Sequence record: OQ561750
Source of the DNA: Escherichia phage LHE83
DNA length: 64,000 bases
Strand: one strand, 5' to 3'
Below the pieces are notes generated by a model. The model saw nothing but the letters and a program-made list of their open reading frames with translations. It was not told the DNA's origin and searched no databases. Within the stretch, counting starts at the first letter, position 1, and the number at the start of each line of letters is the position of its first letter. Shown here piece by piece: positions 1 through 64,000 of this stretch. The position numbers and the translations under genes were made by a program.

Positions 1-1076
1 ATGGTCCCGGCTGCCGGAGATACTTCACTACCTAAACGGCGGTTGATATCAGTAACTTGGAAACGTAAGCCATCACTTGAACTAACACCTACTATGGTTT
101 TAAGGTCATTTACATCAGTACGAAGACCGCTTAAACGTCCATTAATAGAAGTAGGAGTTGATTCAGAACCTATTTGGGTTTCAATTGATGTTACACGAGG
201 TTTTAAATCAACGTTGACTGAATTTTCTAGGGTAAGAGTTTTGCTTTCTAAAGTAGTTACTCGGTCCTTTATAGGCATACCGGAGAAATCAATATCAGCC
301 TTAATTTCGTCGATAGATGTATTAAAATTAATTGCAGCCGTTTCTAATACAGAAATTCGGGTATAAGCCTGTTGTTTACCTACCGTATCGGAATGAGGAC
401 CTAATTCAGCACGAATTTCATTTAATTTAATACCTAGTTGCCCGACGTCAGAATCTTCATAATTCCTTTCAAGGGTATCAATGCGAAGACGATGGTCGAC
501 CAATTGAGTGGTATTATCAATGATGCGACGTTTCATACCAGTGGCTTCGCTGGTTTCACCAGGAGGCAATGGATTGCCATTTATATCCTGGTTTTCATAA
601 TGACCTATTTCGGTTTTAAGAAGAACAATATTTTCACGTAAAGTTAAATATGGGCCGTCTTGTAAAGGGTCATGGTAACCAACGTCTTCTTTTAGGTGGT
701 CTAAATTTATGGTTAAATTGTTTAGCCCAGTAGTGGTTTCGCCTTCTACTCTCTTAAGCTCTACGATATCAACACGGTTTTTCTCAATTTGTTGGATGAC
801 GGAAATATCCGTAGCCATTTCTAAGGCATCATTGATATTATTAACGTTTTCTACCAGTTCGTTAACTTTATCTGCGGTTTTCAAATCATTCGCATCAAGA
901 GCTTCAACGTTTTTCTGAACTCCTAAAGCAGCAGCGTTCAAATTACCTTCATTGCCGTATTTTGTTTTTGCTGCAGACATACAATCACCCTCGCGTATCC
1001 ATTGGATACGCTTTTGAGGAGCATCAGGTACGCCGTCAACAAATGGTAACTCACTAAGTTCCAATTTGTTAATCAT
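1..1076 (-). CDS. wac: Fibritin (whisker antigen control), N-terminal part; gene continues beyond window start
   Basis: ATG at 1076 (minus) 10 nt after gp12 stop; N-terminus MINKLELSELPFVDGVPDAPQKRIQW read from reverse complement, with GQDINGNPL and SGMKRRIIDNT segments resembling T4 fibritin; frame appears open to window edge; absent from ORF track because no stop in window. Confidence 0.7.
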   Translation of the reverse strand, partial: MINKLELSELPFVDGVPDAPQKRIQWIREGDCMSAAKTKYGNEGNLNAAALGVQKNVEALDANDLKTADKVNELVENVNNINDALEMATDISVIQQIEKNRVDIVELKRVEGETTTGLNNLTINLDHLKEDVGYHDPLQDGPYLTLRENIVLLKTEIGHYENQDINGNPLPPGETSEATGMKRRIIDNTTQLVDHRLRIDTLERNYEDSDVGQLGIKLNEIRAELGPHSDTVGKQQAYTRISVLETAAINFNTSIDEIKADIDFSGMPIKDRVTTLESKTLTLENSVNVDLKPRVTSIETQIGSESTPTSINGRLSGLRTDVNDLKTIVGVSSSDGLRFQVTDINRRLGSEVSPAAGT

Positions 1077-1085
1077 TTTTTACCC

Positions 1086-2612
1086 TTATTCTACTTTAAT
1101 AATAAAAAGAACGGACATTGTCCATGGACGTGTTTCGTTGGCAATAAGACCTTCACTATTCAATGTGGTATGTCCATCACGGTTCCAAGGATCGGTGGTC
1201 TCAAAACCTTCGTTGGTATAATAACTACGGTTATCCCAGTCAAGGCCTTTACGAGTACCAACATATCCGGAGTTAGCGGTGTTACCAAAAGCGCCATAGT
1301 TATCATGTTCACCAAAACCACCAGCATGTTTATGATAACGTAATGCTTGGGCTTGAACGGAAGATTGCGGGAAAGAACCAACACCATTACCTAAACGGGC
1401 TTTACCTTTACCGTCTTCTCCTCGGTTACCGGCAATATGCGGGTTAACTTCGCCTTCAGAATATCCACCGACCATGTTAGCGCCACGAGGATATAATCCA
1501 CGGAAATCTGGAATAGCACCCCACCATCCCCAACGCCCACCAACAGCATTTAAATATGCACCACCAGTGTAAGTCCCACCTACACAAGCACGCCATTTAC
1601 CAGGTATATTACCTTCATTGCCACCCCACATGCAAATAGTACCCACCGGAACGCTATCTGATAATTGGTCATGGGTAACAACATCAACACCATTACGACG
1701 TAATGCTCCATTAACGTTTAAAGTACCCCATATTTCGCCGCCTGAAGTAGAAATAACGTTAGCATTATAAGCCAGCGCCGTATTACCATCGCCTTGGCCT
1801 ACAGTAGTAGATAAACGAACCAACCCAATACGTCCAGTATTACCTGTACGAGCTAACAAAGAAGCCGGTGTAACTGCGGCGGTATGGTCGGTACCATTAG
1901 ATACCATATCCCAACCTGCGAGTTTAATAATACCGCTTCGTTCTTCGGTGGAAGTTAATGTGGCTAATCCTGCCGGAGAAATAGCGATACCTACAGAAAG
2001 ATTTCCATTACCAACTTCAGCATTAGTCGCTAAACGAACTAAACCTTCATTTGTAGTCGTTGCCGTAGAATAAACCGGTAAAGCTGCTGTCGCTGCACCA
2101 ATTGCTTGCGATACTTTAAGTGGGGACATCGCTGTGGTATCATCGGTACCAGCTAATGCAGCAGGTGTAGTTGAAATCTTGATAACGCCTGTGGCGTTCT
2201 CTGTTGATAAACGGTTCTCAAATGTATAATCCATTACCGCTTTCAAAGAGGTTGCTACGATTGCGGCCTGGGGCTCTGTGCCTGCTATAGCTTCAGCGTT
2301 AGTAGCGTAACGGGTGATACCTACATAAGTTTCTGTTGCCTGAGTAGGAATATCTAAACGGGCTTTTAAAGTTGCTGGGGTCACTGCACTATAAGCATCC
2401 AATCCATCCATTACTTCTTGTGTTGTGGCCAGACGAATAATACCTTGGGATGTTTCTGTGGCTGAAGGAACATTACCTGTGACACCGATTAATGAAATAG
2501 TTGCCAATGCTTCTTGAACATTAGTAATATCAGGCGGGAAATTCGACCCAGTAGGGTCGAATGATTTGAATTCCGATTTATCACTAATGTGTTTTAGTGT
2601 GTTTGTTGACAT
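1086..2612 (-). CDS. 12: Short tail fibre protein gp12
   Basis: 508 aa; position after gp11 in conserved order; His-rich HKHAGGFGEHDNYG segment near C-terminus consistent with gp12 metal-binding receptor domain. Confidence 0.75.
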   Translation of the reverse strand: MSTNTLKHISDKSEFKSFDPTGSNFPPDITNVQEALATISLIGVTGNVPSATETSQGIIRLATTQEVMDGLDAYSAVTPATLKARLDIPTQATETYVGITRYATNAEAIAGTEPQAAIVATSLKAVMDYTFENRLSTENATGVIKISTTPAALAGTDDTTAMSPLKVSQAIGAATAALPVYSTATTTNEGLVRLATNAEVGNGNLSVGIAISPAGLATLTSTEERSGIIKLAGWDMVSNGTDHTAAVTPASLLARTGNTGRIGLVRLSTTVGQGDGNTALAYNANVISTSGGEIWGTLNVNGALRRNGVDVVTHDQLSDSVPVGTICMWGGNEGNIPGKWRACVGGTYTGGAYLNAVGGRWGWWGAIPDFRGLYPRGANMVGGYSEGEVNPHIAGNRGEDGKGKARLGNGVGSFPQSSVQAQALRYHKHAGGFGEHDNYGAFGNTANSGYVGTRKGLDWDNRSYYTNEGFETTDPWNRDGHTTLNSEGLIANETRPWTMSVLFIIKVE

Positions 2613-3277
2613 TAATATAATCTCTTATAGTAATATAAAGGAATCGTGCCGTTAACTGTACCACCTGCTAACGATTGGGTAGAGTTACCTAAGTATTCCC
2701 ACTTACCGTATCCAGCCCTTGGCTGTTGGACTATAGTATGGGAAATTGTACAACCCGATTGTTTATATGGTGAAAAAATATGATTCTGATAGTCATTGTA
2801 TTTAATATTCAAGGTAGATTGGTCTAAGGCATCAATAGCAGTTTCGGCCAAAATATAGCTATTAGCAATAGCGTCTAAAAACACATCATTTACTTTAGAT
2901 GCAACCAATACAGATGAATCGCCAACTAAGACCTCTACAGGAAGCCCAAACACTTTAATAATAACCGGGTCGCCAAGTTCACCGCCCGAAGAAATAGAAC
3001 CGGTAAATGTAATTTTATCAGATTGTTGGATAAATCCAGGTGCTCTGTTTTCTGTGGTAATAATAACAGAGTTCACAGGAAGCTCTGTTCTAAATGCAAT
3101 ATCATCTATTGCACTTTGGACCGTAGGAAAATAAACACCCTTCTGGGTTTGGTTTGCAGAAGGGCCACCAATAGGTCGTTGGTCAGCGACAGCAGTAGGC
3201 TTGTCACTGGTATAAGATAATTCCAAATAATCAGCTAAGCGGGATTTTAACCCGCTTTTCATTTCAGTTAAAGTCAT
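2612..3277 (-). CDS. 11: Baseplate wedge protein gp11
   Basis: 221 aa (T4 gp11 219 aa); start/stop overlap with gp10 and gp12; synteny. Confidence 0.7.
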   Translation of the reverse strand: MTLTEMKSGLKSRLADYLELSYTSDKPTAVADQRPIGGPSANQTQKGVYFPTVQSAIDDIAFRTELPVNSVIITTENRAPGFIQQSDKITFTGSISSGGELGDPVIIKVFGLPVEVLVGDSSVLVASKVNDVFLDAIANSYILAETAIDALDQSTLNIKYNDYQNHIFSPYKQSGCTISHTIVQQPRAGYGKWEYLGNSTQSLAGGTVNGTIPLYYYKRLY

Positions 3278-5088
3278 TATGCAATCCTCATCCAGCGATG
3301 AACAGTTAAGTATGGTGGTAGAGTATTAACCGGGATAGGAGTGGTTCCTTGAGCCTTATTAATACCGGCTTTATCTTCACGATATTTTGTATAAGCTGGT
3401 CCTTGTGAATCAGGGTCAACTAAACATCCACCTACAAAAATAGGGCCATCGTTATCAGCAATAAGGACTTTATCATCGGTATTAAGTTCAGGGATATTCT
3501 CATATTTCAAATTAGCCACATGAGCACCACCAGTACCACCGGCAGTTGACTGTGGAATACCAGCAGAATCCAGATCGTTATTATTTGCATTAAACAAAGA
3601 AGCCGCGTCTGGAGACCAACCTACCAAGAACACATCAGATAAACGCTTCCATGAACCAAAGCCCATATAAGTTTTAGGGTTATTAGGGTTCACCGTGTTC
3701 TCATAGATAGTTCCTATAGGGTAAATTAAATCAAAAAATGTTGCTGCTGTGTCTATTGTAATATTAGACGAGGCAACCGGCTCAACGTTAGGTGCAAAAG
3801 GATTATCTACATCAGTAATACGAACCTGGCCTGTTATATTAATAGATGGGCCTTTAGAAATATAGATGTTGTTGGTGTAATCCAAAATCTCATCAATTTC
3901 CATGGTAGTACCGATATCATTATTGTACCAAATTACTGTAAGAATATCACCATGTTCAAAGTTACGTCCAAATTCGATGGATTCAATCTTGTCTTCAGGA
4001 GTCAAATTAAAAATATAGTCTGATTTAGATTGGGTCCATTGACCACCTGCATTAAAACACTCGGTAGCAGTACGACCATCAGCACCTTCACAATAAAACG
4101 AAGGAAGTCCTGCCGTACCAGCTTGATGAAGTAATGTGCTATTCAGCATAACTTGGCAAGCATTTGGGTTGATAGGACTATTAACAGAAATATTCAAATC
4201 TGCGGCCGATATAACATGCGAAGTATTCAAATCAGCCACGAAAGAAGAACCAGGAACAGAAACGTTTTTAGTCAATTCTGAACTTTGGATTGTTATATCA
4301 CGGCGGTTATAAGAACTGCGCCATTGAGCAAGCCCGTCATTATATGATTTGATAATAACAGTATCACCTGCTTCACAAGGATATTTTAAACGGATGTCTT
4401 TACCATTCAAGGCAACCAATTCACCTGGTTGAGCACCCGGAGAACCGAACTCTGCAGTAGCCGCATCAAAAATATCATCAACACCGTAGAACAAATTGTT
4501 ACCACGTTGCGAAACGCTTAAACTTGCTACGTTATAAGAAAGCCCTGGGAAAATGTCTAGAAAATCTGTTTGGCCTTCAGTGGCAATAAACTGCTTAGTT
4601 GCTACAGTAGCGAGGTCGTTATTTGGAATACGGTTTACTTGCTTATTTTCAACGTATTCCCATCGTCCTGGGGCACAATAAACTAATTCAAGGTCCGAGA
4701 AGTTGCGAGCAATTTCTACTTGAGTAGCTGAACCCTTAATGGTATCACCCGTGGCAGGGATTAGGGTTACAGGGTTAGCTTGCCATGAGGAATACACGTC
4801 ACGTACACGGATAACAAAGTTATATTCTTCAGGAGAGCCTTTAGGAAGCTGAACGTTAATACGCCCACCTTGAGTATTAAGGGTATAGCTATGACCCATT
4901 ACGGCGTTCAACAAAGCACCATCTTCAGTAGAATGTTGTTTCCAAGCACCTGCTGCATGTGGGTTATTGCCATCGCCTAATTGGTAATAAAGCTCATTGA
5001 AGTTGTTATTAATTTTAAGACCACCTGCGCGCAGGTAATCACCGGACCCGTCATCAACAGCGGAACCTACTTTTAAGTCTTGTTTCAT
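3277..5088 (-). CDS. 10: Baseplate wedge protein gp10
   Basis: 603 aa (T4 gp10 602 aa); synteny, translational coupling to gp9 and gp11. Confidence 0.7.
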   Translation of the reverse strand: MKQDLKVGSAVDDGSGDYLRAGGLKINNNFNELYYQLGDGNNPHAAGAWKQHSTEDGALLNAVMGHSYTLNTQGGRINVQLPKGSPEEYNFVIRVRDVYSSWQANPVTLIPATGDTIKGSATQVEIARNFSDLELVYCAPGRWEYVENKQVNRIPNNDLATVATKQFIATEGQTDFLDIFPGLSYNVASLSVSQRGNNLFYGVDDIFDAATAEFGSPGAQPGELVALNGKDIRLKYPCEAGDTVIIKSYNDGLAQWRSSYNRRDITIQSSELTKNVSVPGSSFVADLNTSHVISAADLNISVNSPINPNACQVMLNSTLLHQAGTAGLPSFYCEGADGRTATECFNAGGQWTQSKSDYIFNLTPEDKIESIEFGRNFEHGDILTVIWYNNDIGTTMEIDEILDYTNNIYISKGPSINITGQVRITDVDNPFAPNVEPVASSNITIDTAATFFDLIYPIGTIYENTVNPNNPKTYMGFGSWKRLSDVFLVGWSPDAASLFNANNNDLDSAGIPQSTAGGTGGAHVANLKYENIPELNTDDKVLIADNDGPIFVGGCLVDPDSQGPAYTKYREDKAGINKAQGTTPIPVNTLPPYLTVHRWMRIA

Positions 5089-5948
5089 TATACTGGAACT
5101 CCAATAGTTTGGGTTTCTACGACCTTAATTGCAAGCCTCATAGGGTTGACAGAAGAAGCGGTCGCGATAATATAGTTTGATGTATCGAATTTAAAATCTA
5201 GAGAATAAATTTCGTCATCATCTGAAGTTTGTCCACGTTTAATAACACCGTATTCAGTGGAATAAATCTTTTTAGCTTGGTTGTCGATAAACACAAGATA
5301 TTCTGAAGCTTTGTAAATGGTTTCATTAGCATTCACTGCCGTAACTAAAAGTTTGAGCAATGAGTACTGGCCGGAATAAACCACCGGGATATCACGAGCG
5401 ACAGAAGATATATTATATGTCTTATTTAATGGAACTCGTTTATCGCCAAACATACTTTCAATTGAATAATCCCATACCGCAACGCCGTTTGTATCCGATA
5501 CACACCATAAAAGAACTCGTGTATAAGGTGTTACGATGCGCAAAGTCGAAGTTGAATGGCTTGCAAAAGTATCCAATATACGGATTTCAAGATAATTAGT
5601 GGAAGAAATACTTCCATTAGAGTTGATAATCTCGATTCCTTCACCGACTGCACCTTTTACAGTGGTTAATACGATAGAACCGGTAGAAGCATCGATATCT
5701 ACCAAGGAGCCTAAATCAACTGAACTTGCTTGGTCGGTATCACCAAATTTTTGATAGTAGCCTGTAGCGTGTAATTTCTGACCTGTTAATTCGCCGGTTA
5801 AAGCAGTTTTACGTTGGTCGCCAAAAGTATTATAGATGTTGTTTAAGTCAGTGTTCAGTTTAACACCGCCGTCATAAAGAATGTCGCCGGTGCTGGCATT
5901 ACCAATTTCACCGACGTCAATTAGTTCTTTACCAGTTTGCTTAATCAT
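5088..5948 (-). CDS. 9: Baseplate wedge / long-tail-fibre attachment protein gp9
   Basis: 286 aa (T4 gp9 288 aa); synteny. Confidence 0.7.
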   Translation of the reverse strand: MIKQTGKELIDVGEIGNASTGDILYDGGVKLNTDLNNIYNTFGDQRKTALTGELTGQKLHATGYYQKFGDTDQASSVDLGSLVDIDASTGSIVLTTVKGAVGEGIEIINSNGSISSTNYLEIRILDTFASHSTSTLRIVTPYTRVLLWCVSDTNGVAVWDYSIESMFGDKRVPLNKTYNISSVARDIPVVYSGQYSLLKLLVTAVNANETIYKASEYLVFIDNQAKKIYSTEYGVIKRGQTSDDDEIYSLDFKFDTSNYIIATASSVNPMRLAIKVVETQTIGVPV

Positions 5949-5993
5949 AGGTATGCCTCATTATTGATATACTGTATTTATTAAACCCCGAAA

Positions 5994-6007
5994 GGGCCTT
6001 GCGGCCC
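5994..6007 (-). terminator. GC hairpin (GGGCC-N4-GGCCC) followed by U-rich tract between gp8 and gp9; possible attenuator/terminator or RNA-stabilising stem
   Basis: Perfect 5-bp GC stem seen directly after gp8 stop on the minus strand; U-run is interrupted so termination efficiency is uncertain. Confidence 0.35.
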
Positions 6008-6010
6008 TTA

Positions 6011-7015
6011 TTAGAATTCGAAGATAATGTTAATTTCTTCTGTTTGGTCCATGGAACGAATAACCGGAGGACGGTTTTCCATATAAATCATTTCACCTGA
6101 ATGGCGGGAGAGGTCTATAACATCATAGTACTCTTTTTCGGCTTTAATGATCGGATCGGATGGGTGAGCTTTAGCTTCTAATGGATTAGAAATTATCGAA
6201 AGCTGTCTAAATCCTTTGTTACCAGGAAGACTAAATTCAGGGAAGTAAACTGAATCTAAGAATGCTTTAAAACGAATGGTATTGCCTTTAATACGATAAA
6301 TCAATCCATAATCGTCTTGCTGCCAAGTAAGATTATTCTCGTATCCCCAACGTTCTGGGTCTTCAGCAATTTCTTCTGGCCATGGAACCACAATATATTC
6401 ATTAGTGCAACGGTTGATACTTACATCAGGTGGAATCTCATACAAATATTCCCAGAGATAACCATCTCCTGTATCAACCATACCTTCCGTATCGCCTTGT
6501 CCTGCAGGGGCTTTAACCGACTGTACATTTGAAGTCCATTTACCACCAAGTTTAATACACTCGGTTTTATTATCAAGGGATAAAATAGAACATGTACCTG
6601 ATTCAGGAATATCTACACAACGATAAACCATCCATCCGGCGCCGACATCAGTACGGTTTTGCGGCTGGCTGTTCGCCACTACAATTTCACCAATCTGGAA
6701 AGTAAACGGGTTAGGATAAGAGGTGTCACCCCAGTCTTTGCGAGGGACAACACAATCCAGCATACTCTTATAAACCTTAACACAACCCATCATGTTGGTC
6801 CAGACGTCTTCTACGCCTTCAGAATCATCTACAGGATATGGTGGTGCAAAACCTGGGTCATTTTCGTTATCGGCCCATGGTCGGGCCCTTCCGAAAGATA
6901 CATACATAGTGTTCTGGTCTTCACCATCACCTATTGTTCTGTAAAAGTTGTACATTTTTTCCGTTCTAAATTTTGAAGTAACAATAGAACGGTAAACTAC
7001 TGTAGAATTAATCAT
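6011..7015 (-). CDS. 8: Baseplate wedge protein gp8
   Basis: 334 aa, identical in length to T4 gp8; synteny. Confidence 0.75.
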   Translation of the reverse strand: MINSTVVYRSIVTSKFRTEKMYNFYRTIGDGEDQNTMYVSFGRARPWADNENDPGFAPPYPVDDSEGVEDVWTNMMGCVKVYKSMLDCVVPRKDWGDTSYPNPFTFQIGEIVVANSQPQNRTDVGAGWMVYRCVDIPESGTCSILSLDNKTECIKLGGKWTSNVQSVKAPAGQGDTEGMVDTGDGYLWEYLYEIPPDVSINRCTNEYIVVPWPEEIAEDPERWGYENNLTWQQDDYGLIYRIKGNTIRFKAFLDSVYFPEFSLPGNKGFRQLSIISNPLEAKAHPSDPIIKAEKEYYDVIDLSRHSGEMIYMENRPPVIRSMDQTEEINIIFEF

Positions 7016-10000
7016 TAATTTTTACCTGAGTTGGAACTTTAGGGTCTCTAGGATTTCCAATATCGTCTTTAAGACGTTTATCAACCAGTGCACGCCAATT
7101 GGCAAAGGTCACAGCACTTTGGTCAAACAATGGACTATGCTTTTTAATACGTTCGTGTGGTAATTGACCTTGGAATACAGAGAAATCGTTTTCTGCATCA
7201 TAATCGGCAGGAATATCAAACGGTTCACCTGCTTTAGGGCCGACGTTGTACATCGGAGCACCTGTACGAGGGTCTCGTTCTATATTACCATCAAAACCTA
7301 TTACAGCAACTCTATCATACCATTCAGATGGCAAACCAGAGTCCCATTTGTAGTTCTTAAGGACATTAATAATAGTTTCTGTATGTTTTAGCGTTAAACC
7401 AACGTTAACAAACATAGAAAGCAAAGTTATACCTACAAAGCCGAAACCTACCGGATGGACAAATCTCAAAACATCGTTGCGATAACGAGAGGTAGGGAGA
7501 TTAGACTTAATAGTCATCACATAATAAGAACGGTTACGGTTGATATAGTCGATATTGTTACTCAAAAGCTCTTTACCACGTACGCCCTGAACAATCATAC
7601 CCTTGAACGAAGTACGTTCAGATTTAATTTCCTGTCCAACTATAAAACGACCTAAAAGATTATGAATGGTTAAACGCCATTGCAGTTTACCATCTTTATA
7701 ATTTCGTTCTATATAAGTAACATTACTACGACCCGTAGGAGTATAAATCGTTTGGCCTACGATATCTTCACTGATATTATCGGATTCTACGATGATATCA
7801 TATTCGATAGAGTTCTTGGACTCGATATCAATTTCGACATCTTCGTTGTAAAGCAATTTAAACAGGAATTTATATGAAGCTTCGGTACCTTTTGTAGACC
7901 AAAAATCGGTTTGGCGCGCCTGGAAAAAACGAACTACTTCGTCGCGTTTTTCTTTCGACAAATAGATATTACGCTTATAGATTTCCGACCACAAATATTC
8001 CCATGAATCTTCTTCACGTGGGTATTGGTTACGAATAAGATTCAACAAATTATTATAGTGTGTACCTGAGCCATCACTAATAAATTGGAGATAGTATTCG
8101 CAGAATTTTTCAAAGTTGCTATCTTGAAGCAAATAACTATCTGGAATCATTTTAACCAGTAAAGGCTGGAGGTCCGGGTCTTGCTCACCAACTTCCTCTT
8201 TGGGTTTCCACGGGATTTCATGTTCTTGGTTTTGCAATTCAGCCGTAAACATAATTTCTTTAGGCTTCCAAATAACACGGACTTCATCGCGTACACGATA
8301 GTCGAATTCAAAATATCCAACCAATTCACCTGTAGATTTGTGAATCATCATTCCGGAAGAATATTTCTTAAAGCCGTTGAACTCTATATTAGGAGATGTG
8401 ACTTTACAAAAACCTTTATTCCAAATCTCATGAACAATACGTTCAGGTGAAGAACCACTGTTCAGGTCGATAATTTTCTGGTATAAAGCATCATTATAAA
8501 CAACCATCGCATGGTCGCTAGTAGTAATCCACGAACGGGTTCCATCGCGTCGAGACCAACTAAAAAATGGTTCGGCATAATAAGCCATACGCCCAGGTTT
8601 AAATTCTTTGAAATCGGATTTAGAGTTAGACCTAAAACTCATCATCAAATAATGTTTATCGTGAATCCATTGTTCATCTTTAACATATTTAACGGCGGAG
8701 GTGACAATTTCAGGGTATTCCAAAGGAAGCTCAGAATCAACCTCTACTTCATATCTAAAGTTGCTTGAACTGAAAAATAATTCCTCTCCATCAGTAGACA
8801 TGCTGGTATATCCATGCTCTATACGACGACGTTCTTCTTCAGTGTTTCCAAATACACGGGTCCATGTATCAGTTGAAGTGTCTAACCAATAAACACCTTT
8901 GGATTCAGAATCAACCACATTGGATTCGACCGTAGGGTCCATTTTTTCTTCTTTAACTTCACCTGTAATTAAAGCAAATGTATGGCCTTGGATAGAATCT
9001 AATTTATAACAAACTGCTTTAGGGTTCCCTGTGATAGTCGAATATCCGCTTTCAAATATCTTCTCTCCATAAGTCGGAGAACTAGGGTCGGTGTCTATAG
9101 GTGCCTCAGATGTTTTTGCTTTATAAACTCTGTCTCTACCTGCAACATAAATGAAATCATCAGAAGCGCATATAGCTTCAGCAATAGTGGAAATAGGCAA
9201 AGGAAGTTTTGCATATGACCCAAATATCTCGATTTCAAATGGAAGGTCGATATCACTACCTATTTTAGCAAATGTTATATCTTGGGAGCTAAAACGGACA
9301 TCATCAGCAGACCAACGAATATCACTTGATTTACGTCCGTAAAATATTTGGTCATAACCTAGAACATACGTAGTAGTTTCAGTTTGGTAATGTGCTGTAC
9401 GCGAAACAGGGTTACCTACTCGGTCATTAAACAAACGGATATAATGCCAGTTCTGCCCTTTATCATTAGAAACCTTAGCAGTACTTTGGAATCTTTCTAA
9501 AAGGTAAAGTACACCACCAAGTTCCATTAAAATAGAACGTTTAGGGTCTTTACAAACCGCTTGGATGCTTCCTTGGATTTCATGGAAACGGTCGGCTTTT
9601 AAAACATAATTTGATATAGATGACAAATGCGAATACGCTGGCGTAAAGTTAAAATCTTCCGTCATTAAGGAAGCCATAATGGCATCGGTATTAAAGTTCA
9701 CATAATTCTGATTATTTTTTGTGAATTTTTCTTCAATAAATTTATTAGACAAAGTGAATTCGCGCATATGCTCAAATGTATATGCGTTGGTAGAGAAAGT
9801 TTCAAATTCTTCAGTGTAAACCCATTCGGACTGCTCAAACCCCTGGGCGGCCACCGCAACTCGCATTTTATAAAATGAATTAGGAGAAATGAATGCCTCT
9901 TCAAACCATTCGTTATTAGGGGTGTAACCTAAATTTCTCCAAAATAATCTATCGTCGGGAATTTCTACACCCGCATCCTTCGTTTGGGCCAGTTCTACGA

Positions 10001-10103
10001 AATAATAGAAGTTGGCGCCTACGTCATCCCAAAGAATGCTCACATGGTTAGCCGAGAGTTTATCAATTCTCAGACTAGTAACATAAGGCGCTTGTACAGA
10101 CAT
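7008..10103 (-). CDS. 7: Baseplate wedge protein gp7
   Basis: 1031 aa (T4 gp7 1032 aa); synteny. Confidence 0.75.
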   Translation of the reverse strand: MSVQAPYVTSLRIDKLSANHVSILWDDVGANFYYFVELAQTKDAGVEIPDDRLFWRNLGYTPNNEWFEEAFISPNSFYKMRVAVAAQGFEQSEWVYTEEFETFSTNAYTFEHMREFTLSNKFIEEKFTKNNQNYVNFNTDAIMASLMTEDFNFTPAYSHLSSISNYVLKADRFHEIQGSIQAVCKDPKRSILMELGGVLYLLERFQSTAKVSNDKGQNWHYIRLFNDRVGNPVSRTAHYQTETTTYVLGYDQIFYGRKSSDIRWSADDVRFSSQDITFAKIGSDIDLPFEIEIFGSYAKLPLPISTIAEAICASDDFIYVAGRDRVYKAKTSEAPIDTDPSSPTYGEKIFESGYSTITGNPKAVCYKLDSIQGHTFALITGEVKEEKMDPTVESNVVDSESKGVYWLDTSTDTWTRVFGNTEEERRRIEHGYTSMSTDGEELFFSSSNFRYEVEVDSELPLEYPEIVTSAVKYVKDEQWIHDKHYLMMSFRSNSKSDFKEFKPGRMAYYAEPFFSWSRRDGTRSWITTSDHAMVVYNDALYQKIIDLNSGSSPERIVHEIWNKGFCKVTSPNIEFNGFKKYSSGMMIHKSTGELVGYFEFDYRVRDEVRVIWKPKEIMFTAELQNQEHEIPWKPKEEVGEQDPDLQPLLVKMIPDSYLLQDSNFEKFCEYYLQFISDGSGTHYNNLLNLIRNQYPREEDSWEYLWSEIYKRNIYLSKEKRDEVVRFFQARQTDFWSTKGTEASYKFLFKLLYNEDVEIDIESKNSIEYDIIVESDNISEDIVGQTIYTPTGRSNVTYIERNYKDGKLQWRLTIHNLLGRFIVGQEIKSERTSFKGMIVQGVRGKELLSNNIDYINRNRSYYVMTIKSNLPTSRYRNDVLRFVHPVGFGFVGITLLSMFVNVGLTLKHTETIINVLKNYKWDSGLPSEWYDRVAVIGFDGNIERDPRTGAPMYNVGPKAGEPFDIPADYDAENDFSVFQGQLPHERIKKHSPLFDQSAVTFANWRALVDKRLKDDIGNPRDPKVPTQVKIND

Positions 10104-10130
10104 TAAATCTCCTTAAACCTCCGAAGAGGT

Positions 10131-12089
10131 TTATATTGTAATTGGTTCCAACTCTATAGTTGTGTACTGAGGACGAAGGTCATCTTCAAATACGATTAAA
10201 GAACCGTCTTTGGTAAAGATGTTGTCTTGGTCTGGCCCTGCATAAAGTTCAATAGACTGGACTTCAAAACGGTCGGAAGTAAGGCCTATTGCGGCGATAT
10301 CCCAGAAAATAAAGTCCGAGTAATAATCAATTTCGCCAATAACATAGTAGACCGATTGGTCTGCAGGCGCTGCCATTTTATCGAAGTCATCTCCGGTGTA
10401 AGGTTGGATGTATTGGTTTTCAATTACATCGCCAGGTCGGAAAGGACCTATAACCATTTTACCATCGCCTCGTTCGTCTTTATCTGTGGCAACAATACGT
10501 ACGTTGTAAGATTTAACAACATCAGATACGTTTGTTGGGACGAACTCAAATTCACTAGAAGTTACAGAACGGTTGGTGTATTGATTATAGTATTTAATAC
10601 CTGCTTCAGGTGTTTTGAAGAAGTTTAATACCTCGCGAACCATTGTTACCGTAGCCGAAGAGCCAAGGATACTGTGGTCTGCATTATCAATATAAGTCAG
10701 CATTTTAGACTTGGCAAATCCGTGGTTGAATATTTCAACTTCGTTAATATAATAACGGTCTATTTGGGAAAGGATTTGAGCCGTTAACCATTGTTCGGAT
10801 TCCTGTAATTTGTTCAGTGCATATGAAACCTTAATTTTATGCTTCAAGAACAAGTAGTCAGGAGAAATAACCGAAGGGGTAATAGGTGCCAAGTTAAATT
10901 CTGAAAGATAATTTTGGATATCTTCGCGTTGAACCGCAGTCAAATACAATCCTGATTTAGGTTTAATGGTAACAAAGGCGTAACCCGGTTTATTTGGGTC
11001 TGTAAAGGTTTGTACTGCTTGTACAATAGAACCAAATCGCTCCGAAACGAATGTATCGTAATCTGTACCAGTTACAGCACGCATCTGGGCTTCACGTTTA
11101 ACTACAGCCAATTCACGAATACGTTCAATATCTTCAGGGTCACCACCACCATCAGCACCTACATAATCCGGGTTTTCATCGTAGTTTTCTGTAATTTTTT
11201 CAACTGTAATATACGCCAAAGAATCCGCATAACTAAAGTCCACTGCCCCGTTAGCAACTTCACCATCTGTACGAAGGTATTCTATAACAATGGTAGCATC
11301 TTTAACAGGTTTTAAACCACCAATATAATTAGCTTCTAATACCCCACCTGCAACTGATTTTTCAGCAACACCTTCACCAAAGAAGAATTCAGTATTACCA
11401 TCTACGGTTTCACGCATATAGTAAATTGTTGATGTACTACCAGCATGAACCATGGATTTATTAGTCCAGTTAGTCCATTCTGCGCCATCGACATAAAGTT
11501 TAACTTCCTGTCTATCAATATCCGGGTCACGAATAAGAATAGGAGTTTTAGGGTCATACTTAAGTTCAGTACGGATAATACGACCTTGTGCTAAAGATAC
11601 GATAGGAAGATATTGGTTATTAACATCACGTACGGCAATAACGTTTTCCGTGGTAACAAAAGCATACGGGTCTGCTGAAGTATCACGGGCATAGGCCAAG
11701 AATTTAGTACCACGTGGGATACGAATATTCTTTTCATTCAGGGCTTGGGTACAGGTCAACATGATACTTGTTTTGGCTGCTGATTTAGAACTTGGCAAAT
11801 AGCCGTTATCCTGTGCAGCCTGGACGACGGAGGAACGCAAGTTAGCAGTACCGATGAAAGATTCATATACCGCGGTATTAGCAAACTGCTGCATATACAG
11901 GGTGTTGTAAGCTAACATGTCAATCAGGATATTCATTCGCGAACCAACGAAATCGTAATCCTTAAATTCGTCCTGGCTAGAAAGCCAATCGATAATATTC
12001 TTTTTAATCTCTTCAAACGTAGCTCCCACAAATACTTTTGGGATAGCGTTAACGGTTCTTGTTAATTGGTAATTCGTAGGAGTAGCCAT
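10131..12089 (-). CDS. 6: Baseplate wedge protein gp6
   Basis: 652 aa (T4 gp6 660 aa); synteny. Confidence 0.7.
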   Translation of the reverse strand: MATPTNYQLTRTVNAIPKVFVGATFEEIKKNIIDWLSSQDEFKDYDFVGSRMNILIDMLAYNTLYMQQFANTAVYESFIGTANLRSSVVQAAQDNGYLPSSKSAAKTSIMLTCTQALNEKNIRIPRGTKFLAYARDTSADPYAFVTTENVIAVRDVNNQYLPIVSLAQGRIIRTELKYDPKTPILIRDPDIDRQEVKLYVDGAEWTNWTNKSMVHAGSTSTIYYMRETVDGNTEFFFGEGVAEKSVAGGVLEANYIGGLKPVKDATIVIEYLRTDGEVANGAVDFSYADSLAYITVEKITENYDENPDYVGADGGGDPEDIERIRELAVVKREAQMRAVTGTDYDTFVSERFGSIVQAVQTFTDPNKPGYAFVTIKPKSGLYLTAVQREDIQNYLSEFNLAPITPSVISPDYLFLKHKIKVSYALNKLQESEQWLTAQILSQIDRYYINEVEIFNHGFAKSKMLTYIDNADHSILGSSATVTMVREVLNFFKTPEAGIKYYNQYTNRSVTSSEFEFVPTNVSDVVKSYNVRIVATDKDERGDGKMVIGPFRPGDVIENQYIQPYTGDDFDKMAAPADQSVYYVIGEIDYYSDFIFWDIAAIGLTSDRFEVQSIELYAGPDQDNIFTKDGSLIVFEDDLRPQYTTIELEPITI

Positions 12090-12090
12090 T

Positions 12091-14178
12091 TTAATTCCTA
12101 GTAGGAGATTCTAAACAAGGTATGCAAATGGAAAGGGATGGAAATGCAATCGTTAAACCGAATATTCCCAGCATCTTATTAATCCATTGTACCACCTTAC
12201 TTAAGGATAATGTTGATATTTGGTTATACATTGATTTGCACAAGTCTTTCATTGACCTGGAACCATCAGTAAATTCGTGATATAAAGATTTTGCTTTAGT
12301 TACTGAGTTCTCGTATATAACCATGATATCATCTACAGTAGCTCCGAGCATACCGAGAAGTTCTTCCATTTGAGCCACAATAGGAAGTTTTTTGAATTCT
12401 TCTAAAGCCATATCTAATACATCAGAAACGGAGGTTTGACTTTCGGTAATAGAGTTCTTAATCTGATTATATTTATTCTTTAAAAGTTCGAGTGCAGCTT
12501 CAGCTTGTGCTAATGCGGCTTCCTTCTGAGCAGTTAGCTCGTCTGTAACTTTTTCGTACATTCCTGAAAGATATTGTTTAAATTCAATAGCTTGTTTTTG
12601 TACTTCTTGCTTTTTGAGCTTAATCTCATTCCACAGATTGAGTGCCTGGGTTTTAAGAGCCTCAATCATTGCATAAGCTTCGTCTATTTTCTGGTCTACC
12701 TTTTCCATAACCATTTGATAAACATCTGATGCTGTGAATCCTGGAAAGTTACCGCTCATTATCATGTCCAGTGGTTTAACTTGCTTCATCATTTCCTTGA
12801 CCGCAGTAATAACGCTCCAAACTGGGTTCGGAACTATAGGAGGCATACTCCATATTTGAGCGAGGTCTACACACAGTTTTGATAATGCAACCCCAGCCAT
12901 AAGCAATTGAGACCAGGCCCAGTCATACAAGTCTGTAATTGCATCAATAAGGTCACGCGAATACATCTTGACGCGTTCAACCGAATAATCGTATGCAGAC
13001 CCAATGGCAGAATAAATCGATTGGATGGTTTCTTCTAAATTAAAGTTTTTCCATGCTTCTTTTAATTTCTGTACACCATCACCTGAAGTGCAGAGGTCTT
13101 CTAGGTCAATAGTCATGCCCATAATAGTAATCGAGGGTAAAAAGCTTTTAAGTAAGTCCCACCCACCGCCAACAATATTCAAGACCTGTGATATGGCATC
13201 TTTAAATGCAAGAAAAGCCATTTGCTGAACATATTGACACATAGCAACAGCCGAGTTGCCTAGCTCTTCCATTGCGACCGATAGCTTACTATAACCAGAA
13301 TCGAAGAATTTTTCCCAATCGGTTCCACCAGATGATGGCCATCCAGGGAGCATATCCCAATATAATTTGAATGAATTCCTAGATGTATTCCATGAAGCCA
13401 TAATCGCATTGGTCAATCCGTTGTAAGGGAATTCCGCTGTAAAAGGAACACAGCTTATTGCCCTGGCTCGCCCGGTTATTTCTGGCGGTAAAGACCCGAT
13501 GGATACCGGTCCCGGAATCGGAGTTCCTGGGATACTCATATCAACATCTAGATTTAATACCAGTCCAACATAAGTACAAGGTTTTGTCTCATAGTACTTC
13601 AAATAAGCCCTGCGGGAGTCACCAAGGCCGTTAAAGTTGACATACATATGATAATCAGCCGTAACTGCAATCATCGTCCTGGGGTCCATTCTGGGGCCTT
13701 GTGATGTCCATACACCACCACAGTTTTCGATGCGATACATATCATATTCAATAGATGTTTTATACAATACAGATTTTGATAAATCAGCACCGTACCAATC
13801 ATTACCGGGCAAAAGAGTTGCACCAATCGATTCTACATAATTTTCTAAATCCAATTGCGTAATAAAGAATATTCCGAGTTTAGCACACCAGATACCTTGA
13901 CTTGTTCCATCTTCCGGCGGGGGAGGTGCAGGAAAAGTTTCGGACTTATTACCAAATGGATTTTGTGTGTATAAATGTGTAGCTAGTGGAATAATCTCGG
14001 TATCCCATTCAACGCCATTCCCAGGTTGAATAAAAGCACCTGTTGGGTTATATAATTCCCATTTAACCCGGCGATATTCACCGGGTCCTACTGCGTCATC
14101 ACAGGGACTTGTTACAGTCCCTACCACTTCATCAACTTTATCGTAGTAATTCATATTAACCGACCTGTACGTTGCCAC
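12091..14178 (-). CDS. Large hypothetical protein in baseplate operon (695 aa) occupying the position of T4 genes 5.1-5.4
   Basis: Uninterrupted ORF abutting gp6 start and overlapping gp5 stop; GTG at 14178 or ATG at 14154 one nt after gp5 TAA; long coiled-coil-like C-terminal half and hydrophobic C-terminal tail; no homolog recognised. Confidence 0.65.
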   Translation of the reverse strand: MATYRSVNMNYYDKVDEVVGTVTSPCDDAVGPGEYRRVKWELYNPTGAFIQPGNGVEWDTEIIPLATHLYTQNPFGNKSETFPAPPPPEDGTSQGIWCAKLGIFFITQLDLENYVESIGATLLPGNDWYGADLSKSVLYKTSIEYDMYRIENCGGVWTSQGPRMDPRTMIAVTADYHMYVNFNGLGDSRRAYLKYYETKPCTYVGLVLNLDVDMSIPGTPIPGPVSIGSLPPEITGRARAISCVPFTAEFPYNGLTNAIMASWNTSRNSFKLYWDMLPGWPSSGGTDWEKFFDSGYSKLSVAMEELGNSAVAMCQYVQQMAFLAFKDAISQVLNIVGGGWDLLKSFLPSITIMGMTIDLEDLCTSGDGVQKLKEAWKNFNLEETIQSIYSAIGSAYDYSVERVKMYSRDLIDAITDLYDWAWSQLLMAGVALSKLCVDLAQIWSMPPIVPNPVWSVITAVKEMMKQVKPLDMIMSGNFPGFTASDVYQMVMEKVDQKIDEAYAMIEALKTQALNLWNEIKLKKQEVQKQAIEFKQYLSGMYEKVTDELTAQKEAALAQAEAALELLKNKYNQIKNSITESQTSVSDVLDMALEEFKKLPIVAQMEELLGMLGATVDDIMVIYENSVTKAKSLYHEFTDGSRSMKDLCKSMYNQISTLSLSKVVQWINKMLGIFGLTIAFPSLSICIPCLESPTRN

Positions 14179-15943
14179 CAGATACTTTAGCTAATGAACC
14201 GCCATCCATATGCACAGTATTTGATGCGTTTAAATTAATGTTCGTCGCTGCAAAATTTAAATCTTGTTCGACATTTACATCCATATTTTGAGCATTGATT
14301 GTGGCCTTTTGTTTAACGCTTATATCTGCATTCTGGTTGACATTAACTGTTGTATCTTTTTCAACCGTAATATATGCTTCTTGTTCAACAGTTATATCAG
14401 CAGTACCCATAATAACTATTTTAACGTTTCCTTTAACAAGCAGAGTTCCATTACCTTCTACAGTTTTGGTTTCATTCCCTCGAATATGAATGCTTTCAGA
14501 CCCATCAGTTTGACGGCGCACGTTTGCCATATTATAATAGGTTTCATCGCCACCAACGTTGACTTTATTATTACCACCAACATAAGTATTTGAATCGCCT
14601 TGGGTCATATAATAACCATCGGCTACCGTCTTAGAAGTTTTACGTCCATCAGGAGCAACTTCTTCATAACTACCGGTAGGATGGATTAAACGGTATCGTT
14701 CTTGCCCTGGGGTATTATCGAATTCTTGGATATGCCCGCCTTCAGTTTGCATGGTTTGGACATATGGATATTCGCCTTTATAACTAGAATCAGGTTCTTT
14801 AAAAAGAATCCTTGTGTCTTCTGGAGTCCACGGGTCGGCAGGGTCTGAATTTGTAGGGGCCACAAAGGTTTGAATCATTCTATACGAACGGCCATTAAAT
14901 GACCTTTCTTTAGGGGCCATAATACCATATGATTCCATGTTACCTGTGAGGATAATCATTGACACCCTTGATGCGCGACCTTTAGTTTGGTTAAACCATA
15001 CTGAATTACGAGCTTCCTCAAATGCCTTTTTATAATCGCCTATTAGCATTGCACTAAGCATTCCACGGAATTTAGCAAGCCCGCCTAACCCCATTTGGAA
15101 AGCCATGTTTTCAAGAGCCATTTGTCTTGAACGGTTTTCTTTATTGTAAACAGGACCCACAACACTATGCCGGCCTATATCATTTTGGACTTTTTTAAGG
15201 TCTTCTTGGAATAACTTAGAAGCCTCGTCCATTGATATTGCACCAGGGTTACCTTTAACTTCTCGTCCTACCTGATTAGATAATATTTTGTTTATTTGAT
15301 TCATATCTCTAATAGGTTGTGGTGTAATAAGGTGACCTATACCGATAGTAGGGTATCCTTCGGTGTCCCAATATACCTTCAGTCGAAGCCCTTCATCACG
15401 GTGAAGCATGTTTTCTATTGTGAAATTAGGATTATCATCAGGCTTAACCTGGCTCAAATCTAAACCGTCCGGATTAATACCTACATCAGTGTTTGCATCT
15501 TGTATTACGTTGGAAGTGGCATCATATCCAACTTCACCACCTCGGTTTAAAGCCGCGGCATCATTACCTAAATAAAGTGGGTATTGACCTGTCGGGTCGC
15601 TAAAACCTTCATTAGGATTAGCCTTTTGTCTTGAAGCGGAACCGTATGTACCAAGGACAAGTCCGTTTAATTTCCACTTATCAAGAAAGTGACCATAAAC
15701 TTGTGTACCGGGGACCATACCAGTCATAGCGGTTTGGATACCTGAAACAGAGGCAGAAGATGTAGGCATTAATACCGACATCCATGGTAAATCTTCTGTA
15801 CGAAGGCCTTTTACAGGGCCTTGTACTTTTTCATATGGATGCATACCCCATACGCGCACGCGTACTCGGCCTTGTTGGAGTGGGTCCATTCGGTCTTCAA
15901 CTACACCGACGAACCAACTTACATTATCAGACATGTTAATCAT
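14156..15943 (-). CDS. 5: Baseplate central hub / cell-puncturing protein gp5 with lysozyme domain
   Basis: 595 aa; N-terminus MSDNVSWFVGVVEDRMDPLQ; internal lysozyme domain DEGLRLKVYWDTEGYPTIGIGHLI matching T4 lysozyme catalytic region; C-terminal V/N-rich beta-helix repeats. Confidence 0.85.
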   Translation of the reverse strand: MINMSDNVSWFVGVVEDRMDPLQQGRVRVRVWGMHPYEKVQGPVKGLRTEDLPWMSVLMPTSSASVSGIQTAMTGMVPGTQVYGHFLDKWKLNGLVLGTYGSASRQKANPNEGFSDPTGQYPLYLGNDAAALNRGGEVGYDATSNVIQDANTDVGINPDGLDLSQVKPDDNPNFTIENMLHRDEGLRLKVYWDTEGYPTIGIGHLITPQPIRDMNQINKILSNQVGREVKGNPGAISMDEASKLFQEDLKKVQNDIGRHSVVGPVYNKENRSRQMALENMAFQMGLGGLAKFRGMLSAMLIGDYKKAFEEARNSVWFNQTKGRASRVSMIILTGNMESYGIMAPKERSFNGRSYRMIQTFVAPTNSDPADPWTPEDTRILFKEPDSSYKGEYPYVQTMQTEGGHIQEFDNTPGQERYRLIHPTGSYEEVAPDGRKTSKTVADGYYMTQGDSNTYVGGNNKVNVGGDETYYNMANVRRQTDGSESIHIRGNETKTVEGNGTLLVKGNVKIVIMGTADITVEQEAYITVEKDTTVNVNQNADISVKQKATINAQNMDVNVEQDLNFAATNINLNASNTVHMDGGSLAKVSGGNVQVG

Positions 15944-16545
15944 TAGAGGGCTTTCTCCATTTCTCTAATTAAAGCGGAAACAAAGGACTCGATGTCATTA
16001 GGGTCTATAATCTTTATTTCGCGCTTATATTCATTTTTACGAATGGCGTCCTCGTAAATATCTACTGCAGCCAAAGGACCTTCATATTGAGGATAACGTT
16101 TTTCTGTATCACCTTTATCGTACCAAGTATAAGGATTTTCCGGAGTATTTACTAGATTCCAGAATTTCTCACCCTTTTCATTGACATGATAAAGGACTTG
16201 GTTTCCGCCTGCAGTAGCATAACGTTGAATAGCTGCTTGATACGCAGATTCTTGGCCTGTAATCCAGCCGTAATAAGGGTCATAGATATTGTTACACATT
16301 AAAAGGACCCAATATAATTGCACGTTACCATAAAGTTGATGGGCTAATTCTTCTGGACGAGGGGCCCCACTGATATAATATGTTTTAAGTGTATAATTTT
16401 TAGCCACTTTATCAAAATATTCTTTATAGTTTCTAAATATATCAGTCATCGGTACGCTCAGTACATCGGCATCAGTTAATGAGCCGGAATCTGGCTTGAC
16501 TGTTTTTGATTCGTAATTTATAGGATCGAAAAATGAGAAGAGCAT
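15943..16545 (-). CDS. 53: Baseplate wedge protein gp53
   Basis: 200 aa (T4 gp53 196 aa); immediately upstream of gp5 with ATGA overlap; late promoter upstream. Confidence 0.65.
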   Translation of the reverse strand: MLFSFFDPINYESKTVKPDSGSLTDADVLSVPMTDIFRNYKEYFDKVAKNYTLKTYYISGAPRPEELAHQLYGNVQLYWVLLMCNNIYDPYYGWITGQESAYQAAIQRYATAGGNQVLYHVNEKGEKFWNLVNTPENPYTWYDKGDTEKRYPQYEGPLAAVDIYEDAIRKNEYKREIKIIDPNDIESFVSALIREMEKAL

Positions 16546-16557
16546 AGTGCCTCCGAG

Positions 16558-16565
16558 TATAAATA
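16558..16565 (+). promoter_or_regulatory. T4-type late promoter (TATAAATA) for gp4
   Basis: Exact TATAAATA 25 nt upstream of gp4 ATG, followed by AGGAGG SD. Confidence 0.6.
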
Positions 16566-16572
16566 ATATTAA

Positions 16573-16580
16573 TATTTATA
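16573..16580 (-). promoter_or_regulatory. T4-type late promoter (TATAAATA on minus strand) for gp53-wac operon
   Basis: Reverse complement reads TATAAATA about 28 nt upstream of gp53 start; divergent with the gp4 promoter. Confidence 0.6.
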
Positions 16581-16590
16581 AGGAGGCACT

Positions 16591-17040
16591 ATGGCCTACT
16601 CAGGGAAATTTAAACCTACAAACTTACAAAAATATAAAGGTGATTGGAAGAAAATCCAATATCGTTCCTCTTGGGAAGCATGGCTTATGCGTTGGCTTGA
16701 CAACCATCCTAATGTCGTCCAGTGGAACTCGGAAGAGGTTGTGATTCCATATTTTAGTAACGCTGATGGAAAGAAACGTCGGTATTTTATGGACTTCTGG
16801 GTGAAGTTCGACAATGGTCAACAATTCTTTTTCGAAGTCAAACCTTTTAAAGAGACCCATCCTCCAGCGGCGCCTGCTAAAATGACTACAGCTGCTAAAA
16901 AGAGATATATCAACGAACATTATACATGGAGTGTAAATAAAGATAAATGGAAAGCTGCTAAAGCTACAGCAGATAAAATGGGAATTAATTTCAGATTGAT
17001 TACCGAAAACTCACTGAAAAAATTAGGATGGAAAGGATGA
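16591..17040 (+). CDS. 4: Head completion protein gp4
   Basis: 149 aa (T4 gp4 150 aa); divergent from gp53 as in T4; strong SD. Confidence 0.65.
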
Positions 17041-17864
17041 GTATATTTTCTTACATCAACGAGGCTACTGAAACTACAAAAGGTTCCAAGCCTACTCGTT
17101 CAGAACAACAATGGATAACTTTAGGCGTTGAATATGCCAACGCTAAGGCTAAAGGTGTTTCGGCTAAGAAATTCGCTGAAGATAAAGGCATCAAGTATTC
17201 TAGCTTTACATCTGCGATGTCTCGATACTCGAGTCGAATTAAAACTGCTGTACAGGTTGAAAAACTTCAGAAGAAACCTGGCAATAAATTAACCAAAGCC
17301 GAACGTCAATTAATTTTGGTGAATAGTTTTAGAAAGAGTATTCGCGATAAGATTGCTAACGAAGGCGCTGCCGTAAACAATAAATCAGCTAAATGGTTTA
17401 CAGAAACATTAAAGAAAGGAATTCGTGGACACCAGGTATCTAAACCGTCTCCTGGTAAGCTTTATGCTTATATCTATGATGCCAAACATAAGGATACCCT
17501 ACCATACTGGGACAAATATCCTTTAATAATTTATCTTGGGTTAGGTAAGCATAATTTAATGTACGGACTGAACTTACACTATATTCCACCTAAAGCACGT
17601 CAGCAATTTCTGGAAGAATTGCTGAAGCAATACGCGAGTACGCCTACCATTACGAACTCGACTAAATTAAAAATCGATTGGAGTAAGGTAAAAGGATTCG
17701 CTGGCGCCGACGTGATGATTAAGGCTTATATCCCTGGAAATATTAAGGGACCTTTAGTAGAGATAAAACCGTCTGATTGGGCTAATGTAATAGGATTACC
17801 ACTCCAGCAATTTGTATCGAAAGGTAAGCGTTATTCAGCTCAGAAAGTATGGAAGAATTCATAA
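17028..17864 (+). CDS. 2: DNA end protector protein gp2
   Basis: 278 aa (T4 gp2 274 aa); synteny 4-2-3-1; alternative start at 17037 (ATGA overlap with gp4 stop). Confidence 0.65.
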
Positions 17865-17946
17865 TCTATTATCCCAGCCAGTTATTGAATGGAACAGACC
17901 TAGGACCATTATACACTGTCTGGGACTTAAGCAATATAGGAACCCT

Positions 17947-18537
17947 ATGAACGGTTTATTTAACCAAACTAACACTACTAACTTTATCTTAGAGGTTAGT
18001 GACGCAGGAATGACACAGGCATTCAAATTGAACGTACAAGATGTAACACTACCGGGTATCCATATTCCGGTCTCAGACGTCCCAGGATCGACCCAGGGCA
18101 TACATCGTGCTAAGCTGCCAGGTTCTACTGTAGAATTCGACCCATTGATTGTGAACTTTCTTGTGGACCGTGAATTGAAATCGTGGCTTGACGTTTATAA
18201 GTGGATGTTGTCATTAAACAACTATGTAACCCATGATTCAGAAGCCTGGCATCCTAAAGGTCAACCGGAAGCTATCACCCTCCACATCCTTGATAACAAC
18301 AAACAGAAAATCGTAATGAGCATTCATTATTACGGTGGTTGGCCATCCGACCTCTCGGAAATCCAGTATTCGTATAAAGAAGATTCTGACCCTGCGATAA
18401 TCGCTACAGCAACATTCAACTTCAAATCGTTTGCTGTAGAAATAGATGGTACAATAGTTACAGGTCGTCCACAAATTGATTCGTATGCCGAACAACGAGT
18501 GGCTCGTATGTCTATGCATCCATCTATGAGAAAATAA
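17947..18537 (+). CDS. 3: Tail completion / sheath stabiliser protein gp3
   Basis: Internal ATG with AGGAA SD chosen (196 aa; T4 gp3 176 aa); synteny. Confidence 0.55.
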   Translation: MNGLFNQTNTTNFILEVSDAGMTQAFKLNVQDVTLPGIHIPVSDVPGSTQGIHRAKLPGSTVEFDPLIVNFLVDRELKSWLDVYKWMLSLNNYVTHDSEAWHPKGQPEAITLHILDNNKQKIVMSIHYYGGWPSDLSEIQYSYKEDSDPAIIATATFNFKSFAVEIDGTIVTGRPQIDSYAEQRVARMSMHPSMRK

Positions 18538-19290
18538 TGAAACTAATATCAATTGTAGGAATCAAACGTAGCGGTAAGGATACCGTTGCTAACTATGTAA
18601 TCGAAAATATGGATTCGGTAAAATTTCAGCTCGCAGGTCCTATTAAAAAGTATCTGGCTGAAGCCTATGAATACATCTCTGATGACCCTGTATTCGACCG
18701 TAGTTACATGCCTAAACTAGATTTTAACTGTTTTGAAGGTATCGGTTACGACCGTGAAGAAATCATTCCTTTAAAACCATATGATGTGATTGATATCTTT
18801 GAAAATGCTATTGTCAAACTGAATAATATCCTTCCTATTCCAGGAATGGATGTTCGTACCGCATATCATTATGGTCTTACCCCAGTCCAGTATCTGTCTG
18901 AAGAAACAAAAGACCAACTGTTTGAAGTAATAAATAAAAATAACAATTGGTCAGTACGTCGTCTCATGCAGACCCTTGGGACTGATATTATTGTTAACCA
19001 ATTTGATAAGATGTATTGGGTTAAGTTGTTCGCTTTAGACTATTTTGATAAAATATACTCTGATGCGAAATACTATGTCGTACCTGATGTTCGTCAAACA
19101 CACGAAATTGATTCGCTCAGAGCGATGGGTGCTACGATTATTCATGTAGTTCGCGCTGAAACCGGTCAAGTACAAGACTCGCACATCACTGAAGCGGGTC
19201 TACCAATTTTACCTGGTGACGTTGTTGTTGAAAATAACGGCACTCTTTCTGAACTATACACCACTATTGATAAATTATTAGGAAATAAAA

Positions 19291-19298
<8 letters not shown>
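18537..19298 (+). CDS. 1: Deoxynucleoside monophosphate kinase gp1
   Basis: 253 aa; N-terminal P-loop GIKRSGKDT; synteny after gp3. Confidence 0.75.
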
Positions 19299-19991
<693 letters not shown>

Positions 19992-20002
19992 TTTAAAAAG
20001 GT

Positions 20003-20031
20003 GTTTACAAGGTCTATAGGCATGATACTAT
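20003..20031 (+). promoter_or_regulatory. Early promoter (GTTTAC-N17-TACTAT) with conserved TATAGACCTATCAA box
   Basis: -35 GTTTAC and -10-like TACTAT at 17-nt spacing, 37 nt upstream of ATG 20069. Confidence 0.55.
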
Positions 20032-20068
20032 AGACCTATCAAAACAAACTAACCAAACGGAAATCAAA

Positions 20069-20293
20069 ATGAAAACTTATCAAGAATTTATTACCGAAGC
20101 TAAAAGACATGAAGATGAACTGCCAATTGTTACAAAAACCTTTGATGGCACACTGGCTGATTTTAAAAAAGTCCCTAGTGATAAGCTTGCTAAATTGACT
20201 GGCTCTATCAATGAAAAAGATGGCAAGGTCACGTTTTCTGCTGGCGGCATAGCCAATCTTAAAAAACTTTTGAAAGCCGCTGGCGCTGAATAA
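20069..20293 (+). CDS. Internal-protein-like capsid protein (ipI locus), N-terminal capsid-targeting sequence MKTYQEFITEA
   Basis: 74 aa; N-terminus matches T4 internal protein CTS (MKTYQEFIAE); located next to 57B like T4 ipI. Confidence 0.6.
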   Translation: MKTYQEFITEAKRHEDELPIVTKTFDGTLADFKKVPSDKLAKLTGSINEKDGKVTFSAGGIANLKKLLKAAGAE

Positions 20294-20294
20294 A

Positions 20295-20567
20295 ATGAAA
20301 TCATACCAAGAATTTATCGCTGAATCTATTCTTAATGAAGAAGTAAAAATTAACAAATCTGTTAAGACCATGATTGATAATATAAATCATCTCTATAACA
20401 TCGATTTGACTAATCACGTAACTTTAGGCAATAAGCGAAACTTTTTTGTTTTTGATACTTCAGAACTCGACCAGAATCAAATTAACAATATTGAACGTTT
20501 TGCTAATGAAAAAGGGCTGCGCCACGAGACGGCTGGTTATAAAAAATATGCAATTTATTTAAAATAA
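20295..20567 (+). CDS. Second internal-protein-like gene (CTS MKSYQEFIAES)
   Basis: 90 aa; same CTS-like N-terminus, divergent body; 1-nt spacing after previous gene. Confidence 0.55.
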   Translation: MKSYQEFIAESILNEEVKINKSVKTMIDNINHLYNIDLTNHVTLGNKRNFFVFDTSELDQNQINNIERFANEKGLRHETAGYKKYAIYLK

Positions 20568-20569
20568 TT

Positions 20570-20599
20570 GTTTACAACGGGCTTTAGTGATGGTACTAT
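20570..20599 (+). promoter_or_regulatory. Early promoter (GTTTAC-N18-TACTAT)
   Basis: Motifs upstream of ATG 20636 with conserved CTATCAAAACAA box and GGAGAATAAA SD. Confidence 0.5.
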
Positions 20600-20635
20600 A
20601 GCCCTATCAAAACAAATGAGTGATTGGAGAATAAA

Positions 20636-20821
20636 ATGAAACGTTGTGAATTAATTAGAAATGCTACTGCACTGGCCGCTGTTACTGCTTTTGGCTTTAG
20701 TATGTTTGCAGGATTCATGCTCGATATGCTTTCAACTTCCGAGAATATAATCTCTTTAGTAGTGGCATTCTTAATTGGTTCAATTTCTTTCGTTATGGAT
20801 AAAATCTCTAAAGGTGAATAA
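20636..20821 (+). CDS. Small membrane protein (61 aa)
   Basis: Internal ATG after SD GGAGAA; hydrophobic TM-like segments. Confidence 0.45.
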   Translation: MKRCELIRNATALAAVTAFGFSMFAGFMLDMLSTSENIISLVVAFLIGSISFVMDKISKGE

Positions 20822-21228
20822 TGAACATTGAATATTATGTATATGCGGATTATGAAAATAATCCGTCTAAAGATGAAGATAACCGTTTAGGTGTAGATGC
20901 TTTTGAATCCCCTGCTGCAGCTTGGCAATGGGTTGAAAGTACCGATATTCCTTACCGTTATATTGAAGTGGTAGACCAAGCAGGAAACAAGTATCCTAAG
21001 GAAGCATATGTTCCTTCTGGTAAAGTAAATTTCCTTCTGTTCGCAGGTGATAACTATTATCCACGTGGCGGCTATACCGATTTAATCGCTAAAGCATTTT
21101 CTGAAGACGAACTACGTGATATTATTAACGAAAATGAGAAAAAGCCTCGTTACGGTTCTAATCGTTTTGACTGTGACTGGTGGCAGATTGTTAATGCTAA
21201 TACCCATACTATTGTAGACGAGGGTTAA
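20821..21228 (+). CDS. Hypothetical protein (135 aa)
   Basis: ORF with TAATG overlap to upstream gene; no recognised motif. Confidence 0.45.
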   Translation: MNIEYYVYADYENNPSKDEDNRLGVDAFESPAAAWQWVESTDIPYRYIEVVDQAGNKYPKEAYVPSGKVNFLLFAGDNYYPRGGYTDLIAKAFSEDELRDIINENEKKPRYGSNRFDCDWWQIVNANTHTIVDEG

Positions 21229-21519
21229 ATGCTATACGTTAAGGTTACTAATCCAGAGAATGGCTATAATTCAGACCAGGTTGCAGCAGAGCTACTGATT
21301 CGCAACTTTGGCAAAGGTGCTGTGCTTGATGTCCAACAGGTTAATATTGGTCGTAGTTCAAGCGACGTTAAACTAAAAGTTAATGGTCGCCGTTATAATT
21401 CTGTTAACTTTACTTTCTACACCGCAACTGAAAACAGATTGATCGAATACGACATCTTTAAAAATCCTTTGAAGATTGCTTCTATTAAACTTGATTACAT
21501 TAATATGTGGCCACAATGA
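21229..21519 (+). CDS. Hypothetical protein (96 aa)
   Basis: ORF immediately after previous stop (TAAATG). Confidence 0.45.
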   Translation: MLYVKVTNPENGYNSDQVAAELLIRNFGKGAVLDVQQVNIGRSSSDVKLKVNGRRYNSVNFTFYTATENRLIEYDIFKNPLKIASIKLDYINMWPQ

Positions 21520-21693
21520 ATCAAATTTGACCAGACTATTCCTAAAAATAGTAATATGCTTTAAGAGTAATGTGTTATTATTACTCTATCATTAATACCC
21601 TCTATTACCAAAGGTTCTTCCCTCAAAGAACCTTTCATAATAGACAAGGTCTATTAATCAAACTTACTTTACTTAATTTTATTTGAGGTGTTT

Positions 21694-21960
21694 ATGTTAG
21701 TATTAAAATTAGCTTTTTATGACCCGGCAACCAAGACAACCACTACCAAACGTTGTTCTATTTCGTATGAATGTCAATTTGGTGAAGTTGAGACCGACGG
21801 CGAGCCCTTTATGGCAATTGCCGATAGCACATTCGCTAAACCAAAAATAATTCCACTAGTTAACGCTGCGGCTTATCTGGTTGCTCCTGAAGAAATGACT
21901 TATCATACAATTCAGCACATGGCTAAAGATGATAATGCTCCTGCTGGATTTGTAGTTTGA
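21694..21960 (+). CDS. Hypothetical protein (88 aa)
   Basis: ATG after GAGG SD; ends 5 nt before tRNA. Confidence 0.4.
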   Translation: MLVLKLAFYDPATKTTTTKRCSISYECQFGEVETDGEPFMAIADSTFAKPKIIPLVNAAAYLVAPEEMTYHTIQHMAKDDNAPAGFVV

Positions 21961-21965
21961 TTTAA

Positions 21966-22039
21966 GGCCCTGTAGCTCAATGGTTAGCAGCAGTCCCCTC
22001 ATAAGGGAAAGGTTACCGGTTCAAATCCGGTCTGGGCCA
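21966..22039 (+). tRNA. tRNA with anticodon CAU (Met, or Ile2-type reading AUA as in the T4 tRNA-Ile)
   Basis: 74-nt cloverleaf: 7-bp acceptor stem (one U-U mismatch), anticodon loop CUCAUAA, T-arm ACCGG-TTCAAAT-CCGGT; position matches T4 tRNA cluster. Confidence 0.65.
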
Positions 22040-22080
22040 TATTTTAAGAACATAAATACTCTTAGAAATAGGAGATATTT

Positions 22081-22746
22081 ATGTTCCATTACACTTATAA
22101 AATAACAAACAAAATTAATAATAAAATCTATATAGGCGCCCATTCAACCGAAAATTTGAATGATGCATATTTTGGTTCTGGTAAACTCTTAAAAAGGGCC
22201 CAGGCCAAATACGGTATAGAAAATTTCTCTAAAGAAATATTAGAGTTCTTTGACGATAAAACCTCTATGTTTGAGTCAGAAAAGAATATTGTGACTAAAG
22301 AGTTTTTAAAGCGCCCCGATGTTTATAATTTGAAATTAGGTGGTGAAGGTGGTTGGGACCATTTAAACACTGAAGAATATTTAGATAAAAAGAAAGAAGC
22401 TTCCTTAAAAGGAGTTGCCGCTTTTAAAACCAGATTTGAGAACGACCCAGACCTTAAAGAAAAATATCGTAAAATGGGTTCAGAAAAGTTTAAACAACTT
22501 TGGGATAATCCTAAGTATAGAGAGAAATTTTCAAATACTAAATCTTTCTTGGGTAAGACCCATTCAGATGAAACCAAAAATAAAATGAAAGAATCTCACG
22601 CCAGAAATAAACATCAACAAGGTGAAAATAATTCCGGATACGGAAAAATGTGGATTCATTCTTTAGAAGAAAAAGTTTCTAAACGTATTAACAAAACGGA
22701 TATTATTCCTGAAGGTTGGAATAAAGGTCGTAAAATAAAATTTTGA
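22081..22746 (+). CDS. segB: GIY-YIG homing endonuclease, SegB-like, inserted in tRNA cluster
   Basis: 221 aa; N-terminal HYTYKITN...NKIYIGAHS...YFGSGK GIY-YIG pattern; basic NUMOD-like C-terminal repeats; same location as T4 segB. Confidence 0.6.
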   Translation: MFHYTYKITNKINNKIYIGAHSTENLNDAYFGSGKLLKRAQAKYGIENFSKEILEFFDDKTSMFESEKNIVTKEFLKRPDVYNLKLGGEGGWDHLNTEEYLDKKKEASLKGVAAFKTRFENDPDLKEKYRKMGSEKFKQLWDNPKYREKFSNTKSFLGKTHSDETKNKMKESHARNKHQQGENNSGYGKMWIHSLEEKVSKRINKTDIIPEGWNKGRKIKF

Positions 22747-22751
22747 ATTAC

Positions 22752-22826
22752 GTCCCGCTGGTGTAATGGATAGCATACGATCCTTCTAAGTTTGCGGTCC
22801 TGGTTCGATCCCAGGGCGGGATACCA
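22752..22826 (+). tRNA. tRNA-Arg (anticodon UCU), CCA encoded
   Basis: 75 nt; 7-bp acceptor stem, anticodon loop CUUCUAA, T-arm CCTGG-TTCGATC-CCAGG, 3-prime ACCA. Confidence 0.7.
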
Positions 22827-23205
22827 AATGAAGACTATTATATAGTCAAGCCGTCGTATGAAGACTGATTACCAGCATTCACCGGCGCAACAAACAAGAA
22901 ACCGGGTCGCTACCGGTAAGTCGTCGGACTGATGTTCCCTGTTTAAGGACCGGCATTAATAAATCTTTACGATTCGTTAATGTCCCCTTACATCACAACA
23001 GAAACGGCGCACAGAATTATCGATTCGAGGAAATATCTTTGCCGTAAGCCGAGTAGCGTTTTTGACGGAACGTTCGGATATGGTCGAGATATGGCCTTTT
23101 AAAAATATTGAGCGGCGTCAACTACTTAATAACCGGGTTCGAATCCCGGCGTTTCGTACAAACACTTGCCTAGCAGGTGGAACCCCGACAAGGTTACCCT
23201 AGGTT
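22827..23205 (+). ncRNA. ORF-free structured region after tRNA-Arg; candidate small stable RNA(s) analogous to T4 RNA C / RNA D
   Basis: About 380 nt with no ORF, higher GC than surroundings, tRNA-like T-arm element (CCGGG-TTCGAAT-CCCGG) near 23137-23155, ends at intrinsic terminator. Confidence 0.4.
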
Positions 23206-23206
23206 A

Positions 23207-23236
23207 AAGGCCCTTCCGAAAGGTTGGGCCTTTTTT
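23207..23236 (+). terminator. Intrinsic terminator (GGCCC...GGGCC + T6)
   Basis: GC hairpin followed by TTTTTT; identical copy at 23832. Confidence 0.65.
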
Positions 23237-23237
23237 G

Positions 23238-23245
23238 TATAAATA
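23238..23245 (+). promoter_or_regulatory. T4-type late promoter TATAAATA
   Basis: Exact TATAAATA 28 nt upstream of ATG 23274. Confidence 0.5.
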
Positions 23246-23273
23246 TGTAAGTTAAACTAACCTAGGAAATAAT

Positions 23274-23828
23274 ATGAAACTTTTAAAATATTTTAGTTGG
23301 GTTCTGTTGGTCCCACTAGATTTTATCTCTATGGTTCTGGCTGTTATCCTTGCACCATTTGTGGTTCCTTTCCACAATAAAAAGACAGGTAAATTACCGT
23401 ACGGCTTTGATTGGATGATGACATACGATAATCCAATTGACGGTGATAAAGGTCATATTAAACGTTGGGCTAACATCAGGAAAATGCCTGGTGGTGTTTA
23501 TCTCCAGAGGGTAGCTTGGCTATGGCGAAATAAAGCTTATAACTTTGCTTACCATAAACTTGGACGCGATTGTAGCTCAGAATTCCATTATCGTGGTAAT
23601 CCTGACGTTGAATCCGGTTCTCCTGATAAAGCTCATCATGGATGGTTATGGATGTGGAATGACGAAGCATGGGGAGTCTTTGCTTCAGTTCCGTATCTTA
23701 AAGTAGGTGGGATTACCTTTTACCTTCGTGTATACTGTGGTTGGAAACTTAAGAGTCTTTTGTCTCGTAAAATCCCTAAGGCTATGTTAGCCTTCCACAT
23801 AAACCCATTCCGGTTCTACAAGAACTGA
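23274..23828 (+). CDS. Membrane protein (184 aa), late-promoter driven, flanked by identical terminators
   Basis: N-terminal hydrophobic helix (WVLLVPLDFISMVLAVILAPFVVPF); Trp/His-rich body. Confidence 0.55.
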   Translation: MKLLKYFSWVLLVPLDFISMVLAVILAPFVVPFHNKKTGKLPYGFDWMMTYDNPIDGDKGHIKRWANIRKMPGGVYLQRVAWLWRNKAYNFAYHKLGRDCSSEFHYRGNPDVESGSPDKAHHGWLWMWNDEAWGVFASVPYLKVGGITFYLRVYCGWKLKSLLSRKIPKAMLAFHINPFRFYKN

Positions 23829-23831
23829 TTC

Positions 23832-23861
23832 TAGGCCCTTCCGAAAGGTTGGGCCTTTTTT
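23832..23861 (+). terminator. Intrinsic terminator, duplicate of the 23207 terminator
   Basis: Same GGCCCTTCCGAAAGGTTGGGCC + T-run sequence directly after stop codon. Confidence 0.65.
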
Positions 23862-23886
23862 GTTTCTAAAAAGTTTAAAAAAAGAT

Positions 23887-23915
23887 GTTTACTCTTTCGT
23901 AGAACATGATACTAT
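23887..23915 (+). promoter_or_regulatory. Early promoter (GTTTAC-N17-TACTAT) with TATAGACCTATCAA box
   Basis: Motifs upstream of ATG 23951. Confidence 0.55.
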
Positions 23916-23950
23916 AGACCTATCAAAACCACAGTGTGAAGGAGAGTAAA

Positions 23951-24214
23951 ATGGATAATTATGGTGAAGTGTTTAATTTCTTTATGAAATGCGTTCCTGA
24001 AGAATTTGGTGCTACTGTTAACGATATTAAAGTTATCGGTCCTGAACACCCGGTGTATGAAACCTATGCAGTAATGGGTAATGAAGATGGACAGTGGTAT
24101 ACAATTAAAGTTGTGATTAATATGTTCTCAGCTGAAGGTTACGCCAAATCGTCTACCAAAGTTTACCATGGTAATGATTTTGATGCAGAAAATTATTTCA
24201 ATAATATGAAATAA
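23951..24214 (+). CDS. Hypothetical protein (87 aa)
   Basis: ATG after GAAGGAGAG SD. Confidence 0.45.
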   Translation: MDNYGEVFNFFMKCVPEEFGATVNDIKVIGPEHPVYETYAVMGNEDGQWYTIKVVINMFSAEGYAKSSTKVYHGNDFDAENYFNNMK

Positions 24215-24217
24215 AAC

Positions 24218-24248
24218 GTTTACATGGGCTCATGATTAAGATATTATG
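24218..24248 (+). promoter_or_regulatory. Early promoter candidate (GTTTAC ... TATTAT) overlapping inverted repeat GGGCTCAT/ATGAGCCC
   Basis: -35 GTTTAC seen; -10 assignment uncertain (spacing about 19). Confidence 0.4.
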
Positions 24249-24272
24249 AGCCCATAATTTGAGGAGAACATA

Positions 24273-24671
24273 ATGAATATCGAAGATAAAGAAATGCAAG
24301 AGTTGTATAATTCATTAACACCTGAACAACAAAAATATGCCAAAGAACTAGAGAAAGCTCTTACTTTCAACTTGGCAAAAACTGATTGGGCCGCGATGTA
24401 TGAAGAAAAAACTAGATTAGAAATTGAAGCTGCTGAGAGAAATGAATGGGTTGTCGAAACCAAGATTTCTGATGGTGGTTGCTCTGTTGAGGTGTCAGCT
24501 GTAGTTAAAGGTACTCATGGCGAAAAATCATGGGGCTGGCATAATGAAGCAAACAAATGTATTGTTCTCTCAACGTCAAAAACTTATGGCCAAAGGGCTC
24601 CTGTATCCAAAGCTATTATTAAGCAAGCTCAATGGGAAGCCAATGAAATCTGCCTCGCAAAAATGAAATAA
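24273..24671 (+). CDS. Hypothetical protein (132 aa)
   Basis: ORF with GAGGAGAA SD. Confidence 0.45.
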
Positions 24672-24674
24672 AAT

Positions 24675-24704
24675 GTTTACAAACCTCAGAGGACAGGGTA
24701 TAAT
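24675..24704 (+). promoter_or_regulatory. Early promoter (GTTTAC-N18-TATAAT), -10 embedded in GGACA/TGTCC inverted repeat
   Basis: Consensus hexamers seen. Confidence 0.55.
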
Positions 24705-24747
24705 GTCCTCATGGATTACAAAATATCAACCAACTGAAGGAAATACT

Positions 24748-25341
24748 ATGAACACTTTAAAGAAAATCGTTGAATTCATTCGTTCTAAACTGGGCACCGC
24801 AATGGCTCAGAACCTGTCAATCGAAGACCAATACACCAAAGCTGCTTCTACTCTGATTGATAAAATCACTGAACTCCAGACTGCTCATGTTAAGTCTGTG
24901 AATGAAGAAAAACGTATTCGTGCATTGGCTAATGAAAAAGACCAGCTCGCTGCTTCTAAAGAACGTGAAATTCGTAAACTGATTGCCGAAGGCGCTGATG
25001 TCCAGGTACATGCTAAACTTGGCCTCCTTTATCGTCGTACAGCTACCCAGCTTCGTAAGAAAGCCGATGATTATATCGAAATGCGTAATGAAATTAAACT
25101 GAAGGTTAAGGAACTTGATGACTCTCGTCAGGAACTGGCTGTTAAGCTCGAGTACATCCGTGAAACTCGTAATATGGCTGCCCTTGGTATTGCTACTGCC
25201 GACGATGTTGTTGAAATTGCTGCACTGACCAAGATTGATATCGAAGACACCCTGATGCGCGTAGAAACGTTTAAAGGCCCGCAAGTTGGAATGGATACGA
25301 CTTCTGCTGATATCGAAGACTACATTAATTCACTTAAGTAA
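24748..25341 (+). CDS. Coiled-coil protein (197 aa)
   Basis: Internal ATG with AAGGAAA SD downstream of promoter; heptad-rich helical sequence. Confidence 0.45.
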
Positions 25342-25348
25342 TGTTACC

Positions 25349-25371
25349 GGGAGACTTCGGTCTCCCTATTT
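25349..25371 (+). terminator. Intrinsic terminator (GGGAGAC-TTCG-GTCTCCC + TATTT)
   Basis: 7-bp GC stem with TTCG tetraloop right after stop. Confidence 0.55.
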
Positions 25372-25389
25372 GGAGGAGAGGAGAATATT

Positions 25390-25926
25390 ATGAGTTTATA
25401 TGACGACCTGATATCAAATATTGATTGGTTTAAAAATAGTGGTCTTTCCCATGAAACCAATTCAGTTCTTTATAGAATTCGCCAAGACCTAGGCTATTCA
25501 AACGATTTCTTAAGCAGAACATCTAGCCGTGGCGATACTACCAAATTACCTTTTATTTTTGCTTTAGCTGAAGACCTTTCTTTTGAAGATGCTTTGGAAA
25601 TTATTGACGTAAATCTGGCTATTCAACGAGTGGAATTCGCTGGGCTACGCTATTCAGTATACTCTTTAAATGAACCAAGCGATTATAAACAGCTTGTTGA
25701 TGCCGACGATGATTACCATTTAGTATGCTATTTGATGTTAGAAAATGGTGACCACTTTGGTATGGTCGACCGCCGCCCGAGTTATTCGGATATTAAAAAT
25801 TACGATAAAGATGAGCTTATTATTTTAGCCAATGAGTATACATCAGAGATTCGTAAACAACAACGTAAACTTAATCGTTTTATTACTGAATGTCGCGAAT
25901 ACGCTAAAGAGGTTCAAAATGCATAA
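25390..25926 (+). CDS. Hypothetical protein (178 aa), C-terminus FITECREYAKE
   Basis: ORF with GGAGGAGAGG SD. Confidence 0.45.
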   Translation: MSLYDDLISNIDWFKNSGLSHETNSVLYRIRQDLGYSNDFLSRTSSRGDTTKLPFIFALAEDLSFEDALEIIDVNLAIQRVEFAGLRYSVYSLNEPSDYKQLVDADDDYHLVCYLMLENGDHFGMVDRRPSYSDIKNYDKDELIILANEYTSEIRKQQRKLNRFITECREYAKEVQNA

Positions 25927-26272
25927 GCCTAGTAAAACCGACCCTGGTTACGCATTAGCAGATTATGATATAGCTATTTCCTTATTCCTCGGCATTGCTA
26001 CTAGTATGACTGCAGGGATAATTGGATTTCTTGTCGGTGGGATTATTAATGGTATGCCTCGCCATCCGTTTGAAGATATGAGCCTTGCATGGATTTGGGT
26101 TCCGGCTTTAATAGGATTTTTTATCCCATGGGTCTTTGATATTGCCCAAACTAATAAAATAAACAAGCCACGTAAAAAGAGATATGCTTTAGCTATGGCT
26201 AATTATAATGAGTATGTAAAACAAACTAAACGTAATGACCTTGAAACCTTTATTAAGGAATGTAAATCATGA
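25919..26272 (+). CDS. Membrane protein (117 aa) with C-terminal FIKECKS motif
   Basis: Two hydrophobic helices; internal ATG overlapping upstream stop. Confidence 0.45.
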   Translation: MHKPSKTDPGYALADYDIAISLFLGIATSMTAGIIGFLVGGIINGMPRHPFEDMSLAWIWVPALIGFFIPWVFDIAQTNKINKPRKKRYALAMANYNEYVKQTKRNDLETFIKECKS

Positions 26273-26559
26273 ATAAAATTGAAATCGAAATCCCGGAACA
26301 CAATGACGAGAAATCTGCAGAAAAGGCTATCTATGCTCTTCTGAATAAAGCGAATACCATCGAACATGAATGTGAAGCTATTGCCGATAAGTATGGTATC
26401 CAATTCGGTACCGGTGATTATGGTTCAGGACGTACATATTATCCTATCGGCTATGAATGCTCCCAGTGGTTTAAAGATGAAATTGAAAACAACGGCGGTG
26501 AAGTTGAAAACGGCGTCGTTACAGTTGGTGCTTGGGTCTCCTCTTCAGCAATGTGCTAA
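26269..26559 (+). CDS. Small protein, tandem paralog 1 (96 aa), C-terminus AWVSSSAMC
   Basis: ATGA overlap with upstream gene; shares IADKY and G-x-G-D-Y motifs with paralog 2. Confidence 0.5.
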   Translation: MNKIEIEIPEHNDEKSAEKAIYALLNKANTIEHECEAIADKYGIQFGTGDYGSGRTYYPIGYECSQWFKDEIENNGGEVENGVVTVGAWVSSSAMC

Positions 26560-26568
26560 GGAAACGCT

Positions 26569-26850
26569 ATGATGAATGATTGCCGTAAAAATAAAGAGCT
26601 GGCTGACGCAGTAAATGATATCCACAAAGCTATTCGTCGTGCTGAGGAAATTGCTGACAAATATGAGACTCATTTTAATATATACCCTGCTCGCGGTATG
26701 GGCGGTGACTATTATTCTCCTGGCGCCTTGAAAGCCGACCTTGCCCACTGGGAAGAATACGGTGAAGCCCAGTACGCTATTGTAAACCAGCATGATTACA
26801 CCACCAGCCTAGAAAATGGCGGTTGGGTGTCCTCTTCTTCTGAATGTTAA
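26569..26850 (+). CDS. Small protein, tandem paralog 2 (93 aa), C-terminus GWVSSSSEC
   Basis: TAAGGAAA SD; motif EEIADKYETHF...GMGGDYYSPG parallels paralog 1. Confidence 0.5.
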   Translation: MMNDCRKNKELADAVNDIHKAIRRAEEIADKYETHFNIYPARGMGGDYYSPGALKADLAHWEEYGEAQYAIVNQHDYTTSLENGGWVSSSSEC

Positions 26851-26859
26851 GGAAATAAA

Positions 26860-27072
26860 ATGACTATTGATGAAATTGAAAAACAAATCCGCGAATTAGT
26901 ACGTAAAGGCCAGGCCGTGGCTGACGAAACGGGTGAAGAGTTCCGTGTTTCTGGTCGTGGAGAATACATTTCTCCAAAGAACCCGGAATATGATGATTAC
27001 GAATGGGTCCGTGATGACTACGGTATTCCGGAAGGTGAAGGTTTCTGGTTTACATCCTCTATGTCTTGCTAA
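26860..27072 (+). CDS. Small protein, tandem paralog 3 (70 aa), C-terminus FWFTSSMSC
   Basis: TAAGGAAA SD; GRGEYISP motif. Confidence 0.5.
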   Translation: MTIDEIEKQIRELVRKGQAVADETGEEFRVSGRGEYISPKNPEYDDYEWVRDDYGIPEGEGFWFTSSMSC

Positions 27073-27083
27073 GGTGATAAAAA

Positions 27084-27308
27084 ATGTCTGATATTAATGA
27101 ATTAGAAAAAGCTGCACTTGAACTGGCTGCACTGTATAAGAAAGTAAAAGATATGGCTTCTGCTCAAAGTTTTGGTGTTGAGCTCGACGATTATGACGGT
27201 GAAGTTCGTCTCGAAGATTGGCTGAATAGCTCGTGTTATGGCGAAGAAGCTGGACGCACCTTCGTTGCTCAGGCCGATGGTAAAATCTGGTATCCGAGCT
27301 CATGCTAA
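27084..27308 (+). CDS. Small protein, tandem paralog 4 (74 aa), C-terminus IWYPSSC
   Basis: TAAGGTGA SD; divergent body, same C-terminal W-x-SS-C tail. Confidence 0.45.
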   Translation: MSDINELEKAALELAALYKKVKDMASAQSFGVELDDYDGEVRLEDWLNSSCYGEEAGRTFVAQADGKIWYPSSC

Positions 27309-27529
27309 AATTAAAGAAAAGATACATTCGTAAAATAAATGGTCTTCTCGATTATGCCAAAGGTTGGCCGTTAAGTATTATTATGGCTGATAGACACCCG
27401 CGTTATAATACTGAGATGACTTATTACAAAAAGTACGATTCATATTGTCGGTCTAAAGCAGGTCGTTTAGATGGTTCTTATGAAGACTATTTCGGTAAAA
27501 AACCTACTCGTATTTCGTTAGGAAAATAA
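27302..27529 (+). CDS. Hypothetical basic protein (75 aa)
   Basis: ORF overlapping previous stop. Confidence 0.4.
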   Translation: MLKLKKRYIRKINGLLDYAKGWPLSIIMADRHPRYNTEMTYYKKYDSYCRSKAGRLDGSYEDYFGKKPTRISLGK

Positions 27530-27559
27530 TTTAACCACATGGATGTGGTAGGAGGACTT

Positions 27560-27889
27560 ATGCATAAAGATTCAGTATTCAAATATCTTTTGAAAACAAA
27601 TAAAGAATTCTATATGAATGGACAGGCCTTCTTGTTCGTTCGTGGTAAACGTGAGATGTTTTACAAATGCGACCTCTCAATGCACCATCATATGTATCAC
27701 ACCCATGGTGAGCCTATACTGGGATTCTCTGGTGACGAGACTAGACACATAGCTATGTACTACGACCATTTTAAGCTCAATGATTGCGGTGACAACGCTC
27801 TGGTCTGGAATCCATCTTGGCGTCGTTGGGATACAGTAGACAACGATAAATTATTTTTAGAATATTGCAGAAGTGATGTACAACTCTAA
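27560..27889 (+). CDS. Hypothetical protein (109 aa) with His-rich segment HHHMYHTHGE
   Basis: Internal ATG after AGGAGG SD. Confidence 0.45.
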   Translation: MHKDSVFKYLLKTNKEFYMNGQAFLFVRGKREMFYKCDLSMHHHMYHTHGEPILGFSGDETRHIAMYYDHFKLNDCGDNALVWNPSWRRWDTVDNDKLFLEYCRSDVQL

Positions 27890-27932
27890 AAATACGTGTT
27901 ACTATTACCTTACACAAACATGAGGAGTACAT

Positions 27933-28172
27933 ATGTGGTATTACGCCCCGATGTCCGATAAGTCTAATGAACCGGTACGCATTACTCGTGCCAAGTTTAA
28001 AAAGATTTATGGCTTCTCTTATAAGAAGTCTGATTACGGTGTTCGTTTTGAAGATGCCCACTGTATCAATGACCCTTATGCTGAAGAAATCTCTAATGAG
28101 ATAATTCCTATCATTAAGAATAATTCTGATGATATGTGGGAATTGCATAACGATTACGTTGCTGAAATTTAA
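27933..28172 (+). CDS. Hypothetical protein (79 aa)
   Basis: ORF with GAGGAG SD. Confidence 0.45.
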   Translation: MWYYAPMSDKSNEPVRITRAKFKKIYGFSYKKSDYGVRFEDAHCINDPYAEEISNEIIPIIKNNSDDMWELHNDYVAEI

Positions 28173-28193
28173 GTTTACTCTGAGGAAAATATT

Positions 28194-29153
28194 ATGATGT
28201 TAGTTATTGGTTCTCGTGCACTGCACCACGCTGGTCTGATTGAAAGTAAGCATATCGAAAATTCTGATTGGGATTTCATTGCCGACCAAGGCTCATGGAA
28301 TCACTTTAAAGCTCGGATGTTTGGTGCCCATGTTCCTGTGGATAACCCTGATGTCCAGGCTTTTAAATGCATGTACAATGGTAAAGAAACCTATTTTGAA
28401 GCTTATATCGTTCGTGCCCTGACTAACGTACGAGAAATTACCGGTGAGCTTCAAGACGAAGATTTCACCTCAAGTTATCGTCTCCTGAAATATGCCGAAA
28501 ATCATATTAAAAAGGACCGTCTTACAGGTTTCTATTGGGCCACGCCTGATATCTGTCTGGCTATCAAAACCTCTCATCGTTTCCTGAAGAATAATCCGTT
28601 CTTCTTGAAAACTATGTCCCACATCAAATACCTTCGTAATAAAGGTATCACCCTGAACGAAGAACTCCAGGAAATTATGCTGCAACGTCAAAAAGAAACG
28701 TTGAGCTATTCCCACCCTAAATTGGATGTAAACAAATCATCGTTCTTTAATGATACCATTTATACCCTAGACCACGACTCTATCCATGAAGCAGTGGCAT
28801 TGGCAGGGCGCCCTGCATATACCTTTTATATGAAGGAAGGTTCTGAAGTCATGACCTCTCGTGAGAAGTTCGAGGCTTTGCCTGAAGCTATTAAACTGGC
28901 TGGTGTGTATGAAGAAACTTGTGTCCTGGCACTAGAACGTTCACAGGTTCCTAATGACTTCAATATTTCACCATCATTAAGTTTCTATATGGCCCTTGAG
29001 AAAGTGTGCACCTCAATCACTTCAGGTTGGTTCCGCACTTATGCATGGGAAAACTACCAAGCTGTGGTTAATATGTACAAGACTTTAGGTGAAAACGACT
29101 ACATTGAACGGTTTAAGCGTAACCAACATTTAATTCGTCCTTTCGAAAAATAA
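28194..29153 (+). CDS. Hypothetical protein (319 aa)
   Basis: Long ORF with GAGGAAAA SD; no recognised motif. Confidence 0.5.
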   Translation: MMLVIGSRALHHAGLIESKHIENSDWDFIADQGSWNHFKARMFGAHVPVDNPDVQAFKCMYNGKETYFEAYIVRALTNVREITGELQDEDFTSSYRLLKYAENHIKKDRLTGFYWATPDICLAIKTSHRFLKNNPFFLKTMSHIKYLRNKGITLNEELQEIMLQRQKETLSYSHPKLDVNKSSFFNDTIYTLDHDSIHEAVALAGRPAYTFYMKEGSEVMTSREKFEALPEAIKLAGVYEETCVLALERSQVPNDFNISPSLSFYMALEKVCTSITSGWFRTYAWENYQAVVNMYKTLGENDYIERFKRNQHLIRPFEK

Positions 29154-29165
29154 TTGCACAAAACA

Positions 29166-29194
29166 GTGTACAAGGTCTATAGGTGTGATACTAT
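29166..29194 (+). promoter_or_regulatory. Early promoter (GTGTAC-N17-TACTAT) with TATAGACCTATCAA box
   Basis: Variant -35; same cassette as at 20003 and 23887. Confidence 0.5.
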
Positions 29195-29231
29195 AGACCT
29201 ATCAAAACAACAGAGTGAAATGGAGAATAAA

Positions 29232-29444
29232 ATGAAACTTTCTAACCAAGCAATCAACATGTTAAACGAAGTTCGTGCAGCTGGTGCTAAATGCCTGATG
29301 GTTAACACTCGTGACGGTGACCTTCGTCAAGCATTTGGTGAATTGAAATCTGCTGACCTGGTTAAATGTTCAGTTGGTATTGGTAACGCACTTCGTGTAT
29401 CCTTATCCCCTAAAGGTAAAATGTACTTTTTCAACAAAAAGTAA
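29232..29444 (+). CDS. Hypothetical protein (70 aa)
   Basis: ATG after GGAGAATAAA SD. Confidence 0.45.
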   Translation: MKLSNQAINMLNEVRAAGAKCLMVNTRDGDLRQAFGELKSADLVKCSVGIGNALRVSLSPKGKMYFFNKK

Positions 29445-29458
29445 GTGAGGAAAATATT

Positions 29459-30148
29459 ATGAACGGTCCAAAAATTTTTAATTCTAAAGCTCGTGCAGTA
29501 GGTGGTTTTGCTCAAGATATCAGTAATGATATGATTAAAAATGAGCCTATGTTCTTTAATTGCGATGCTTATTTTGCTCATAAACATGGCGGTCCTATTA
29601 CTCGTAGCTTTATTGAAAACCTGCCTGAAGATTGGCAATGTGGCCCTGATATTGTATTTGATTCCCGTGTACACATGTTAATGCCTGGCTGGTACCCTGC
29701 AATCCCAGGCTTCCACCATGATGATGTACCACGTCCGGATATTCCGGTTGGCCAACACTTTATTACCGCAGGGCAACCTGATTATGATAATCCTCGATAC
29801 CATTCTGAACATATTCTTGGTCTTGTTAACGCTGATGTGTGTCCTACTCATTTTGCAACCGGAACTGCACAGTTCAGTCAGATTCCTGAAGGCGAACTTA
29901 TCTATCGCCAGTGGCATAAAGAAGTTCTGGAAAAAATTGAGTCCAATGAATTAACCAAGTGGGATGCTCCTGACCGCACGTTGCTCCAGTTTGATTGGCA
30001 GACATGGCATACAGGTTCTCGTGCAGTAAGTAATGGGTGGCGCTGGTTTGGTCGGGTGTCTCGTAATACAGACCGTGTTAAAAAGATTACAAATGAAATC
30101 CGCGTTAATGCTCAAGTATATCTGGAATTCCCTATGGAGGGCTGGTAA
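29459..30148 (+). CDS. Hypothetical protein (229 aa) with possible metal-binding HHDD ... H arrangement
   Basis: PGFHHDDVPRPD and TWHTGSRA segments seen; fold assignment unverified. Confidence 0.45.
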   Translation: MNGPKIFNSKARAVGGFAQDISNDMIKNEPMFFNCDAYFAHKHGGPITRSFIENLPEDWQCGPDIVFDSRVHMLMPGWYPAIPGFHHDDVPRPDIPVGQHFITAGQPDYDNPRYHSEHILGLVNADVCPTHFATGTAQFSQIPEGELIYRQWHKEVLEKIESNELTKWDAPDRTLLQFDWQTWHTGSRAVSNGWRWFGRVSRNTDRVKKITNEIRVNAQVYLEFPMEGW

Positions 30149-30735
30149 TGGCCCTTTATGAACCTGGTTGTATGGGTATTGATACAAACTTCATCCGTCG
30201 GTCGGAAAATGCTGGAATTATTATCCCAAGTGGTGAGAATACGATTATTAAAAAGTCCTGGCGAAATATCGATGACTGCGATGAAGGAATTTCAGCCAGT
30301 ACAATAGATTGGTCAGGTTGTACTGCCGAAATGAAACAGCTTTTAATTGAGGAATATAAAATGGGCTATATTGTAAACGGCTGGCAAGCGGAACCACATA
30401 AAGAACAGACTCCAGACCCATTGATTTGTTATAGCAAAAAATACGGCTTCCGTGCCTGGAGTGATGAATACGACAAATTGGTGAGTTCTAGATTCTATGT
30501 TTGGATGGGTATATTATTTTTCCCACTCCTAGGGTTTTTCCTGACAACAGATAATGACCTGCCTATTTGTGTATTCGCTTCAGCGATGTCTGCTGCTATC
30601 TTAGGTCTTATCGCATCATTTTTATGGACCTCTGTTATCGAAGTACCTTTTCGTATTTCTAAAGTTAAAAAGGTATATGACGATATCACTAAGAAAAATA
30701 CATTAAACTCTTTTATTAAGGAATGCCGTAAATGA
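30148..30735 (+). CDS. Membrane protein (195 aa) with C-terminal FIKECRK motif
   Basis: Two C-terminal TM helices; C-terminal tail paralogous to 25919 gene. Confidence 0.5.
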   Translation: MALYEPGCMGIDTNFIRRSENAGIIIPSGENTIIKKSWRNIDDCDEGISASTIDWSGCTAEMKQLLIEEYKMGYIVNGWQAEPHKEQTPDPLICYSKKYGFRAWSDEYDKLVSSRFYVWMGILFFPLLGFFLTTDNDLPICVFASAMSAAILGLIASFLWTSVIEVPFRISKVKKVYDDITKKNTLNSFIKECRK

Positions 30736-30968
30736 GCATTGCAATTTATATTAAATCTGAGTCATGTGATTCTTATCTGTATTCCTATGATACCGGAACA
30801 TCAGAAGAGAAAATTAAAGAAGACTTAGAAAGCGATATGGATATGTTCTGTCCTATTGGTGACTATATGCTTCAAGTGTCTGATAGTGAAAGTCCATCAT
30901 CAGAAAATAGACTTCAAATTATTATGCAAGATATTTTTAAACAATCATGGGAACGAGACGATGAGTAA
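30732..30968 (+). CDS. Hypothetical acidic protein (78 aa)
   Basis: ATGA overlap with upstream gene. Confidence 0.4.
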   Translation: MSIAIYIKSESCDSYLYSYDTGTSEEKIKEDLESDMDMFCPIGDYMLQVSDSESPSSENRLQIIMQDIFKQSWERDDE

Positions 30969-31410
30969 GAAAGCTAAGGAATTATCGGCAGGTATTTTGT
31001 TCATGACCGTTGATAAAGAACTAGTTATGGGTCGTGTAACAGGCTCTCGTAATCCAGAGAACATGCGTCATAAATGGGACATTCCTAAAGGTCATGTCGA
31101 ACCAGGCGAAGAGCCTATTCAAGCGGCAATGCGCGAAACCGAAGAAGAGATTGGATTCACAGCATACGATCCTGCATTCCTGAAAGACCTAGGTGAGTTC
31201 AAATATTCAAGCAATAAGAATCTACATCTGTTCTTATATACAGTGCCTGTGGAACACGAGCAGTTCAAGGATTGCAAATGTACGGCTTACCATACGTTCC
31301 CTGATGGTCGTACTATTCCTGAATTCGATGCGTTCGCCTTGATTAAACGTCCGCAATGGGAATATGTCATGGGTAAGTCGATGTTTAAGGTTTTAGATTC
31401 GCTCTTTTGA
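30961..31410 (+). CDS. nudE: Nudix hydrolase (T4 e.1 / NudE-like)
   Basis: Nudix box GHVEPGEEPIQAAMRETEEEIG; adjacent to e as in T4. Confidence 0.7.
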   Translation: MSKKAKELSAGILFMTVDKELVMGRVTGSRNPENMRHKWDIPKGHVEPGEEPIQAAMRETEEEIGFTAYDPAFLKDLGEFKYSSNKNLHLFLYTVPVEHEQFKDCKCTAYHTFPDGRTIPEFDAFALIKRPQWEYVMGKSMFKVLDSLF

Positions 31411-31418
31411 TATAAATA
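31411..31418 (+). promoter_or_regulatory. T4-type late promoter TATAAATA for e, abutting SD-sequestering hairpin CCTCC/GGAGG
   Basis: Exact TATAAATA 22 nt upstream of e ATG; 5-prime arm CCTCC (31419-31423) pairs with SD GGAGG (31432-31436). Confidence 0.6.
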
Positions 31419-31440
31419 CCTCCTATACTCAGGAGGTATT

Positions 31441-31929
31441 ATGGATATTTTTGATATGTTACGTCAAGACGAAGGTCTTGATTTAAATCTTTATAAAGAC
31501 ACTGAAGGTTATTGGACTATTGGTATTGGCCAGTTAGTTACCAAGAACCCATCTAAAGACGTTGCTCGCGCTGAACTTGATAAGCTTATGGGTCGAGTTT
31601 GCAACGGTCGTATTACTATGGCTGAAGCTGAGCAACTCTTTAACCGATCGGTTGAAAATGCTCGTAGAGCTATTCTGCGTAATCCTAAATTGAAACCTGT
31701 TTATGATGTATTAGACGAAGTTCGTCGTTGTGCTTTAATTAACATGGTCTTCCAAATGGGTGAAGCAGGTGTAGCAGGGTTCACTAACTCTTTACGTATG
31801 CTCCAACAGAAACGTTGGGACGATGCGGCAGTTAACCTGGCTCAATCCCGTTGGTATAAACAAACTCCAAATCGTGCTAAGCGCGTGATTTCAACATTTA
31901 AAACCGGCACATGGGCTGCTTATAGATAA
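31441..31929 (+). CDS. e: Endolysin (T4 lysozyme, gene e)
   Basis: 162 aa; [30 protein letters not shown] with catalytic Glu11/Asp20/Thr26 equivalents; high similarity to T4 lysozyme along full length. Confidence 0.9.
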
Positions 31930-31934
31930 AAGCA

Positions 31935-31963
31935 GTTTACATCTCCTAGAATTGTGATAGTAT
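31935..31963 (+). promoter_or_regulatory. Early promoter (GTTTAC-N17-TAGTAT)
   Basis: Motifs upstream of ATG 32017. Confidence 0.5.
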
Positions 31964-32016
31964 ATCTACAGTTACTTGAACAGACCAATTAAAATATTTA
32001 CCTTTAAGGAATCCGT

Positions 32017-32613
32017 ATGAAAACGTATAAAGAATTTATCGCCGAAGCTTCTGTAGGAAAGGTCCAAGGCATTAATAAAGATGAGTGGACTTACAAAGGA
32101 AACGGCGTTGACAACCCAGGAAACGGTTTTGACGCTAAAACAGCTCCTATTGAACGGTATTTAGCTACAAAGGCTTCTGATTTTAAAGCTTTCGCCTGGG
32201 AAGGACTTCGCTGGCGTAACGACCTAAATATTGAAGCTGATGGACTTAAATTTGCCCATATCCAAGATGTTGTTGCTAGTAACTTGGACGCAGCTTTTGT
32301 TAAAGCTGACGGTGACCTTCGTCGCTGGAATTTAAAACTGTTCTCTAAACAGAAAGGTCCTGTATTTGTACCTAAAGCAGGTAAATGGACTATTGATAAT
32401 AAATTGGCTAAGGCGGTCAACTTCGCCGGTCTTGAATTTGCCAAGCACAAATCAGCATGGAAAGGTCTCGATGCAATGACTTTCCGTAAAGAATTTGCCG
32501 ATGTTATGGCTAAAGGCGGCTTTAAGGCAGAAATAGATACCTCTAAAGGTACGTTTAAAGACGCTAATATTCAGTACGCTTACGCCGTTGCTAATGCTGC
32601 CCGTGGTAATTAA
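32017..32613 (+). CDS. ipIII: Internal protein III-like (CTS MKTYKEFIAEA)
   Basis: 198 aa (T4 IPIII 194 aa); CTS N-terminus; position e-ipIII-ipII-denV as in T4. Confidence 0.6.
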   Translation: MKTYKEFIAEASVGKVQGINKDEWTYKGNGVDNPGNGFDAKTAPIERYLATKASDFKAFAWEGLRWRNDLNIEADGLKFAHIQDVVASNLDAAFVKADGDLRRWNLKLFSKQKGPVFVPKAGKWTIDNKLAKAVNFAGLEFAKHKSAWKGLDAMTFRKEFADVMAKGGFKAEIDTSKGTFKDANIQYAYAVANAARGN

Positions 32614-32654
32614 TAAAGCGAATACTCGGACCTATTTACATTTAAAGGAAACAT

Positions 32655-32957
32655 ATGAAAACCTATCAAGAATTTATCACCGAAGCGCGAGTAAGTGCGG
32701 GTAAATTAGAAGCCGCCGTAAATAAAAAGGCCCATTCATTTCATGATTTGCCCGATAAAGACCGTAAGAAACTTGTAAGCCTTTATATTGACAAAGAGCG
32801 TATTCTCGCTCTCCCAGGCGCTAATGAAGGTAAACAGGCCAAGCCTTTGAATTCTGTCGAAAAGAAAATTGATAACTTTGCTTCTAAGTTCGGTATGTCT
32901 ATGGATGACCTTCAGCAAGCGGCTACCGAAGCAGCTAAAGCAATTAAAGGTAAATAA
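32655..32957 (+). CDS. ipII: Internal protein II-like (CTS MKTYQEFITEA)
   Basis: 100 aa (T4 IPII 100 aa); CTS N-terminus; synteny. Confidence 0.6.
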   Translation: MKTYQEFITEARVSAGKLEAAVNKKAHSFHDLPDKDRKKLVSLYIDKERILALPGANEGKQAKPLNSVEKKIDNFASKFGMSMDDLQQAATEAAKAIKGK

Positions 32958-33017
32958 CGGTTTATTTTTACGATAGTTGTGATATAGTGTTCTCATACAA
33001 ACATGGAGAACACTAAA

Positions 33018-33425
33018 ATGACTCGTATCAACCTTACCTTAGTATCTGAATTGGCTGACCAACACTTAATGGCTGAATATCGTGAATTACCACGTGTTTT
33101 CGGTGCAGTTCGTGAACGTATTGCCAAAGGGCAAGGCTTCTCTGATATCCCTAAAGACTTCCGCCTTGGTTCAGGGCACGTCAAGTTCTTTTATGACAAA
33201 ATTGGTTTTTTGTTCTTGCGACAAAATGCAATAATTGAGGAACTTCTGAAGCGTGGTTACCAGATTCAAAATACCCATGTAGACGTAGCGGATATTCCAT
33301 TACGGCTTATGAACGATTTCACTCCAACCGAAGCTGATATAGCTTTAAGCCAAGCTCGTCTGGACGAAAAAATTGCACAGCGTCCTACCTGGTACAAACA
33401 TTATGGCAAGGCTATTTACGCTTAA
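33018..33425 (+). CDS. denV: Endonuclease V (pyrimidine dimer DNA glycosylase)
   Basis: Starts [31 protein letters not shown] and ends [15 protein letters not shown], closely matching T4 DenV; 135 aa from internal ATG. Confidence 0.85.
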
Positions 33426-33468
33426 TTAAATCCGTGATAGAATACTTCTATCAACTTAAGGAATAACA

Positions 33469-33768
33469 ATGAAAACTTATCAAGAATTTATCACAGAAGC
33501 CAAAGCTCCTAAAGCATTTCAAATTGGAGTTCAAGGCAATTTAGACCAAGAATATGTTGATGCTATTGTAGCAAGCCTCGGTAAACAGGGCGTACAAGTC
33601 GATTTTGTTGATTTTACCAAAGGTAATACTTTTAATATTGTTACATCTAAAGGTTCTTTAGCTAAAGTTAAAAAGGCCTTTGGCGTAGCACAAGCATATG
33701 AAATCGACCACTCCGAATTAGAAAATAAAGGTCGCCAGAACACAATTAGAGGTTCTGGTTCTTTCTAA
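33469..33768 (+). CDS. Additional internal-protein-like gene (CTS MKTYQEFITEA)
   Basis: 99 aa; identical CTS-type N-terminus, unrelated body; downstream of denV. Confidence 0.55.
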   Translation: MKTYQEFITEAKAPKAFQIGVQGNLDQEYVDAIVASLGKQGVQVDFVDFTKGNTFNIVTSKGSLAKVKKAFGVAQAYEIDHSELENKGRQNTIRGSGSF

Positions 33769-33864
33769 TAAAGGCAAGCCGGCCCTCTCCTCATGAACGT
33801 CGCGTCCTCTGAGTGATGGACCTTTCCCTACCTGTAATAAGGTCGAGCCCAAGTGCGGTAAAGG

Positions 33865-33893
33865 GTTTACATACGGATACATGGATGAATTAT
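33865..33893 (+). promoter_or_regulatory. Early promoter candidate (GTTTAC-N17-AATTAT) inside GC-rich spacer
   Basis: -35 GTTTAC seen; -10 weak. Confidence 0.35.
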
Positions 33894-33929
33894 GTGCCAA
33901 GGAACGGCCCCACCAACTAAGAGACAATT

Positions 33930-34457
33930 ATGAAATTTTTAACTCCCATTTATCTAACCTTAATGCACGCCTTCGCTGAACGCGCCATTGAACGTTTAGA
34001 CTCAGACCAATACACCTGGTATGAACCCGCTTCAAGAATGCAAGAGTTTGGTACTCTGAGACTTGACGGTGGGCGACAAACAGGTAAAACAAGTGCCATT
34101 GCGCAGTTTGCTGCGGATTGGGTTTCCAAGGGTAATGATGTGATTGTTATGTCGAGTTCTTCGCATCGCTCGCGAGAAATTTGTAATGTAATAAAACAGG
34201 TTTCTAAGGCACACCCACATCTCCAAGTCGAAGGTCCTGGTTTTGTTGTCTATGATACTGTGCGCAGTTTCCTTGATGAAGACAATTTCCATAAGTATCG
34301 TGGACTATCTGTTACTCGATTATTGATTATTATCGAAGAGCCAATGCGCCTTCCAGCGATGGATAAGTTCTATGAAGCTTACCAGGTAATGATTAATAAA
34401 TTTATGTGCCAAGGCGACAAGCCTTTGCCTCTGTTCTTTGTGATAGGAATGCAATGA
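33930..34457 (+). CDS. Small P-loop NTPase-like protein (175 aa)
   Basis: Walker A-like GGRQTGKTS and Walker B-like LLIIIEEP. Confidence 0.45.
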   Translation: MKFLTPIYLTLMHAFAERAIERLDSDQYTWYEPASRMQEFGTLRLDGGRQTGKTSAIAQFAADWVSKGNDVIVMSSSSHRSREICNVIKQVSKAHPHLQVEGPGFVVYDTVRSFLDEDNFHKYRGLSVTRLLIIIEEPMRLPAMDKFYEAYQVMINKFMCQGDKPLPLFFVIGMQ

Positions 34458-34750
34458 TGACTGATGAAGAACTTTTTGAGTTCTGTTATTTCTCACGTAA
34501 GGTTCGAAGAGAGGACCTTACTGCAAATTTCGAGTATGCTTATTTCTATCCATTAGAATATGTATTCATGACAGGGCCCTTTAAGGGCTCTCGTTTTAGA
34601 TGTCATGCCCCAAGCATCCGATTAATGAAACAGGTTCCTTACTTCACCCTCGAGTTCATCTCAGGGCCTTGTAAGGGTATTATAACTCGTAGTCTCTTGA
34701 CATATGACCAAGAGATTCATATGATTTCTGACTGGAAAAAATATGTCTAA
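34454..34750 (+). CDS. Hypothetical protein (98 aa)
   Basis: ATGATGA start/stop overlap with upstream gene. Confidence 0.4.
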   Translation: MMTDEELFEFCYFSRKVRREDLTANFEYAYFYPLEYVFMTGPFKGSRFRCHAPSIRLMKQVPYFTLEFISGPCKGIITRSLLTYDQEIHMISDWKKYV

Positions 34751-34961
34751 ATTGTCAATTGAAGGCTCTGATGAAGCTCTGAAGATGTTTGTTGATTGGT
34801 TCCACGAACAGGGCGAACAAGGCTTTTTGGAATGTTGGAATGGTGGACAATGGAACGGTAAAGAAACCGTTTATCCGAGCACATATATCTCTGTTCGTGG
34901 CGGACCCAACGGCCTTCGTTTAGTGGAATACGATATCGCAACTGGTGAGGAAGTAAAATGA
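34743..34961 (+). CDS. Hypothetical protein (72 aa)
   Basis: Overlapping start; compact array. Confidence 0.4.
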   Translation: MSKLSIEGSDEALKMFVDWFHEQGEQGFLECWNGGQWNGKETVYPSTYISVRGGPNGLRLVEYDIATGEEVK

Positions 34962-35236
34962 TTGAAGATATCAAGGGTTACAAACCACATACCGACGATA
35001 AAATCGGTAAAGTGAATGCTATTAAAGATGCCGAAATTCGGTTAGGGCTGATGTTTAAAGCTCTAGAAGAAGAACATGTTACCTATTATATGAACTTAGA
35101 TACCGAAGAGGTTTCTGAACAAGAACTAGACCAGGCTCATGAACGCATTACCCAGATTCGTAATGCAATTGACCGTCTTAAAGAAGCTAGTATGTGGGCT
35201 TGTCGCTCTGTGTTCCAACCAGAAGAAAAGTACTAA
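34958..35236 (+). CDS. Small helical acidic protein (92 aa)
   Basis: ATGA overlap; predicted helical by composition. Confidence 0.4.
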   Translation: MIEDIKGYKPHTDDKIGKVNAIKDAEIRLGLMFKALEEEHVTYYMNLDTEEVSEQELDQAHERITQIRNAIDRLKEASMWACRSVFQPEEKY

Positions 35237-35240
35237 AGCA

Positions 35241-35269
35241 GTTTACATCTCCTGTAGGTATGATACTAT
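35241..35269 (+). promoter_or_regulatory. Early promoter (GTTTAC-N17-TACTAT) inside 10-bp inverted repeat TCTCCTGTAG/CTACAGGAGA
   Basis: Hexamers plus conserved ACCTATCAA box; 3-prime arm carries SD of regB. Confidence 0.55.
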
Positions 35270-35297
35270 AAACCTATCAACTACAGGAGATTACAAA

Positions 35298-35756
35298 ATG
35301 TCAGAAATTAATTCAGAAGTATTCATCCGCCGCAATAAATTACGTCGTCAGTTCGAAACCGAATTCCGCGAACTGAATGCGTCCATCAAAAAAGCCGCCA
35401 TTAAGAGCGGAGTCCCAGCCTTCTTTATTAAGTACTCTAATCACTTGTTGGACCGTGCTATCCAACGTGAAATCGACGAAAAATACGTTTTTGCTTTATT
35501 CAAGCAACTCCATAACCATGTTAAAGAAATTCATGAATTTTTAATCCAGGAACCTCTGCCTGATGTAGAAGCCGAAATCATTCCTGGTAAAGTGTATCGC
35601 CCATTGCGTCTCGAAATTACCGATAAAACCTTATGGCTAGGTATGACTGTAGATCGTAAACATCCTGATAAAGGATACTCGTTAAAATGTCGTATGGCAT
35701 TTGTTAACTCTAAACGTTTAGAAGGTAAAACCAGCACGAAAGTAATCTATCTTTAA
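35298..35756 (+). CDS. regB: Sequence-specific endoribonuclease RegB
   Basis: 152 aa; EVFIRRNKLRR...HLLDRAIQREIDE...RLEITD...CRMA segments align with T4 RegB. Confidence 0.8.
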   Translation: MSEINSEVFIRRNKLRRQFETEFRELNASIKKAAIKSGVPAFFIKYSNHLLDRAIQREIDEKYVFALFKQLHNHVKEIHEFLIQEPLPDVEAEIIPGKVYRPLRLEITDKTLWLGMTVDRKHPDKGYSLKCRMAFVNSKRLEGKTSTKVIYL

Positions 35757-35768
35757 TAATGAGGTCTC

Positions 35769-36308
35769 ATGAAAAAAGTATTAGCCACTTTACTATTGAC
35801 AGTTAGTATGTCTGCCCATAGCGTAGAGCCTACTTTCAGTAATGAACAACTCGATAATTTACATTATGCGTATGCTTTCGGTGAACAATACCAAAAGTCG
35901 GGAAAGTTCAAAGAAACCCCTAATCAAAAAGGATTAGGATATATCATGGCCGGATTACTATGGCAGGAATCATCCGCCGGAATTAATCAAGGTTTAAATA
36001 AAGATAAGCACCATGCTTATGGCATGTTCCAAAATTACTTGCCTACGTTAAGAAGTCGTGTTCAACAGGTAGGTTGGAAGATGTCTGACAAAGAAATAAT
36101 TCGTATGGTCCAAAAACGACAGAACAGTGCCTCTTGGGCCTACATTGAACTGTCTTATTGGATTGATGTTCACAAAGGTGACCTGAGAAAAGCGATTGCT
36201 TCTTATAATGCGGGCTGGAACGCCAAAGCAGGCAGTAAATATGCTTCTGAAGTTCTAGAAAAGGCCAATTACCTAAAATCTAAAAAGATGTTTGAGGCGG
36301 TGTATTAA
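35769..36308 (+). CDS. Secreted lytic-transglycosylase-like protein (SLT-like motifs)
   Basis: Signal peptide MKKVLATLLLTVSMSAHS; motifs WQESSAG, GMFQ, SYNAGW resembling SLT family 1. Confidence 0.5.
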   Translation: MKKVLATLLLTVSMSAHSVEPTFSNEQLDNLHYAYAFGEQYQKSGKFKETPNQKGLGYIMAGLLWQESSAGINQGLNKDKHHAYGMFQNYLPTLRSRVQQVGWKMSDKEIIRMVQKRQNSASWAYIELSYWIDVHKGDLRKAIASYNAGWNAKAGSKYASEVLEKANYLKSKKMFEAVY

Positions 36309-36665
36309 ATGATTAAGCAGATGACTATAGCGCTTATGTTGATTGCTCCGGGAGTATTAGCGTCACAAGTTGATGATAGTAATAATTCAATTGTCGAGTA
36401 TGCTACCCGTACAGCAAAAGATTATTGTCATCCGAGTAATACTGAATGCATTATCGAATTCAGTTCAAAAATCACAGCTGCTTTTAAAGATGGCCAGAAC
36501 GACGTAGAGCATCGCCGAATGAAAGAGAAAACTCTTTCTAAAAGATACGAGCAACGTCTAAACGTTACTGAATGTATTCCATCTGATAAAAAGTACAAAG
36601 AAATGTGCGCGTCTATGGTAGACAGACTCGTTGATTCATACAACCGAGGATTAAACTCTAAATGA
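36309..36665 (+). CDS. Secreted small protein with signal peptide (118 aa)
   Basis: N-terminus MIKQMTIALMLIAPGVLASQ; TAAATG junction. Confidence 0.45.
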   Translation: MIKQMTIALMLIAPGVLASQVDDSNNSIVEYATRTAKDYCHPSNTECIIEFSSKITAAFKDGQNDVEHRRMKEKTLSKRYEQRLNVTECIPSDKKYKEMCASMVDRLVDSYNRGLNSK

Positions 36666-37129
36666 TTATTGATTATATTAAGGGCGATATCGTCGCCCTG
36701 TTTCTTCAAGGTAATAATGTTGCACACGGGTGCAACTGTTTCCACACAATGGGTTCAGGTGTAGCTGGGCAATTGGCTAAGGCTTATCCGCCTATTCTCG
36801 CTATCGATAAAACTACTTATTTAGGCAATTTGGCAAAACTTGGCACGTTTACTCAAGCTACAGGTAATAATGGCCAAATTTGCTATAATTTATATACCCA
36901 ATACGAACCAGGCCCTAATCTTGATTATGGTGCTTTAGTAAACTGTATGATAGAATTAAACCGTACCGCAAAAGGTCTTTTGTTTAAACCAAGAATTTAT
37001 ATTCCTCGCATTGGTTGTGGTATTGCTGGTGGTGATTGGGACAAGGTTTACCAATTGATTAATTTGTTTACTCCTGATATTAATTTAGTGGTGGTAGATT
37101 ATGAAAGCCCATTACCCGCATCCGTTTGA
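36662..37129 (+). CDS. Macro-domain protein (ADP-ribose binding/processing fold)
   Basis: 155 aa; GDI...NVAHGCNCFHTMGSGVAGQLAKAYP and PRIGCGIAGGDW parallel the GDIT...NAAN...GGGVDGAIHRAAGP and AFPAISTGVYGYP macro motifs (e.g. E. coli YmdB). Confidence 0.55.
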   Translation: MIIDYIKGDIVALFLQGNNVAHGCNCFHTMGSGVAGQLAKAYPPILAIDKTTYLGNLAKLGTFTQATGNNGQICYNLYTQYEPGPNLDYGALVNCMIELNRTAKGLLFKPRIYIPRIGCGIAGGDWDKVYQLINLFTPDINLVVVDYESPLPASV

Positions 37130-37313
37130 CCCTAAAAACAAAGCGGAAATTATTCGACGCTGGACCGAAACACGAGTAACTAAATGCCCTATAAAAAGTC
37201 AACACAACACCGATAAATGGTATATTGGTGAATATGTTGAATATACTTTTATAGATAAAAATAAACGTAAACAGCATGTAGAAGAATATTGCTTAAAGGT
37301 GCAATGGTTATGA
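37101..37313 (+). CDS. Hypothetical basic protein (70 aa)
   Basis: ORF overlapping macro gene 3-prime end in another frame. Confidence 0.35.
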   Translation: MKAHYPHPFDPKNKAEIIRRWTETRVTKCPIKSQHNTDKWYIGEYVEYTFIDKNKRKQHVEEYCLKVQWL

Positions 37314-37483
37314 GTCTGAGTAAAGAACAGAAAGATAAATTGTTTGAGCTTATCCATGAGCTTATGGAACTCAACATAGAATGTGAATTTGATAACTCTC
37401 TGGATTGGGATTGGAGAGGTGGTGAAGAGGATGAGTTTTCTAAAAAGGAAAATGAATTAATTGCTTATGTAAATAGTCTTTAA
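37310..37483 (+). CDS. Hypothetical acidic protein (57 aa)
   Basis: ATGA overlap start. Confidence 0.35.
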   Translation: MSLSKEQKDKLFELIHELMELNIECEFDNSLDWDWRGGEEDEFSKKENELIAYVNSL

Positions 37484-37492
37484 GAAGGTAAT

Positions 37493-38065
37493 ATGGCTCA
37501 ACTTTATTTTCATTATGCGGCGATGAATTCCGGGAAAACCGCTTCATTGCTAACGGCAGCTCATAACTACAAAGAACGTGGTATGGGCGTACTCCTTTTA
37601 AAGCCTGCGATAGACAATAGAGAATCAAGCCATAGCATTTCGTCTCGTATAGGGATTAGTCAAGAGGCTAATGCCGTGACTCCGGATATGGACCTATACG
37701 AGTTCTATCGTTGGGCTGAATCTCAAAAAGATATCCACTGCGTATTTGTGGATGAAGCACAGTTCTTAGAACCTGCACAGATAAAACAACTGGCAAAGAT
37801 AGTAGACAATTATAATGTTCCGGTTATGTGCTATGGGCTAAGAACTGATTTTCAGGGTAAACTGTTTCCTGGCTCTGCTGAATTACTCGCTACGGCAGAT
37901 AAACTCGTTGAGTACAAAGGTGTGTGCCATTGCGGCCGTAAAGCTACTATGACGGCTCGTATCCAAGATGGTATCGCAATTAAGGACGGAGCCCAAGTTT
38001 CTATAGGTGGCAACGATTCTTACGTGTCATTGTGCAGGAAGCACTGGATAGAAATAACGAGTTGA
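37493..38065 (+). CDS. tk: Thymidine kinase
   Basis: 190 aa; P-loop AMNSGKT, VDEAQF, C-terminal zinc ribbon CHCG...C..H. Confidence 0.85.
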   Translation: MAQLYFHYAAMNSGKTASLLTAAHNYKERGMGVLLLKPAIDNRESSHSISSRIGISQEANAVTPDMDLYEFYRWAESQKDIHCVFVDEAQFLEPAQIKQLAKIVDNYNVPVMCYGLRTDFQGKLFPGSAELLATADKLVEYKGVCHCGRKATMTARIQDGIAIKDGAQVSIGGNDSYVSLCRKHWIEITS

Positions 38066-38072
38066 GGGTACT

Positions 38073-38351
38073 ATGGACCTAAATTCAAAGATTTTAATTC
38101 TAGCGTTCGCTGTGGCTATTTCTTATATTGTTCTTTCGCCTATCATGGATGATGTGGCTTACAAAAGAGAGATAGAGGTTGTAGCAGCGACGTATAATGC
38201 TAATAATAAAGAGTGTCCTAATAAAAATGGGATGGATTTAATTAAAGCGCATTATATGCTTTCCATTACCTCGCCTATACAGAGGAATTGGGTTGAATAT
38301 AATTTTAACGACGTGTTCTATTCTTATTGTCGTAAGCTTAAAAAGCTATAA
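38073..38351 (+). CDS. Small membrane protein (92 aa)
   Basis: N-terminal TM helix ILILAFAVAISYIVLSPI. Confidence 0.45.
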   Translation: MDLNSKILILAFAVAISYIVLSPIMDDVAYKREIEVVAATYNANNKECPNKNGMDLIKAHYMLSITSPIQRNWVEYNFNDVFYSYCRKLKKL

Positions 38352-38354
38352 ATA
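38347..38354 (+). promoter_or_regulatory. Possible late promoter TATAAATA
   Basis: Exact octamer overlapping stop of 38073 gene, about 90 nt upstream of 38444; function uncertain. Confidence 0.3.
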
Positions 38355-38443
38355 ATAATACTAACCGTAGAGCTTTAGCTTTTGGTAATCGCTATCGGTT
38401 AAGGCCGAAAGGCAAATAGTATAAAACAACAAAGGACTTTTGT

Positions 38444-38737
38444 ATGGATATTTTCCGTACAGCGGCTTGTATCCTTATGGCGGGATGTTTAAGCCCTACA
38501 GTTTCACTAGCAAATGACACCAACGATAAATTGATGGATGCATTTGCTAGTAGTGCGATGCCTGTTTATGCGCAAATGAGTAGACCTAGCATAAAGGCCT
38601 CCGAAGACTATTGGGCCTACCTTAATGCTTCTTGGAAGGTATCAAGTTGTCAGACTATAGAAGCGTGCTCAATTGAAGGTCGTGCCATCGGAGAGCGTTA
38701 TGCAAAACTAATGAAGGTGGAAGATGAAGTTCAATGA
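38444..38737 (+). CDS. Putative lipoprotein (97 aa)
   Basis: Signal peptide with lipobox-like LMAGC. Confidence 0.45.
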   Translation: MDIFRTAACILMAGCLSPTVSLANDTNDKLMDAFASSAMPVYAQMSRPSIKASEDYWAYLNASWKVSSCQTIEACSIEGRAIGERYAKLMKVEDEVQ

Positions 38738-39107
38738 TTTCGTACCCGGTCGAGGGTCTGAAGTGGATTCTTATATTGGTTGGCTACTGGTTTCTTTAGC
38801 CTATTTTAAGTCAGCCCATTTAGAAACCAAAAGCTATGCAAGACACAAAGCATATGACTTCTATTATGTAGAAGTTCAAGGACCACTGGACCAATTTAGT
38901 GAGCAATATCTTGGATTCAGTGGCAAAGAATATAAAGCATCATTACCGTCTGCTTCAGACTTGCCTAAGGACCCGGTAGATTTTCTTGACGAGCTTCTTA
39001 AAGCATCTGATAAAATCTATGATACACTTCCTAAGGCCATCCAGTCGACTTTGGACGATATCACTGGTGTCTTTTACCAGACTAAGTATTTGTTGACGTT
39101 AGAATAA
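38724..39107 (+). CDS. Hypothetical protein (127 aa)
   Basis: ORF overlapping upstream stop; followed by terminator. Confidence 0.45.
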   Translation: MKFNDFVPGRGSEVDSYIGWLLVSLAYFKSAHLETKSYARHKAYDFYYVEVQGPLDQFSEQYLGFSGKEYKASLPSASDLPKDPVDFLDELLKASDKIYDTLPKAIQSTLDDITGVFYQTKYLLTLE

Positions 39108-39112
39108 TCAAA

Positions 39113-39138
39113 GGTCTCACTTCGGTGGGACCTTTTTT
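39113..39138 (+). terminator. Intrinsic terminator (GGTCTCAC-TTCG-GTGGGACC + T6)
   Basis: 8-bp stem, TTCG tetraloop, T-run. Confidence 0.7.
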
Positions 39139-39147
39139 CGTTTAGGT

Positions 39148-39176
39148 GTTTACATCCTCTAGGAACATGATACTAT
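39148..39176 (+). promoter_or_regulatory. Early promoter (GTTTAC-N17-TACTAT) with TATAGACCTATCAA box
   Basis: Same cassette as 20003/23887/29166. Confidence 0.55.
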
Positions 39177-39204
39177 AGACCTATCAACTAATGAGGAGAA
39201 CAGT

Positions 39205-39441
39205 ATGAAACTTACAAGTACTACGGTTTCATTAGAATATGAAATCAACGGTCGTATCCTTGAGATTAAGATATTCGACGACCGAAGTATCTTCGCTGAT
39301 TATCGAGGATACAGAATTCGTCTAGAAAAGGACGAGCTCAAGGAACCGTGGCTCCTTAAAGACACATTAAAGGGTTGTGGATGTAAACTGAAGACTACCC
39401 AAGCCCAAGAATTAATTTCTACTATCAACAAATACTGGTGA
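39205..39441 (+). CDS. Hypothetical protein (78 aa)
   Basis: ATG after GAGGAGAA SD. Confidence 0.45.
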   Translation: MKLTSTTVSLEYEINGRILEIKIFDDRSIFADYRGYRIRLEKDELKEPWLLKDTLKGCGCKLKTTQAQELISTINKYW

Positions 39442-39445
39442 TATT

Positions 39446-39628
39446 ATGTTAACTACTGAACAGATTGAACAAATCCTTAAACTAGCTACTGCTATTGAAC
39501 GTGATTCTTATGATAGTGCAGTAGAACATTGCGAAGGCTATTCATATTCCGGAATAGAGCAGTGTAAACGAGATTTGGCTAATTCTAAAGCGGCCTTGGT
39601 TGAGTATCTTAATGAGTTGAAAGCATAA
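39446..39628 (+). CDS. Hypothetical protein (60 aa)
   Basis: ORF 4 nt after previous stop. Confidence 0.4.
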   Translation: MLTTEQIEQILKLATAIERDSYDSAVEHCEGYSYSGIEQCKRDLANSKAALVEYLNELKA

Positions 39629-39653
39629 TGGCTGATGGCACAGGAGCCTGAAG

Positions 39654-39749
39654 ATGATTTATTACTTAGAACCCTGGGCTTGGTCAACAATGATTATAGG
39701 CCCTATTTTAATCGGTTTATTCTTTTCATGGTTAGCGAGGAAATTGTAA
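39654..39749 (+). CDS. Unannotated hydrophobic micro-ORF (31 aa, MIYYLEPWAWSTMIIGPILIGLFFSWLARKL)
   Basis: Below ORF-track cutoff; GGAG SD 8 nt upstream; stop TAA overlaps next ATG (TAAATG). Confidence 0.35.
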   Translation: MIYYLEPWAWSTMIIGPILIGLFFSWLARKL

Positions 39750-39947
39750 ATGTTATACGATCCAAATGGTTGTTCTGAAGATGGTGTGATTGCCCTTTTA
39801 GCAGATGTTGAAGAATCTGACGATGACGTCTTTGTTAAAGATTGGGAAGAAAAAGGTGGAATTACGCTCCAACAAGAAAATGATATGATTTGTCTGAATG
39901 CAGACCAAGTCGAAGAGCTTTATAGTATTTTAAAACATAACCGTTGA
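39750..39947 (+). CDS. Hypothetical acidic protein (65 aa)
   Basis: ORF in compact array. Confidence 0.4.
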   Translation: MLYDPNGCSEDGVIALLADVEESDDDVFVKDWEEKGGITLQQENDMICLNADQVEELYSILKHNR

Positions 39948-39957
39948 GGAATAGAAA

Positions 39958-40518
39958 ATGATTATTGAAACAACTGAATTGTTTGGCGAACTGTCCGCTG
40001 AAGTAGTTAATAACGCAATTGAGCTTTCACAAGAAGACGATAAAATCGTACTGACTATCGCTGATATTAAACCGCTTTATGATTTAATGGTTTTAGATAG
40101 ACACGATTATCTTAACGGTCGACATAGCGCTCCTATCGATATCAATGATGGTGTGTTTGCCTATATCTATAAAAATGAAACTGGGTTTAATCTGGAAAAT
40201 GGTATTGAATGTCTGAGCATCAGCGATTCTGATAAATTCTTTGATTGTATTTTCAAACTGTTCCAGGAAGAATGCAAGCCAGAAGTTGAATGGAAAGTCC
40301 CAGGTCAAGATGCACTGATTCGTTCTAGTGAAACGTTTGAAGGCGATGAAGAGGAATTAGATTATAATACTGAACTGACTGTGCTTCAACATCAGGGTCG
40401 TGATTTGCTATCCTTGACCCAAAGACACGATGGTGAAAGTGAAGTGGTATTTACTAAGGATGAGCTCAAAGCTTTAGTCTCTTATCTGAACTCTGTTATC
40501 CCAACTATGAACTCTTAA
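39958..40518 (+). CDS. Hypothetical acidic protein (186 aa)
   Basis: ORF with GAGGAA SD. Confidence 0.45.
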   Translation: MIIETTELFGELSAEVVNNAIELSQEDDKIVLTIADIKPLYDLMVLDRHDYLNGRHSAPIDINDGVFAYIYKNETGFNLENGIECLSISDSDKFFDCIFKLFQEECKPEVEWKVPGQDALIRSSETFEGDEEELDYNTELTVLQHQGRDLLSLTQRHDGESEVVFTKDELKALVSYLNSVIPTMNS

Positions 40519-40528
40519 GGAAAATATT

Positions 40529-40981
40529 ATGATTATCAATGCAAACTCTTGGCACGTTAAATTACACGACCGTTTTTATGACCGTCATTCTCGACCACAC
40601 TCTTTGTGTGCTTACTTCTGGAAAATGGTTTGGGCTTGTTTTGCTTGTGCTGTTGTTGCAGGTAGTACGCTTTTTGGATTAACTGTTGCAGGTGTTGGTG
40701 TATTAGAGCATTTCTTTGTATTAAGTACCCCTGTTCTGTTGAGTCTAGGGTTTGTTTTAGGATTGGTTGCAATAGCTCTTATTATTGCGCTATCCATTGG
40801 TTTGGCATTCGGTGTGATGAATTTACACTCATGGTATGATTTACGTAAAGAAGAAAAGGAATGGCAACTAATTAAAGCTAAACGTGAAGGAAAGGAAATT
40901 AAAGAAAACATTGTTATCCAATATATCAAAGCTCGTAAATCTAAGGTCTGTCCGGTAATCCACTTCGAGGACAAAGAATGA
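40529..40981 (+). CDS. Membrane protein (150 aa)
   Basis: Two or three TM helices (FACAVVAGSTLFGLTVAGVGVL; LLSLGFVLGLVAIALIIALSIGLAFGV). Confidence 0.5.
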   Translation: MIINANSWHVKLHDRFYDRHSRPHSLCAYFWKMVWACFACAVVAGSTLFGLTVAGVGVLEHFFVLSTPVLLSLGFVLGLVAIALIIALSIGLAFGVMNLHSWYDLRKEEKEWQLIKAKREGKEIKENIVIQYIKARKSKVCPVIHFEDKE

Positions 40982-41988
40982 GAACAGTTATGAAAGGCTA
41001 CTTCGGTAGCCACCTTTATGGAACAAGTACTCCAGAATCTGATGTCGATTTTAAAGAAATCTTTGTTCCACATCCGCGTGATATTCTGTTAGGTACGGCT
41101 ATGAACCATACCAACCTGAACACGAATAACACTGCTTCCAAAAACACCAAAGATGATGTAGACCATGAGCTTTACAGTCTGAAATATTTCTTTAAACTAG
41201 CGGCTGAAGGTGAAACCGTTGCTCTGGATATGCTTCACACTCCACCTGAACTAGTGGTTAAATCTGATTTACCTGATGTATGGAAATTTATCCAAGACAA
41301 CCGTTCTCGGTTCTATACAACCAACATGAAAGCCTATTTAGGGTACGTCCGTAAGCAAGCTTCTAAATATGGTGTTAAAGGTTCTCGTCTGGCTGCTCTG
41401 CGTGGTGTACTGGCAATCGTTAACCAGATTCCTGAACAGTGGATTGATTACCAAGAAGATGGTTCTACTAAACAACGTCGCACTAAGGTAGAAGATATCA
41501 AACATCGACTCCCTGAAAATGAGTTCTGTGAATGGGCATTCCATAACCATGAGAAAACAGGTCCTCAAACGTTCTATACTGTTCTCGGACGTAAATACCA
41601 AACCACTCTGTCATTAATCGAGCTCAAGCAATCTCTGAATAAGCTTGATGCCGAATATGGTGAACGTGCTCGTAAGGCTGAAGCTAACGAAGGTATTGAC
41701 TGGAAAGCTCTGAGCCATGCTTATCGTGCTGGTTATCAGTTGAAGGAAATCTATCAAACTGGTGACCTTCAATATCCTTTACGTACAGCGCCGTTTATCC
41801 TTGAAATCAAACAAGGGCTTCATGCTTTTAAAGATGTACAGGCCGAACTTGAAGCTATCGTTGATGAAGTCGAAACTAATGCTATCTGGGCCGCTAAGAA
41901 CGGTATGCCTGAGAAGGTAGACATGAAGTTCTGGGACAAGTTCGTTGAGCAGGTTTACCTAGAAAACCATAACTCGTATTATAAATGA
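40978..41988 (+). CDS. Pol-beta-superfamily nucleotidyltransferase-like protein (336 aa)
   Basis: N-terminal signature FGS-x10-DVD-F (GSHLYGTSTPESDVDF) = hG[GS]x9-13Dh[DE]h; ATGA overlap with upstream gene. Confidence 0.55.
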   Translation: MRTVMKGYFGSHLYGTSTPESDVDFKEIFVPHPRDILLGTAMNHTNLNTNNTASKNTKDDVDHELYSLKYFFKLAAEGETVALDMLHTPPELVVKSDLPDVWKFIQDNRSRFYTTNMKAYLGYVRKQASKYGVKGSRLAALRGVLAIVNQIPEQWIDYQEDGSTKQRRTKVEDIKHRLPENEFCEWAFHNHEKTGPQTFYTVLGRKYQTTLSLIELKQSLNKLDAEYGERARKAEANEGIDWKALSHAYRAGYQLKEIYQTGDLQYPLRTAPFILEIKQGLHAFKDVQAELEAIVDEVETNAIWAAKNGMPEKVDMKFWDKFVEQVYLENHNSYYK

Positions 41989-41992
41989 TAAA

Positions 41993-42010
41993 GGCCTTCG
42001 GGCCTTTTTT
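41993..42010 (+). terminator. Intrinsic terminator (AGGCC-TTCG-GGCCT + T6)
   Basis: Hairpin and T-run immediately after stop. Confidence 0.6.
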
Positions 42011-42029
42011 GGGTTTAGTGCAAAAAAGA

Positions 42030-42058
42030 GTTTACACTCTCGTAGAGCATGTTATTAT
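42030..42058 (+). promoter_or_regulatory. Early promoter (GTTTAC-N17-TATTAT)
   Basis: Hexamers plus GGACCTATCAA box. Confidence 0.5.
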
Positions 42059-42095
42059 GGACCTATCAAATCTACTGAGTGAAATGGAGAATATA

Positions 42096-43076
42096 ATGTT
42101 AACTATCAAAATCAACAAAGGTATCTATCGCGGTAATGTAATCTCTGGTACGTTCATGAGTTCAGGTAAAACCTGGTTCCCTAATAAAATTCATGAATCA
42201 GAAGCTCACCTCGGTGACGGCAAGGTATTCGTACAGATTGATGGTGTTGAACGTGGTGTATGGGTGTTCAAATGTGACGTTGAAATGGAAGGTGCTGAAG
42301 CTCCTGCAGTTGTTACTGAATCCGCTGAAGAAATGAAACATCGCATTAACAAACGTTTTAAAGTAATGAACATGATGACCAACGGAATCATCGATGGTAA
42401 AATTCGTTCCCTTATCATCTCTGGTGCCGCAGGTATTGGTAAAACGTATTCTTTGGATAAAGCATTACAAAATGCCCACGAAAATGAAACTATCGAATAT
42501 AAATCAATCAACGGAAAGATTAGTGGAATCGGTCTTTACGAGCAGCTTTGGAATAACCGCGGCCCTAATAGTGTTCTTCTTATTGATGATGTTGATGTAT
42601 TCTCTGATATGGATATCCTGAACCTGTTAAAAGCAGCATTGGATACCGGTGAAAAACGTAAGGTGTGCTGGAGCACTTCAAGTTCTTACCTCGATGATAA
42701 AAACATCGATAAAGAATTCGAATACGAAGGCACCATCGTGTTCATCACCAACGTTGATATCGACCGTGAATTAGAGCGTGGAACTAAACTTGCTCCACAC
42801 CTCCAGGCTTTAGTATCTCGTTCAGTTTACTTAGACCTCGGAGTTCACTCTAACGAAGAGATTATGGTCCGTGTTGAAGACGTTATCCTGTCCACTGATA
42901 TGATGCAAAACCGTGGTCTGACTGATGCCGAGACTTATCAAGCACTGTCCTGGATGAAGGCTAATGTATCTCGTCTTCGTAACGTATCATTACGTACAGC
43001 TCTTTATCTGGCGGACTTCATTGCCACCGATAAAAATGACTGGAGCGAAATCGCTGAAGTTACACTTCTGAAATAA
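42096..43076 (+). CDS. AAA/P-loop ATPase-like protein (326 aa)
   Basis: Walker A GAAGIGKT and Walker B VLLIDDVD; ATG after GGAGAATATA SD. Confidence 0.55.
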   Translation: MLTIKINKGIYRGNVISGTFMSSGKTWFPNKIHESEAHLGDGKVFVQIDGVERGVWVFKCDVEMEGAEAPAVVTESAEEMKHRINKRFKVMNMMTNGIIDGKIRSLIISGAAGIGKTYSLDKALQNAHENETIEYKSINGKISGIGLYEQLWNNRGPNSVLLIDDVDVFSDMDILNLLKAALDTGEKRKVCWSTSSSYLDDKNIDKEFEYEGTIVFITNVDIDRELERGTKLAPHLQALVSRSVYLDLGVHSNEEIMVRVEDVILSTDMMQNRGLTDAETYQALSWMKANVSRLRNVSLRTALYLADFIATDKNDWSEIAEVTLLK

Positions 43077-43086
43077 AGGTGAAATT

Positions 43087-43428
43087 ATGTTCGAACAATT
43101 TATTTACAATCTTTATAACGCAGGTCAGACTTTTTCCAAAGCCATGAAACAGTCTGTTGAAGACTATATTAATGAATGTAGTACTAAGTTTTCTGAGAAA
43201 TTCTATAAAAATCCGTGTAGTGGAGGAGACTTCAGGAGACTGCGCTTGGCCGTTAACACCCGGGCCTTAATAAATCTAGACCGCAAGCAGGTAAAGTTGG
43301 CAGGCGACTTCCGAGATGAACTCTGCGCCATCAGGAATGAATATCGCATTCGTATTGAACACCAACGGAAAGAGAACACTCAATCCGCATGGTTTAGTGG
43401 TCAAGCCGGTGAAAAAAGTTTCTATTAG
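43087..43428 (+). CDS. Hypothetical protein (113 aa)
   Basis: ORF with AGGTGA SD. Confidence 0.45.
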   Translation: MFEQFIYNLYNAGQTFSKAMKQSVEDYINECSTKFSEKFYKNPCSGGDFRRLRLAVNTRALINLDRKQVKLAGDFRDELCAIRNEYRIRIEHQRKENTQSAWFSGQAGEKSFY

Positions 43429-43430
43429 TT

Positions 43431-43459
43431 GTTTACATCTCCAGTAGAAATGATACTAT
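43431..43459 (+). promoter_or_regulatory. Early promoter (GTTTAC-N17-TACTAT) inside inverted repeat CTCCAGTAG/CTACTGGAG
   Basis: Same cassette architecture as 35241. Confidence 0.55.
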
Positions 43460-43485
43460 AGACCTATCAACTACTGGAGGTTATC

Positions 43486-44010
43486 ATGAACGCTAAAGAT
43501 ATTTTTTCACTGATTAATTTCAACAACGGTAATTTCAAATCTGAAAAACAAAGCAAGTTCTTTAATGATGTTGCTTGTGGTAATGAGATTACCGTATCTG
43601 GAGGAGAGATTTACAAAAGCCGTTGGAACTGGATTGTTATCATCGATTCAGTTGGTATTGTAGAGCTCTATAAAAACACTAACAAAAAACGTACTCTTCA
43701 CTGGAGTCGTGAAACCAATCAAGCTTATCAAGCTGAACGTAACAAACGTTTAATGCCTACCGAATCCGACCTGGCAAACGTTAAATCTGATATCGCTTAT
43801 TTCGATAATCTGATTGCAGAGGAACAAGCGGTTATTGATAAGTTTGACGAAATCAAAGCTTGTAAAGAGATTCCTGAATTTATGCGGGAATCAGTAAATG
43901 AACAGTACGCCCTCACTTCAGGTCGTATCGAGCAGTACAAATCGCAACGAGCTGAACGCCAAGCTCTGCTTCAGAAATTTGAAGAGCGTTTAAAGACGGT
44001 TCTCGCATAA
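43486..44010 (+). CDS. Hypothetical protein (174 aa)
   Basis: ORF downstream of promoter. Confidence 0.45.
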   Translation: MNAKDIFSLINFNNGNFKSEKQSKFFNDVACGNEITVSGGEIYKSRWNWIVIIDSVGIVELYKNTNKKRTLHWSRETNQAYQAERNKRLMPTESDLANVKSDIAYFDNLIAEEQAVIDKFDEIKACKEIPEFMRESVNEQYALTSGRIEQYKSQRAERQALLQKFEERLKTVLA

Positions 44011-44073
44011 ACGCTTTATACCAAGGATGGTATAATGGTTTTAGGTTCTTAATTACTTACTGAGGAAATTATT

Positions 44074-44916
44074 ATGTCACAGGCAATTAATCAAATTCGT
44101 TCTGAAGTTAAAAAAGTTGTTAAATTTGGTCGTATTCCGAGTTCTAAAGAAGTGGTTGAAAAGGTTCTATATATGATGTGGGACAAGTTCAATGTTTGTA
44201 CTGTTAAAGATGACTTCACTAAAATCTTTGATAAGACCAGGTCGTTTACCTTAGAAGACCGGGTCATGAAAACTCTTCGTAAAACAGGTATGTTGTCTCG
44301 TGCTAATGCCAAAATTATTCTTAAAAATTATAACAAAGGCTACGACCTCTATGGTCGTTTAATCCCGGCGATGTCATTTGACGAAGTGGTTCAAGACCTT
44401 CATGCCAACCAACGACGTCTACTAGCACTAGGTGCTCGCCTTGCAAAAGGTCAAGATAAACAAATGACCTTTAAGACTAATGGTTCAGGTGATTGGATTA
44501 TCTTTAGTATTGTTAACCACCCCAGAAATGAAAATGAGTATACCATTTCAACTTTTAGTGGTTGTCAATATGACAACTGGAAGTTCCATCTCCGATTAGC
44601 CTTGTCCGAATTAGAACAGCACGGTGTTCTTGGTTTTGGTGATGCCGAAACTGGGGTGGGTCAGCGTATTAAACTTTATAAAATTAAAGACCTGGCTGAA
44701 GAGCATTCAGAACAAGCTCCTAAACCGGAACCTGTGCCAGTGCGCAGCAATGAGAAGCATCAAGCCCAGATTGAGTATTTTAGCAATTTGCTTACTTGCT
44801 TGAATGTTACAATTCAACAACAAGATGATGAGATTTTCCGACTCTCTGGTCTGAATGCTAAAGCCAAGGCTGAACGTCAAAAATATATCGATATCCTAAA
44901 TCTTCTTAAGGATTAA
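44074..44916 (+). CDS. Hypothetical protein (280 aa), N-terminus MSQAINQ
   Basis: Leader ACTGAGGAAATTATTATGTCACA shared with gene at 51269. Confidence 0.5.
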   Translation: MSQAINQIRSEVKKVVKFGRIPSSKEVVEKVLYMMWDKFNVCTVKDDFTKIFDKTRSFTLEDRVMKTLRKTGMLSRANAKIILKNYNKGYDLYGRLIPAMSFDEVVQDLHANQRRLLALGARLAKGQDKQMTFKTNGSGDWIIFSIVNHPRNENEYTISTFSGCQYDNWKFHLRLALSELEQHGVLGFGDAETGVGQRIKLYKIKDLAEEHSEQAPKPEPVPVRSNEKHQAQIEYFSNLLTCLNVTIQQQDDEIFRLSGLNAKAKAERQKYIDILNLLKD

Positions 44917-44918
44917 TT

Positions 44919-45134
44919 ATGGAAATTATTGGTTTTATTCTTGCTTATCTTGTGATAGGATTTATTACTGCTTTGATTGCGCATAAAACAGGCGCGTGGA
45001 ACCCGGTTAAAATTGAATCAAGCTATGATGCGGTATTCATTACATTTGTATGGCCAGTATTTTGCTTTGCCTGGTTATGTATGCTAATTCTGTGGCCTAT
45101 CGCTAAACTCTATGAAAAATTATTTGGACTCTGA
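44919..45134 (+). CDS. Small membrane protein (71 aa)
   Basis: Two TM helices. Confidence 0.45.
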   Translation: MEIIGFILAYLVIGFITALIAHKTGAWNPVKIESSYDAVFITFVWPVFCFAWLCMLILWPIAKLYEKLFGL

Positions 45135-45135
45135 T

Positions 45136-46005
45136 ATGAACATTAAAACACGTAAAGAATATTCCATCTATGACCATGACACGACTCGTCGTATCGCTAT
45201 CGATCGGCTGGCAGACTTTGGCCATATTTGTAATGGTAATTATACTTATGGTGTAGGTCGTAAAGGGACTTATATTAGTTCTTTGAACGATTATTGCCGT
45301 TGCCCTGCTCATTTATTTGGTGCAACACTGCGAGCTAATATCAAAGACCTCTTGGCTACCGCAGGACGTATTTCTACGGTTCCTGTCAATATCAAGAATA
45401 TTAATTTTACGGCTCGTAACCTAGTCATTAATATTCTGCCTGACGGTATTCAAGTTCGTTTCCGTCCCACCTCAAAAGGCAATAAGGCTCTTCGTGAAGC
45501 ATTCGAAACCTTATTCAGGGAAGCAATGACTCGTATTAAGGCAGTAGAATCATATAAAGTTACAACCGATGAATATGCTGATTGTTTTGAGCGGGCTGAT
45601 GCAGTTTATTTTAATATTAAACTAACTCGTGAATATCTTTTGTCTTATGCCCCTTATCAATCCCAACAAAAGGAACCACAAATGGAACGTCGTATCTCTG
45701 CAGTATCATGTGACAGCGTAGGCCAGTATGCAGCCTATGACAAATTCAAAACCACTGCTGTACCAAGCCCATTCAATTCCGAACCGTATCATTGGAAAAT
45801 TAAACCTGATAATTCTTTGGTTATTACTAACCCTACGATGAAACCTATCGAGAAGTATCATGAGGACCACCTCCAGGAATCAATCCACCGTTTAAACGGC
45901 CAGATCGAAGATGAGAAAAAGAGTATTCAAGACGTATTGATTCGCATCAAGAACATGGAACTCCAGCGTGACAAGCTCCGCGCGGCAGTATTAGCTCTAA
46001 AATAA
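45136..46005 (+). CDS. Hypothetical protein (289 aa)
   Basis: Internal ATG 1 nt after upstream stop. Confidence 0.45.
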   Translation: MNIKTRKEYSIYDHDTTRRIAIDRLADFGHICNGNYTYGVGRKGTYISSLNDYCRCPAHLFGATLRANIKDLLATAGRISTVPVNIKNINFTARNLVINILPDGIQVRFRPTSKGNKALREAFETLFREAMTRIKAVESYKVTTDEYADCFERADAVYFNIKLTREYLLSYAPYQSQQKEPQMERRISAVSCDSVGQYAAYDKFKTTAVPSPFNSEPYHWKIKPDNSLVITNPTMKPIEKYHEDHLQESIHRLNGQIEDEKKSIQDVLIRIKNMELQRDKLRAAVLALK

Positions 46006-46006
46006 T

Positions 46007-46036
46007 GTTTACATCCAAGGACGGATGGAGTATAAT
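46007..46036 (+). promoter_or_regulatory. Early promoter (GTTTAC-N18-TATAAT)
   Basis: Consensus hexamers seen. Confidence 0.55.
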
Positions 46037-46063
46037 CTTTTTAAATCTACTGAGGAGAATATC

Positions 46064-47074
46064 ATGACTCGTACTGAATACATTAATGCCTTTACTACGT
46101 ATATCACTGCCAACACCCCTCCGTTAACCCCATACGAGGTAATAGTTTCTAATATCAATAAATGGGTCGACCAAATTGATGATGCATTATCGCGCTGTTT
46201 CAAAGCTGAAATCGAAAAGATTGCAGGCCGTTTGTGCATTCATGATATCATTAAAACATTTAAAGGTTCTCGACTGCTTTCGCGCCTGGTCAATAAGGAC
46301 ATCCTTTCTGAGTTCGGTAAAGAGAAATATCCAGGTTCCAACCGTGTTGTTAGCTACAAATGGTTTGGTGATACCATAAAAGGTTATATCAAAATTAAAG
46401 GTATGGACCCTAATAGTTTATTTCCGCAACGTTGGGTTAGCGAATTCAAGGCTAACTCTGCATTAATTCTCAAAGCGGCCTCTAAAACTATAGTTTCCGG
46501 TGATTGTCGTACTATTCACCCGATGGCTAATTGCATGATTAAAACAAATAGTTATAAAGGAAAAGCTATTATTTCTGTTATTTGGTCACCTAATAGGAAA
46601 CCTAAAGATGATGCGGAAGTTGTAAAGTATCAAGATATTGCTTACGATACCTTGAATACTATCGAACAAGCTTTAGCTCTGATGGATACCGTAGAGAAAT
46701 ATGAGACCCAAGAAGTTAAACACCACTTAGGCTGGAAAGGATATGAGGTCTTAGTAACAGTCCGTGAAATCAAATGTACCGTTCCAAAAACTGATGCTGA
46801 AATTTACAAAGAAAAATGTGAGGAAATTGTGAACACTGATAAAGAGCCTGCTACATTAGAAGATTTGATTAACGACTTGAACAGCCCTATCATGGCCCCT
46901 ACACCAATTACTAAATCCAAGTTACCGGAAGTCGTTGCCTTGGAAAAAGCGTATAAAGACGCCCTTGCTATCAACAAAAAACTGACTGGCCAATATACTG
47001 CTGCCAAGAAACTTTGGGAAGAGTCTACCAATCGTTTAGACCGTCTTGAACAGGCTCTGGAGCTGCTGAAATGA
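46064..47074 (+). CDS. Hypothetical protein (336 aa)
   Basis: ATG after GAGGAGAA SD; C-terminal coiled coil. Confidence 0.5.
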   Translation: MTRTEYINAFTTYITANTPPLTPYEVIVSNINKWVDQIDDALSRCFKAEIEKIAGRLCIHDIIKTFKGSRLLSRLVNKDILSEFGKEKYPGSNRVVSYKWFGDTIKGYIKIKGMDPNSLFPQRWVSEFKANSALILKAASKTIVSGDCRTIHPMANCMIKTNSYKGKAIISVIWSPNRKPKDDAEVVKYQDIAYDTLNTIEQALALMDTVEKYETQEVKHHLGWKGYEVLVTVREIKCTVPKTDAEIYKEKCEEIVNTDKEPATLEDLINDLNSPIMAPTPITKSKLPEVVALEKAYKDALAINKKLTGQYTAAKKLWEESTNRLDRLEQALELLK

Positions 47075-47382
47075 AACAACGTTTAGCTGAAGATATTGCT
47101 TCAGCATCTAATACTGGTTTATTGAAATTTATTAAAGCCGCGGATGTTGAAGTTGAATTGGTTGGTAAAATTCATGGTTGTGATGATTATGATGATGCCG
47201 TTAATTGGGATGCTGTAATGGCTATGGTCGCACGACGAGAACAAGCTTCTAAGAATGTTCCTAACTGTCCTAAGTGCGGCACAGAACAGGTTCAATTGGT
47301 CCATTGGCAGACTAGTAATCTTCGTTACAAATGCCGCCATTGTAAACATAAATTTGAGCGAGAAGAAAATGGCAAAGCGTAA
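47071..47382 (+). CDS. Small zinc-ribbon protein (103 aa)
   Basis: CPKCG ... CRHCKH four-Cys pattern. Confidence 0.45.
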
Positions 47383-47605
47383 AGAATATGTAGAGGCTGC
47401 CGATAAGGCAGTCCGCGAACTTACTTTAGCTTATTATAAAGAGCATGGTAAATTTCCGGACAGTTATTCAGTATTGAAATCTGCTTTAACTCGCTCGTAT
47501 AATAATATACTATCTGATGTGTATAATTTAAAATATGAGCACATGGAAAAATATGGAACAGAACTTGACCGTTCTGAAGCATTCAAACAAATATTAGGAA
47601 TTTAA
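47369..47605 (+). CDS. Hypothetical protein (78 aa)
   Basis: Internal ATG overlapping upstream stop. Confidence 0.4.
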
Positions 47606-47606
47606 A

Positions 47607-47870
47607 ATGTTTAAAGTTTATGGTTATGATTCAAATATTCACCGTTGTGTTTTCTGTGATAATGCCAAACGTCTGCTTGATGTTAAGAAACAACCTTACG
47701 AATTCATTAACGTGATGCCGGAAAAAGGCGTATTTGATGATGAGAAGATTGCTCAACTCCTGGCTGCGCTTGGTCGCGAATCTCAAATCGGTTTGACCAT
47801 GCCGCAAGTATTTGCCCCTGATGGAAGTCATATCGGTGGCTTTGACCAACTGCGAGCGTATTTCAAATGA
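47607..47870 (+). CDS. nrdC: Thioredoxin/glutaredoxin NrdC
   Basis: 87 aa; MFKVYGYDSNIHRCVFCDNAKRLL...TMPQVFAPDGSHIGGFDQL, near-identical pattern to T4 NrdC with CxxC active site. Confidence 0.85.
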   Translation: MFKVYGYDSNIHRCVFCDNAKRLLDVKKQPYEFINVMPEKGVFDDEKIAQLLAALGRESQIGLTMPQVFAPDGSHIGGFDQLRAYFK

Positions 47871-48028
47871 TTGAATTAATGTTGGTTGTTTTGTATCTTA
47901 TCATCGGTATTGGTTATGCTAAGACCCTAGCTAAATTAGATGATTCAGGTGACTTTTGTTGGTGGTTGACGTCTATGATTTGTTGGCCTTTATTTCTGGT
48001 TGGTGCTTCATTCTGGAACTTCAAATGA
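47867..48028 (+). CDS. Unannotated small membrane protein (53 aa, MIELMLVVLYLIIGIGYAK...)
   Basis: Below ORF-track cutoff; ATGA overlaps nrdC stop and next gene start; hydrophobic. Confidence 0.4.
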   Translation: MIELMLVVLYLIIGIGYAKTLAKLDDSGDFCWWLTSMICWPLFLVGASFWNFK

Positions 48029-48333
48029 TTGAATTAAACGAACAAACCATTTTTCTAGGTGATGGTACCGAAGATGACCTGGAATATAAACTATACGAAT
48101 ATATGGTTTGGTTGGCTAAAGCAGAAGGTATAGACTTTGCTGTAGCCCATCCATATGGCGAGAACACTGTTGTAATCGGCGGCACCGCTTACGAAGTCCA
48201 ATGGCAATACGTTGGCCTTGAATCTGAAGAATTTGAAGAAGATGAACACGGTGATTGGCATCCAGTCGGTCCTTGGTACTGGGAACACGGTGAACCTGAT
48301 TTTGAAGTAAGTAGTTGGTGGTGTGACCGTTAA
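48025..48333 (+). CDS. Hypothetical acidic protein (102 aa)
   Basis: Starts MIELNEQ, same 16-nt start sequence as 47867 ORF. Confidence 0.45.
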   Translation: MIELNEQTIFLGDGTEDDLEYKLYEYMVWLAKAEGIDFAVAHPYGENTVVIGGTAYEVQWQYVGLESEEFEEDEHGDWHPVGPWYWEHGEPDFEVSSWWCDR

Positions 48334-48440
48334 GCCATGGTATGTCGCTCGGTGGGATACGATAGAACCTACCGAGCCAGAGGAACCCGTTTACAACGAT
48401 TCCGAAATAGAGTATAATGAACCTTCAAACAATGATTTAA

Positions 48441-48650
48441 TTGATATGGAATATGGGTTTTACTATGAAAACTGAACTGATTTATACTGAAAAGTTAAAT
48501 GGCGGTAAAGTCTGGAAACTTCTTATTAAAGGAAGTCCTACTGATCAGTTTATGGCCACTTGTGTAGGGTTATACACCCGTCCTACTAAAAAGATGATTC
48601 GTCAATTTAAACGGTTGCATCGCTCGTTTTATAGTACATTTGAAAAATAA
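48441..48650 (+). CDS. Hypothetical basic protein (69 aa)
   Basis: ORF only; start uncertain. Confidence 0.3.
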   Translation: MIWNMGFTMKTELIYTEKLNGGKVWKLLIKGSPTDQFMATCVGLYTRPTKKMIRQFKRLHRSFYSTFEK

Positions 48651-48685
48651 TAAATACCCTTATCTAATAATGGTAAGGGTTTATT

Positions 48686-49159
48686 ATGTTGTTGACCGGC
48701 AAATTATACAAAGAAGAAAAACAAAAACTTTATGATGCACAATGTGGTAAGTGTTTGATTTGTAAACGTGAATTAAACCCTGATGTTCAAAGTAACCACC
48801 TTGACCACGACCATGAATTGAACGGGCCAAAAGCCGGTAAGGTTCGTGGTTTACTATGTAATCTGTGCAATGCTGCAGAAGGACAAATGAAGCATAAGTT
48901 CAACCGTTCTGGTCTTAAAGGTCAAAACGTTGACTACCTCGAATGGTTAGAGAATTTGCTGGTCTATCTGAAAGCTGATTATACTGAAAACAATATCCAT
49001 CCTAATTTCGTTCCTGATAAAACCAAAGAGTTCAGCAGGTTAGGTAAGGAAGAAATGATTGCTGAAATGCTTTCACATGGAATGACTTATAATGAATCTG
49101 ACACTAAGAAACAAATGGTCGATTCATTTAAAAAACAACTGAGGAAATCGCTTAAATGA
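48686..49159 (+). CDS. 49: Recombination endonuclease VII (Holliday junction resolvase)
   Basis: 157 aa (same as T4 gp49); CGKCLIC zinc motif and HLDHDHELNG catalytic H-N-H-like segment. Confidence 0.85.
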   Translation: MLLTGKLYKEEKQKLYDAQCGKCLICKRELNPDVQSNHLDHDHELNGPKAGKVRGLLCNLCNAAEGQMKHKFNRSGLKGQNVDYLEWLENLLVYLKADYTENNIHPNFVPDKTKEFSRLGKEEMIAEMLSHGMTYNESDTKKQMVDSFKKQLRKSLK

Positions 49160-49253
49160 TTAATTTTTATGCCTTAACCGAATCCATGAATGATATTATC
49201 CGGCGCATGGGTGTTGAGTATCCTGCTCAATGGTTATTTGTTGTAACTAATAC

Positions 49254-49481
49254 GTGGACTATCGTATGAACAAATTTCGTAATGCTGTCTCTGATATCCT
49301 GGCCAATATTACATTTGTCTTGTTTATCGTGTGCCTTTTAATCCTGGTCGTCCCATTTGGATTGCTGTTTATGATTATTGGTGCCCTGAGTACTGAAAAA
49401 GGTCTTGAAGGGTCTGAGTTCGAAAAACGAATCCAGTCTGTCCATGGTGTTATTTCTAAAATGATGAAGGTGAAAGAATGA
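49254..49481 (+). CDS. Small membrane protein (75 aa)
   Basis: TM helix ITFVLFIVCLLILVVPFGLLFMIIGAL. Confidence 0.4.
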   Translation: MDYRMNKFRNAVSDILANITFVLFIVCLLILVVPFGLLFMIIGALSTEKGLEGSEFEKRIQSVHGVISKMMKVKE

Positions 49482-49774
49482 AACGTTTTGAAGAATATGT
49501 AGCTACTAATTGGACCGCATGGGACAAATTCGGTGATGATTGGTACTTCCATGACTGTGACCTGAACCCGGAATTCTTTAAAGATAAGGAAGAAGACCTT
49601 AAAGACATCTATGTCCTGTCAGAGATTCATGGTATTAAACCGACTGTCTACTTCTCTTTTGATGACACCGGGTTCCTTATCCAGATTTACGTCCCGTATG
49701 GAACTAATGAGGACGAAGTTCTAAAAACCTGGGACTACCAAGGAGTTATTTCCTGTGGACCAAAAGTTAACTAA
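49478..49774 (+). CDS. Hypothetical acidic protein (98 aa)
   Basis: ATGA overlap. Confidence 0.4.
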   Translation: MKRFEEYVATNWTAWDKFGDDWYFHDCDLNPEFFKDKEEDLKDIYVLSEIHGIKPTVYFSFDDTGFLIQIYVPYGTNEDEVLKTWDYQGVISCGPKVN

Positions 49775-50072
49775 AATTGAGATTTACGGTATCCCTGAGA
49801 CAGTCATGCGCTGTCCAGGGTGCATTGCTGTTCTATCGCTCCTAAATTCCCTTTCTATCCCACATACTTTCTATCCTGTGATTAATCAGACGCCGTCAGG
49901 CGCAGTATATGACAAGCCTCTTATAGTATCATTGGCCAAACGTGCAGGCTTCAAGAGCTTAGCGATACGCTATCCTGTCATATTTGTCGATAATAAGAAA
50001 ATAGAAAATATTCCTGCCTTCAAATCGCTTTTGATTGAACTTGGTTATGACCGAGATTTAATTGAAGATTAG
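49755..50072 (+). CDS. Glutaredoxin/NrdH-like redoxin (CPGC motif)
   Basis: IEIYGIPETVMRCPGC thioredoxin-fold start. Confidence 0.45.
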   Translation: MDQKLTKIEIYGIPETVMRCPGCIAVLSLLNSLSIPHTFYPVINQTPSGAVYDKPLIVSLAKRAGFKSLAIRYPVIFVDNKKIENIPAFKSLLIELGYDRDLIED

Positions 50073-50073
50073 T

Positions 50074-50102
50074 ATTTACTTCCTCTCCTCACGTGTTATA
50101 GT
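50074..50102 (+). promoter_or_regulatory. Early promoter candidate (ATTTAC-N17-TATAGT) within inverted repeat CTCACGTGTT/AACACATGAG
   Basis: Hexamers and hairpin whose 3-prime arm carries SD GAGGAG. Confidence 0.45.
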
Positions 50103-50131
50103 CTATCCTATCAACACATGAGGAGAACATT

Positions 50132-50314
50132 ATGACTATCCAAGATAAAGAAATTAAAGCCGACCAGTATTATTCAGTAAATGGCTACCCTGTTCAAATA
50201 ACAAAGGTAACAAATCTCGATGTATGGTATCAACCTTTGACTCACCCTGATGCTCCATTGATGGTGTGCGACCGTCCTTTATTTTGTTCAGTAGCTAAGG
50301 AAATTAAATCATGA
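50132..50314 (+). CDS. Hypothetical protein (60 aa)
   Basis: ORF with GAGGAGAA SD. Confidence 0.4.
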   Translation: MTIQDKEIKADQYYSVNGYPVQITKVTNLDVWYQPLTHPDAPLMVCDRPLFCSVAKEIKS

Positions 50315-50565
50315 GCCTGAAATTACATTCAATGAAAAATGTCGTCACCCTTAATCTGGATGATGAGCGCCTGATTTTTCTCACCGTCACTGATAAGAAT
50401 ATTGAAATCGCCAACGGCCCGAAAACTTATTGCTGTCCTGTTAAGAATTGGAAACGTGTATCATTTCTTACTCTGACCGAACGCCTGAAAGATATTAAGT
50501 TAGATTTGGATGTCAAAGATGTCCAATACATTAAAAATCTTATTGGATACAAACTGCTGAGGTAA
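50311..50565 (+). CDS. Hypothetical protein (84 aa)
   Basis: ATGA overlap. Confidence 0.4.
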   Translation: MSLKLHSMKNVVTLNLDDERLIFLTVTDKNIEIANGPKTYCCPVKNWKRVSFLTLTERLKDIKLDLDVKDVQYIKNLIGYKLLR

Positions 50566-50567
50566 CT

Positions 50568-50861
50568 ATGGGTAAAACTATTCGTCGTAAAGAATTGTCT
50601 GTAAAAGATTTTTATTATTCCGGACGTCGTAAAGCACCGGACGGCGTAAGTCAGGAACTGGTTGAAGAAAATATCTTCCGTTCTGACAAGTGGAAACGTA
50701 TGCGCGGTGTTGATTCTGAAGTTAAGAACGAAATGAACCGCCAGCTTCGTAAAGAAGTGAGAAAGCTGAAAAAAGATGTTTACAATGACGATGAACCTGA
50801 TTACAATACTTCTCATCGAGTTGCAAAACGTAAATCAAACGAATGTTATCGTTATAGCTGA
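50568..50861 (+). CDS. Hypothetical basic protein (97 aa)
   Basis: Lys/Arg-rich ORF. Confidence 0.4.
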   Translation: MGKTIRRKELSVKDFYYSGRRKAPDGVSQELVEENIFRSDKWKRMRGVDSEVKNEMNRQLRKEVRKLKKDVYNDDEPDYNTSHRVAKRKSNECYRYS

Positions 50862-50868
50862 GGAAAAT

Positions 50869-51000
50869 ATGAATATCAAACGAATGCTTTTTAAGCAAGG
50901 ACTATACACTTTAAATGTTAGTCCAAAGGGCGATACAACCACGTGGTCAGTAAATGACTGGATTAAATTCATTGATAAACACGGAAACTGGAAAATTTAA
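50869..51000 (+). CDS. Hypothetical small protein (43 aa)
   Basis: Internal ATG with GAGGAAAA SD; the longer upstream reading would overlap previous gene. Confidence 0.35.
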   Translation: MNIKRMLFKQGLYTLNVSPKGDTTTWSVNDWIKFIDKHGNWKI

Positions 51001-51201
51001 ATGAATCCTGAATCTAAATTATCACAGCGAATTGCTGAAGCTCGTCGTCAGTTCTTTGAAAATATGATAGCCCAAGGTATTGATGACGAAGTTTTTCTGA
51101 ACTGGTTTTGGAACCACAAATATTCAAGTTGTTCAGGCGCTTTATTAATTTCAGCTGCATCTATGTACGAAGGCTGGAAAGGTGCAATGAGTCAAAAATA
51201 G
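51001..51201 (+). CDS. Hypothetical protein (66 aa)
   Basis: TAAATG junction. Confidence 0.4.
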   Translation: MNPESKLSQRIAEARRQFFENMIAQGIDDEVFLNWFWNHKYSSCSGALLISAASMYEGWKGAMSQK

Positions 51202-51230
51202 TTTACAAACTCTTGGGACCAGAGTATAAT
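51201..51230 (+). promoter_or_regulatory. Early promoter (GTTTAC-N18-TATAAT), -10 inside GGGACC/GGTCC inverted repeat
   Basis: Consensus hexamers seen. Confidence 0.55.
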
Positions 51231-51268
51231 GGTCCTACGGATTATAAATTTTAACTGAGGAAATTATT

Positions 51269-51598
51269 ATGTCACAAGCTATTAAAAACGTACTGAACTC
51301 TTTCGCTTTCGATAAAGTAAACGAACTGATGAAAACTGGTTTTGTAACTCCTCAGGTTCTTGACCAATGGGTTGCTGAACTGTTACCTATCATGCACTCT
51401 AAAGACCAGAAAATTGGTAAGAATGGTATTCGTGAAATCCTGGTTCAATATATCCTTGATGAATTCGATGTCGCTGCCTTTGGTGTCGAATCCAAAGCTT
51501 GGCACCCAGGTGAAATCACGGATAAAACTATCCGTCGTATGAAAAACCAACGTAAGAAAAAATTCGTTGACCTGAAAATTGTTAAGGCAGCGAAATGA
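51269..51598 (+). CDS. Hypothetical protein (109 aa), N-terminus MSQAIKN
   Basis: Shares leader and first codons with gene at 44074. Confidence 0.45.
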   Translation: MSQAIKNVLNSFAFDKVNELMKTGFVTPQVLDQWVAELLPIMHSKDQKIGKNGIREILVQYILDEFDVAAFGVESKAWHPGEITDKTIRRMKNQRKKKFVDLKIVKAAK

Positions 51599-51861
51599 TT
51601 AAAATAAAACTCTCTAATTACGATAAAAACTTGGAAATGATTGCTATGAAAGAAGAACTCTTGAATGATGTCCGCTTTACAGGTTATGCAGTTCAATTTA
51701 ATGGTGATGGGACTCTCCAGATTGAGGGTGACCACTTTATCATCGAATACGAATTTAAACAGTATTGGCTGTATGCAAAAGATGAGGTTGGCGGTGTTGA
51801 TTACGTCGACGAGTTCGATAACCTAGATGACGCATTGGAAGGAGCTCGATTCCTACAATGA
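51595..51861 (+). CDS. Hypothetical acidic protein (88 aa)
   Basis: ATGA overlap. Confidence 0.4.
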   Translation: MIKIKLSNYDKNLEMIAMKEELLNDVRFTGYAVQFNGDGTLQIEGDHFIIEYEFKQYWLYAKDEVGGVDYVDEFDNLDDALEGARFLQ

Positions 51862-52121
51862 AACCCATATCCACCACCCTCGCCTACGAAGGTCTCGGAT
51901 TTTTCTTAATAGATAACCGTATGGATGTTGAGTTTGTTTGTGGTGAGACTTCTTTAGTATGGAAGTCTCATATTTCCAAATACAACCATCGCGAATATCC
52001 AGGTCTTTTTAAAGAATTTTGTGGATATATGTCTGAACATGGATGTACTGATACAATTTCTTATTCCGAGTTCACACAAATCCTTGAAACCGTATTTCAG
52101 GCTTATTGCTTACTCCGTTGA
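51858..52121 (+). CDS. Hypothetical protein (87 aa)
   Basis: ATGA overlap. Confidence 0.4.
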   Translation: MKPISTTLAYEGLGFFLIDNRMDVEFVCGETSLVWKSHISKYNHREYPGLFKEFCGYMSEHGCTDTISYSEFTQILETVFQAYCLLR

Positions 52122-52178
52122 TGCTTTAAGCCAATTGGTATATAATAGATTCATTATTTAAATTAAAGATTAATCATT

Positions 52179-52874
52179 ATGCACTATTGTTATATGACCA
52201 CTATAAAATCCGAAAATGATACTTATTACTATTTCGGTAAACACACCGGATTTATAGATGACGGGTATGTCGGTAGTGGCAAATTCGTAGAAGATGCTAA
52301 GGCCTCAGGGAAATGCTCTTTTAATATAGAGGCCTTATGTTATTTTGAGACAAGTGAGCTTGCTTTTGAATTTGAAGAGCTTTTGGTAGAAAATGCCATG
52401 TCCGAAATAACTAACTGCGTCAATATGAAACCTGGTGGTATAGGTGGTTATGCTCCTCCGACACCGGAAAGACTTGAAGAACAGTCTAAAGAAGTTACCG
52501 AACGCTGGCAGGACCCTGAATATAAAGAGCGGGTTTCCAACTCTATTAAAAAGTCTTGGGAAAATGAAGAGCATCGAGAAATGATGCGTCGAATCCATAA
52601 AGAGTATAATGCTAATCCTGAAGTTAGAGAGGCCAAAAGTAAAAAGAACAAAGAATATTACTCTATAGAGAATTATTCCAAGTTTGCTAAAAATCCAACA
52701 TATGTATTATATGATGAGTTCCATGAACTTTGGATTAAGGAAGGACGCCCTAGTTATTCTAAATTCTGGCGCAAATGCTGTGAACTATGTTATCCATATA
52801 CGATAAATAATTTTAGACCACTAGTTGATAGGTTTAAGAGGGCTTATGAATCAGGTGAAGTTAACAAAAAATAA
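52179..52874 (+). CDS. GIY-YIG-type homing endonuclease-like protein (Seg-like), paralog of the 22081 gene
   Basis: HYCYMTT...YYYFGKH...YVGSGK...NMKPGGIGG parallels HYTYKITN...IYIGAHS...YFGSGK...NLKLGGEGG of the segB-like gene; basic C-terminus; 3-prime end overlaps gp55 start. Confidence 0.5.
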
Positions 52875-53403
52875 TTATGTAAATAACAAGGAGCTTCTTA
52901 AAGCTATTACAAGTTGGAAGCAGGAATTATATGCTAACACCGACCCTAATAAAATCATTAGACAAAATGATACTATAGGATTGGCTATTATGCTTATAGC
53001 AGAAGGCCTCAGCAAGCGTTTCAACTTCTCAGGATATACCCAATCTTGGCGGCAGGAAATGATAGCTGATGGAATCGAAGCTTCGATTAAAGGTCTTCAC
53101 AATTTCGACGAAACAAAATACGACAACCCACATGCATATATCACTATGGCTTGTTTTAATGCCTTCGTTCAGCGTATCAAAAAAGAACGTAAAGAAATGG
53201 CAAAGAAATATAGCTACTTCGTCCATAATGTCTATGACAGTAATGATGACGACATGGTAGGTATTGCAGATGAAACCTTTATCCAAGATATCTACGACAA
53301 AATGACTCAGTATGAAACCTCTTTAACTAAAGCACCAGGGTCTGATAAGAGTGCCGAACCTAAAGTTGGTGAACTGGATTTTTTATATGGAACATCAGAT
53401 TAA
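52846..53403 (+). CDS. 55: Late-transcription sigma factor gp55
   Basis: 185 aa from internal ATG; [12 protein letters not shown]...[30 protein letters not shown]...[10 protein letters not shown] closely matches T4 gp55. Confidence 0.85.
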
Positions 53404-53617
53404 TATCACTCCACTTTTAGATGGAATGGAAGACTTCGAAGCACTCCCTTATTTTATTAAATTGATATTACGGGATGTTAAAGGTCTTCCTATTGATATT
53501 GACCCACTTAACGTCAGGAATATTGAATTCACTTCTCCTGACAATAACGTAGATTATCGTTATCATGTTGAGAACGCTAATTTCTACTTCACTATTGAAT
53601 TGACTCCAAAGGATTAA
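53387..53617 (+). CDS. Hypothetical protein (76 aa)
   Basis: Internal ATG overlapping gp55 3-prime end. Confidence 0.35.
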
Positions 53618-53618
53618 T

Positions 53619-53930
53619 ATGCAAAGCCATGACATTTCTCAATTGACTGATGAGCAAATTGAAGAAGCCCAGCAACGTTTAGAAGAGCACAATATTAAAG
53701 AAGCTAATTCTCAAGCGGCTAAGATTCTTAAGAAAAATGCTCGTGAAATCCGTCGTTTAAATCTCCATGCCCAAGGCGCTGTACTTGAAAACAACTTTGA
53801 AGCATATAAGTACGCTTTAATTAAATTACGTGGTATTTACCGTCAACCTGTTACTGATGAACTTGTTCAATTGATGTGGAAATCTACCCGCAAACAAATT
53901 TGGGAAATCGTCAATGGCCCTAGTAAATAA
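53619..53930 (+). CDS. Hypothetical protein (103 aa)
   Basis: ORF 1 nt after previous stop. Confidence 0.4.
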   Translation: MQSHDISQLTDEQIEEAQQRLEEHNIKEANSQAAKILKKNAREIRRLNLHAQGAVLENNFEAYKYALIKLRGIYRQPVTDELVQLMWKSTRKQIWEIVNGPSK

Positions 53931-54114
53931 ACCCTTTAAACGGCTTCTTATTGGAGCCGCCTTTAGACTTCGCTCATACGGTAATATCTGTATTAAGCAG
54001 TCCGAAACCGAATATAAAATGGTCGGCCAGTATTCCGATGGAATTTTTCGGATTGAGCCCGTAGCCAAGGTTTGGGTAGATTCTCATCAACTTAAGAAAT
54101 GGTGGCAACGATGA
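53914..54114 (+). CDS. Hypothetical basic protein (66 aa)
   Basis: Overlapping ORF; weak support. Confidence 0.3.
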   Translation: MALVNKPFKRLLIGAAFRLRSYGNICIKQSETEYKMVGQYSDGIFRIEPVAKVWVDSHQLKKWWQR

Positions 54115-54172
54115 TAACGTGGACAGGCGGCTAATGAAAGACGAATACGAAAAAGTTTAAGAGGTTGTATGA

Positions 54173-54346
54173 ATGACGAATTCGATGGATTTTGATAAGA
54201 TTAAATCTGACAAAAATGAGATGATACTTCAATTTGAAGCCGCTCGTATTAAAGCAGAAAATGAAGGTACTATTACCTATAAGCCTATCAAGTTCAGGTC
54301 TTCTCACGAACCTCTGTACGGTGTATTGGTTGGTAAAGGAGCTTAG
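54173..54346 (+). CDS. Unannotated small protein (57 aa, MTNSMDFDKIKSDKNEMILQF...)
   Basis: Below ORF-track cutoff; AGAGG SD; stop codon embedded in terminator hairpin. Confidence 0.35.
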   Translation: MTNSMDFDKIKSDKNEMILQFEAARIKAENEGTITYKPIKFRSSHEPLYGVLVGKGA

Positions 54347-54357
54347 GCTCCTTTTTT
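54338..54357 (+). terminator. Intrinsic terminator (GGAGC-TTAG-GCTCC + T6)
   Basis: Hairpin plus T-run upstream of gp47. Confidence 0.6.
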
Positions 54358-54540
54358 GCTTTATATTTGGATGATAAAATGAACCAACTGAGGAGAACAT
54401 ATGGAACTACTTTTAGGATATGTCGTGTTATTCATGGCATTCTACACATTCACACGAGCTTGTTGGATAGGATTCTTTTCCACTCCTGACGGGTTCATTT
54501 CAATAATTTTATTTTGCATTGCAATAACGGCGCTTGGCTT

Positions 54541-55563
54541 ATGAAAATATTAAACACAGGTGACTGGCACCTTGGAGTGAAGGCCGATGATGTGTGGGTA
54601 CAAAATATCCAACGTCAAGGTATCCAAGACGCTATTAATTATTCTAAAGCAAATGGCATTACTGTATGGATTCAATACGGTGATATCTTTGACGTTCGTA
54701 AAGCAATTACCCATAAGTGTATGGAATTCGCTCGCGAAATCTCCGATTTGCTTAAAGCCAACGGCATTACCATGTATACGGTCGTTGGTAACCATGATAT
54801 GCACTACAAAAACACATTGACTCCGAACGCTGCTTCTGAAGTTCTGGGTAAATACGACCATATCAAGGTTATTGAGAAACCTACTACGGTTAATTTTGAT
54901 GGTACAGAAATTGATTTGATTCCATGGATGTGTGAAGAAAACACGACCGATATCATGGACCATATCAAAAATACTACTGCCGATTTCTGTATTGGCCACT
55001 GGGAATTAAATGGTTTCTATTTCTATAAAGGAATGAAATCACATGGTTTAGAACCTGATTTCCTTAAGAAGTATAAGCAAGTATGGTCTGGTCACTTCCA
55101 CACCATTTCTGATGCAGCAAACGTCAAGTATATTGGTACGCCATGGACCCTGACTGCAGGTGATGAGAACGACCCTCGCGGCTTCTGGATTTTCGATACA
55201 GAAACCCATAAGATGGATTTCATCATCAATGAAACCTGTTGGCACCGTAAGATTCATTATCCAAATGCGACTATCGATTACAAAGATTTTACAAATATCG
55301 CAGTTCGTGTTATAGTCGATAAAATTGATGACGGCCTTACTAAGTTTGAATCAGAGCTTGAAAAGGTCGTCCATTCTTTACGTATTGTGTCTAAGGTAGA
55401 TAACAGTGTTGATATCGATGATTCTGAAGAGGAAGATGAAGTCAAGTCCCTCTTGGATATGATGTATGATTATATCGATGCTCTTCCTGATGGCCACACT
55501 GAAGACGATGTTAAAGCCCTTAAGACTATGGCTGCACAACTTTATAATGAGGTTACACGATGA
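54541..55563 (+). CDS. 47: Recombination endonuclease subunit gp47 (Mre11-like)
   Basis: 340 aa from internal ATG (T4 gp47 339 aa); phosphoesterase motifs LNTGDWHLG, GDIFD, GNHD. Confidence 0.85.
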   Translation: MKILNTGDWHLGVKADDVWVQNIQRQGIQDAINYSKANGITVWIQYGDIFDVRKAITHKCMEFAREISDLLKANGITMYTVVGNHDMHYKNTLTPNAASEVLGKYDHIKVIEKPTTVNFDGTEIDLIPWMCEENTTDIMDHIKNTTADFCIGHWELNGFYFYKGMKSHGLEPDFLKKYKQVWSGHFHTISDAANVKYIGTPWTLTAGDENDPRGFWIFDTETHKMDFIINETCWHRKIHYPNATIDYKDFTNIAVRVIVDKIDDGLTKFESELEKVVHSLRIVSKVDNSVDIDDSEEEDEVKSLLDMMYDYIDALPDGHTEDDVKALKTMAAQLYNEVTR

Positions 55564-55823
55564 CTTTAGATGAATTCAAAAAATCAGGACTTGAACTGGA
55601 GCATGACTGCACAGTTATTGATGACGATAACCAAACGAATATCATTAAGTTCTGGTTTGAAGCCGTGAGCACTCGCGATACCAACGAGCTTATTAAAGTT
55701 TATGTTGCTACTGATTGGGCTGTGGAATTTAGCTTTAATGTAATGGTAGATGATACTCCAGAAACATTAATTCATATGGCTGAATCATGCATCAAGGATG
55801 CTTATAACGATGAAGACTTTTAA
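55560..55823 (+). CDS. Hypothetical protein between 47 and 46 (T4 46.1-like position)
   Basis: 87 aa, ATGA overlap with gp47 stop. Confidence 0.4.
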   Translation: MTLDEFKKSGLELEHDCTVIDDDNQTNIIKFWFEAVSTRDTNELIKVYVATDWAVEFSFNVMVDDTPETLIHMAESCIKDAYNDEDF

Positions 55824-57492
55824 GTTAAAGAAAGTAACGTATAAAAATATTATGTCGGTAGGCCAGCAACCTATTACAATCCAACTTGACAAGGTCCAAA
55901 AGACCTTAGTCACCGGTAAAAATGGTGCTGGGAAATCTACGTTCCTTGAAGCCGTTACATTTGCTCTGTTCGGTAAGCCTTTTCGTGATGTTAAGAAAGG
56001 GCAGTTGATTAACTCAAGTAATAAGAAAGACCTTTTGGTCGAACTGTGGATGGAATATGATGGCAAAGAATACTATATCAAGCGCGGGCAAAAACCCAAT
56101 ATTTTTGAAATCTCTTGTGGCGGTGAACGTCTTGATGAATCTGCCAGCAGTAAAGACTTCCAAGCAGAATTTGAACAGCTTATCGGAATGTCATATACCA
56201 GTTTCAAACAGATTGTCGTACTTGGTACAGCAGGGTATACCCCTTTCATGGGTTTGTCGACCCCTGCGCGCCGAAAGCTTGTGGAAGACCTCTTAGAGGT
56301 TTCTGTATTAGCGGATATGGACAAGTTGAACAAATCTTTGATTCGTGAGACTAATAGCCAAATCCAAGTAATCGACGTTAAACAGGATTCTATTATCCAG
56401 CAAATTAAAATTTATAATGACAACGAAGAACGTCAGCGTAAATTATCAGGTGAGAACGCAGCACGTCTACAAACAATGTACGATGAGCTCGTTAAAGAAG
56501 CCAGGACTGCGAAGGGCAATATAGAAAAACTGACTGATGAATTACTCAATGTCATCGTCGATGATGACCCTAGCAACTCTATGAGTGACCTGAGCAATAA
56601 AGGATTTGCAATCAAGAATGATATGGCAACCTTTACTAAGGTCGTGAAATTATACGAAACAGGCGGCAGCTGTCCTACGTGTATGCAAGGATTGGAAGAG
56701 CATGGAAACATCCTTACTAAAATTAAGGATAAGAACTTTGAGCTTCAAAAATCTTTGGATAAGATTAATGAGCAGTACCAAGAACTCAAGCTCATTAAGG
56801 ACCAAGTAACCGAACAACGTAATAAAGCGCTGGCTATTAAATCTCAGATAGCTACTCATAAGCAACAGGCCATTACTGCTGTAGAGAAAGCTAAAAAAGT
56901 TAAAGTATTAATTGACCAAGCAGCTGCTGAGTTCGTAAGTAATGCCGAAGAGATTGCCGCGCTTCAAGCAGAGCTTGATAAAATCGTCTCTACCAAATCG
57001 TCCTTGGTAATGGAAAAATACCATCGTGGAATTCTGACAGAAATGTTGAAGGATACAGGTATTAAAGGTTCCATTATTAAGAAATACATTCCTATCTTTA
57101 ATAAGCAGATAAATTCTTATTTGAAGATTATGGAAGCCGACTACGTCTTTACCCTAGACGAAGAATTCAATGAGACGATTAAATCACGTGGACGTGAAGA
57201 CTTTAGTTATGCTTCATTTTCACAGGGTGAGAAAGCACGTATTGATATCGCACTACTTTTTACATGGCGCGATATTGCTTCTAAGGTATCAGGTGTTAAT
57301 ATCAGCACGTTAATTCTTGATGAGGTATTTGACAGTGCTACTGACGCTGAAGGCGTTAAGACCATTGCAACCATCTTGAATAGCCTTGAGGATACGAACG
57401 TGTTCATTATCTCTCACCGAGACCATGACCCACAAGCTTATGGCCAACATCTTCAAATGAAGAAAGTTGGACGATTCACGGTGATGGAATGA
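55810..57492 (+). CDS. 46: Recombination endonuclease subunit gp46 (Rad50/SbcC-like ATPase)
   Basis: 560 aa from internal ATG (T4 gp46 560 aa); Walker A GKNGAGKST, long coiled coil with CPTC zinc hook, C-terminal signature/Walker B LILDEVFD. Confidence 0.85.
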   Translation: MKTFKLKKVTYKNIMSVGQQPITIQLDKVQKTLVTGKNGAGKSTFLEAVTFALFGKPFRDVKKGQLINSSNKKDLLVELWMEYDGKEYYIKRGQKPNIFEISCGGERLDESASSKDFQAEFEQLIGMSYTSFKQIVVLGTAGYTPFMGLSTPARRKLVEDLLEVSVLADMDKLNKSLIRETNSQIQVIDVKQDSIIQQIKIYNDNEERQRKLSGENAARLQTMYDELVKEARTAKGNIEKLTDELLNVIVDDDPSNSMSDLSNKGFAIKNDMATFTKVVKLYETGGSCPTCMQGLEEHGNILTKIKDKNFELQKSLDKINEQYQELKLIKDQVTEQRNKALAIKSQIATHKQQAITAVEKAKKVKVLIDQAAAEFVSNAEEIAALQAELDKIVSTKSSLVMEKYHRGILTEMLKDTGIKGSIIKKYIPIFNKQINSYLKIMEADYVFTLDEEFNETIKSRGREDFSYASFSQGEKARIDIALLFTWRDIASKVSGVNISTLILDEVFDSATDAEGVKTIATILNSLEDTNVFIISHRDHDPQAYGQHLQMKKVGRFTVME

Positions 57493-57680
57493 GTGATTTT
57501 ATAACAGGCCAGCATTTGTTGGCCGTTCCTGAACTAAAGCGGTATGTTTTAGTTAATAACTTCTCTGGAGACGAACATCTTGTTACTGAAGATTATCTCC
57601 GAAATGCTTTTAAGTCGGAGTATGATAGAATCATGTCGAACAGGAATCCTGCCTGGTTCGTTTATGAATACTTTGATTAA
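57489..57680 (+). CDS. Hypothetical small protein (T4 45.2-like position)
   Basis: 63 aa; ATGA overlap with gp46. Confidence 0.4.
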   Translation: MSDFITGQHLLAVPELKRYVLVNNFSGDEHLVTEDYLRNAFKSEYDRIMSNRNPAWFVYEYFD

Positions 57681-57740
57681 ATTAAGTGCTTTAAAATATT
57701 GATTTATAATACATCTACCAACCAAATGAGAGAAAATATT

Positions 57741-58154
57741 ATGTTTGCTAACGCTATTACTGTTAAAGATATCCAAGTTAAAACCATTCGTACTGATTCC
57801 AACCCACATAATCAAAACCGTATCCGTAAATCATGGGTACTGAATATTGATACCGACTCTGCACGTCGTCTGCAGTCTCTTCCACAAGAAACTAAGTTCA
57901 TGCTCTACGGTATCATTGATAACGACGTATCCGATAAGTGGGTAGAAATTATGCGTCGCCACTATAATGATTCACTGGCCGCAGGTGCTAAACTGGTTAT
58001 CGACCGTGATGGTTCTGAACGTCTCGAAGATGATTATTGTGTAGATTTTGACGAACAACTGCTTGAAGCTGGTGCTATTGTTGCTTCCCAGATTCCAGAG
58101 TATATTGAATCTCTGCCTGAATCCATTCGTAAACAAATGATCGTTATTGCTTAA
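57741..58154 (+). CDS. rpbA: RNA polymerase-binding protein RpbA-like (by position between 46 and 45)
   Basis: 137 aa from internal ATG with GAGAGAAAA SD; assignment by synteny only. Confidence 0.4.
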   Translation: MFANAITVKDIQVKTIRTDSNPHNQNRIRKSWVLNIDTDSARRLQSLPQETKFMLYGIIDNDVSDKWVEIMRRHYNDSLAAGAKLVIDRDGSERLEDDYCVDFDEQLLEAGAIVASQIPEYIESLPESIRKQMIVIA

Positions 58155-58182
58155 TTAATTTTTGACTTGATAAGGAAACATT

Positions 58183-58881
58183 ATGAAATTCTCTAAAGAA
58201 ACTCTGAACATTCTGAAAAACTTCTCCAGTATTAACCCAGGTATCATGCTTAAGCCTGGTAACACTATTCTAACTCGTTCAGTAACGGGTGCAAGTTATG
58301 GTGAAGCTACTGTAAATGACACCTTTGATATCGAAGCCGCAATCTACGACCTGAACGGCTTCTTAAGTATTCTGTCATTGGTATCTGAAAGTGCTGAAGT
58401 TTCGGTAAGTGAAGACCAAACCACTCTAATTATTAAAGACCAACGTTCAACTATTAAGTGGCCTATTGCCGACCCAAGCACAATTGCATTCCCAAGCAAA
58501 GCTATTCCATTCCCGGTGGCTGAAGTTATTTTTGACCTTAAAGCCGAAGATTACCAGCAGTTGATGCGTGTGTCCTCTGGACTGAGTATTGATACATTTG
58601 CTATTACTGTAGACAATGGTAAAATTGTAATCAATGGCTACAAACAAGTTGATGATAAGGACCTGGCCCGTCCATTGTATTCCTTAGTGGTTGCAGACCA
58701 TGATGGCCCTGAATTCAAATTCATTATCAACAAAACTAATATGAAAATGATGCCTGCCGATTACCATGTATTGTTATGGGCCCGTGGTGAAGGCCAGGAC
58801 GCTCGTTTCGCAGCCAAGTTTGAAGGTTCACAAGCTTCTTATGTATTGGCTATGGAAGCAGGCTCAAGCCACTCGTTCTAA
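58183..58881 (+). CDS. 45: DNA polymerase sliding clamp gp45
   Basis: 232 aa (T4 gp45 228 aa); LKNFSSINPGIMLK...VAIYDLNGFLSILSLV...QPGNYKLLLWA-type segments align with T4 gp45 throughout. Confidence 0.85.
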   Translation: MKFSKETLNILKNFSSINPGIMLKPGNTILTRSVTGASYGEATVNDTFDIEAAIYDLNGFLSILSLVSESAEVSVSEDQTTLIIKDQRSTIKWPIADPSTIAFPSKAIPFPVAEVIFDLKAEDYQQLMRVSSGLSIDTFAITVDNGKIVINGYKQVDDKDLARPLYSLVVADHDGPEFKFIINKTNMKMMPADYHVLLWARGEGQDARFAAKFEGSQASYVLAMEAGSSHSF

Positions 58882-58887
58882 AGCATA

Positions 58888-58916
58888 GGGAGGAAATTCC
58901 TCCCTTGGAGTATAAT
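58888..58916 (+). promoter_or_regulatory. Hairpin (GGGAGG-AAATT-CCTCCC) followed by -10-like TATAAT upstream of gene 44
   Basis: Perfect 6-bp stem and TGGAGTATAATG element; no GTTTAC -35, so possibly middle-type promoter or RNA processing/stability element. Confidence 0.35.
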
Positions 58917-58942
58917 GTAAAAACAAACCTGAGGAAATTAAT

Positions 58943-59902
58943 ATGCTTACAGTAAACAATAATGAATTCATGTGGGAACAGAAATATCGTCCAGGTACTT
59001 TATCTGAGTGTATTCTGCCTGCGCATGATAAAGAAACCCTCCAAGCCATTGTTAATAAGGGCCTAATCCCTAACATTATCCTAGTCTCTGCTTCACCAGG
59101 CACAGGTAAAACTACCGTAGCTAAAGCATTGTGTGCTGATACAAATTCAGACATGTTGTTTGTTAACGGTTCTGACTGCCGTATTGATTTCGTTCGTAAT
59201 GAACTTACTCGTTTTGCATCTTCCAAATCTATCGAAGGTAAGCGTAAGGTAATTGTTATCGACGAATTCGACCGCGCCGGTGTTGCTGAAGCTCAACGTC
59301 ACCTTCGTTCGTTCTTAGAAGCCTATTCCTCAAACTGTTCTGTAATTATTACAGCAAACAATATTGATGGTATTATCGGCCCACTTCAATCCCGTTGTCG
59401 TGTTATTAAATTTGGTGAAGCCACTCCAGCTGACCAAACATCCATGATGAAAGAAATGATTCATCGTGCTGTAGCGATCTGTAAAAACGAAAATATCGAA
59501 GTCGAAGACCTTAAAGTTATTGCTGCTTTAGTTAAACAAAACTTTCCTGACTTCCGTAAAACAGTTAACCAACTGGACCGTTACTCATCCAGTGGTAAAA
59601 TCGATACAGGCATTTTGAGTATTGTAATGAATACCAATTCGCCTATCGATGAAGTAGTGGCTGCACTTAAAGATAAAAACTTTAAAGAACTCCGTGCATT
59701 AGCTCCACGTCATGTCAACGATTATTCCAACTTTATTATGTCGCTGGCTAACGAACTCTATGGTAAATTGCCTGGGCCAAGCATTGTTAGAATGTACGAA
59801 ATTGTCGGTGAAAATAACCAATACCACGGTATTGCGGCTAACCCAGAAATTCACATGACTTATCTGTTCATCCAACTTGCTCTGGAGCTCCAATGGCTAT
59901 AA
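58943..59902 (+). CDS. 44: Clamp loader large subunit gp44
   Basis: 319 aa (same as T4 gp44); Walker A SPGTGKTT, Walker B VIDEFD, sensor SRC. Confidence 0.85.
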   Translation: MLTVNNNEFMWEQKYRPGTLSECILPAHDKETLQAIVNKGLIPNIILVSASPGTGKTTVAKALCADTNSDMLFVNGSDCRIDFVRNELTRFASSKSIEGKRKVIVIDEFDRAGVAEAQRHLRSFLEAYSSNCSVIITANNIDGIIGPLQSRCRVIKFGEATPADQTSMMKEMIHRAVAICKNENIEVEDLKVIAALVKQNFPDFRKTVNQLDRYSSSGKIDTGILSIVMNTNSPIDEVVAALKDKNFKELRALAPRHVNDYSNFIMSLANELYGKLPGPSIVRMYEIVGENNQYHGIAANPEIHMTYLFIQLALELQWL

Positions 59903-60465
59903 GTCTTTTTGATGATGACGTTGAACTGAACGAACATGAAGTTGCTTGGAAATCACGTAACGACGCTGCAATTCAAGCCTTGGCCGATTCATTTAAAGAA
60001 AAGGCTGAAAACGAACTGTTCGCCATTATGAACGATATCACATATGGTAAGAACCAACGTAACTTGGCTCAGTCGGAAAACTACAATCAATTTTGGCTCG
60101 ATAATAGTTTGAGCCAACATGTGGATTGTATTATGCAGGCTGCAATGGTTAACTGTCTGAAACTTGATGACCAAAGTCATTTCAACTATCTTTTACACGC
60201 TGTTCCTAAGGGTAAGAGGTTTGGTAAATGGGCTAAGGCCCATGATGATGAAGTTAGTGTAGTTTTTATTACTCGTTTATTGATGAAATACCATTCAATT
60301 AATAATGATGACGCTTATCGTTATCTCGAGACTTATAAAATTAAAGGCCATCTTCCGGCAGTGCTTAAGAAGATGAAAGGGTTGGTTACGGACGAATTCC
60401 TGAAATCCGTAACTAAAAATGTTAAAGAACAAAAAGACTTGAAAAAGAAAGCATTGGAATGGTAA
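59893..60465 (+). CDS. 62: Clamp loader small subunit gp62
   Basis: 190 aa (T4 gp62 187 aa); overlaps gp44 end; synteny. Confidence 0.7.
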   Translation: MAISLFDDDVELNEHEVAWKSRNDAAIQALADSFKEKAENELFAIMNDITYGKNQRNLAQSENYNQFWLDNSLSQHVDCIMQAAMVNCLKLDDQSHFNYLLHAVPKGKRFGKWAKAHDDEVSVVFITRLLMKYHSINNDDAYRYLETYKIKGHLPAVLKKMKGLVTDEFLKSVTKNVKEQKDLKKKALEW

Positions 60466-60471
60466 ATTAAA

Positions 60472-60834
60472 ATGATTGAAATTACTCTGAAACAACCTGA
60501 AGACTTCTTGAAAGTTAAAGAGACCCTAACTCGTATGGGTATCGCTAATAATAAAGAAAAGAAACTATATCAATCCTGTCACATTCTGCAAAAGCAAGGG
60601 CTATACTATATCGTCCACTTTAAAGAGATGTTGCGTATGGATGGCCGCCAAGTTGATATCGATGGTGAAGACTATCAACGTCGAGATTCAATTGCCCAGC
60701 TTCTTAAGGAGTGGGGACTGATTGATATCGTAGACGACTCTGAGCTGTTCGAAATCACTAATAATTTCCGTGTCATTTCCTTTAAGCAGAAAAATGACTG
60801 GGAACTACTGTCTAAGTATACCATCGGTAATTAA
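60472..60834 (+). CDS. regA: Translational repressor RegA
   Basis: 120 aa; MIEITLKQPEDFLKVKETLTRMGIANNKEKKLYQSCHILQKQGLYYIVHFKEMLRMDGRQV nearly identical pattern to T4 RegA. Confidence 0.85.
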   Translation: MIEITLKQPEDFLKVKETLTRMGIANNKEKKLYQSCHILQKQGLYYIVHFKEMLRMDGRQVDIDGEDYQRRDSIAQLLKEWGLIDIVDDSELFEITNNFRVISFKQKNDWELLSKYTIGN

Positions 60835-60835
60835 T

Positions 60836-61051
60836 ATGATTCTTGAAATTGAAATGTGTGAACGTCTTAAAGAGGTATACGGACTTTCCCCAACTCAAAC
60901 TGTTTTTGACCTTTCCGAAGAGCTCCAAATAGAATTTCAAAAAGAACTCCATAAGTTGCTACATCCGGGTCAGAAAGTCTTCCAGGCTATGATTAAAACT
61001 AAAGACGAAGATGGTAATTCAACCATTAAACGTCAAACAATAGAAATTTAA
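60836..61051 (+). CDS. Hypothetical protein (71 aa) between regA and 43
   Basis: Internal ATG 1 nt after regA stop. Confidence 0.4.
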   Translation: MILEIEMCERLKEVYGLSPTQTVFDLSEELQIEFQKELHKLLHPGQKVFQAMIKTKDEDGNSTIKRQTIEI

Positions 61052-61056
61052 GCAAA

Positions 61057-61075
61057 GGGACTTCGGTCCCTTTTT
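61057..61075 (+). terminator. Hairpin terminator (GGGAC-TTCG-GTCCC + T5) followed by TATAAT
   Basis: Stem-loop plus T-run directly after stop; -10-like TATAAT at 61080-61085. Confidence 0.5.
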
Positions 61076-61133
61076 GGAGTATAATGATTCATCAACAAAC
61101 AAAAGACAATCACTCGTCTATAAAGGAAATGAA

Positions 61134-63845
61134 ATGCAAGAATTCTATTTGACAGTCGAACAAATCGGTGATAATATTCTCGAACGTTACATCGATAAAA
61201 ATGGTAACGAACGTAGTCGTGAAGTTCCATACAAGCCTACAATGTTTATGCATGCTAATCCAGAGCAAGCCGTAAAATACATTGATATCTATGGTAAGGG
61301 TTGTGTTAAGAAAGAATTCGATTCTATGCGTGATGCATCCCAATGGATGAAACGTATGGATGATATGGGTCTCGAAGCCCTGGGTATGGACGACTATAAA
61401 TTAGCCTATTTGTCTGATACCTATCGTAAAGAAATCAAATATGATTCTTCTAAGATTCGTATTGCTAACTTCGACATCGAGGTAACATCTCCTGATGGAT
61501 TCCCTGAACCAGCTCAGGCTAAACATCCTATCGATGCCATTACCCACTACGACTCGATTGACGATAAATTCTATGTATTCGACCTTTTAGTTTCGCCTTA
61601 TGGTACTGTCGAAGAGTGGTCGATTAAAATCGCTGAGAAACTCCAAGACGAAGGCGGTGACGAAGTTCCACAAGAAATCATTGACAAAATCGTTTATCTT
61701 CCGTTTAATTCTGAAGAAGAAATGATGCTTGAGTACTTGAATTTCTGGCAACAGAAAACTCCTGTGATTTTGACTGGATGGAACGTTGAGTCGTTTGACG
61801 TACCATACGTTTATAACCGTCTGAAAAATCTGTTCGGTGAGAACACTGCTAAGCGATTAAGCCCACATCGTAAAACTCGTGTTAAAGTTATCGAGAACAT
61901 GTACGGTGCTCGTGAAATCATTACATTGTTCGGTATCTCTGTTCTGGATTATATCGACCTGTATAAAAAATTCAGCTTTACCAACCAGCCTTCTTATTCT
62001 CTGGATTATGTTTCTGAATATGAATTGAAAGTAGGTAAGTTGAAATATGATGGCCCAATCTCCAAGTTACGTGAGACGAACCACCAACGATATATTTCCT
62101 ATAACATTATCGACGTATATCGTGTAGTGCAGATTGATATGAAGCGTCAGTTCATTCTTCTGAGTTTGGACATGGGTTATTATGCCAAGATGCAGATTCA
62201 GTCGGTGTTCAGCCCAATTAAGACTTGGGACGCTATTATCTTTAATAGCCTTAAAGAACAAGGCAAGGTAATTCCACAAGCTCGCTCACACGTGGTCCAA
62301 CCTTATCCTGGTGCTTTCGTTAAGGAACCGATTCCTAACGCTTACAAATATGTAATGAGTTTCGACCTTACATCTCTGTACCCGAGTATCATTCGACAAG
62401 TGAATATAAGCCCAGAGACCATCGCAGGGACATTCGCTAACGCACCGATACATGAATATATTGCCGGAACTGCTCAGCGTCCTAGCGACACCTACAGTTG
62501 CTCTCCTAACGGCATGATGTACTATAAAGACCGTGAAGGTGTGATTCCGACAGAAATCACCAAGGTATTCTTGCAGCGTAAAGAACATAAAGGTTACATG
62601 CTTGCAGCTCAACGTAATGGTGAGTTAATTAAAGAAGCATTGGAAAATCCTAATCTCTCAGTTGATAGTCCACTGGATATCGATTATCGTTTTGACTTCT
62701 CTGACGAAATCAAAGCCCAGATTAAAGCACTGTCAGCGCCTTCTTTAAGAGAAATGTTGAAGAAAGCCGAGCTCACTGAAGTTGCAGGTAACACTGCTCA
62801 GATTAACCGTAAGTTGCTTATCAACTCCCTTTATGGTGCACTTGGTAACGTATGGTTCCGTTACTATGACCTCAGGAACGCAACTGCAATCACATTGTTT
62901 GGTCAAATGGCCCTCCAATGGATTGAACGTAAGGTTAACGAATATCTGAATAGCGTGTGTAAGACTGAAAACCAGAAGTTCGTGCTCTACGGTGATACTG
63001 ACTCCATTTATGTTAAGGCAGATGCAATCATCAATAAAGTAGGCGAAGATAAATTCCGTGATACTAACCACTGGGTCGACTTCTTAGATAAATTTGCACG
63101 TGAACGTATGGAACCAGCTATTGATGCAGGCTTCCGTGAGATGTGCGAATACATGAACAACAAACAACACTTGATGTTCATGGACCGAGAAGCTATCGCA
63201 GGTCCTCCACTTGGTTCTAAAGGCCTTGGTGGATTCTGGACAGGCAAGAAACGTTATGCACTTAACGTTTGGGACATGGAAGGTACTCGTTATGCTGAAC
63301 CACACTTGAAAATCATGGGTCTCGAAACTCAGAAATCAAGTACACCTAAAGCAGTTCAGAAAGCTCTGAAGGAATGTATCCGTCGTATGCTTCAGGAAGG
63401 CGAGGCATCTTTGCAAGAATATTTCAAACAGTTTAATAAGGAATTTAACGAACTCGATTATGTAAGCATTGCAGCAGTATCCAGTGCTAACAACATCGAG
63501 AAATATAATGAAGGTGGATTCCCGGGTTCTAAATGTCCATACCACATCAAAGGTTGCTTAGCTTACATGCGTGCTTCTGCAGGTGATTTGACTATGCCTC
63601 GTATCGTTGATGGTGAAAAGGTATATGTACTGCCACTTAAAGAAGGCAACCCGTTTGGTGAAGCTTGTATGGCATGGCCGTCAGGTATTGAACTTCCGGT
63701 TCAGATTCGTGACCAAGTCCTCCGTTGGATGGACTACAACGTACTGTTCCAAAAGACCTTTATCAAACCTCTGACCGGTTTTACTGAGTCTGCTAAAATC
63801 GACTACGAGAAAAAAGCAACATTATTTGATATGTTCGACTTTTAA
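61134..63845 (+). CDS. 43: DNA polymerase gp43 (family B)
   Basis: 903 aa from internal ATG with AAGGAAA SD; N-terminus MQEFYLTVEQIGDNILERYID; exo motif NFDIEV; polymerase motifs DLTSLYPSI and LYGDTDSIYV; colinear with T4 gp43. Confidence 0.9.
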   Translation: MQEFYLTVEQIGDNILERYIDKNGNERSREVPYKPTMFMHANPEQAVKYIDIYGKGCVKKEFDSMRDASQWMKRMDDMGLEALGMDDYKLAYLSDTYRKEIKYDSSKIRIANFDIEVTSPDGFPEPAQAKHPIDAITHYDSIDDKFYVFDLLVSPYGTVEEWSIKIAEKLQDEGGDEVPQEIIDKIVYLPFNSEEEMMLEYLNFWQQKTPVILTGWNVESFDVPYVYNRLKNLFGENTAKRLSPHRKTRVKVIENMYGAREIITLFGISVLDYIDLYKKFSFTNQPSYSLDYVSEYELKVGKLKYDGPISKLRETNHQRYISYNIIDVYRVVQIDMKRQFILLSLDMGYYAKMQIQSVFSPIKTWDAIIFNSLKEQGKVIPQARSHVVQPYPGAFVKEPIPNAYKYVMSFDLTSLYPSIIRQVNISPETIAGTFANAPIHEYIAGTAQRPSDTYSCSPNGMMYYKDREGVIPTEITKVFLQRKEHKGYMLAAQRNGELIKEALENPNLSVDSPLDIDYRFDFSDEIKAQIKALSAPSLREMLKKAELTEVAGNTAQINRKLLINSLYGALGNVWFRYYDLRNATAITLFGQMALQWIERKVNEYLNSVCKTENQKFVLYGDTDSIYVKADAIINKVGEDKFRDTNHWVDFLDKFARERMEPAIDAGFREMCEYMNNKQHLMFMDREAIAGPPLGSKGLGGFWTGKKRYALNVWDMEGTRYAEPHLKIMGLETQKSSTPKAVQKALKECIRRMLQEGEASLQEYFKQFNKEFNELDYVSIAAVSSANNIEKYNEGGFPGSKCPYHIKGCLAYMRASAGDLTMPRIVDGEKVYVLPLKEGNPFGEACMAWPSGIELPVQIRDQVLRWMDYNVLFQKTFIKPLTGFTESAKIDYEKKATLFDMFDF

Positions 63846-63847
63846 GT

Positions 63848-63877
63848 GTTTACATACCACAAGGAACGTGGTAGTAT
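63848..63877 (+). promoter_or_regulatory. Early promoter (GTTTAC-N18-TAGTAT) within inverted repeat CCACAAGGAACGTGG
   Basis: Hexamers seen upstream of ATG 63908. Confidence 0.45.
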
Positions 63878-63907
63878 CCTTCCTATCAACTACATGAGGA
63901 AATTACA

Positions 63908-64000
63908 ATGGAAGCTTTAATCGTTAGTGCTGGTGTTTTAGGATTCGGTTCTCTGGTTATTATGTTCATCGGTTACTTTTTACCATGGATTCTGGCTCTT
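63908..64000 (+). CDS. Small membrane protein, 5-prime part only (runs off window); position of T4 imm
   Basis: ATG after GAGGAAA SD; N-terminus MEALIVSAGVLGFGSLVIMFIGYFLPWILAL is a TM helix; imm assignment by synteny only. Confidence 0.4.
   Translation, partial: MEALIVSAGVLGFGSLVIMFIGYFLPWILAL

Follow-up and report, generated by a model that had tools for sequence, protein, structure and literature searches.

A predicted late promoter embedded in a Shine-Dalgarno hairpin upstream of lysozyme gene e in Escherichia phage LHE83: a very probable orthologue of the T4 gene e translational switch

We analysed a stretch of 64,000 nt from Escherichia phage LHE83 (sequence record OQ561750), referred to throughout as the window. 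The window is 92-98% identical at the DNA level to Dhakavirus phages such as LQ5, AnYang and JS98, and is a JS98-like Dhakavirus, i.e. a T4-type phage. The gene order nudE-e-ipIII-ipII-denV is as in T4, and LQ5/AnYang/JS98-type Dhakavirus records have nudE, e, ipIII and denV annotated in the same order. Two genes flank the spacer that is our subject:

30961 to 31410, + strand: nudE, encoding a Nudix hydrolase; early gene upstream of e in the same orientation, whose TGA stop (31408-10) directly adjoins the late promoter motif
31441 to 31929, + strand: gene e, T4-type lysozyme/endolysin of 162 aa, with its ATG at 31441

The nudE ORF matches the Pfam family NUDIX (E = 8e-15), and the same place is annotated nudE in JS98 and AnYang. 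The e ORF matches Pfam Phage_lysozyme (E = 1e-12) and a PHROG endolysin family, with ~76% identity to T4 e. Direct reading of its product finds E11, D20 and T26, which we take to be the catalytic residues of T4 lysozyme. In roughly half of the Dhakavirus relatives, ~386 bp are inserted directly after e (e.g. AnYang, L001 2423-2821); the inserted DNA encodes a hypothetical protein of 132 aa, overlapping the e stop codon. The window (site ~31915-31935) and JS98 lack this insertion.

Read directly, positions 31401-31445 are gctcttttgaTATAAATACCTCCTATACTCAGGAGGTATTATGGA. The 30 nt between the nudE stop codon and the e start codon (31411-31440) hold the following overlapping features:

31411 to 31418, + strand: predicted gp55-type late promoter motif TATAAATA (consensus from PMC1524935)
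31415 to 31424, + strand: hairpin 5' arm AATACCTCCT, including the anti-Shine-Dalgarno (anti-SD) CCTCC at 31419-31423
31424 to 31425, + strand: predicted late transcription start, 6-7 nt past the last A of TATAAATA by the -13 to -6 rule
31424 to 31431, + strand: TATACTCA, a degenerate remnant of the second late promoter TATAAATA of T4
31425 to 31430, + strand: hairpin loop ATACTC
31431 to 31440, + strand: hairpin 3' arm AGGAGGTATT, with the Shine-Dalgarno (SD) GGAGG at 31432-36 and then the spacer TATT at 31437-40

The order of motifs upstream of e given by the original prediction is exact, with every part in its predicted position. CCTCC does pair with GGAGG as proposed, as the core of a longer stem: AATACCTCCT (31415-24) and AGGAGGTATT (31431-40) pair perfectly to give a 10-bp stem with a 6-nt loop. 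The element was also held to support the promoter and gene calls, and indeed it confirms the e start codon and identifies a late promoter. The promoter motif TATAAATA has five matches in the window versus 7.7 expected, i.e. there is no enrichment. The motif count therefore proves nothing, and it is position and conservation in relatives that carry weight.

The fold of 31411-31445 has a free energy of -14.1 kcal/mol (ViennaRNA; z = -3.6), and none of 200 dinucleotide shuffles folded as well. When 90 or 150 nt of sequence is folded, the hairpin is retained in both the MFE and the centroid structure. Across the 64-kb window there are seven perfect hairpins of at least 9 bp with a loop of 3-10 nt, compared with 2.5 +/- 1.5 in shuffles. 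No Rfam family matches the e leader (31411-31440) at gathering score; over the whole window the only matches are two tRNAs (21966-22039 and 22752-22823).

Transcription of e at early and late times would depend on two further elements of the window:

29166 to 29194, + strand: predicted T4-type early promoter, with GTGTACA, a 13-nt spacer and the extended -10 TGATACTAT
52846 to 53403, + strand: gene 55, late sigma factor (PHROG 234 'late sigma transcription factor', E = 7e-68)

The early promoter is one of eight + strand copies of the motif GTTTACA-N13/14-TGATACTATA in the window and is the nearest such motif upstream of e, at a distance of 2.25 kb. All ORFs in between are on the + strand, and a terminator scan of 26000-34500 found no + strand terminator-like site between 29200 and 31441. 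By this arrangement, early transcripts from the promoter at 29166-29194 would read through into e. The trans-acting part is gp55, the reader of TATAAATA promoters, which the window itself encodes. A homing-endonuclease-like ORF (52179-52874; PHROG 314) overlaps the start of gene 55, and a GATAAATA motif lies within it at 52802, 36 nt before the gene 55 ATG.

In T4, the late promoter TATAAATA spans -13 to -6 (PMC1524935). Applied to the window, this rule predicts the late +1 at 31424/31425, directly 3' of CCTCC, leaving at most one base of the 5' arm in the transcript. On the downstream side, the e stop codon is directly followed by an early-type promoter (GTTTACA...TGATAGTATA; 31936-31964), which lies ahead of ipIII. 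Neither ipIII nor the ipII-like gene has an (N)ATAAATA motif in front of it, and late synthesis of these head proteins may depend on transcripts that run on from the e late promoter.

To compare the two kinds of transcript, we computed the free energy needed to unpair the stretch from SD to AUG (31430-31443), termed the opening energy. For RNAs starting 26-300 nt upstream of the ATG it is 13.7-15.0 kcal/mol, with a computed probability of an unpaired SD of 0.000. For RNAs starting at 31422-31426 it is 3.6-4.5 kcal/mol, and the probability rises to ~0.22; the late RNA is not fully open because the U-rich 5' end of the ORF offers weak alternative pairing. The idea that read-through RNA sequesters the SD is thus borne out by the fold, which costs ~14-15 kcal/mol to open. 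The comparison of early and late 5' UTRs suggested alongside that idea gave a drop in opening cost from this value to ~4 kcal/mol. A late transcript that lacks the 5' arm and is translatable, as was also proposed, fits at the sequence level both with the -13 to -6 rule and with the computed opening energy. By our estimate, the 2-3 basal A-U pairs could be melted by a ribosome that terminates translation of nudE, whose stop codon lies 5 nt ahead of the stem; the stem without them still has a free energy of -10.5 to -11.7 kcal/mol.

Conservation was examined in e leaders from IMG/VR loci and GenBank phages, covering ~26 of ~1,000 Tevenvirinae records with an e orthologue and sampling Tequatro-, Mosig-, Dhaka-, Kanagawa-, Karam-, Gelderland- and Tegunavirus together with a Klebsiella phage. 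These gave 16 distinct leaders from at least eight Tevenvirinae genera, in all of which ATAAATA, the adjacent anti-SD and the hairpin are kept. The ATAAATA core is invariant (16/16), and the sampled leaders read [T/A/G]ATAAATAC, directly followed by a C(C)TCC-type anti-SD, a loop and the SD. In each of the 16 the computed opening energy falls by 6-13 kcal/mol from early to late RNA. Two lysozyme homologues from Stephanstirmvirinae have neither the promoter motif nor occlusion (3.7 and 6.8 kcal/mol). Where a gene other than nudE lies upstream, as in CGG4-1 and Roth80, e still has the cassette.

Arm sequences differ between these leaders. G.U pairs are used in the stems of T4, ZX14, PhAPEC2 and CGG4-1, and in L009 an SD of GGGGG faces CCCC, a compensatory change. 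In the Karam, Kanagawa and Klebsiella leaders the lower ATA/TAT pairs are missing and the top of the stem is extended instead (TATC/GATA, TATA/TATA). In Enterobacter phage ZX14 (L085 401-416) the annotated lysozyme start lies 15 nt downstream of the ATG of the cassette; the true start is probably this upstream ATG, after promoter, hairpin and SD. SD-covering hairpins were also seen in the ~60 nt upstream of position 1501 in further IMG/VR contigs (L025-L039), before lysozyme homologues with 40-54% identity, and some of these contigs carry CCTCATAAATA in the 5' arm. We dropped this group as evidence, as it is uninformative on gp55 promoters and the two members checked, L035 and L037, are not T4-like: they match T4-type phages in the lysozyme gene only, and L035 adjoins siphovirus-like tape-measure sequence.

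The stem might instead be an intrinsic terminator, or a stem stabilising the 3' end, of the nudE unit, with e under transcription control alone. The record of the Mosigvirus PhAPEC2 labels the homologous hairpin (L084 375-411) 'putative terminator determined with ARNold', the T-rich TATTTTT begins 7 nt past the stem in the window, and PeSL stem-loops of T4-type phages have been shown to attenuate (PMC2839356). However, the window hairpin was not called in the scan of 26000-34500 and has no adjacent U-tract; the stem runs into ATGGATA, whilst the T-run is separate from it and corresponds to conserved N-terminal codons (Ile-Phe). The stem covers the SD in every relative, not merely the spacer, and PMC3014915 describes T4 early transcripts that extend into e and form an inhibitory structure. 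Nor does a terminator account for the late promoter always being set with its +1 just past the anti-SD. We consider a terminator or stabilising stem very unlikely. The 'terminator' of PhAPEC2 is probably a mis-annotated translational switch.

For the covariation analysis, a plain MAFFT alignment (A1) was replaced because its stems fell out of register. In the N-padded replacement (A2), which was hand-anchored on promoter and SD and so leans towards structure, the core CTCC:GGAG is paired in 64/64 cells, with one compensatory double change (U-A to C-G) and four U.G wobbles. Over all cells 81.9% are paired, compared with 36-52% (maximum 51.5%) when the partner is slid by 1-3 columns, and the covariation score exceeds all 500 shuffles, again in this structure-leaning alignment. 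Four pairs have changes on both sides. Since both SD and promoter are under constraints of their own, the real covariation is modest and amounts to a single fully compensatory core change plus three pairs that vary in the upper stem. What remains as truly independent signal is the conserved anti-SD at -5 to -1, the one core compensation and the stem extensions that differ between leaders.

These data bear on whether the complementarity is an accident of a late promoter next to a strong SD, making a hairpin that has no regulatory role. In keeping with an accident, TATAAATA is not enriched in the window, and the SD and ATAAATA are each kept for their own function, which inflates the apparent conservation of structure. 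Yet the anti-SD C(C)TCC, at about -5 to -1, lies outside the late promoter consensus and is nevertheless found in 16/16 leaders. Other ATAAATA sites in the window precede unrelated sequence, except at gene 49 and a seg-like gene, where there are SD hairpins. The match of GGGGG by CCCC in L009, the extension of the stem on different sides in different genera (ATA/TAT below or TATC/GATA above) and the z score of the window hairpin (-3.6) also argue against coincidence, to which we assign hardly any probability.

A further possibility is that the inverted repeat works as DNA, being a palindromic protein site or operator over the late promoter, rather than as an RNA hairpin. The repeat does overlap the promoter, and I-TevI provides a precedent, as it controls its own late promoter through an operator (PMC2988022, as described in section 10). 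The pattern of non-Watson-Crick cells in the core helix points weakly the other way: there are four U.G and no A.C on the sense strand, and U.G is allowed in RNA whilst the other strand would have an A.C mismatch. The same count in the upper helix (four U.G versus six A.C, mostly at loop positions) is uninformative. Arm sequences vary between genera while the SD pairing stays, which fits RNA better than a fixed protein site. We know of no candidate binding protein for the e-leader repeat, and regard an operator as exceedingly improbable, the least probable of these alternatives.

We also ranked ORF starts in the window by occlusion of the ribosome-binding site (RBS). Among 82 SD-preceded starts, that of e comes 7th, with an opening energy of 14.8 kcal/mol against a median of 6.0. 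Ranks 1, 2, 4, 7 and 8 lie behind (N)ATAAATA motifs (gp4-like, gp53-like, gene 49, e and seg-like); at ranks 3 and 9 it is a hairpin-embedded early promoter that lies in front. The leader of gene 49 (endonuclease VII; Pfam Endonuclease_7, Endonuc-dimeris; 48649-48688, ATG at 48686) has AATAAATA and CCCTTA...TAAGGG over the SD, and the computed opening energy is 16.4 kcal/mol in read-through RNA and 4.3 in late RNA. This is a known T4 case, conserved in the window. The seg-like gene encodes a GIY-YIG/NUMOD3 homing endonuclease (22081-22746) and lies between tRNA genes at 21966-22039 and 22752-22823. Its leader (22051-22083) has CATAAATA followed by CTCT...GGAGATATTTATG; the spacer and AUG region are the pairing partner of the promoter motif itself, and as a consequence CATAAATA reads on the minus strand too. 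Its computed opening energies are 14.8 kcal/mol (early) and 2.9 (late), and the arrangement resembles that of T4 segB. Between the gp4-like and gp53-like genes (16545-16595), divergent copies of TATAAATA on the + strand (16558) and of TATAAATA on the - strand (16580) form one large palindrome, in which each SD complements sequence upstream of the promoter of the other gene. Both RBSs would be occluded in read-through RNAs (~25 kcal/mol), and the late + strand transcript has a computed value of 5.8 kcal/mol.

Sigma70-type early promoters (GTTTACA...TGATACTATA) also occur within SD hairpins, at 35261 (35236-35300), before a gene at 35298, and at 43451 (43426-43488), before a gene at 43486. The spacer between -35 and -10, CTCCTGTAG or CTCCAGTAG, is the perfect complement of the SD of the next gene, CTACAGGAG or CTACTGGAG, and between the two copies there is a compensatory A/T swap. 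Computed opening energies are 14.1 and 18.9 kcal/mol for read-through RNA versus 4.2 and 7.4 for RNA from the genes' own promoters. Near-identical perfect 10-bp hairpins, AGGTCTATAGG[CA/TG]TGATACTATAGACCT, are found at 20010-20037 and 29173-29200, overlapping the spacer and extended -10 of early promoters, and a third copy at ~20578-20605 (AGGGCT.../...AGCCCT) has compensatory changes. All three are probably PeSL elements (Arbiol et al. 2010). We found no mention of SD sequestration in the PeSL literature searched, and the SD hairpins at the PeSL-like early promoters 35261 and 43451 are only a mildly new lead. It is possible, though we hold it only tentatively and think it somewhat doubtful, that this Dhakavirus has a genome-wide grammar in which promoters, both late and at least two early ones, are placed inside SD-sequestering hairpins, covering e, gene 49, the seg-like gene, the divergent gp4/gp53 pair and the early promoters 35261 and 43451. 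If so, PeSL-like stem-loops would be translational insulators, and not solely terminators or recombination sites, and the genes behind them would be translated only from transcripts of their own promoters.

Taken together, the 30-nt nudE-e spacer is very probably the orthologue of the translational switch of phage T4 gene e. This reading draws support from the presence of the sequence-level requirements and from orthology to the e leader of T4, where the mechanism has been published. That the arrangement reproduces the T4 delay of lysozyme, as had been predicted, is supported by the homologous leader, synteny, the contrast between the folds, gp55 and conservation. The evidence from the window and its relatives comprises the anatomy, the thermodynamic contrast, conservation with covariation, gp55 and the early promoter motif.

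The switch would operate as follows, with the 5' ends of transcripts, read-through at early times and the strength of the block on translation carried over from T4. Early in infection, host RNA polymerase would start at sigma70-type promoters, of which the nearest is at ~29190, and read nudE into e. In this read-through RNA, AAUACCUCCU would pair with AGGAGGUAUU, burying the SD up to the AUG, so that lysozyme would not be made while the cell must stay intact. After the onset of replication, polymerase containing gp55 would start at TATAAATA, which lies in and just before the 5' arm. Since the late transcript would begin at ~31424-25, the anti-SD CCUCC would never be transcribed, and the resulting 17-nt late leader would leave the SD open for lysozyme to be translated. 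Nothing in this is new biology: publications of 1986 and 2010 already cover the mechanism and its conservation among relatives of T4. What the comparison conveys is that a safeguard of lysozyme timing is kept across at least eight T4-type genera although the arm sequences and the upstream gene change. The e leader is also a reliable landmark for annotation and can correct 'terminator' calls on the homologous hairpin in relatives.

Several known elements share parts of this architecture. A Rho-independent terminator is likewise a GC-containing stem-loop in an intergenic spacer, but the window hairpin differs in ending at the start codon of the next gene. PeSL elements carry a stem-loop that overlies the -35 and -10 boxes of a sigma70-type early promoter or lies between them (Arbiol et al. 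2010, PMC2839356), and have been read as terminator/attenuator-plus-promoter recombination modules (PMC2839356; Comeau et al. 2014, PMC4122927). Like the e leader of the window, they interleave a promoter with a stem-loop and end, on the 3' side, in the SD and ATG of the following gene; unlike it, they involve early promoters and are not interpreted as late-translation switches. The same logic of a late promoter in an RBS hairpin is described, in section 12 of Edgell et al. (2010, PMC2988022), for I-TevI/II/III, segB, soc and Aeh1 mobE, and gene 49 is named as another hairpin-switch case by Uzan and Miller (PMC3014915). In these T4 switches, as at e in the window, a late gene lies in an early/middle unit, its SD is in a hairpin, and the late RNA lacks the 5' arm. 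They concern different genes with stem sequences unrelated to that of e, and I-TevI also binds its own promoter.

The closest counterpart is the leader of T4 gene e itself, TATAAATACCTTCTATAAATACTTAGGAGGTATTATG, to which the window leader is homologous. An RBS-sequestering hairpin with embedded late promoters is reported there (McPheeters et al. 1986, Nucleic Acids Res 14:5813, as cited in PMC3014915). As summarised by Uzan and Miller (2010, PMC3014915), early T4 e transcripts form an inhibitory structure that cuts synthesis 100-fold, and transcripts started at either of the two late promoters, which lack its 5' part, are translated well. According to this review, close T4-type relatives have similar e leaders, each with a late promoter where the 5' strand is encoded; the text of the review does not name JS98. 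The T4 e transcripts were mapped experimentally, whereas the window is known from its sequence alone. The original prediction of likeness to T4 is supported for the mechanism but missed that T4 has a second late promoter, a TATAAATA in the loop. The window has only one late promoter: its loop copy has decayed to TATACTCA, and that of JS98 to TATAATCA. In T4 the anti-SD reads CCTTC and forms one G.U pair, and the loop has 8 nt (MFE), as against the perfect 10-bp stem and 6-nt loop of the window. In both phages ATAAATAC and GGAGGTATTATG are present, and TATAAATA is directly followed by a pyrimidine anti-SD, a loop and GGAGGTATT-ATG, with the predicted start just 3' of the anti-SD. The computed opening energies of early and late RNA are 15.0 and 4.0 kcal/mol in T4 versus 14.7 and 4.2 kcal/mol in the window.

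Follow-up and report, generated by a model that had tools for sequence, protein, structure and literature searches.

An Ip7-family internal protein gene downstream of denV in the shuffled e-proximal locus of a JS98-like T4-type coliphage

The window analysed here, a stretch of 64,000 nt from Escherichia phage LHE83 (OQ561750), contains representatives of both hyperplastic loci to which internal protein (IP) genes are confined, the e-proximal (ipII/ipIII) locus and the 57B-proximal (ipI) locus (PMC2839356). When positions 31400-34500 were compared by megablast with a phage collection, 776 records matched, and the best relatives were the Dhakavirus genomes C6, MX01, AnYang, QL01, JS10 and JS98, with about 93-98% identity over the 3.1-kb locus; over the 57B-proximal locus (19536-20830), the window and QL01 share 99.5% identity. 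Because the best nucleotide matches are Dhakavirus genomes, the window is assigned by sequence similarity to a JS98/MX01/QL01-like Dhakavirus, a T4-type coliphage. From nudE to vs.8, the genes of the e-proximal region form a co-directional array on the + strand (ORF list, 29.5-36.5 kb; Table 1), within which the order is e, ipIII, ipII, denV, a 99-aa ORF and vs.8. In T4, e-ipIII-ipII-denV is followed directly by vs.8 and no IP gene is present 3' of denV, so the post-denV gene is an addition in comparison with T4. Within ipIII and the post-denV gene, minus-strand ORFs (e.g., 32091-32450) were treated as shadow ORFs; the plus-strand genes covering them are well supported.

Table 1. Genes and signals of the two internal protein loci in the window
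Feature	Positions	Strand	Evidence and remarks
Ip8-type internal protein gene, 74 aa, 57B-proximal ('ipI') locus	20069..20293	+	PHROG 8765; named ip8 in VR5
Ip9-type internal protein gene, 90 aa, 57B-proximal locus	20295..20567	+	PHROG 7673, E=7e-56
nudE	30961-31410	+	ORF list
Sole canonical T4-type late promoter motif near the locus, TATAAATA, just 5' of e	31411..31418	+	
Gene e (T4-type lysozyme), left anchor of the e-proximal IP locus	31441..31929	+	ORF; annotated e in JS98, JS10
ipIII orthologue, 198 aa, MKTYKEFIAEAS...	32017..32613	+	CTS codons 32017-32046
ipII orthologue, 100 aa, MKTYQEFITEAR...	32655..32957	+	CTS codons 32655-32684
denV (endonuclease V)	33018..33425 (longest ORF from 33003)	+	PHROG 1183, Pfam PF03013
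Early-promoter-like site, TTTACG-17 nt-TAGAAT, upstream TG	33415..33443	+	Overlaps denV stop, ~25 nt upstream of Ip7 start
8-bp AT-rich hairpin, UGAUAGAA-UAC-UUCUAUCA	33435..33453	+	Overlaps -10 box; weak, z=-1.1
Ip7-family internal protein gene, 99 aa, MKTYQEFITEAKAPKAF...	33469..33768	+	CTS MKTYQEFITE, codons 33469-33498
G+C-rich spacer before vs.8	33827..33929	+	50% GC
vs.8	33930-34457	+	ORF list

The 23-nt motif ATGAAAACTTATCAAGAATTTAT is found in five copies at three or fewer mismatches (none expected, 100 shuffles), at 20069, 20295, 32017, 32655 and 33469, all on the + strand. The five ORFs that start there share the CTS consensus MK(T/S)Y(Q/K)EFI(A/T)E, and a protein-level scan of both strands identified exactly five ORFs that share nine or more of their first ten residues with MKTYQEFIAE. 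Pairwise nucleotide identity of the five CTS-coding 30-nt stretches is 80-93%; over the 60 nt that follow and the 40 nt that precede them, it falls to 25-40%, no better than random. The ipIII product is 87% identical to T4 IpIII (PHROG 5341, E=4e-115; predicted mature protein 188 aa, pI 9.5), and the ipII product is 95% identical to T4 IpII over 86 aa (PHROG 7857, E=2e-54; predicted mature protein 90 aa, pI 9.7). These data bear out the original prediction, which had placed ipIII- and ipII-like genes between e and denV as in T4, a third CTS-bearing ORF with the coordinates and sequence given here 3' of denV, and five IP-type genes with a nearly identical repeated 5' coding sequence in the window. 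The mature products of all five genes are basic or near-neutral (pI 8.0-9.7), and by sequence comparison all five genes belong to IP families that have already been named. In the 57B-proximal locus, the name Ip9 is used in IME08, VR5 and WG01 for the gene type found at 20295, and the Ip8-type gene is preceded by a promoter and a strong hairpin (hairpin z=-4.9).

The post-denV ORF, located in the e-proximal hyperplastic IP locus, can be assigned to the Ip7 family. Its product matches PHROG 2667, 'internal head protein', along the entire length (E=7e-43; residues 1-99 against profile positions 1-101 of 101), is 50% identical to T2 Ip7 (E=1e-29) and 94% identical to the VR26 ip7 protein, and is encoded in an identical form (100%) by QL01, IME540 and FB. 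Homologues are present in 283 phage records, many of them annotated as ip7 or internal head protein, and the full length is conserved in 282 records from several genera; the former annotation is used in T2 (MH751506), VR5, VR26 and WG01, and the RefSeq label of the gene at the same position in JS98, JS10, MX01 and QL01 is 'internal head protein'. The Dhakavirus post-denV genes of QL01 (YP_009202844.1), JS98 (YP_001595241.1, orf112), MX01 (YP_009324008.1) and JS10 (YP_002922459.1) are the same gene at the same position, and the proteins checked from MX01, JS98 and KIT01 are 96-97% identical to that of the window; only the neighboring cassettes differ between these loci and the window, which lacks the 132-aa IP of MX01, C6 and QL01, has the ipII gene that is missing in QL01 and WG01, and carries a minority denV allele. 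Compared with T2 Ip7, the window protein is of similar length (99 vs 102 aa) and homologous from end to end, and CTS, cleavage motif and predicted fold are the same in both. Their locations differ: in T2, RB69 and WG01, the Ip7 gene belongs to the 57B-proximal (ipI) locus, whereas the window copy belongs to a distinct subclade, at least 62% identical internally, which is e-proximal in Dhakavirus, Jiaodavirus and a Karamvirus. The ORF at 33469-33768 is almost certainly a functional Ip7-family gene. The original prediction had proposed this extra member as a candidate novel effector; the novelty does not hold for a gene of a named family, and databases and the literature already contain the gene, with its family name and position, as well as the shuffling mechanism described below.

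To place the window among its relatives, the e-to-vs.8 loci and their CTS-bearing ORFs were compared with those of nine Dhakavirus genomes, namely, MX01, C6, JS98, JS10, QL01, VR5, IME341, KIT01 and WG01. Tabled beside the window, these loci comprise six CTS genes in eight arrangements (Table 2).

Table 2. Order of e, denV and CTS-bearing genes in the window and in nine Dhakavirus loci
Genome	Gene order
Window	e / IpIII / IpII / denV / Ip7
MX01, C6	e / Ip132 / IpIII / IpII / denV / Ip7
JS98, JS10	e / IpIII / Ip132 / denV / Ip7
QL01	e / Ip132 / IpIII / denV / Ip7
VR5	e / IpIII / Ip7 / denV
IME341	e / IpII / denV / Ip7
KIT01	e / Ip132 / IpII / denV / Ip119 / Ip7
WG01	e / Ip132 / IpIII / denV / Ip119 / Ip85

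In blastn alignments against the window, each breakpoint either maps to the CTS 3' end (32048, 33498) or lies a few bases before a start codon (32633/32647, 33456). In VR5, Ip7 is on the other side of denV, upstream of it, and the homology is confined to the gene itself (33468-33767). Alignments of the junctions show the same pattern directly. In IME341, the 3' end of e and the first ~24 nt of the Ip132 CTS (codon 5 = AAT, Asn) are joined to the end of the ipII CTS and the ipII body, a chimeric CTS that, by its sequence, places the crossover inside the CTS. In KIT01, the region upstream of ipIII passes into ipII at a ribosome-binding region that both have in common, TATTTAC-TTTAA-GGA. In both KIT01 and WG01, the denV 3' flank and the promoter-hairpin element that follows it lead into the Ip119 body in place of Ip7, and in KIT01, Ip7 comes after Ip119, behind another CTS, so that CTS copies flank the Ip119 insertion. 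Seen more widely, Ip7 genes are found at either IP locus: e-proximal in Dhakavirus, Jiaodavirus JD18 and Karamvirus CkP1, and 57B-proximal in T2, RB69 and WG01. Because the junctions in IME341, KIT01 and WG01 and the breakpoints lie within the CTS or adjacent to it, this comparison of IP repertoires supports the idea, also part of the original prediction, that the CTS repeat provides homology for the exchange of cassettes. The ip7 gene is one of a set of cassettes shuffled among related phages via recombination in the conserved CTS codons and in the translation and promoter signals beside them. Both the polymorphism of the two IP loci and the shuffling proposal date from Repoila et al. 1994, as relayed in PMC2839356 and PMC12373910, and by 2007, over 30 IP variants were on record (PMC2839356). 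The present locus is a good but ordinary example of this known cassette shuffling. It does offer a compact natural experiment, with crossover footprints inside a 30-nt coding repeat, and illustrates that conserved stretches of very limited length can drive the exchange of modules in phage genomes.

The signals around the post-denV gene resemble those of the PeSL (promoter-early stem-loop) elements, mobile regulatory cassettes of T4-type phages (Arbiol et al. 2010; Comeau et al. 2014), in which an early promoter and a hairpin directly precede variable genes. The early-promoter-like site at the end of denV conforms to TTTACW-N17-TAYWAT, the early promoter within the PeSLs described for the T4/PST phage pair (PMC4122927); it is a consensus match only, and the region shows no enrichment of promoter-like sites (7 found vs 6.2 expected). 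Together with the hairpin, it forms, at the consensus level only, a PeSL-like 'IP-associated element', the combination of promoter and AT-rich hairpin that Repoila et al. saw at both IP loci, as summarized by Arbiol et al. (PMC2839356). These elements, AT-rich and with weak stems, are considered analogues rather than homologues of PeSLs (PMC2839356). As with PeSLs, one element precedes different IP bodies in different phages, and the promoter-hairpin element found here is unchanged upstream of Ip119 in KIT01 and WG01. Unlike in PeSL cassettes, the clearest crossover in this locus lies within the CTS coding sequence. An AAGGAA Shine-Dalgarno sequence precedes the ip7 ATG, and the gene would be transcribed from its own early-type promoter. 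Apart from the motif in front of e, no exact TATAAATA is present between 31300 and 33900, including the segment directly upstream of ip7. Late in infection, read-through from the late promoter at 31411 would cover ipIII-ipII-denV-ip7; it is inferred to be unobstructed because the sole terminator-like site detected is located inside e and none was found from e to vs.8.

Comparison of ip7 with its orthologues in MX01, JS98, VR5, KIT01 and CkP1 (Nei-Gojobori) yielded dN/dS values of 0.05-0.13 at dS of up to about 0.9, with the same outcome when the CTS codons were removed, which on these substitution counts places ip7 under strong purifying selection. An AlphaFold2 model based on the family alignment has a confident core (pLDDT about 85, residues 12-88) with a predicted beta-alpha-beta-beta-alpha-beta topology and a C-terminal helix, a generic ferredoxin-like fold. 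The only significant match of this model in BFVD is the 'Ip7 protein' of MX01. A Pfam search with the Ip7 body produced sub-threshold noise only, a PDB sequence search revealed no match and thus no relative with a solved structure, and a profile search against 1.8 billion representatives returned 8 matches consisting of IPs or IP fragments of T4-like phages and three large repeat proteins, the latter judged to be spurious.

With regard to processing, the CTS of the Ip7-type protein, MKTYQEFITE, contains all four positions mapped in T4 IPIII, where Tyr4 and Phe7 serve in targeting and Ile8 and Glu10 in processing (PMC9026906). Among 17 homologues with identities down to 47%, the CTS residues, including these four, are invariant or nearly so (position 7 invariant, position 4 nearly invariant). 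The prohead protease gp21 cleaves after L/I-x-E and requires Glu10 for cleavage; gp21 and the gp22-type scaffolding core are encoded by core genes of T4-related phages, and the first 10 residues are enough in T4 to package even foreign proteins (PMC9026906). The Ip7-type protein contains a single L/I-x-E site, I8-T9-E10, followed by Ala11. By analogy with the T4 IPs, the CTS would target Ip7 to the prohead scaffolding core, where gp21 would cut after Glu10 at I-T-E|A and release a predicted mature protein of 89 aa (9.5 kDa, pI 9.0, 9 Lys, net charge +2) beginning with AKAPKAF... (AKAPKAFQIGVQGNLDQEYVDAIVASLGK). This basic protein would stay in the head with the DNA and enter the next host by injection. 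Genes 21 and 22 presumably lie outside the window, as expected from the usual T4 gene order; over the 3.1-kb e-proximal region, the window is about 96% identical to complete Dhakavirus genomes. The literature searched contained no virion proteomics or packaging report on Ip7. Judged by the T4 analogy, a functional Ip7-family gene whose product is packaged via the CTS and injected is the probable reading.

The function of an injected Ip7 can be approached through the T4 proteins. Each of the T4 proteins Ip1, Ip2 and Ip3 blocks its own GmrSD type IV enzyme: Ip1 inhibits the GmrSD of strain CT596, and Silas et al. 2025 found that Ip2 inhibits ECOR21 GmrSD/BrxU and Ip3 the two-gene GmrS1/GmrSD2 of ECOR17, with no cross-protection (PMC12373910). 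The adjoining ipII and ipIII orthologues of the window probably retain these T4 specificities. Ip7 is similar to T4 IPI*, IPII and IPIII in its CTS-dependent packaging logic, its occurrence in the same two loci, its small size and its dispensability, but shares no sequence similarity with them past the CTS and has no defined target, whereas T4 Ip1-3 have defined GmrSD targets. The structures are also set apart by their descriptions, two beta-sheets with terminal helices for IPI* (PMC3012670) and a ferredoxin-like model for Ip7. By this precedent, injected Ip7 would most probably neutralize one specific first-line host defence, with one subtype of the type IV, modification-dependent (GmrSD-like) restriction enzymes as the best precedent for its target. 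In the only published screen to include ip7, the ip4-10 genes were tried against additional GmrSD variants, and an apparent interaction between ip7 and CLS_011 was not reproducible (PMC12373910, supplementary figure 9). Because this signal did not reproduce, an anti-GmrSD role is a precedent-based guess, and Ip7 is here likened to the GmrSD inhibitors by analogy, without a claim of membership. By that analogy, we consider the chances about even that Ip7 is a specific anti-defence inhibitor, and a target of the GmrSD class appears possible but rather doubtful.

Alternatively, Ip7 could be packaged via its CTS yet have no specific host target, acting mainly as a basic counter-ion or DNA-organizing protein inside the head, or as functionally redundant ballast among the IPs. 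Such a role would suit the basic or near-neutral character of the mature IPs, including the lysine content of Ip7, the solid-state NMR evidence that internal-protein lysines contact DNA phosphate in T4 (PMC3012670), and the lack of reproducible anti-GmrSD activity of ip7 (PMC12373910). However, a net charge of just +2 is weak for a counter-ion, and dN/dS of ~0.1 across the whole folded body points to constraint on a specific structure, beyond mere composition. Furthermore, all three of the once 'mysterious' T4 IPs proved to be specific inhibitors (PMC12373910), and fast presence/absence turnover in close relatives is typical of arms-race genes; taken together, we regard a purely structural or passive role as unlikely.

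Far less probable is that the ip7 product is an early cytoplasmic protein that remains unpackaged and carries its CTS as a relic of the cassette mechanism. The promoter directly upstream is only of the early type, with no late promoter there, and IPIII acts in the cytoplasm without its CTS, as Srikant et al. 2022 demonstrated (PMC9391042), but the 10 CTS residues, with all four mapped positions, are (nearly) invariant in 17 homologues as distant as 47% identity, the first 10 residues suffice in T4 to package even foreign proteins (PMC9026906), and late read-through starting at the e late promoter would meet no obstruction. That the ORF represents a pseudogene, or a duplicated fragment without function, that kept its CTS, the source of CTS likeness on which the original prediction would have fallen, is suggested by its short length and by a 5' end nearly identical to those of its neighbors but is exceedingly improbable, being excluded by the dN/dS of 0.05-0.13 at dS of up to 0.9 and opposed by full-length conservation in 282 phage records of several genera, the confident fold prediction and a body that has no similarity to the neighboring IP genes past the CTS and hence is not a recent local duplicate.

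Within the preferred reading, that of a packaged and injected inhibitor, the e-locus Ip7 subclade of Dhakavirus, Jiaodavirus and Karamvirus might be dedicated to a host defence yet to be identified, a proposal that we hold tentatively and at slightly below even chances. If it is true, the candidate target would be a GmrSD subtype beyond the eight tested or another enzyme attacking modified DNA, and the small ferredoxin-like fold would represent a new inhibitor scaffold. MX01 encodes, in addition to the e-locus type, a further protein, about 50% identical, that bears the name 'Ip7 protein' and is taken to be of the T2 type; the presence of both paralogues in the same genome would then point to separate targets. 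Because Ip1, Ip2 and Ip3 each block one specific GmrSD-type enzyme, the remaining IP families are ready-made probes for host defences, and Ip7, as an orphan IP family, would be of modest practical value as such a probe.

A permissive Rfam search of 31300-34600 yielded no match, and the RNA fold of the spacer preceding vs.8 revealed no significant structure (z=-0.3). The denV gene has a T4-like start, MTRINL, at 33018, with GGAG 8 nt upstream; its central segment (about 33114-33320) finds no match in the 9 Dhakavirus relatives, and the whole gene matches ABTNLS3, 04086 and 212, so that, as far as these alignments go, the central part is a minority allele. The spacer encodes PVIRSSPSAV, a segment in common with the N-terminus of T4 Vs.8, and contains a TAA four codons before the vs.8 ATG; read from its coding content, it is a relic of a longer, T4-type N-terminal coding region of vs.8.

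The clearest trace of rearrangement among the internal protein (IP) genes was found in IME341, a Dhakavirus relative, whose ipII gene (alignment A2) carries a chimeric capsid targeting sequence (CTS). The 132-aa IP gene (Ip132) supplied the 5' half of this CTS as well as the part that overlaps the end of e; the remainder comes from ipII. The chimeric CTS directly records a recombinational deletion inside the 30-nt CTS repeat, an event that took out Ip132 and ipIII. Two short metagenomic database proteins, P0023 and P0024, are chimeras as well: in the former, the Ip7 body is followed by the C-terminus of the Ip9-type protein (...RFANDKGLRHEPGGYKKYAIYLK), and in the latter, the Ip7 N-terminus is fused to the C-terminal end of an ORF located beyond vs.8 in the window. 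These proteins suggest that more deletions have fused IP genes to their neighbours in uncultured relatives.

Two paralogues of the Ip7 family are encoded by MX01, namely a 99-aa protein of the e-locus type, 3' of denV, and a 102-aa protein named “Ip7 protein” (BFVD A0A172Q2C4), which is about 50% identical and presumably of the T2 type. Since both are encoded by one phage, the e-locus and T2-type subclades are probably not functionally redundant.

Features in and near the e-proximal and 57B-proximal IP loci (window positions unless stated)
Feature	Position	Sequence
Hairpin upstream of the Ip8-type gene, perfect 10 bp	20005-20045	AGGTCTATAG-N8-CTATAGACCT
Hairpin at the denV 5' end, 10 bp	32984-33014	AGTGTTCTCA...GGAGAACACT
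denV central third	33114-33320	
Spacer 3' of ip7, 160 nt	33769-33929	
ORF contributing the P0024 C-terminus	34743-34961	...GLRLVEYDIATGEEVK
ipII gene with chimeric CTS, IME341	L010 1723-2025	MKTYNEFITEAR

For the central third of denV, neither megablast nor blastn gives a match in nine Dhakavirus relatives that are otherwise ~95% identical, and the encoded protein has a different sequence in place of AVRKHVANGKRVRDFK. Matches to the entire gene are confined to a handful of phages, namely Salmonella phage ABTNLS3 (96.7%) and Escherichia phages 04086 and 212. The denV of the window is a mosaic minority allele within a conserved repair gene. At the 5' end of denV, a hairpin (z=-2.3) encloses both the upstream ATG (33003) and the GGAG of the T4-like start (33018). 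This structure may control how denV is translated, and suggests that 33018, not 33003, is the true start.

The spacer between ip7 and vs.8 has a GC content of 50%, versus 39% for the window, and yielded neither significant RNA structure nor an Rfam match. In the vs.8 frame, its 3' part encodes LPVIRSSPSAV..., a match to the N-terminal end of the longer Vs.8 of T4 (MRDSRQPVIRSSPSAV...), and this reading is ended by a TAA four codons 5' of the vs.8 ATG (33930). Longer vs.8 versions are annotated in JS98 and WG01, and the spacer resembles a 5' portion of vs.8 that has decayed or become split.

At the 57B-proximal locus, the hairpin just 5' of the first IP gene lies directly 3' of GTTTACA and shares part of its 3' arm with TACTAT, a -10-like hexamer. 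It folds much better than shuffled sequences (z=-4.9, 0/200) and represents a strong case of the promoter-plus-stem-loop elements that accompany IP loci.

Follow-up and report, generated by a model that had tools for sequence, protein, structure and literature searches.

The window, a 64,000-nt stretch of Escherichia phage LHE83 (OQ561750), contains an early-gene block of a T4-like phage in its 31.4-39.1 kb region. Two open reading frames (ORFs) were found in this block at exactly 35769-36308 (179 aa) and 36309-36665 (118 aa), downstream of regB at 35298-35756, in agreement with a sequence-only reading of this DNA that had described two adjacent genes following regB. The genes considered are listed below.

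31441-31929: endolysin gene e (lysozyme), about 4 kb upstream of the pair
35298..35756 (+): regB endoribonuclease, directly upstream of vs.1 (Pfam REGB_T4, E = 8e-69; start codon checked)
35769..36308 (+): vs.1 orthologue, 179 aa; encodes, in precursor form, a putative periplasmic lytic transglycosylase of the SLT type
36309..36665 (+): vs orthologue, annotated as valyl-tRNA synthetase modifier; small four-helix, four-cysteine protein with predicted export, 118 aa
36662-37129: tk.4, macro domain
38444..38737 (+): rI, an antiholin gene of lysis inhibition lying outside the pair (Pfam Antiholin PF24205, E = 2.3e-23)

The two ORFs are orthologues of T4 vs.1 and vs

The upstream ORF was assigned to the T4 vs.1 family (phrog_600, E = 3e-67) and the downstream ORF to the 'valyl tRNA synthetase modifier' family (phrog_1256, E = 3e-34). 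Neither Vs.1 nor Vs nor RI matched any NCBIfam family. With a 2-kb query spanning the pair, DNA identity was 98.7% to Escherichia phage WG01, 97.5% to Bp7 (genus Dhakavirus) and 94.8% to JS10, and both vs.1 and vs are annotated in WG01 and Bp7. The neighbouring ORFs match the T4 map (e, internal virion protein, denV, vs.8, vs.7, vs.4, regB, tk.4, tk and rI), and the order in annotated Bp7 and T4 is regB - vs.1 - vs - tk.4 - tk.3 - tk.2 - (tk.1) - tk - rI.1 position - rI - rI.-1. Judged from these sequence comparisons, the source is a T4-like phage of the Dhakavirus type, whose vs.1 and vs genes the two ORFs represent with virtual certainty.

Vs.1 is 67% identical to T4 Vs.1 (P13311, Y06E_BPT4) and Vs about 46% identical to T4 Vs (P13310, VS_BPT4; 47% in the alignment, 45.8% by tblastn), each with equal length and both within the same regB-vs.1-vs-tk.4 order. 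The spacing between regB and vs.1 is 12 nt, and a GAGG Shine-Dalgarno sequence precedes vs.1 and vs alike. The two genes share one frame with the TAA stop alone between them, the ATG of vs following directly after the TAA, whereas the T4 genes overlap by 8 nt; there is no essential difference between the two gene pairs. Both genes are real, as relatives of Vs.1 occur in about 2,000 phage records and both T4 proteins have been seen by mass spectrometry (MS).

The ORF at 38444-38737, which had been read as a putative lipoprotein lying near the pair, is instead the RI antiholin (PF24205, 82.3 bits against a cut-off of 27; PHROG 1246 'lysis inhibition'). Its residues 11-15 (LMAGC) resemble a lipobox with Met at -3, inside the hydrophobic segment, and an ordinary cleavage site, SLA before N, then follows. 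Since T4 RI and the majority of its homologues lack Cys15 and PF24205 is matched, the lipoprotein reading was dropped.

Vs.1 carries conserved SLT motifs and a predicted lytic transglycosylase fold

The sequence-only reading had named E-S, GMFQ and (A/S)YNAGW motifs of soluble lytic transglycosylases in the first gene. All of them are present and conserved in the family, as determined in an alignment of 36 Vs.1 sequences: W65-Q-E67-S-S69 (nt 35961-35975), G85-M-F-Q88-N89 (nt 36021-36035) and S145-Y146-N147-A-G149-W (nt 36201-36218). Residues E67, S69, G85, Q88, N89, Y146, N147 and G149 are invariant in all 36 sequences, and the remaining motif residues are invariant or nearly so. In a profile alignment, Glu67 matches the catalytic Glu of goose-type (g-type) lysozyme.

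35967..35969 (+): codon of the predicted catalytic Glu67 (E-S motif in WQESSAG), invariant in 36 sequences

Profile evidence for the SLT assignment is divided between this protein and its family. Against Pfam SLT (PF01464), Vs.1 of this phage scored 16.2 bits (E = 0.0078), below the gathering threshold of 21.3 bits, but 35 of the 36 family members matched at E < 0.1 (best 1.3e-7), and about 25 Vs.1 relatives carry a precomputed PF01464 match. Matches of the Vs.1 profile to PDB sequences were limited to weak hits on g-type lysozymes (E = 0.23), so a fold search was needed. The AF2 model built from the family alignment (pLDDT 86.9; residues 1-20 at low confidence) has the lysozyme-like alpha-helical fold of SLT / family 1 enzymes, and its best Foldseek matches were all lytic transglycosylases (MltD, Slt, Slt70, T7 gp16 and phiKZ gp144) or goose-type lysozymes. 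As a whole, the evidence favours an SLT-type enzyme. When the export features described below are added, it is very likely that Vs.1 is exported and has the fold of a lytic transglycosylase.

The predicted chemistry follows from residues that are missing. In the profile alignment, Vs.1 lacks the 'VD' segment that follows GLMQ in g-type lysozyme and carries one of the extra catalytic Asp residues there. The loop after E67 contains no conserved acidic residue, and the Vs.1 family conserves no acidic counterpart of either the second or the third Asp in the active site of g-type lysozymes. The absence of water-positioning acidic residues favours lytic transglycosylase chemistry over that of a hydrolase, and Vs.1 is therefore most likely, as far as residue conservation can tell, a lytic transglycosylase that forms 1,6-anhydroMurNAc. 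Compared with family 1 lytic transglycosylases (the catalytic domain of Slt70, MltC/D/E/F) and goose-type lysozymes, Vs.1 is similar in fold with marginal sequence similarity. It differs from these enzymes in being a stand-alone domain of about 160 aa without superhelical, LysM or lipid-anchor modules, and in that its chemistry is predicted.

Both products have signal-peptide-like N-termini

Export was assessed with our own uncalibrated heuristic, which looks for a positive n-region, an h-region of 7-15 residues and a small-x-small site, in 36 Vs.1 and 27 Vs homologues and in the 53 loci described in the next section. By this n/h/c-region analysis, the N-terminus of Vs.1 is MKKVLATLLLTVSMSAHS followed by VEP, and that of Vs is MIKQMTIALMLIAPGVLA followed by SQ.

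35769..35822 (+): Vs.1 residues 1-18, a putative Sec signal peptide cut between AHS and VE (heuristic)
36309..36365 (+): Vs residues 1-18/19, a putative signal peptide cut between VLA and S or between LAS and Q (heuristic)

Both N-termini show a positive n-region, a hydrophobic core of 9-12 residues and a small-x-small site. Sequence conservation is lowest in this N-terminal segment, but its hydrophobic character, its position after Lys/Arg and the small-x-small site that follows are kept in 36/36 Vs.1 and 27/27 Vs homologues. Used as a crude screen, the heuristic passed 6 of 106 approximate ORFs of the window, two of which are the adjacent vs.1-vs pair. Residues 1-21 of the Vs AF2 model have a pLDDT below 50. 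In the GenBank record of Acinetobacter phage Lazarus (MN782535), a 'putative periplasmic secretion signal' is noted on Vs.1 and on its neighbour.

The heuristic features and their retention in homologues bear out the earlier claim of N-terminal signal peptides on both genes, and there is strong inference from these sequence features that both products are exported. For Vs considered separately, export is predicted with good, though not full, confidence. The description of the second gene as encoding a secreted small protein is thus supported by its signal-like N-terminus, but it had missed the annotation of vs as a valyl-tRNA synthetase modifier.

A Vs-family gene follows T4-type vs.1 in all loci sampled

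The neighbourhood of vs.1 was analysed in 62 IMG/VR loci encoding Vs.1 relatives and in the Lazarus locus from GenBank. Among them, 53 have a T4-type Vs.1 (42-99% identity, Acinetobacter phages included). In 53/53 of these T4-type loci, the next ORF after vs.1 belongs to the Vs family, starting -8 to +7 nt from the vs.1 stop. The Vs profile matched directly in 52/53 (E from 1e-63 to 1e-3), with one locus (L050) reaching only E = 0.16; all 53 matched after iteration, where the scores are partly circular because matches had been added to the model. More distant Vs.1 homologues, from Vi01-like, Felix O1-like and some Aeromonas phages, have no Vs neighbour, indicating that Vs.1 can work without Vs.

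Full-length Vs copies are about 99-122 aa long, with a hydrophobic N-terminus, exactly four cysteines beyond the signal segment and Y-x-x-G-L in the C-terminal tail; the copies in two loci (L008 and L039) are truncated or split. Some variants have a canonical lipobox (ALSGC) in place of the signal peptide, MKKLFVLLVVVALSGC. The invariant cysteines are C40, C47, C89 and C100. The AF2 model of Vs (pLDDT 78.7) is a four-helix bundle in which the cysteine pairs flank the H1-H2 and H3-H4 turns. The four cysteines probably form two disulfides; as the two turns lie at the same end of the modelled bundle, they could bind a metal instead.

The Vs family is confined to phages and is tiny. A profile search among 1.84 billion protein representatives retrieved 8 representatives and no cellular relative, while tblastn matched Vs in 795 phage records; a precomputed PF26829 match is present on Vs relatives. 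Complementarity of charge between Vs.1 (pI about 9.6) and Vs (4.2-9.0) was also considered; it is inconsistent across clades and was dropped. N-terminally His-tagged T4 Vs made in the cytoplasm has been found in inclusion bodies, as is expected when an exported protein that depends on disulfides has its signal peptide blocked.

Expression and fitness data from T4

The pair had been called early-expressed, and this agrees with the T4 orthologues, which are early transcripts: in time-resolved omics, T4 vs.1 and vs were classed as 'early-RNA, middle-protein', and both proteins were quantified by MS (PMC9697503). In the window, a candidate early promoter was located upstream of regB.

35242..35269 (+): sigma-70-like promoter match (TTTACA-16-TACTAT with TG), upstream of regB; candidate early promoter, inferred

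The match is weak, agreeing with the consensus at 9/12 positions, and such matches are no commoner in this region than in shuffled sequence. A sequence scan showed no terminator-like sites separating regB, vs.1 and vs, and regB is probably, on these sequence features, the first gene of a transcription unit shared with vs.1 and vs.

In the HIDEN-SEQ transposon preprint, T4 vs.1 and vs were non-essential on LB (10.1101/2025.11.20.689424). Insertion counts in the LB control were 26.6 for vs and 22.6 for vs.1, about 10-fold under those of non-essential neighbours (regB 179, tk.4 290, vs.3 652), whereas the e, t and spanin genes tolerated almost no insertions (mean counts 0-2.5 in LB) (10.1101/2025.11.20.689424). 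When LB was compared with M9Glc, vs was the most depleted T4 gene (log2FC -2.19, padj 0), vs.1 gave a log2FC of -0.87 (p = 0.0055, padj 0.155), and a clean vs knockout showed a plaque defect on M9Glc (10.1101/2025.11.20.689424). The shared low counts of vs.1 and vs are compatible with a common pathway and equally with polarity of vs.1 insertions on vs, and are thus no proof that the pathway is shared. The minimal-medium effect of vs fits a role in translation or nutrition, too.

Discussion

Both genes and the SLT prediction were already known, and the finding is a re-discovery of catalogued T4-family genes. The link of vs.1 to SLT has been published (Nolan et al.; 2006 SLT remark), UniRef names Vs.1 relatives 'Transglycosylase SLT domain-containing protein', and the Lazarus record reads 'Vs.1; putative lytic murein transglycosylase, putative periplasmic secretion signal' (MN782535). 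No functional study of vs.1 was found in the literature searched, which yielded the 2006 SLT remark, an expression study and a transposon preprint only. The sequence-only reading had regarded a secreted peptidoglycan enzyme at this place, outside the lysis cassette, as unusual. That view does not hold, since vs.1 and vs are conserved T4 genes present in hundreds to thousands of phage genomes. About 2,010 phage records contain a Vs.1 relative, Ackermannviridae and Felix O1-like phages among them. The contrast with a lysis cassette also falls away, because T4-like phages have none; here the distance from the pair is about 4 kb to e on the upstream side and about 2 kb to rI on the downstream side. 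T4-type phages thus regularly encode a secreted SLT-like enzyme at a distance from their lysozyme genes.

The reading that we moderately favour is that vs.1 and vs encode an exported lytic transglycosylase and a dedicated exported periplasmic partner, both early and dispensable on rich medium. Vs.1 would be made with a cleavable Sec signal peptide, exported and processed to a soluble, basic protein (pI about 9.6) of about 160 aa with an SLT/goose-lysozyme fold in the periplasm, where its single catalytic Glu, E67, would cut the MurNAc-GlcNAc bond of peptidoglycan. Translation of vs is probably coupled to that of vs.1, given that its start lies directly after the vs.1 stop; the four-helix product of about 100 aa would be translated from the same message, exported by means of a signal peptide in this phage or of a lipoprotein signal in certain clades, and become a compact helical protein on oxidation. 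In the periplasm, and not in the cytoplasm, Vs would bind, restrain or direct Vs.1 as a regulator, inhibitor or targeting factor. For the phage, the probable gain is a local remodelling of the cell wall that would be important in slowly growing hosts; the T4 genes, dispensable on rich medium, raise fitness, most clearly vs on minimal medium.

The pair can be compared with known periplasmic enzyme-inhibitor pairs, namely T6SS Tse3-Tsi3, PliG/Ivy with lysozymes and T4 Spackle with the gp5 lysozyme; inhibition is one of several possible roles of Vs. The predicted Vs fold resembles none of the peptidoglycan-enzyme inhibitors Tsi3, PliG/Ivy and Spackle. Specialised lytic transglycosylases of secretion systems (EtgA, IagB/IpgF, VirB1 and P19) offer another comparison, from which the pair differs in that Vs has no relationship to rod or needle proteins; T4 is not known to assemble a trans-envelope machine at this stage of infection. 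The nearest analogies to Vs.1-Vs are EtgA-EscI, Tse3-Tsi3 and lysozyme-PliG, in architecture only.

The place of action of Vs is contested. Vs, or part of its precursor, may instead be cytoplasmic and bind the host valyl-tRNA synthetase (ValRS), with its position next to vs.1 reflecting synteny without functional coupling. In classical T4 work, the vs product reportedly binds the cytoplasmic valyl-tRNA synthetase, and vs mutations are said to alter phage growth on valS(ts) hosts in vivo, an effect that is hard to square with a purely periplasmic Vs. [quoted passage not shown] However, every member of the Vs family has a signal-peptide-like N-terminus, several have a textbook lipobox and four cysteines are invariant. 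The coupling of Vs to a predicted exported enzyme in 53/53 loci extends to Acinetobacter phages, whose hosts have a divergent ValRS, and cytoplasmic expression of T4 Vs led to inclusion bodies. In the literature reached, no basis was found for assigning this ORF to the genetically defined vs locus. The signal peptide, the lipobox variants, the four cysteines and the coupling to an exported enzyme, sequence features as they are, argue against a cytoplasmic Vs, and we consider that location unlikely, though well worth keeping in view. Signal-like N-termini, the invariable pairing, the lipobox, the cysteines and fold, the phage-only family and the insolubility together make an exported Vs acting with Vs.1 the most economical reading. 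That Vs partners Vs.1 in the periplasm is nevertheless a proposal to which we give slightly less than an even chance. The stronger statement that the 'valyl-tRNA synthetase modifier' family as a whole consists of exported, disulfide-stabilised proteins (lipoproteins in some clades) serving as obligate periplasmic partners of Vs.1 is put forward tentatively, with more doubt than belief.

Other roles can be considered for Vs.1 itself. It might be an accessory or back-up muralytic enzyme that aids T4 lysozyme E and the spanins late in infection, and not an early remodelling factor. Distant Vs.1 homologues lie directly upstream of the i-spanin and o-spanin genes in two T4-type contigs (L059 and L060), one of them of the Cronobacter phage S13 type; the Vs.1 fold is common to phage endolysins and virion transglycosylases, and rI and e are within a few kb of vs.1. 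The T4 data speak against such a late role, which we judge improbable. The RNA of vs.1 is early and the protein appears in the middle period; vs.1 is non-essential while e, t and the spanin genes are near insertion-free, so that Vs.1 cannot replace E and is unlikely to suffice for lysis. Periplasmic Vs.1 would moreover be present from mid-infection without lysis of the cell, which implies that its activity must be weak, local or restrained. The pair might also act in superinfection exclusion, which the sequence-only reading had proposed alongside envelope remodelling, or in lysis-inhibition signalling, sensing superinfecting phage in the periplasm. In favour of such a role are the early synthesis and predicted periplasmic location of both products and the gene order of phage Lazarus, in which an uninterrupted series comprises vs.1, a vs-like gene, another two secreted ORFs and rI. 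In T4, exclusion and resistance to lysis from without depend on Imm and Sp, and lysis inhibition on RI, RIII and T. These functions being accounted for already, the HIDEN-SEQ phenotype concerning growth medium and not superinfection, and no direct support having been found beyond location, such a role seems very improbable. Finally, Vs.1 could be a catalytically inactive peptidoglycan-binding protein that keeps the lysozyme fold only, as the sub-threshold Pfam SLT score and the lack of reported activity in the literature searched would allow. The catalytic Glu and the signature motifs are, however, invariant down to about 43% identity and persist at 25-30% identity, which leaves this idea with hardly any credibility.

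By itself, the re-discovery of vs.1 and vs adds little. Vs.1 is among the most widely conserved accessory proteins of T4-type phages and is predicted to be a periplasmic peptidoglycan enzyme long before lysis, raising the questions of how the cell survives with Vs.1 in its periplasm before lysis and what the phage gains. If the Vs family is indeed an exported partner of Vs.1, either the classical vs function was credited, within the rI-e interval, to an ORF that does not have it, or the association with ValRS is secondary, and the minimal-medium defect of T4 vs mutants would reflect a function in the cell envelope and not in translation. The name of vs, over 50 years old, refers to an activity in the cytoplasm, and vs has now been identified as the strongest minimal-medium fitness gene of T4. 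Solving this conflict would either correct a widespread annotation or reveal the route by which a protein with a signal peptide reaches a cytoplasmic synthetase.

Lysis genes near Vs.1 homologues and in the window

Distant homologues of Vs.1, the predicted exported SLT-type transglycosylase, were found near spanin genes on two IMG/VR contigs:

L059:2806-4147, distant Vs.1 homologue and spanin neighbourhood
L060:2920-4218, distant Vs.1 homologue and spanin neighbourhood

These homologues were 31-33% identical, and on both contigs the genes for an i-spanin (phrog_739) and an o-spanin (phrog_812) came immediately after the homologue, with pseT next in line. The L059 contig was 99.5% identical to Cronobacter phage S13. 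Such a lysis-gene neighbourhood distinguishes L059 and L060 from T4 and the window, both of which lack it.

The antiholin RI and the gene preceding it were located in the window as follows:

38073-38351, 92-aa ORF at the rI.1 position between tk and rI (phrog_6298, function unknown)
38444-38737, RI antiholin ORF, with a signal segment containing the lipobox-like LMAGC

Close relatives of this RI carry MIGC in place of LMAGC, and RI of Acinetobacter phage Lazarus carries LVGC, whereas T4 RI has no lipobox-like motif. Some RI proteins might carry a lipid anchor. The 92-aa protein has a hydrophobic N-terminal segment and two cysteines; the iterated Vs profile matched it very weakly, with E about 1e-2, which is probably noise.

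Genes and a hairpin around the vs.1-vs pair

The following features flank the pair and its upstream gene regB:

34958-35236, T4 vs.4 orthologue, on the basis of the Bp7 annotation
36662-37129, macro-domain ORF (Pfam Macro, E = 7e-8), T4 tk.4 orthologue
36681-36699, GC-rich hairpin AGGGCGATATCGTCGCCCT, followed by GTTTCTT, within the tk.4 coding sequence

T4 Vs.4 is Acb2, the anti-CBASS cyclic-nucleotide sponge. The hairpin lies 16 nt downstream of the vs stop codon and is kept in T4, where a T-run stands behind it. It may act as a leaky terminator or RNA-stability element at the end of the regB-vs.1-vs unit, or it may merely reflect the conserved KGDIVAL peptide. The tk.4 product was named AdfM, an anti-DarTG2 factor, in a 2025 preprint.

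Further upstream, three ORFs begin with the common N-terminus MKTY(Q/K)EFI(T/A)EA:

32017-32613, internal virion protein (phrog_5341)
32655-32957, ORF with the common N-terminus
33469-33768, ORF with the common N-terminus

This leader looks like a capsid-targeting sequence. Separately, a crude screen of the whole window picked up signal- or anchor-like N-termini in three other ORFs as well, 20636-20821, 23274-23828 and 49806-50072.

Variation and decay of vs

Variant vs genes were found in the following IMG/VR loci encoding Vs.1 relatives:

L033:3549-3875, L034:2495-2821, L037:3549-3875 and L054:3549-3875, Vs-family ORFs with a lipoprotein signal
L039:3549-3876, vs of the same clade, split into two ORFs
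L008:3541-3798, shortened vs (85 aa) in a Dhakavirus-like genome

In the clade comprising the first five loci, the N-terminus is a canonical lipoprotein signal, MKKLFVLLVVVALSGC, which stands in place of the signal peptidase I site. The shortened L008 product has lost two of the four family cysteines. Since vs is shortened in L008 and split in L039, a different phage, vs can decay while vs.1 remains intact.

Follow-up and report, generated by a model that had tools for sequence, protein, structure and literature searches.

A macrodomain protein of Escherichia phage LHE83, the ortholog of T4 Tk.4/AdfM, as a probable orphan antitoxin against DarT2

The DNA considered here is a 64,000-nt stretch (the window) of Escherichia phage LHE83 (OQ561750), a T-even phage of the Dhakavirus type. 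On its plus strand, the endoribonuclease gene regB (35298..35756, coordinates mapped from the QL01 annotation; Pfam REGB_T4, E=8e-69) is followed by a vs.1 homolog (35769..36308), an ORF with a signal-peptide-like N-terminus that QL01 labels 'vs.1 gene product' and whose weak SLT match (E=0.0078) is under the Pfam cutoff. Then comes vs, encoding the valyl-tRNA synthetase modifier (36309..36665), which is recognizable from its sequence and from the QL01, Bp7, and T4 annotations. The gene of interest is tk.4 or adfM, a name that stands for anti-DarT factor, macrodomain. It extends from ATG to TGA at 36662..37129 (plus strand, stop codon included) and encodes a single-domain macrodomain protein of 155 aa. 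Its ATG overlaps the TGA stop of vs as ATGA (36662-36665). At its other end, tk.3 (37101..37313, plus strand; Pfam DUF7202, E=2.5e-37) starts 29 nt within the tk.4 3' end, an overlap that is identical in the QL01 annotation, whereas in T4 it is 4 nt. Downstream, also on the plus strand, lies the thymidine kinase gene tk (37493..38065; Pfam TK, E=6.8e-57). An earlier reading of this DNA, made from the sequence alone, had proposed a 155-aa ORF at this place, between regB/vs and tk. The ORF is real, with exact coordinates and a matching quoted sequence, and both the Pfam matches and the QL01 annotation agree with that setting.

A few other features overlap the gene. Two antisense ORFs cross it on the minus strand (36428..36745 and 37080..37277), both without support. 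A scan for sigma-70 promoters between 34900 and 38500 returned nine sites where 11.1 are expected by chance, so it is uninformative on expression timing. There is also a terminator-like hairpin at 36681-36699, inside the 5' end of the tk.4 ortholog, and it is apparently conserved in T4. A functional RNA element was considered and rejected, as the hairpin is absent, without compensating changes, from the Gelderlandvirus, Karamvirus, and Roskildevirus orthologs. It arises merely from the codons that spell G-D-I-V-A.

The gene is the Dhakavirus positional ortholog of T4 tk.4, and hence an already-known gene. Its product is 53% identical to T4 Tk.4 (NP_049723.1) over 155/155 aa (E=1e-62), the gene order regB-vs.1-vs-tk.4-tk.3-tk.2-tk is common to T4, QL01, and the LHE83 window, and the Bp7 and IME08 records name the gene tk.4. 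The two proteins share their length, the slot between vs and tk.3, and an invariant H/N/Q active-site pattern. However, 47% of the residues have changed and the C-terminal tail is distinct. The T4 RefSeq record states that tk.4 'contains A1pp phosphatase motif'. The remark in the sequence-only reading that T4 itself seemed to lack a macro domain was therefore mistaken, because T4 carries one of the same size at the same position.

That the protein is a true macro domain is supported by several lines of evidence, and the similarity is well past chance. Pfam Macro (PF01661), which the sequence-only reading had named as a check, matches significantly at 32.8 bits (curated cutoff 22; E=7.4e-8) over profile positions 2-117 of 118. 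The protein also matches PHROG 335 (E=1.4e-66), and a profile of its family finds solved macrodomains with E-values from 2e-21 to 4e-10. The other check was structural. An AlphaFold2 model (pLDDT 93.7, pTM 0.88) adopts the three-layer alpha/beta/alpha macro fold, and Foldseek places human TARG1 first (E=5e-10, TM 0.77-0.85); its best PDB matches are TARG1, Poa1p, BT1257, Mtb DarG, and Taq DarG. The PDB search gave 144 matches at E<=0.001, and among the 50 listed nearly all are macrodomains. The few others in that list are designed serine hydrolases of the OSH55 series. Both elements of the earlier claim, a phage macro-domain protein and its fold, are thus upheld. Among macro domains, the protein falls into the TARG1/DarG/SCO6735/Poa1p (ALC1-like) class and not into MacroD. 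This affects the two hallmark segments on which the earlier claim was based. Both are present, at the analogous glycine-rich loops 1 and 2, but the consensus they were compared with was of the MacroD type.

The first of these segments reads G8-D9...N18-V-A-H22-G-C-N25-C-F-H-T-M-G-S-G-V-A-G-Q-L-A-K-A-Y-P43. Within it, H22-G-C-N25-C26 (codons at 36725..36739, plus strand) contributes the active-site residues H22 and N25, assigned from their invariance, from alignment to 5e3b, and from hhalign to PhiKZ gp104. H22 and N25 are invariant in 54 phage/metagenome sequences and in 75 phage and bacterial sequences, the motif itself having been among the search patterns behind the 75-sequence set. Their counterparts are H24/N27 of Streptomyces SCO6735 (chain residues 44/47 of 5e3b, which are the native H24/N27 assuming a 20-residue tag), and N25 corresponds to N23 of PhiKZ AdfM. 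Shortly after follows glycine-rich loop 1, M30-G-S-G-V-A35 (36749..36766, plus strand), which aligns with TARG1 'MGAGIA' as the ADP-ribose phosphate-binding loop; G33 and A35 are invariant in both sequence sets. Loop 2, P115-R-I-G-C-G-I-A-G-G-D-W126 (37004..37039, plus strand), is the counterpart of the segment that binds the diphosphate and distal ribose, and it aligns with TARG1 'PRIGCGLDRLQW', BT1257 'PRIGCGLAGGKW', and SCO6735 'PRIGCGLAGGTW'. P115, G118, and G120 are again invariant in both sets. Both ADP-ribose-binding loops are therefore present (M30-GSGVA35 and P115-RIGCGIAGG124, against MGAGIA and PRIGCGLD in TARG1).

The catalytic loop is where the protein departs from its best structural match. 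N76-L-Y-T-Q80 (36887..36901, plus strand) falls opposite TARG1 'YLITK' in an ungapped profile alignment ('NlYTq'), which puts Q80 where TARG1 (K84), DarG (K80), and PhiKZ AdfM have their catalytic Lys and where SCO6735 has Gln85. Similarly, hhalign sets the T-Q of the LHE83 protein opposite 'T-K' of PhiKZ gp104. In SCO6735, Q85 is equivalent to TARG1 K84 and DarG K80, and the Q85A/E substitutions abolish activity (PMC9411070). A search of the central fragment against the PDB aligned only loop 2 to SCO6735, not the Gln region; the equivalence of Q80 and Q85 is drawn through the TARG1 alignment, the equivalence stated in PMC9411070, and hhalign to PhiKZ gp104. N76, Y78, and Q80 are invariant in the 75 sequences, and these residues were outside the search patterns. 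The second half of the TARG1 K84/D125 dyad is also replaced, with A122 standing in for D125. The overall pattern, a Gln at the catalytic-Lys position plus a His/Asn pair, is that of SCO6735.

What, then, might such a protein do? One clue comes from T4. In a HIDEN-SEQ transposon screen, tk.4 was the only significant hit on a DarTG2 host, the signal being reduced insertion read counts, and a clean tk.4 knockout made T4 DarTG2-sensitive, whereupon the gene was renamed adfM (bioRxiv 10.1101/2025.11.20.689424, November 2025). That evidence is genetic and confined to T4. It is consistent with the earlier observation that T4 without adfA and adfN stays DarTG2-resistant (PMC11825919). Reversal of DarT was the first function listed in the sequence-only reading, and for the T4 ortholog the genetics now bear it out.

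Comparison with characterized macrodomains gives a further indication. SCO6735 (Streptomyces coelicolor, PDB 5E3B) is a stand-alone ALC1-like macrodomain with Gln in place of the catalytic Lys, equivalents of the His/Asn pair, and a loop-2 motif PRIGCGLAGGxW. It cleaves thymidine-ADPr on ssDNA and rescues DarT toxicity, and does so from outside any DarTG operon (PMC9411070). However, it is distant from the phage protein (profile E=3e-17), has an N-terminal extension, and is the product of a cellular, DNA-damage-inducible gene tied to antibiotic production rather than to phage counter-defence. The DarG macrodomains of T. aquaticus (5M3E) and M. tuberculosis (5M3I) share the phage protein's fold (Foldseek E=4e-8 to 2e-7, TM ~0.73), and the expected reaction, removal of ADP-ribose from ssDNA thymidine, would be the same. 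DarG is about 340 aa long, with a C-terminal DarT-binding domain, the catalytic Lys K80, and darT adjacent. In contrast, the LHE83 protein has 155 aa, a Gln at the Lys position, and vs and tk.3 as neighbours, with no darT nearby. A full DarG equivalent was considered and rejected. The single NCBIfam match under E=0.01 is DarG (NF048014), to the macro part only, and its 20.4 bits (model positions 3-138 of 338) compare with an equivalog cutoff of 250. Likewise, the sole PADLOC match is the macro part of DarG (positions 3-142 of 329), and the C-terminal DarT-binding domain is absent.

A phage protein that already bears the name AdfM is PhiKZ gp104, another stand-alone macrodomain directed against DarTG2. 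It strips DarT2 marks from DNA in vitro, N23A lowers its activity, and the protein is imported into the phage nucleus (PMC13309987). N23 aligns with N25 of the LHE83 protein. Nevertheless, the two are only 19-20% identical, and gp104 has the DarG-type Lys ('FPTK') where the LHE83 protein has Gln. The T4-type and PhiKZ AdfM proteins are independent macro lineages under one name. Other phage counter-defences against DarT toxins are AdfN (T4 gp30.3, NADAR), AdfA (T4/RB69 gp61.2), and AdfB (ICP1 gp145), but their folds are unrelated to the macro domain. AdfN resembles the LHE83 protein in being an orphan antitoxin-like hydrolase, yet it acts on guanosine-ADPr (DarT1) and not against DarTG2, whereas AdfA and AdfB bind the toxin. 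The top structural and profile matches are human TARG1/OARD1 (4J5R), yeast Poa1p (6LFR), and Bacteroides BT1257 (2FG1/2AFC). Of these, BT1257 shares the Gln and has a GCGLAGGKW loop. Poa1p (profile E=7e-15; Foldseek E=1e-9, TM 0.76) is known as an ADP-ribose-1''-phosphate phosphatase.

Relatives of the gene were found in about 2,700 phage records and in at least 501 bacterial loci; 80 of the latter were examined for DarT, without one being seen within 4 kb. Among the 141 flanking ORFs classified with Pfam, all of them immediate neighbours, DarT/DUF4433 was absent from the 25 recurrent families, and the best tblastn match near these relatives had E=2.2 with P. aeruginosa DarT2 as the single query. 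Both searches are therefore of limited sensitivity. The DarT2 query gave a best E=0.73 within the LHE83 window. The idea that the cellular relatives are DarG-like antitoxins beside DarT is therefore unsupported at these 80 loci, and a DarG origin of the family is not obvious. The bacterial relatives repeatedly adjoin ARH, NADAR, and NAPRTase/NAMPT genes, and some phage relatives adjoin NAMPT or PRPP synthetase genes. Labels in public records include 'phosphatase', 'Poa1p-like', and 'O-acetyl-ADP-ribose deacetylase'.

Taken as a whole, the explanation that we favour, and consider likely, is that the protein is a stand-alone macrodomain ADP-ribosylglycohydrolase acting as an orphan antitoxin that reverses DarT2 marks on phage ssDNA. 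Its most likely function is the removal of DarT2-added ADP-ribose from ssDNA thymidine. The protein would most likely be produced early, from a gene that is co-transcribed with vs and translationally coupled to it. DarT2, once set free from the DarTG2 toxin-antitoxin system of the host, would ADP-ribosylate thymidines of single-stranded phage DNA and so block replication. The macrodomain would hold the ADP-ribose via its two glycine-rich loops and hydrolyse the thymine N3-ribose C1'' bond, so that normal DNA is regained. It would in effect be an orphan antitoxin. Invariant Q80, H22, and N25 without the Lys of DarG and TARG1, as in SCO6735, suggest that catalysis is probably lysine-independent and water-mediated, an argument by analogy with a protein that is itself distant. 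For LHE83, then, we infer that an ortholog only 53% identical to the tested T4 protein does the same work against DarTG2, that it removes ADP-ribose from DNA as an enzyme, and that it is expressed early.

What if the protein protects mainly by binding and blocking DarT2 rather than by hydrolysing ADP-ribose? This would resemble the second activity of DarG, the action of AdfA and AdfB, or the inhibition by interaction observed for catalytically dead SCO6735. Indeed, SCO6735 Q85A still inhibits DarT, exceeding DarG K80A or TARG1 K84A (PMC9411070), and DarT binding explains the action of ICP1 AdfB and of RB69 AdfA R164H (PMC11825919). The T4 data, being genetic, are compatible with binding as well as with hydrolysis. 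However, the LHE83 protein is macro-only and lacks the DarT-binding domain of DarG, and its active-site residues are invariant even in relatives without nearby DarT, which argues for selection on catalysis. Toxin blocking as the main activity is thus quite unlikely. A main substrate other than DNA, for example ADP-ribose-1''-phosphate, O-acetyl-ADP-ribose, or uracil-ADPr RNA, would connect the protein with NAD/ADP-ribose metabolism or with defences based on RNA-targeting ADP-ribosyltransferases. Pointing this way are the public labels, the strong match to yeast Poa1p in fold and sequence, and the NAD- and ADP-ribose-related genes beside phage and bacterial relatives. For an action on NAD-derived products, which the sequence-only reading had also suggested, the one hint is this proximity of some relatives to NAD-salvage genes. 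However, 'phosphatase' in the T4 and RefSeq records is motif transfer only, and the neighbours in the LHE83 window are not NAD-salvage genes. To our knowledge, T4-type RNA repair (Pnk/Rnl) makes no 2'-phosphate junction and so yields no ADP-ribose-1''-phosphate. TARG1, DarG, and SCO6735 do strip ADPr from ssRNA uracil as well (PMC13036486). Nevertheless, DarT2 is a DNA thymidine ADP-ribosyltransferase (PMC11825919), and DarTG2 sensitivity is the sole phenotype reported for the T4 ortholog in the available text of the preprint. A mainly non-DNA role is accordingly improbable.

Still less probable is that the protein reverses or tunes protein ADP-ribosylation, whether phage marks of the Alt/ModA/ModB type or those of host protein-targeting ART toxins. 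The Alt/Mod enzymes target arginine, and ALC1-like macrodomains are not known to break that linkage. What speaks for this role is that TARG1 and SCO6735 can release mono-ADP-ribose from Glu residues of proteins by hydrolysis (PMC9411070). In addition, ADP-ribosyltransferases are present in T-even phages (PMC9503650), as is also generally known, but the tk.4 phenotype is reported on the DarTG2 host only in the available text of the preprint. Hardly any weight can be given to the remaining function raised by the sequence-only reading, degradation or sequestration of ADP-ribose-derived immune signals such as Thoeris gcADPR. The ADP-ribose-binding loops are intact, and cyclic ADPR is a predicted target of TIR-associated macro domains (PMC9503650). 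However, the literature searched demonstrates no such activity for members of this class, and the HIDEN-SEQ report, in its available text, describes tk.4 as a DarTG2 hit only.

Even if reversal of DarT2 marks is the function, DNA thymidine may be neither the sole nor the main substrate, given the breadth of the class. Members also remove Glu-linked protein ADP-ribose (PMC9411070) and uracil-ADPr in RNA (PMC13036486), and ADP-ribose-1''-phosphate is a further substrate according to PDB entry names. Perhaps the Tk.4/AdfM family, which takes in T-even phages and hundreds of orphan bacterial relatives, is a distinct Gln-type branch of the macrodomain hydrolases that does not derive from DarG, works by a lysine-independent, SCO6735-like mechanism, and has substrates wider than thymidine-ADPr DNA, for instance uracil-ADPr RNA. 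This is a tentative idea, and it may well be wrong. If true, the phage copy would clear ADP-ribose from pyrimidine bases in general and be useful against several ART toxins beyond DarT2. The Dhakavirus version, at its present divergence, could also differ in specificity from that of T4.

Little of this is new, in that the macro domain is annotated in the T4 record and work reported in 2025 gives the T4 gene its anti-DarTG2 role. The point for specialists is the SCO6735-type Gln active site of T4-type AdfM as opposed to the DarG-type Lys of PhiKZ AdfM, which makes them two macro lineages of probably different mechanism that share a name and a target. Orphan bacterial relatives are also abundant in the T4-type lineage, with no DarT linkage at the 80 loci examined. 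The practical value lies in the correct annotation of a conserved T-even accessory gene. In most public records, one with a 100% identical protein among them, it is labelled 'hypothetical protein' or 'phosphatase'.

The ORF at 36662-37129 of the window (+ strand; 155 aa, with ATG at 36662 and TGA at 37127-37129) is the ortholog of T4 tk.4, a gene that is already known and is now called adfM. Its position and sequence are as quoted in the sequence-only reading. In T4 (NC_000866) the order is regB, vs.1, vs, tk.4, tk.3, tk.2, tk.1 and tk, which puts tk.4 in the same slot as the window ORF. The T4 record describes a 155-aa "phosphatase; contains A1pp phosphatase motif", and the two proteins are 53% identical over their full and equal length (E=1e-62). 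Therefore, the remark that T4 itself has no macro domain was wrong. The counterpart of the window gene is labelled tk.4 in Bp7 and IME08, and Shigella phage PSD9 has a public protein 100% identical to the window protein. Relatives were found by tblastn in 2,732 of 50,697 phage records, variously annotated as hypothetical protein, phosphatase, macro domain protein, Poa1p-like or Tk.4. According to a published survey, 41% of myoviruses carry macro domains (PMC9503650).

Profile searches and a structural model identify the product as a macro domain. Pfam Macro (PF01661) matches with E=7.4e-8 and 32.8 bits (curated cutoff 22 bits), spanning almost the entire model, and PHROG 335 matches with E=1.4e-66. 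The family profile, made from an alignment of 54 relatives (A1), matches the solved structures of BT1257 (E=2e-21), human TARG1 (E=5e-18), Streptomyces SCO6735 (E=3e-17) and yeast Poa1p (E=7e-15), as well as the DarG macrodomains of M. tuberculosis (E=6e-11) and T. aquaticus (E=4e-10). An AlphaFold2 model built on A1 is confident (mean pLDDT 93.7, pTM 0.88), and the same proteins head its Foldseek matches in the PDB (TARG1 at E=5e-10, TM 0.77/0.85). The macro domain had been proposed on the understanding that the lack of both a profile match and a macro fold would speak against it; both were found, and the proposal therefore stands. The comparison with MacroD-type motifs holds in that the loops are analogous, but the class is that of TARG1, DarG, SCO6735 and Poa1p (ALC1-like).

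What is added to the known gene is modest: the type of its active site and a set of orphan bacterial relatives. Residues H22, G23, N25, G33, A35, D49, G61, N76, Y78, T79, Q80, P115, G118, G120 and W126 are invariant in A1. The A1 profile aligns the catalytic loop with that of TARG1 without gaps, the family N-L-Y-T-Q falling on Y-L-I-T-K, so that Q80 stands where TARG1 has its catalytic K84. The position of TARG1 D125 is A122 in the window protein. H22 and N25 align with SCO6735 H24 and N27 if, as is assumed here, the 5E3B chain carries a tag of 20 residues. Where DarG has K80 and TARG1 has K84, SCO6735 has Gln85, and its activity is abolished by Q85A and also by Q85E (PMC9411070). It cleaves thymidine-linked ADP-ribose on DNA, by a mechanism proposed to be water-mediated, and protects against DarT (PMC9411070). 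With Q80 at the position of TARG1 K84 and of the PhiKZ lysine (see below), and Gln85 in SCO6735, the alignments therefore place T4-type AdfM, the window protein included, among Gln-type (SCO6735/BT1257-like) macrodomains.

Reversal of DarT action had been suggested as a function, and work on T4 bears this out. T4 lacking both adfA and adfN keeps its full resistance to DarTG2, and a further anti-DarT factor was therefore predicted (PMC11825919). A November 2025 preprint reports that tk.4 was the single significant hit in transposon-insertion sequencing of T4 on a DarTG2-expressing host, that a clean tk.4 knockout makes T4 DarTG2-sensitive, and that the gene was renamed adfM; the evidence described there is genetic (10.1101/2025.11.20.689424). 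The name AdfM was also given independently, in Cell Reports 2026, to PhiKZ gp104, a distantly related macrodomain (PMC13309987). The latter strips DarT2-placed ADP-ribose from DNA in vitro, and N23A lowers its activity (PMC13309987). It shares only 19-20% identity with T4-type AdfM (hhalign E=1.5e-9, 96% probability), N25 aligning with N23 and T79-Q80 with T-K. PhiKZ AdfM and DarG are thus Lys-type, whereas T4 Tk.4 is Gln-type.

Joined to the domain, fold, orthology and residues observed here, the published need for tk.4 in T4 suggests that the anti-DarTG2 function carries over to the window ortholog. The gene would be expressed early, co-transcribed with vs, its start codon lying on the vs stop. 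In a DarTG2 host, DarT2 would put ADP-ribose on thymidines of single-stranded phage DNA; the macrodomain would grip the ADP-ribose by two glycine-rich loops, and the base-ribose bond would be hydrolysed via the H22/N25/Q80 constellation. Less probably, the protein instead binds the DarT toxin without hydrolysis, removes ADP-ribose from proteins, degrades an immune signal, or acts on a small molecule or RNA. The TARG1-like group also takes ADP-ribose off uracil in RNA (PMC13036486), and the substrate range of the window protein may therefore extend beyond thymidine-ADP-ribose in DNA.

Is the phage protein a captured DarG? Within the scope of the tests below, the Tk.4/AdfM family is instead, like SCO6735, an orphan enzyme that processes ADP-ribose. 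On the window protein, the NCBIfam DarG equivalog model gives 20.4 bits against a cutoff of 250, matching through the macro portion only, and the PADLOC DarG model behaves in the same way. The window protein lacks the C-terminal DarT-binding domain, the catalytic Lys and a darT neighbour. In a scan of one genome per species, bacterial relatives occur at no fewer than 501 loci in many phyla, with 34-43% identity, mostly as stand-alone proteins of ~150 aa. D49, N76, Y78 and Q80, which lie outside the search patterns used to find these relatives, do not vary across an alignment of 75 sequences, namely the window protein, its T4 ortholog and 73 bacterial proteins. One DarT2 query found nothing by tblastn in 80 bacterial loci or in the window, and DarT was absent from the recurrent families in a Pfam census of 141 directly flanking ORFs. 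Among those that recur are ARH-type ADP-ribosylglycohydrolase (5), NADAR (4) and NAPRTase/NAMPT (4 and 3). The ortholog of some Acinetobacter and Vibrio phages adjoins a nicotinamide phosphoribosyltransferase or ribose-phosphate pyrophosphokinase gene. In the lineages where such neighbours occur, they hint at a connection with NAD salvage.

The window genes around tk.4 are regB, vs.1, vs, tk.3 (DUF7202), tk.2 (DUF7438), tk, rI and rI.-1 by Pfam and QL01 annotation, and over the 2.4 kb around the gene the window shares 97-98.7% identity with Dhakavirus-type T-even phages, among them QL01, E33, Bp7 and IME08. The vs TGA shares ATGA (36662-36665) with the tk.4 ATG. Downstream, tk.3 starts at 37101, 29 nt ahead of the tk.4 ORF end, as in QL01; in T4 the overlap is only 4 nt. 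The C-terminal tail PLPASV is encoded wholly within this overlap (37101-37129). Further upstream, a 175-aa ORF at 33930-34457 (+), which the QL01 annotation calls Vs.8, has a P-loop-like motif, GGRQTGKTS, and no Pfam match at E<=0.01. The product of vs.1 (35769-36308) has a signal-peptide-like N-terminus, MKKVLATLLLTVSMSAHS..., and a weak, sub-threshold match to the SLT transglycosylase profile (E=0.0078). Vs (36309-36665), annotated as valyl-tRNA synthetase modifier, also begins like a signal peptide, MIKQMTIALMLIAPGVLAS..., which is odd because Vs is said to modify a cytoplasmic synthetase. In the HIDEN-SEQ preprint, vs is the strongest conditionally needed T4 gene in minimal medium (10.1101/2025.11.20.689424). 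Finally, a terminator-like hairpin, AGGGCGATATCGTCGCCCT with a T-rich tail after it, sits at 36681-36699 (+), 20 nt into the tk.4 ORF. It is kept in T4 and VIPECOOM01 and is gone, with no compensating changes, in the Gelderlandvirus, Karamvirus and Roskildevirus orthologs. Most likely it is a by-product of G-D-I-V-A coding.
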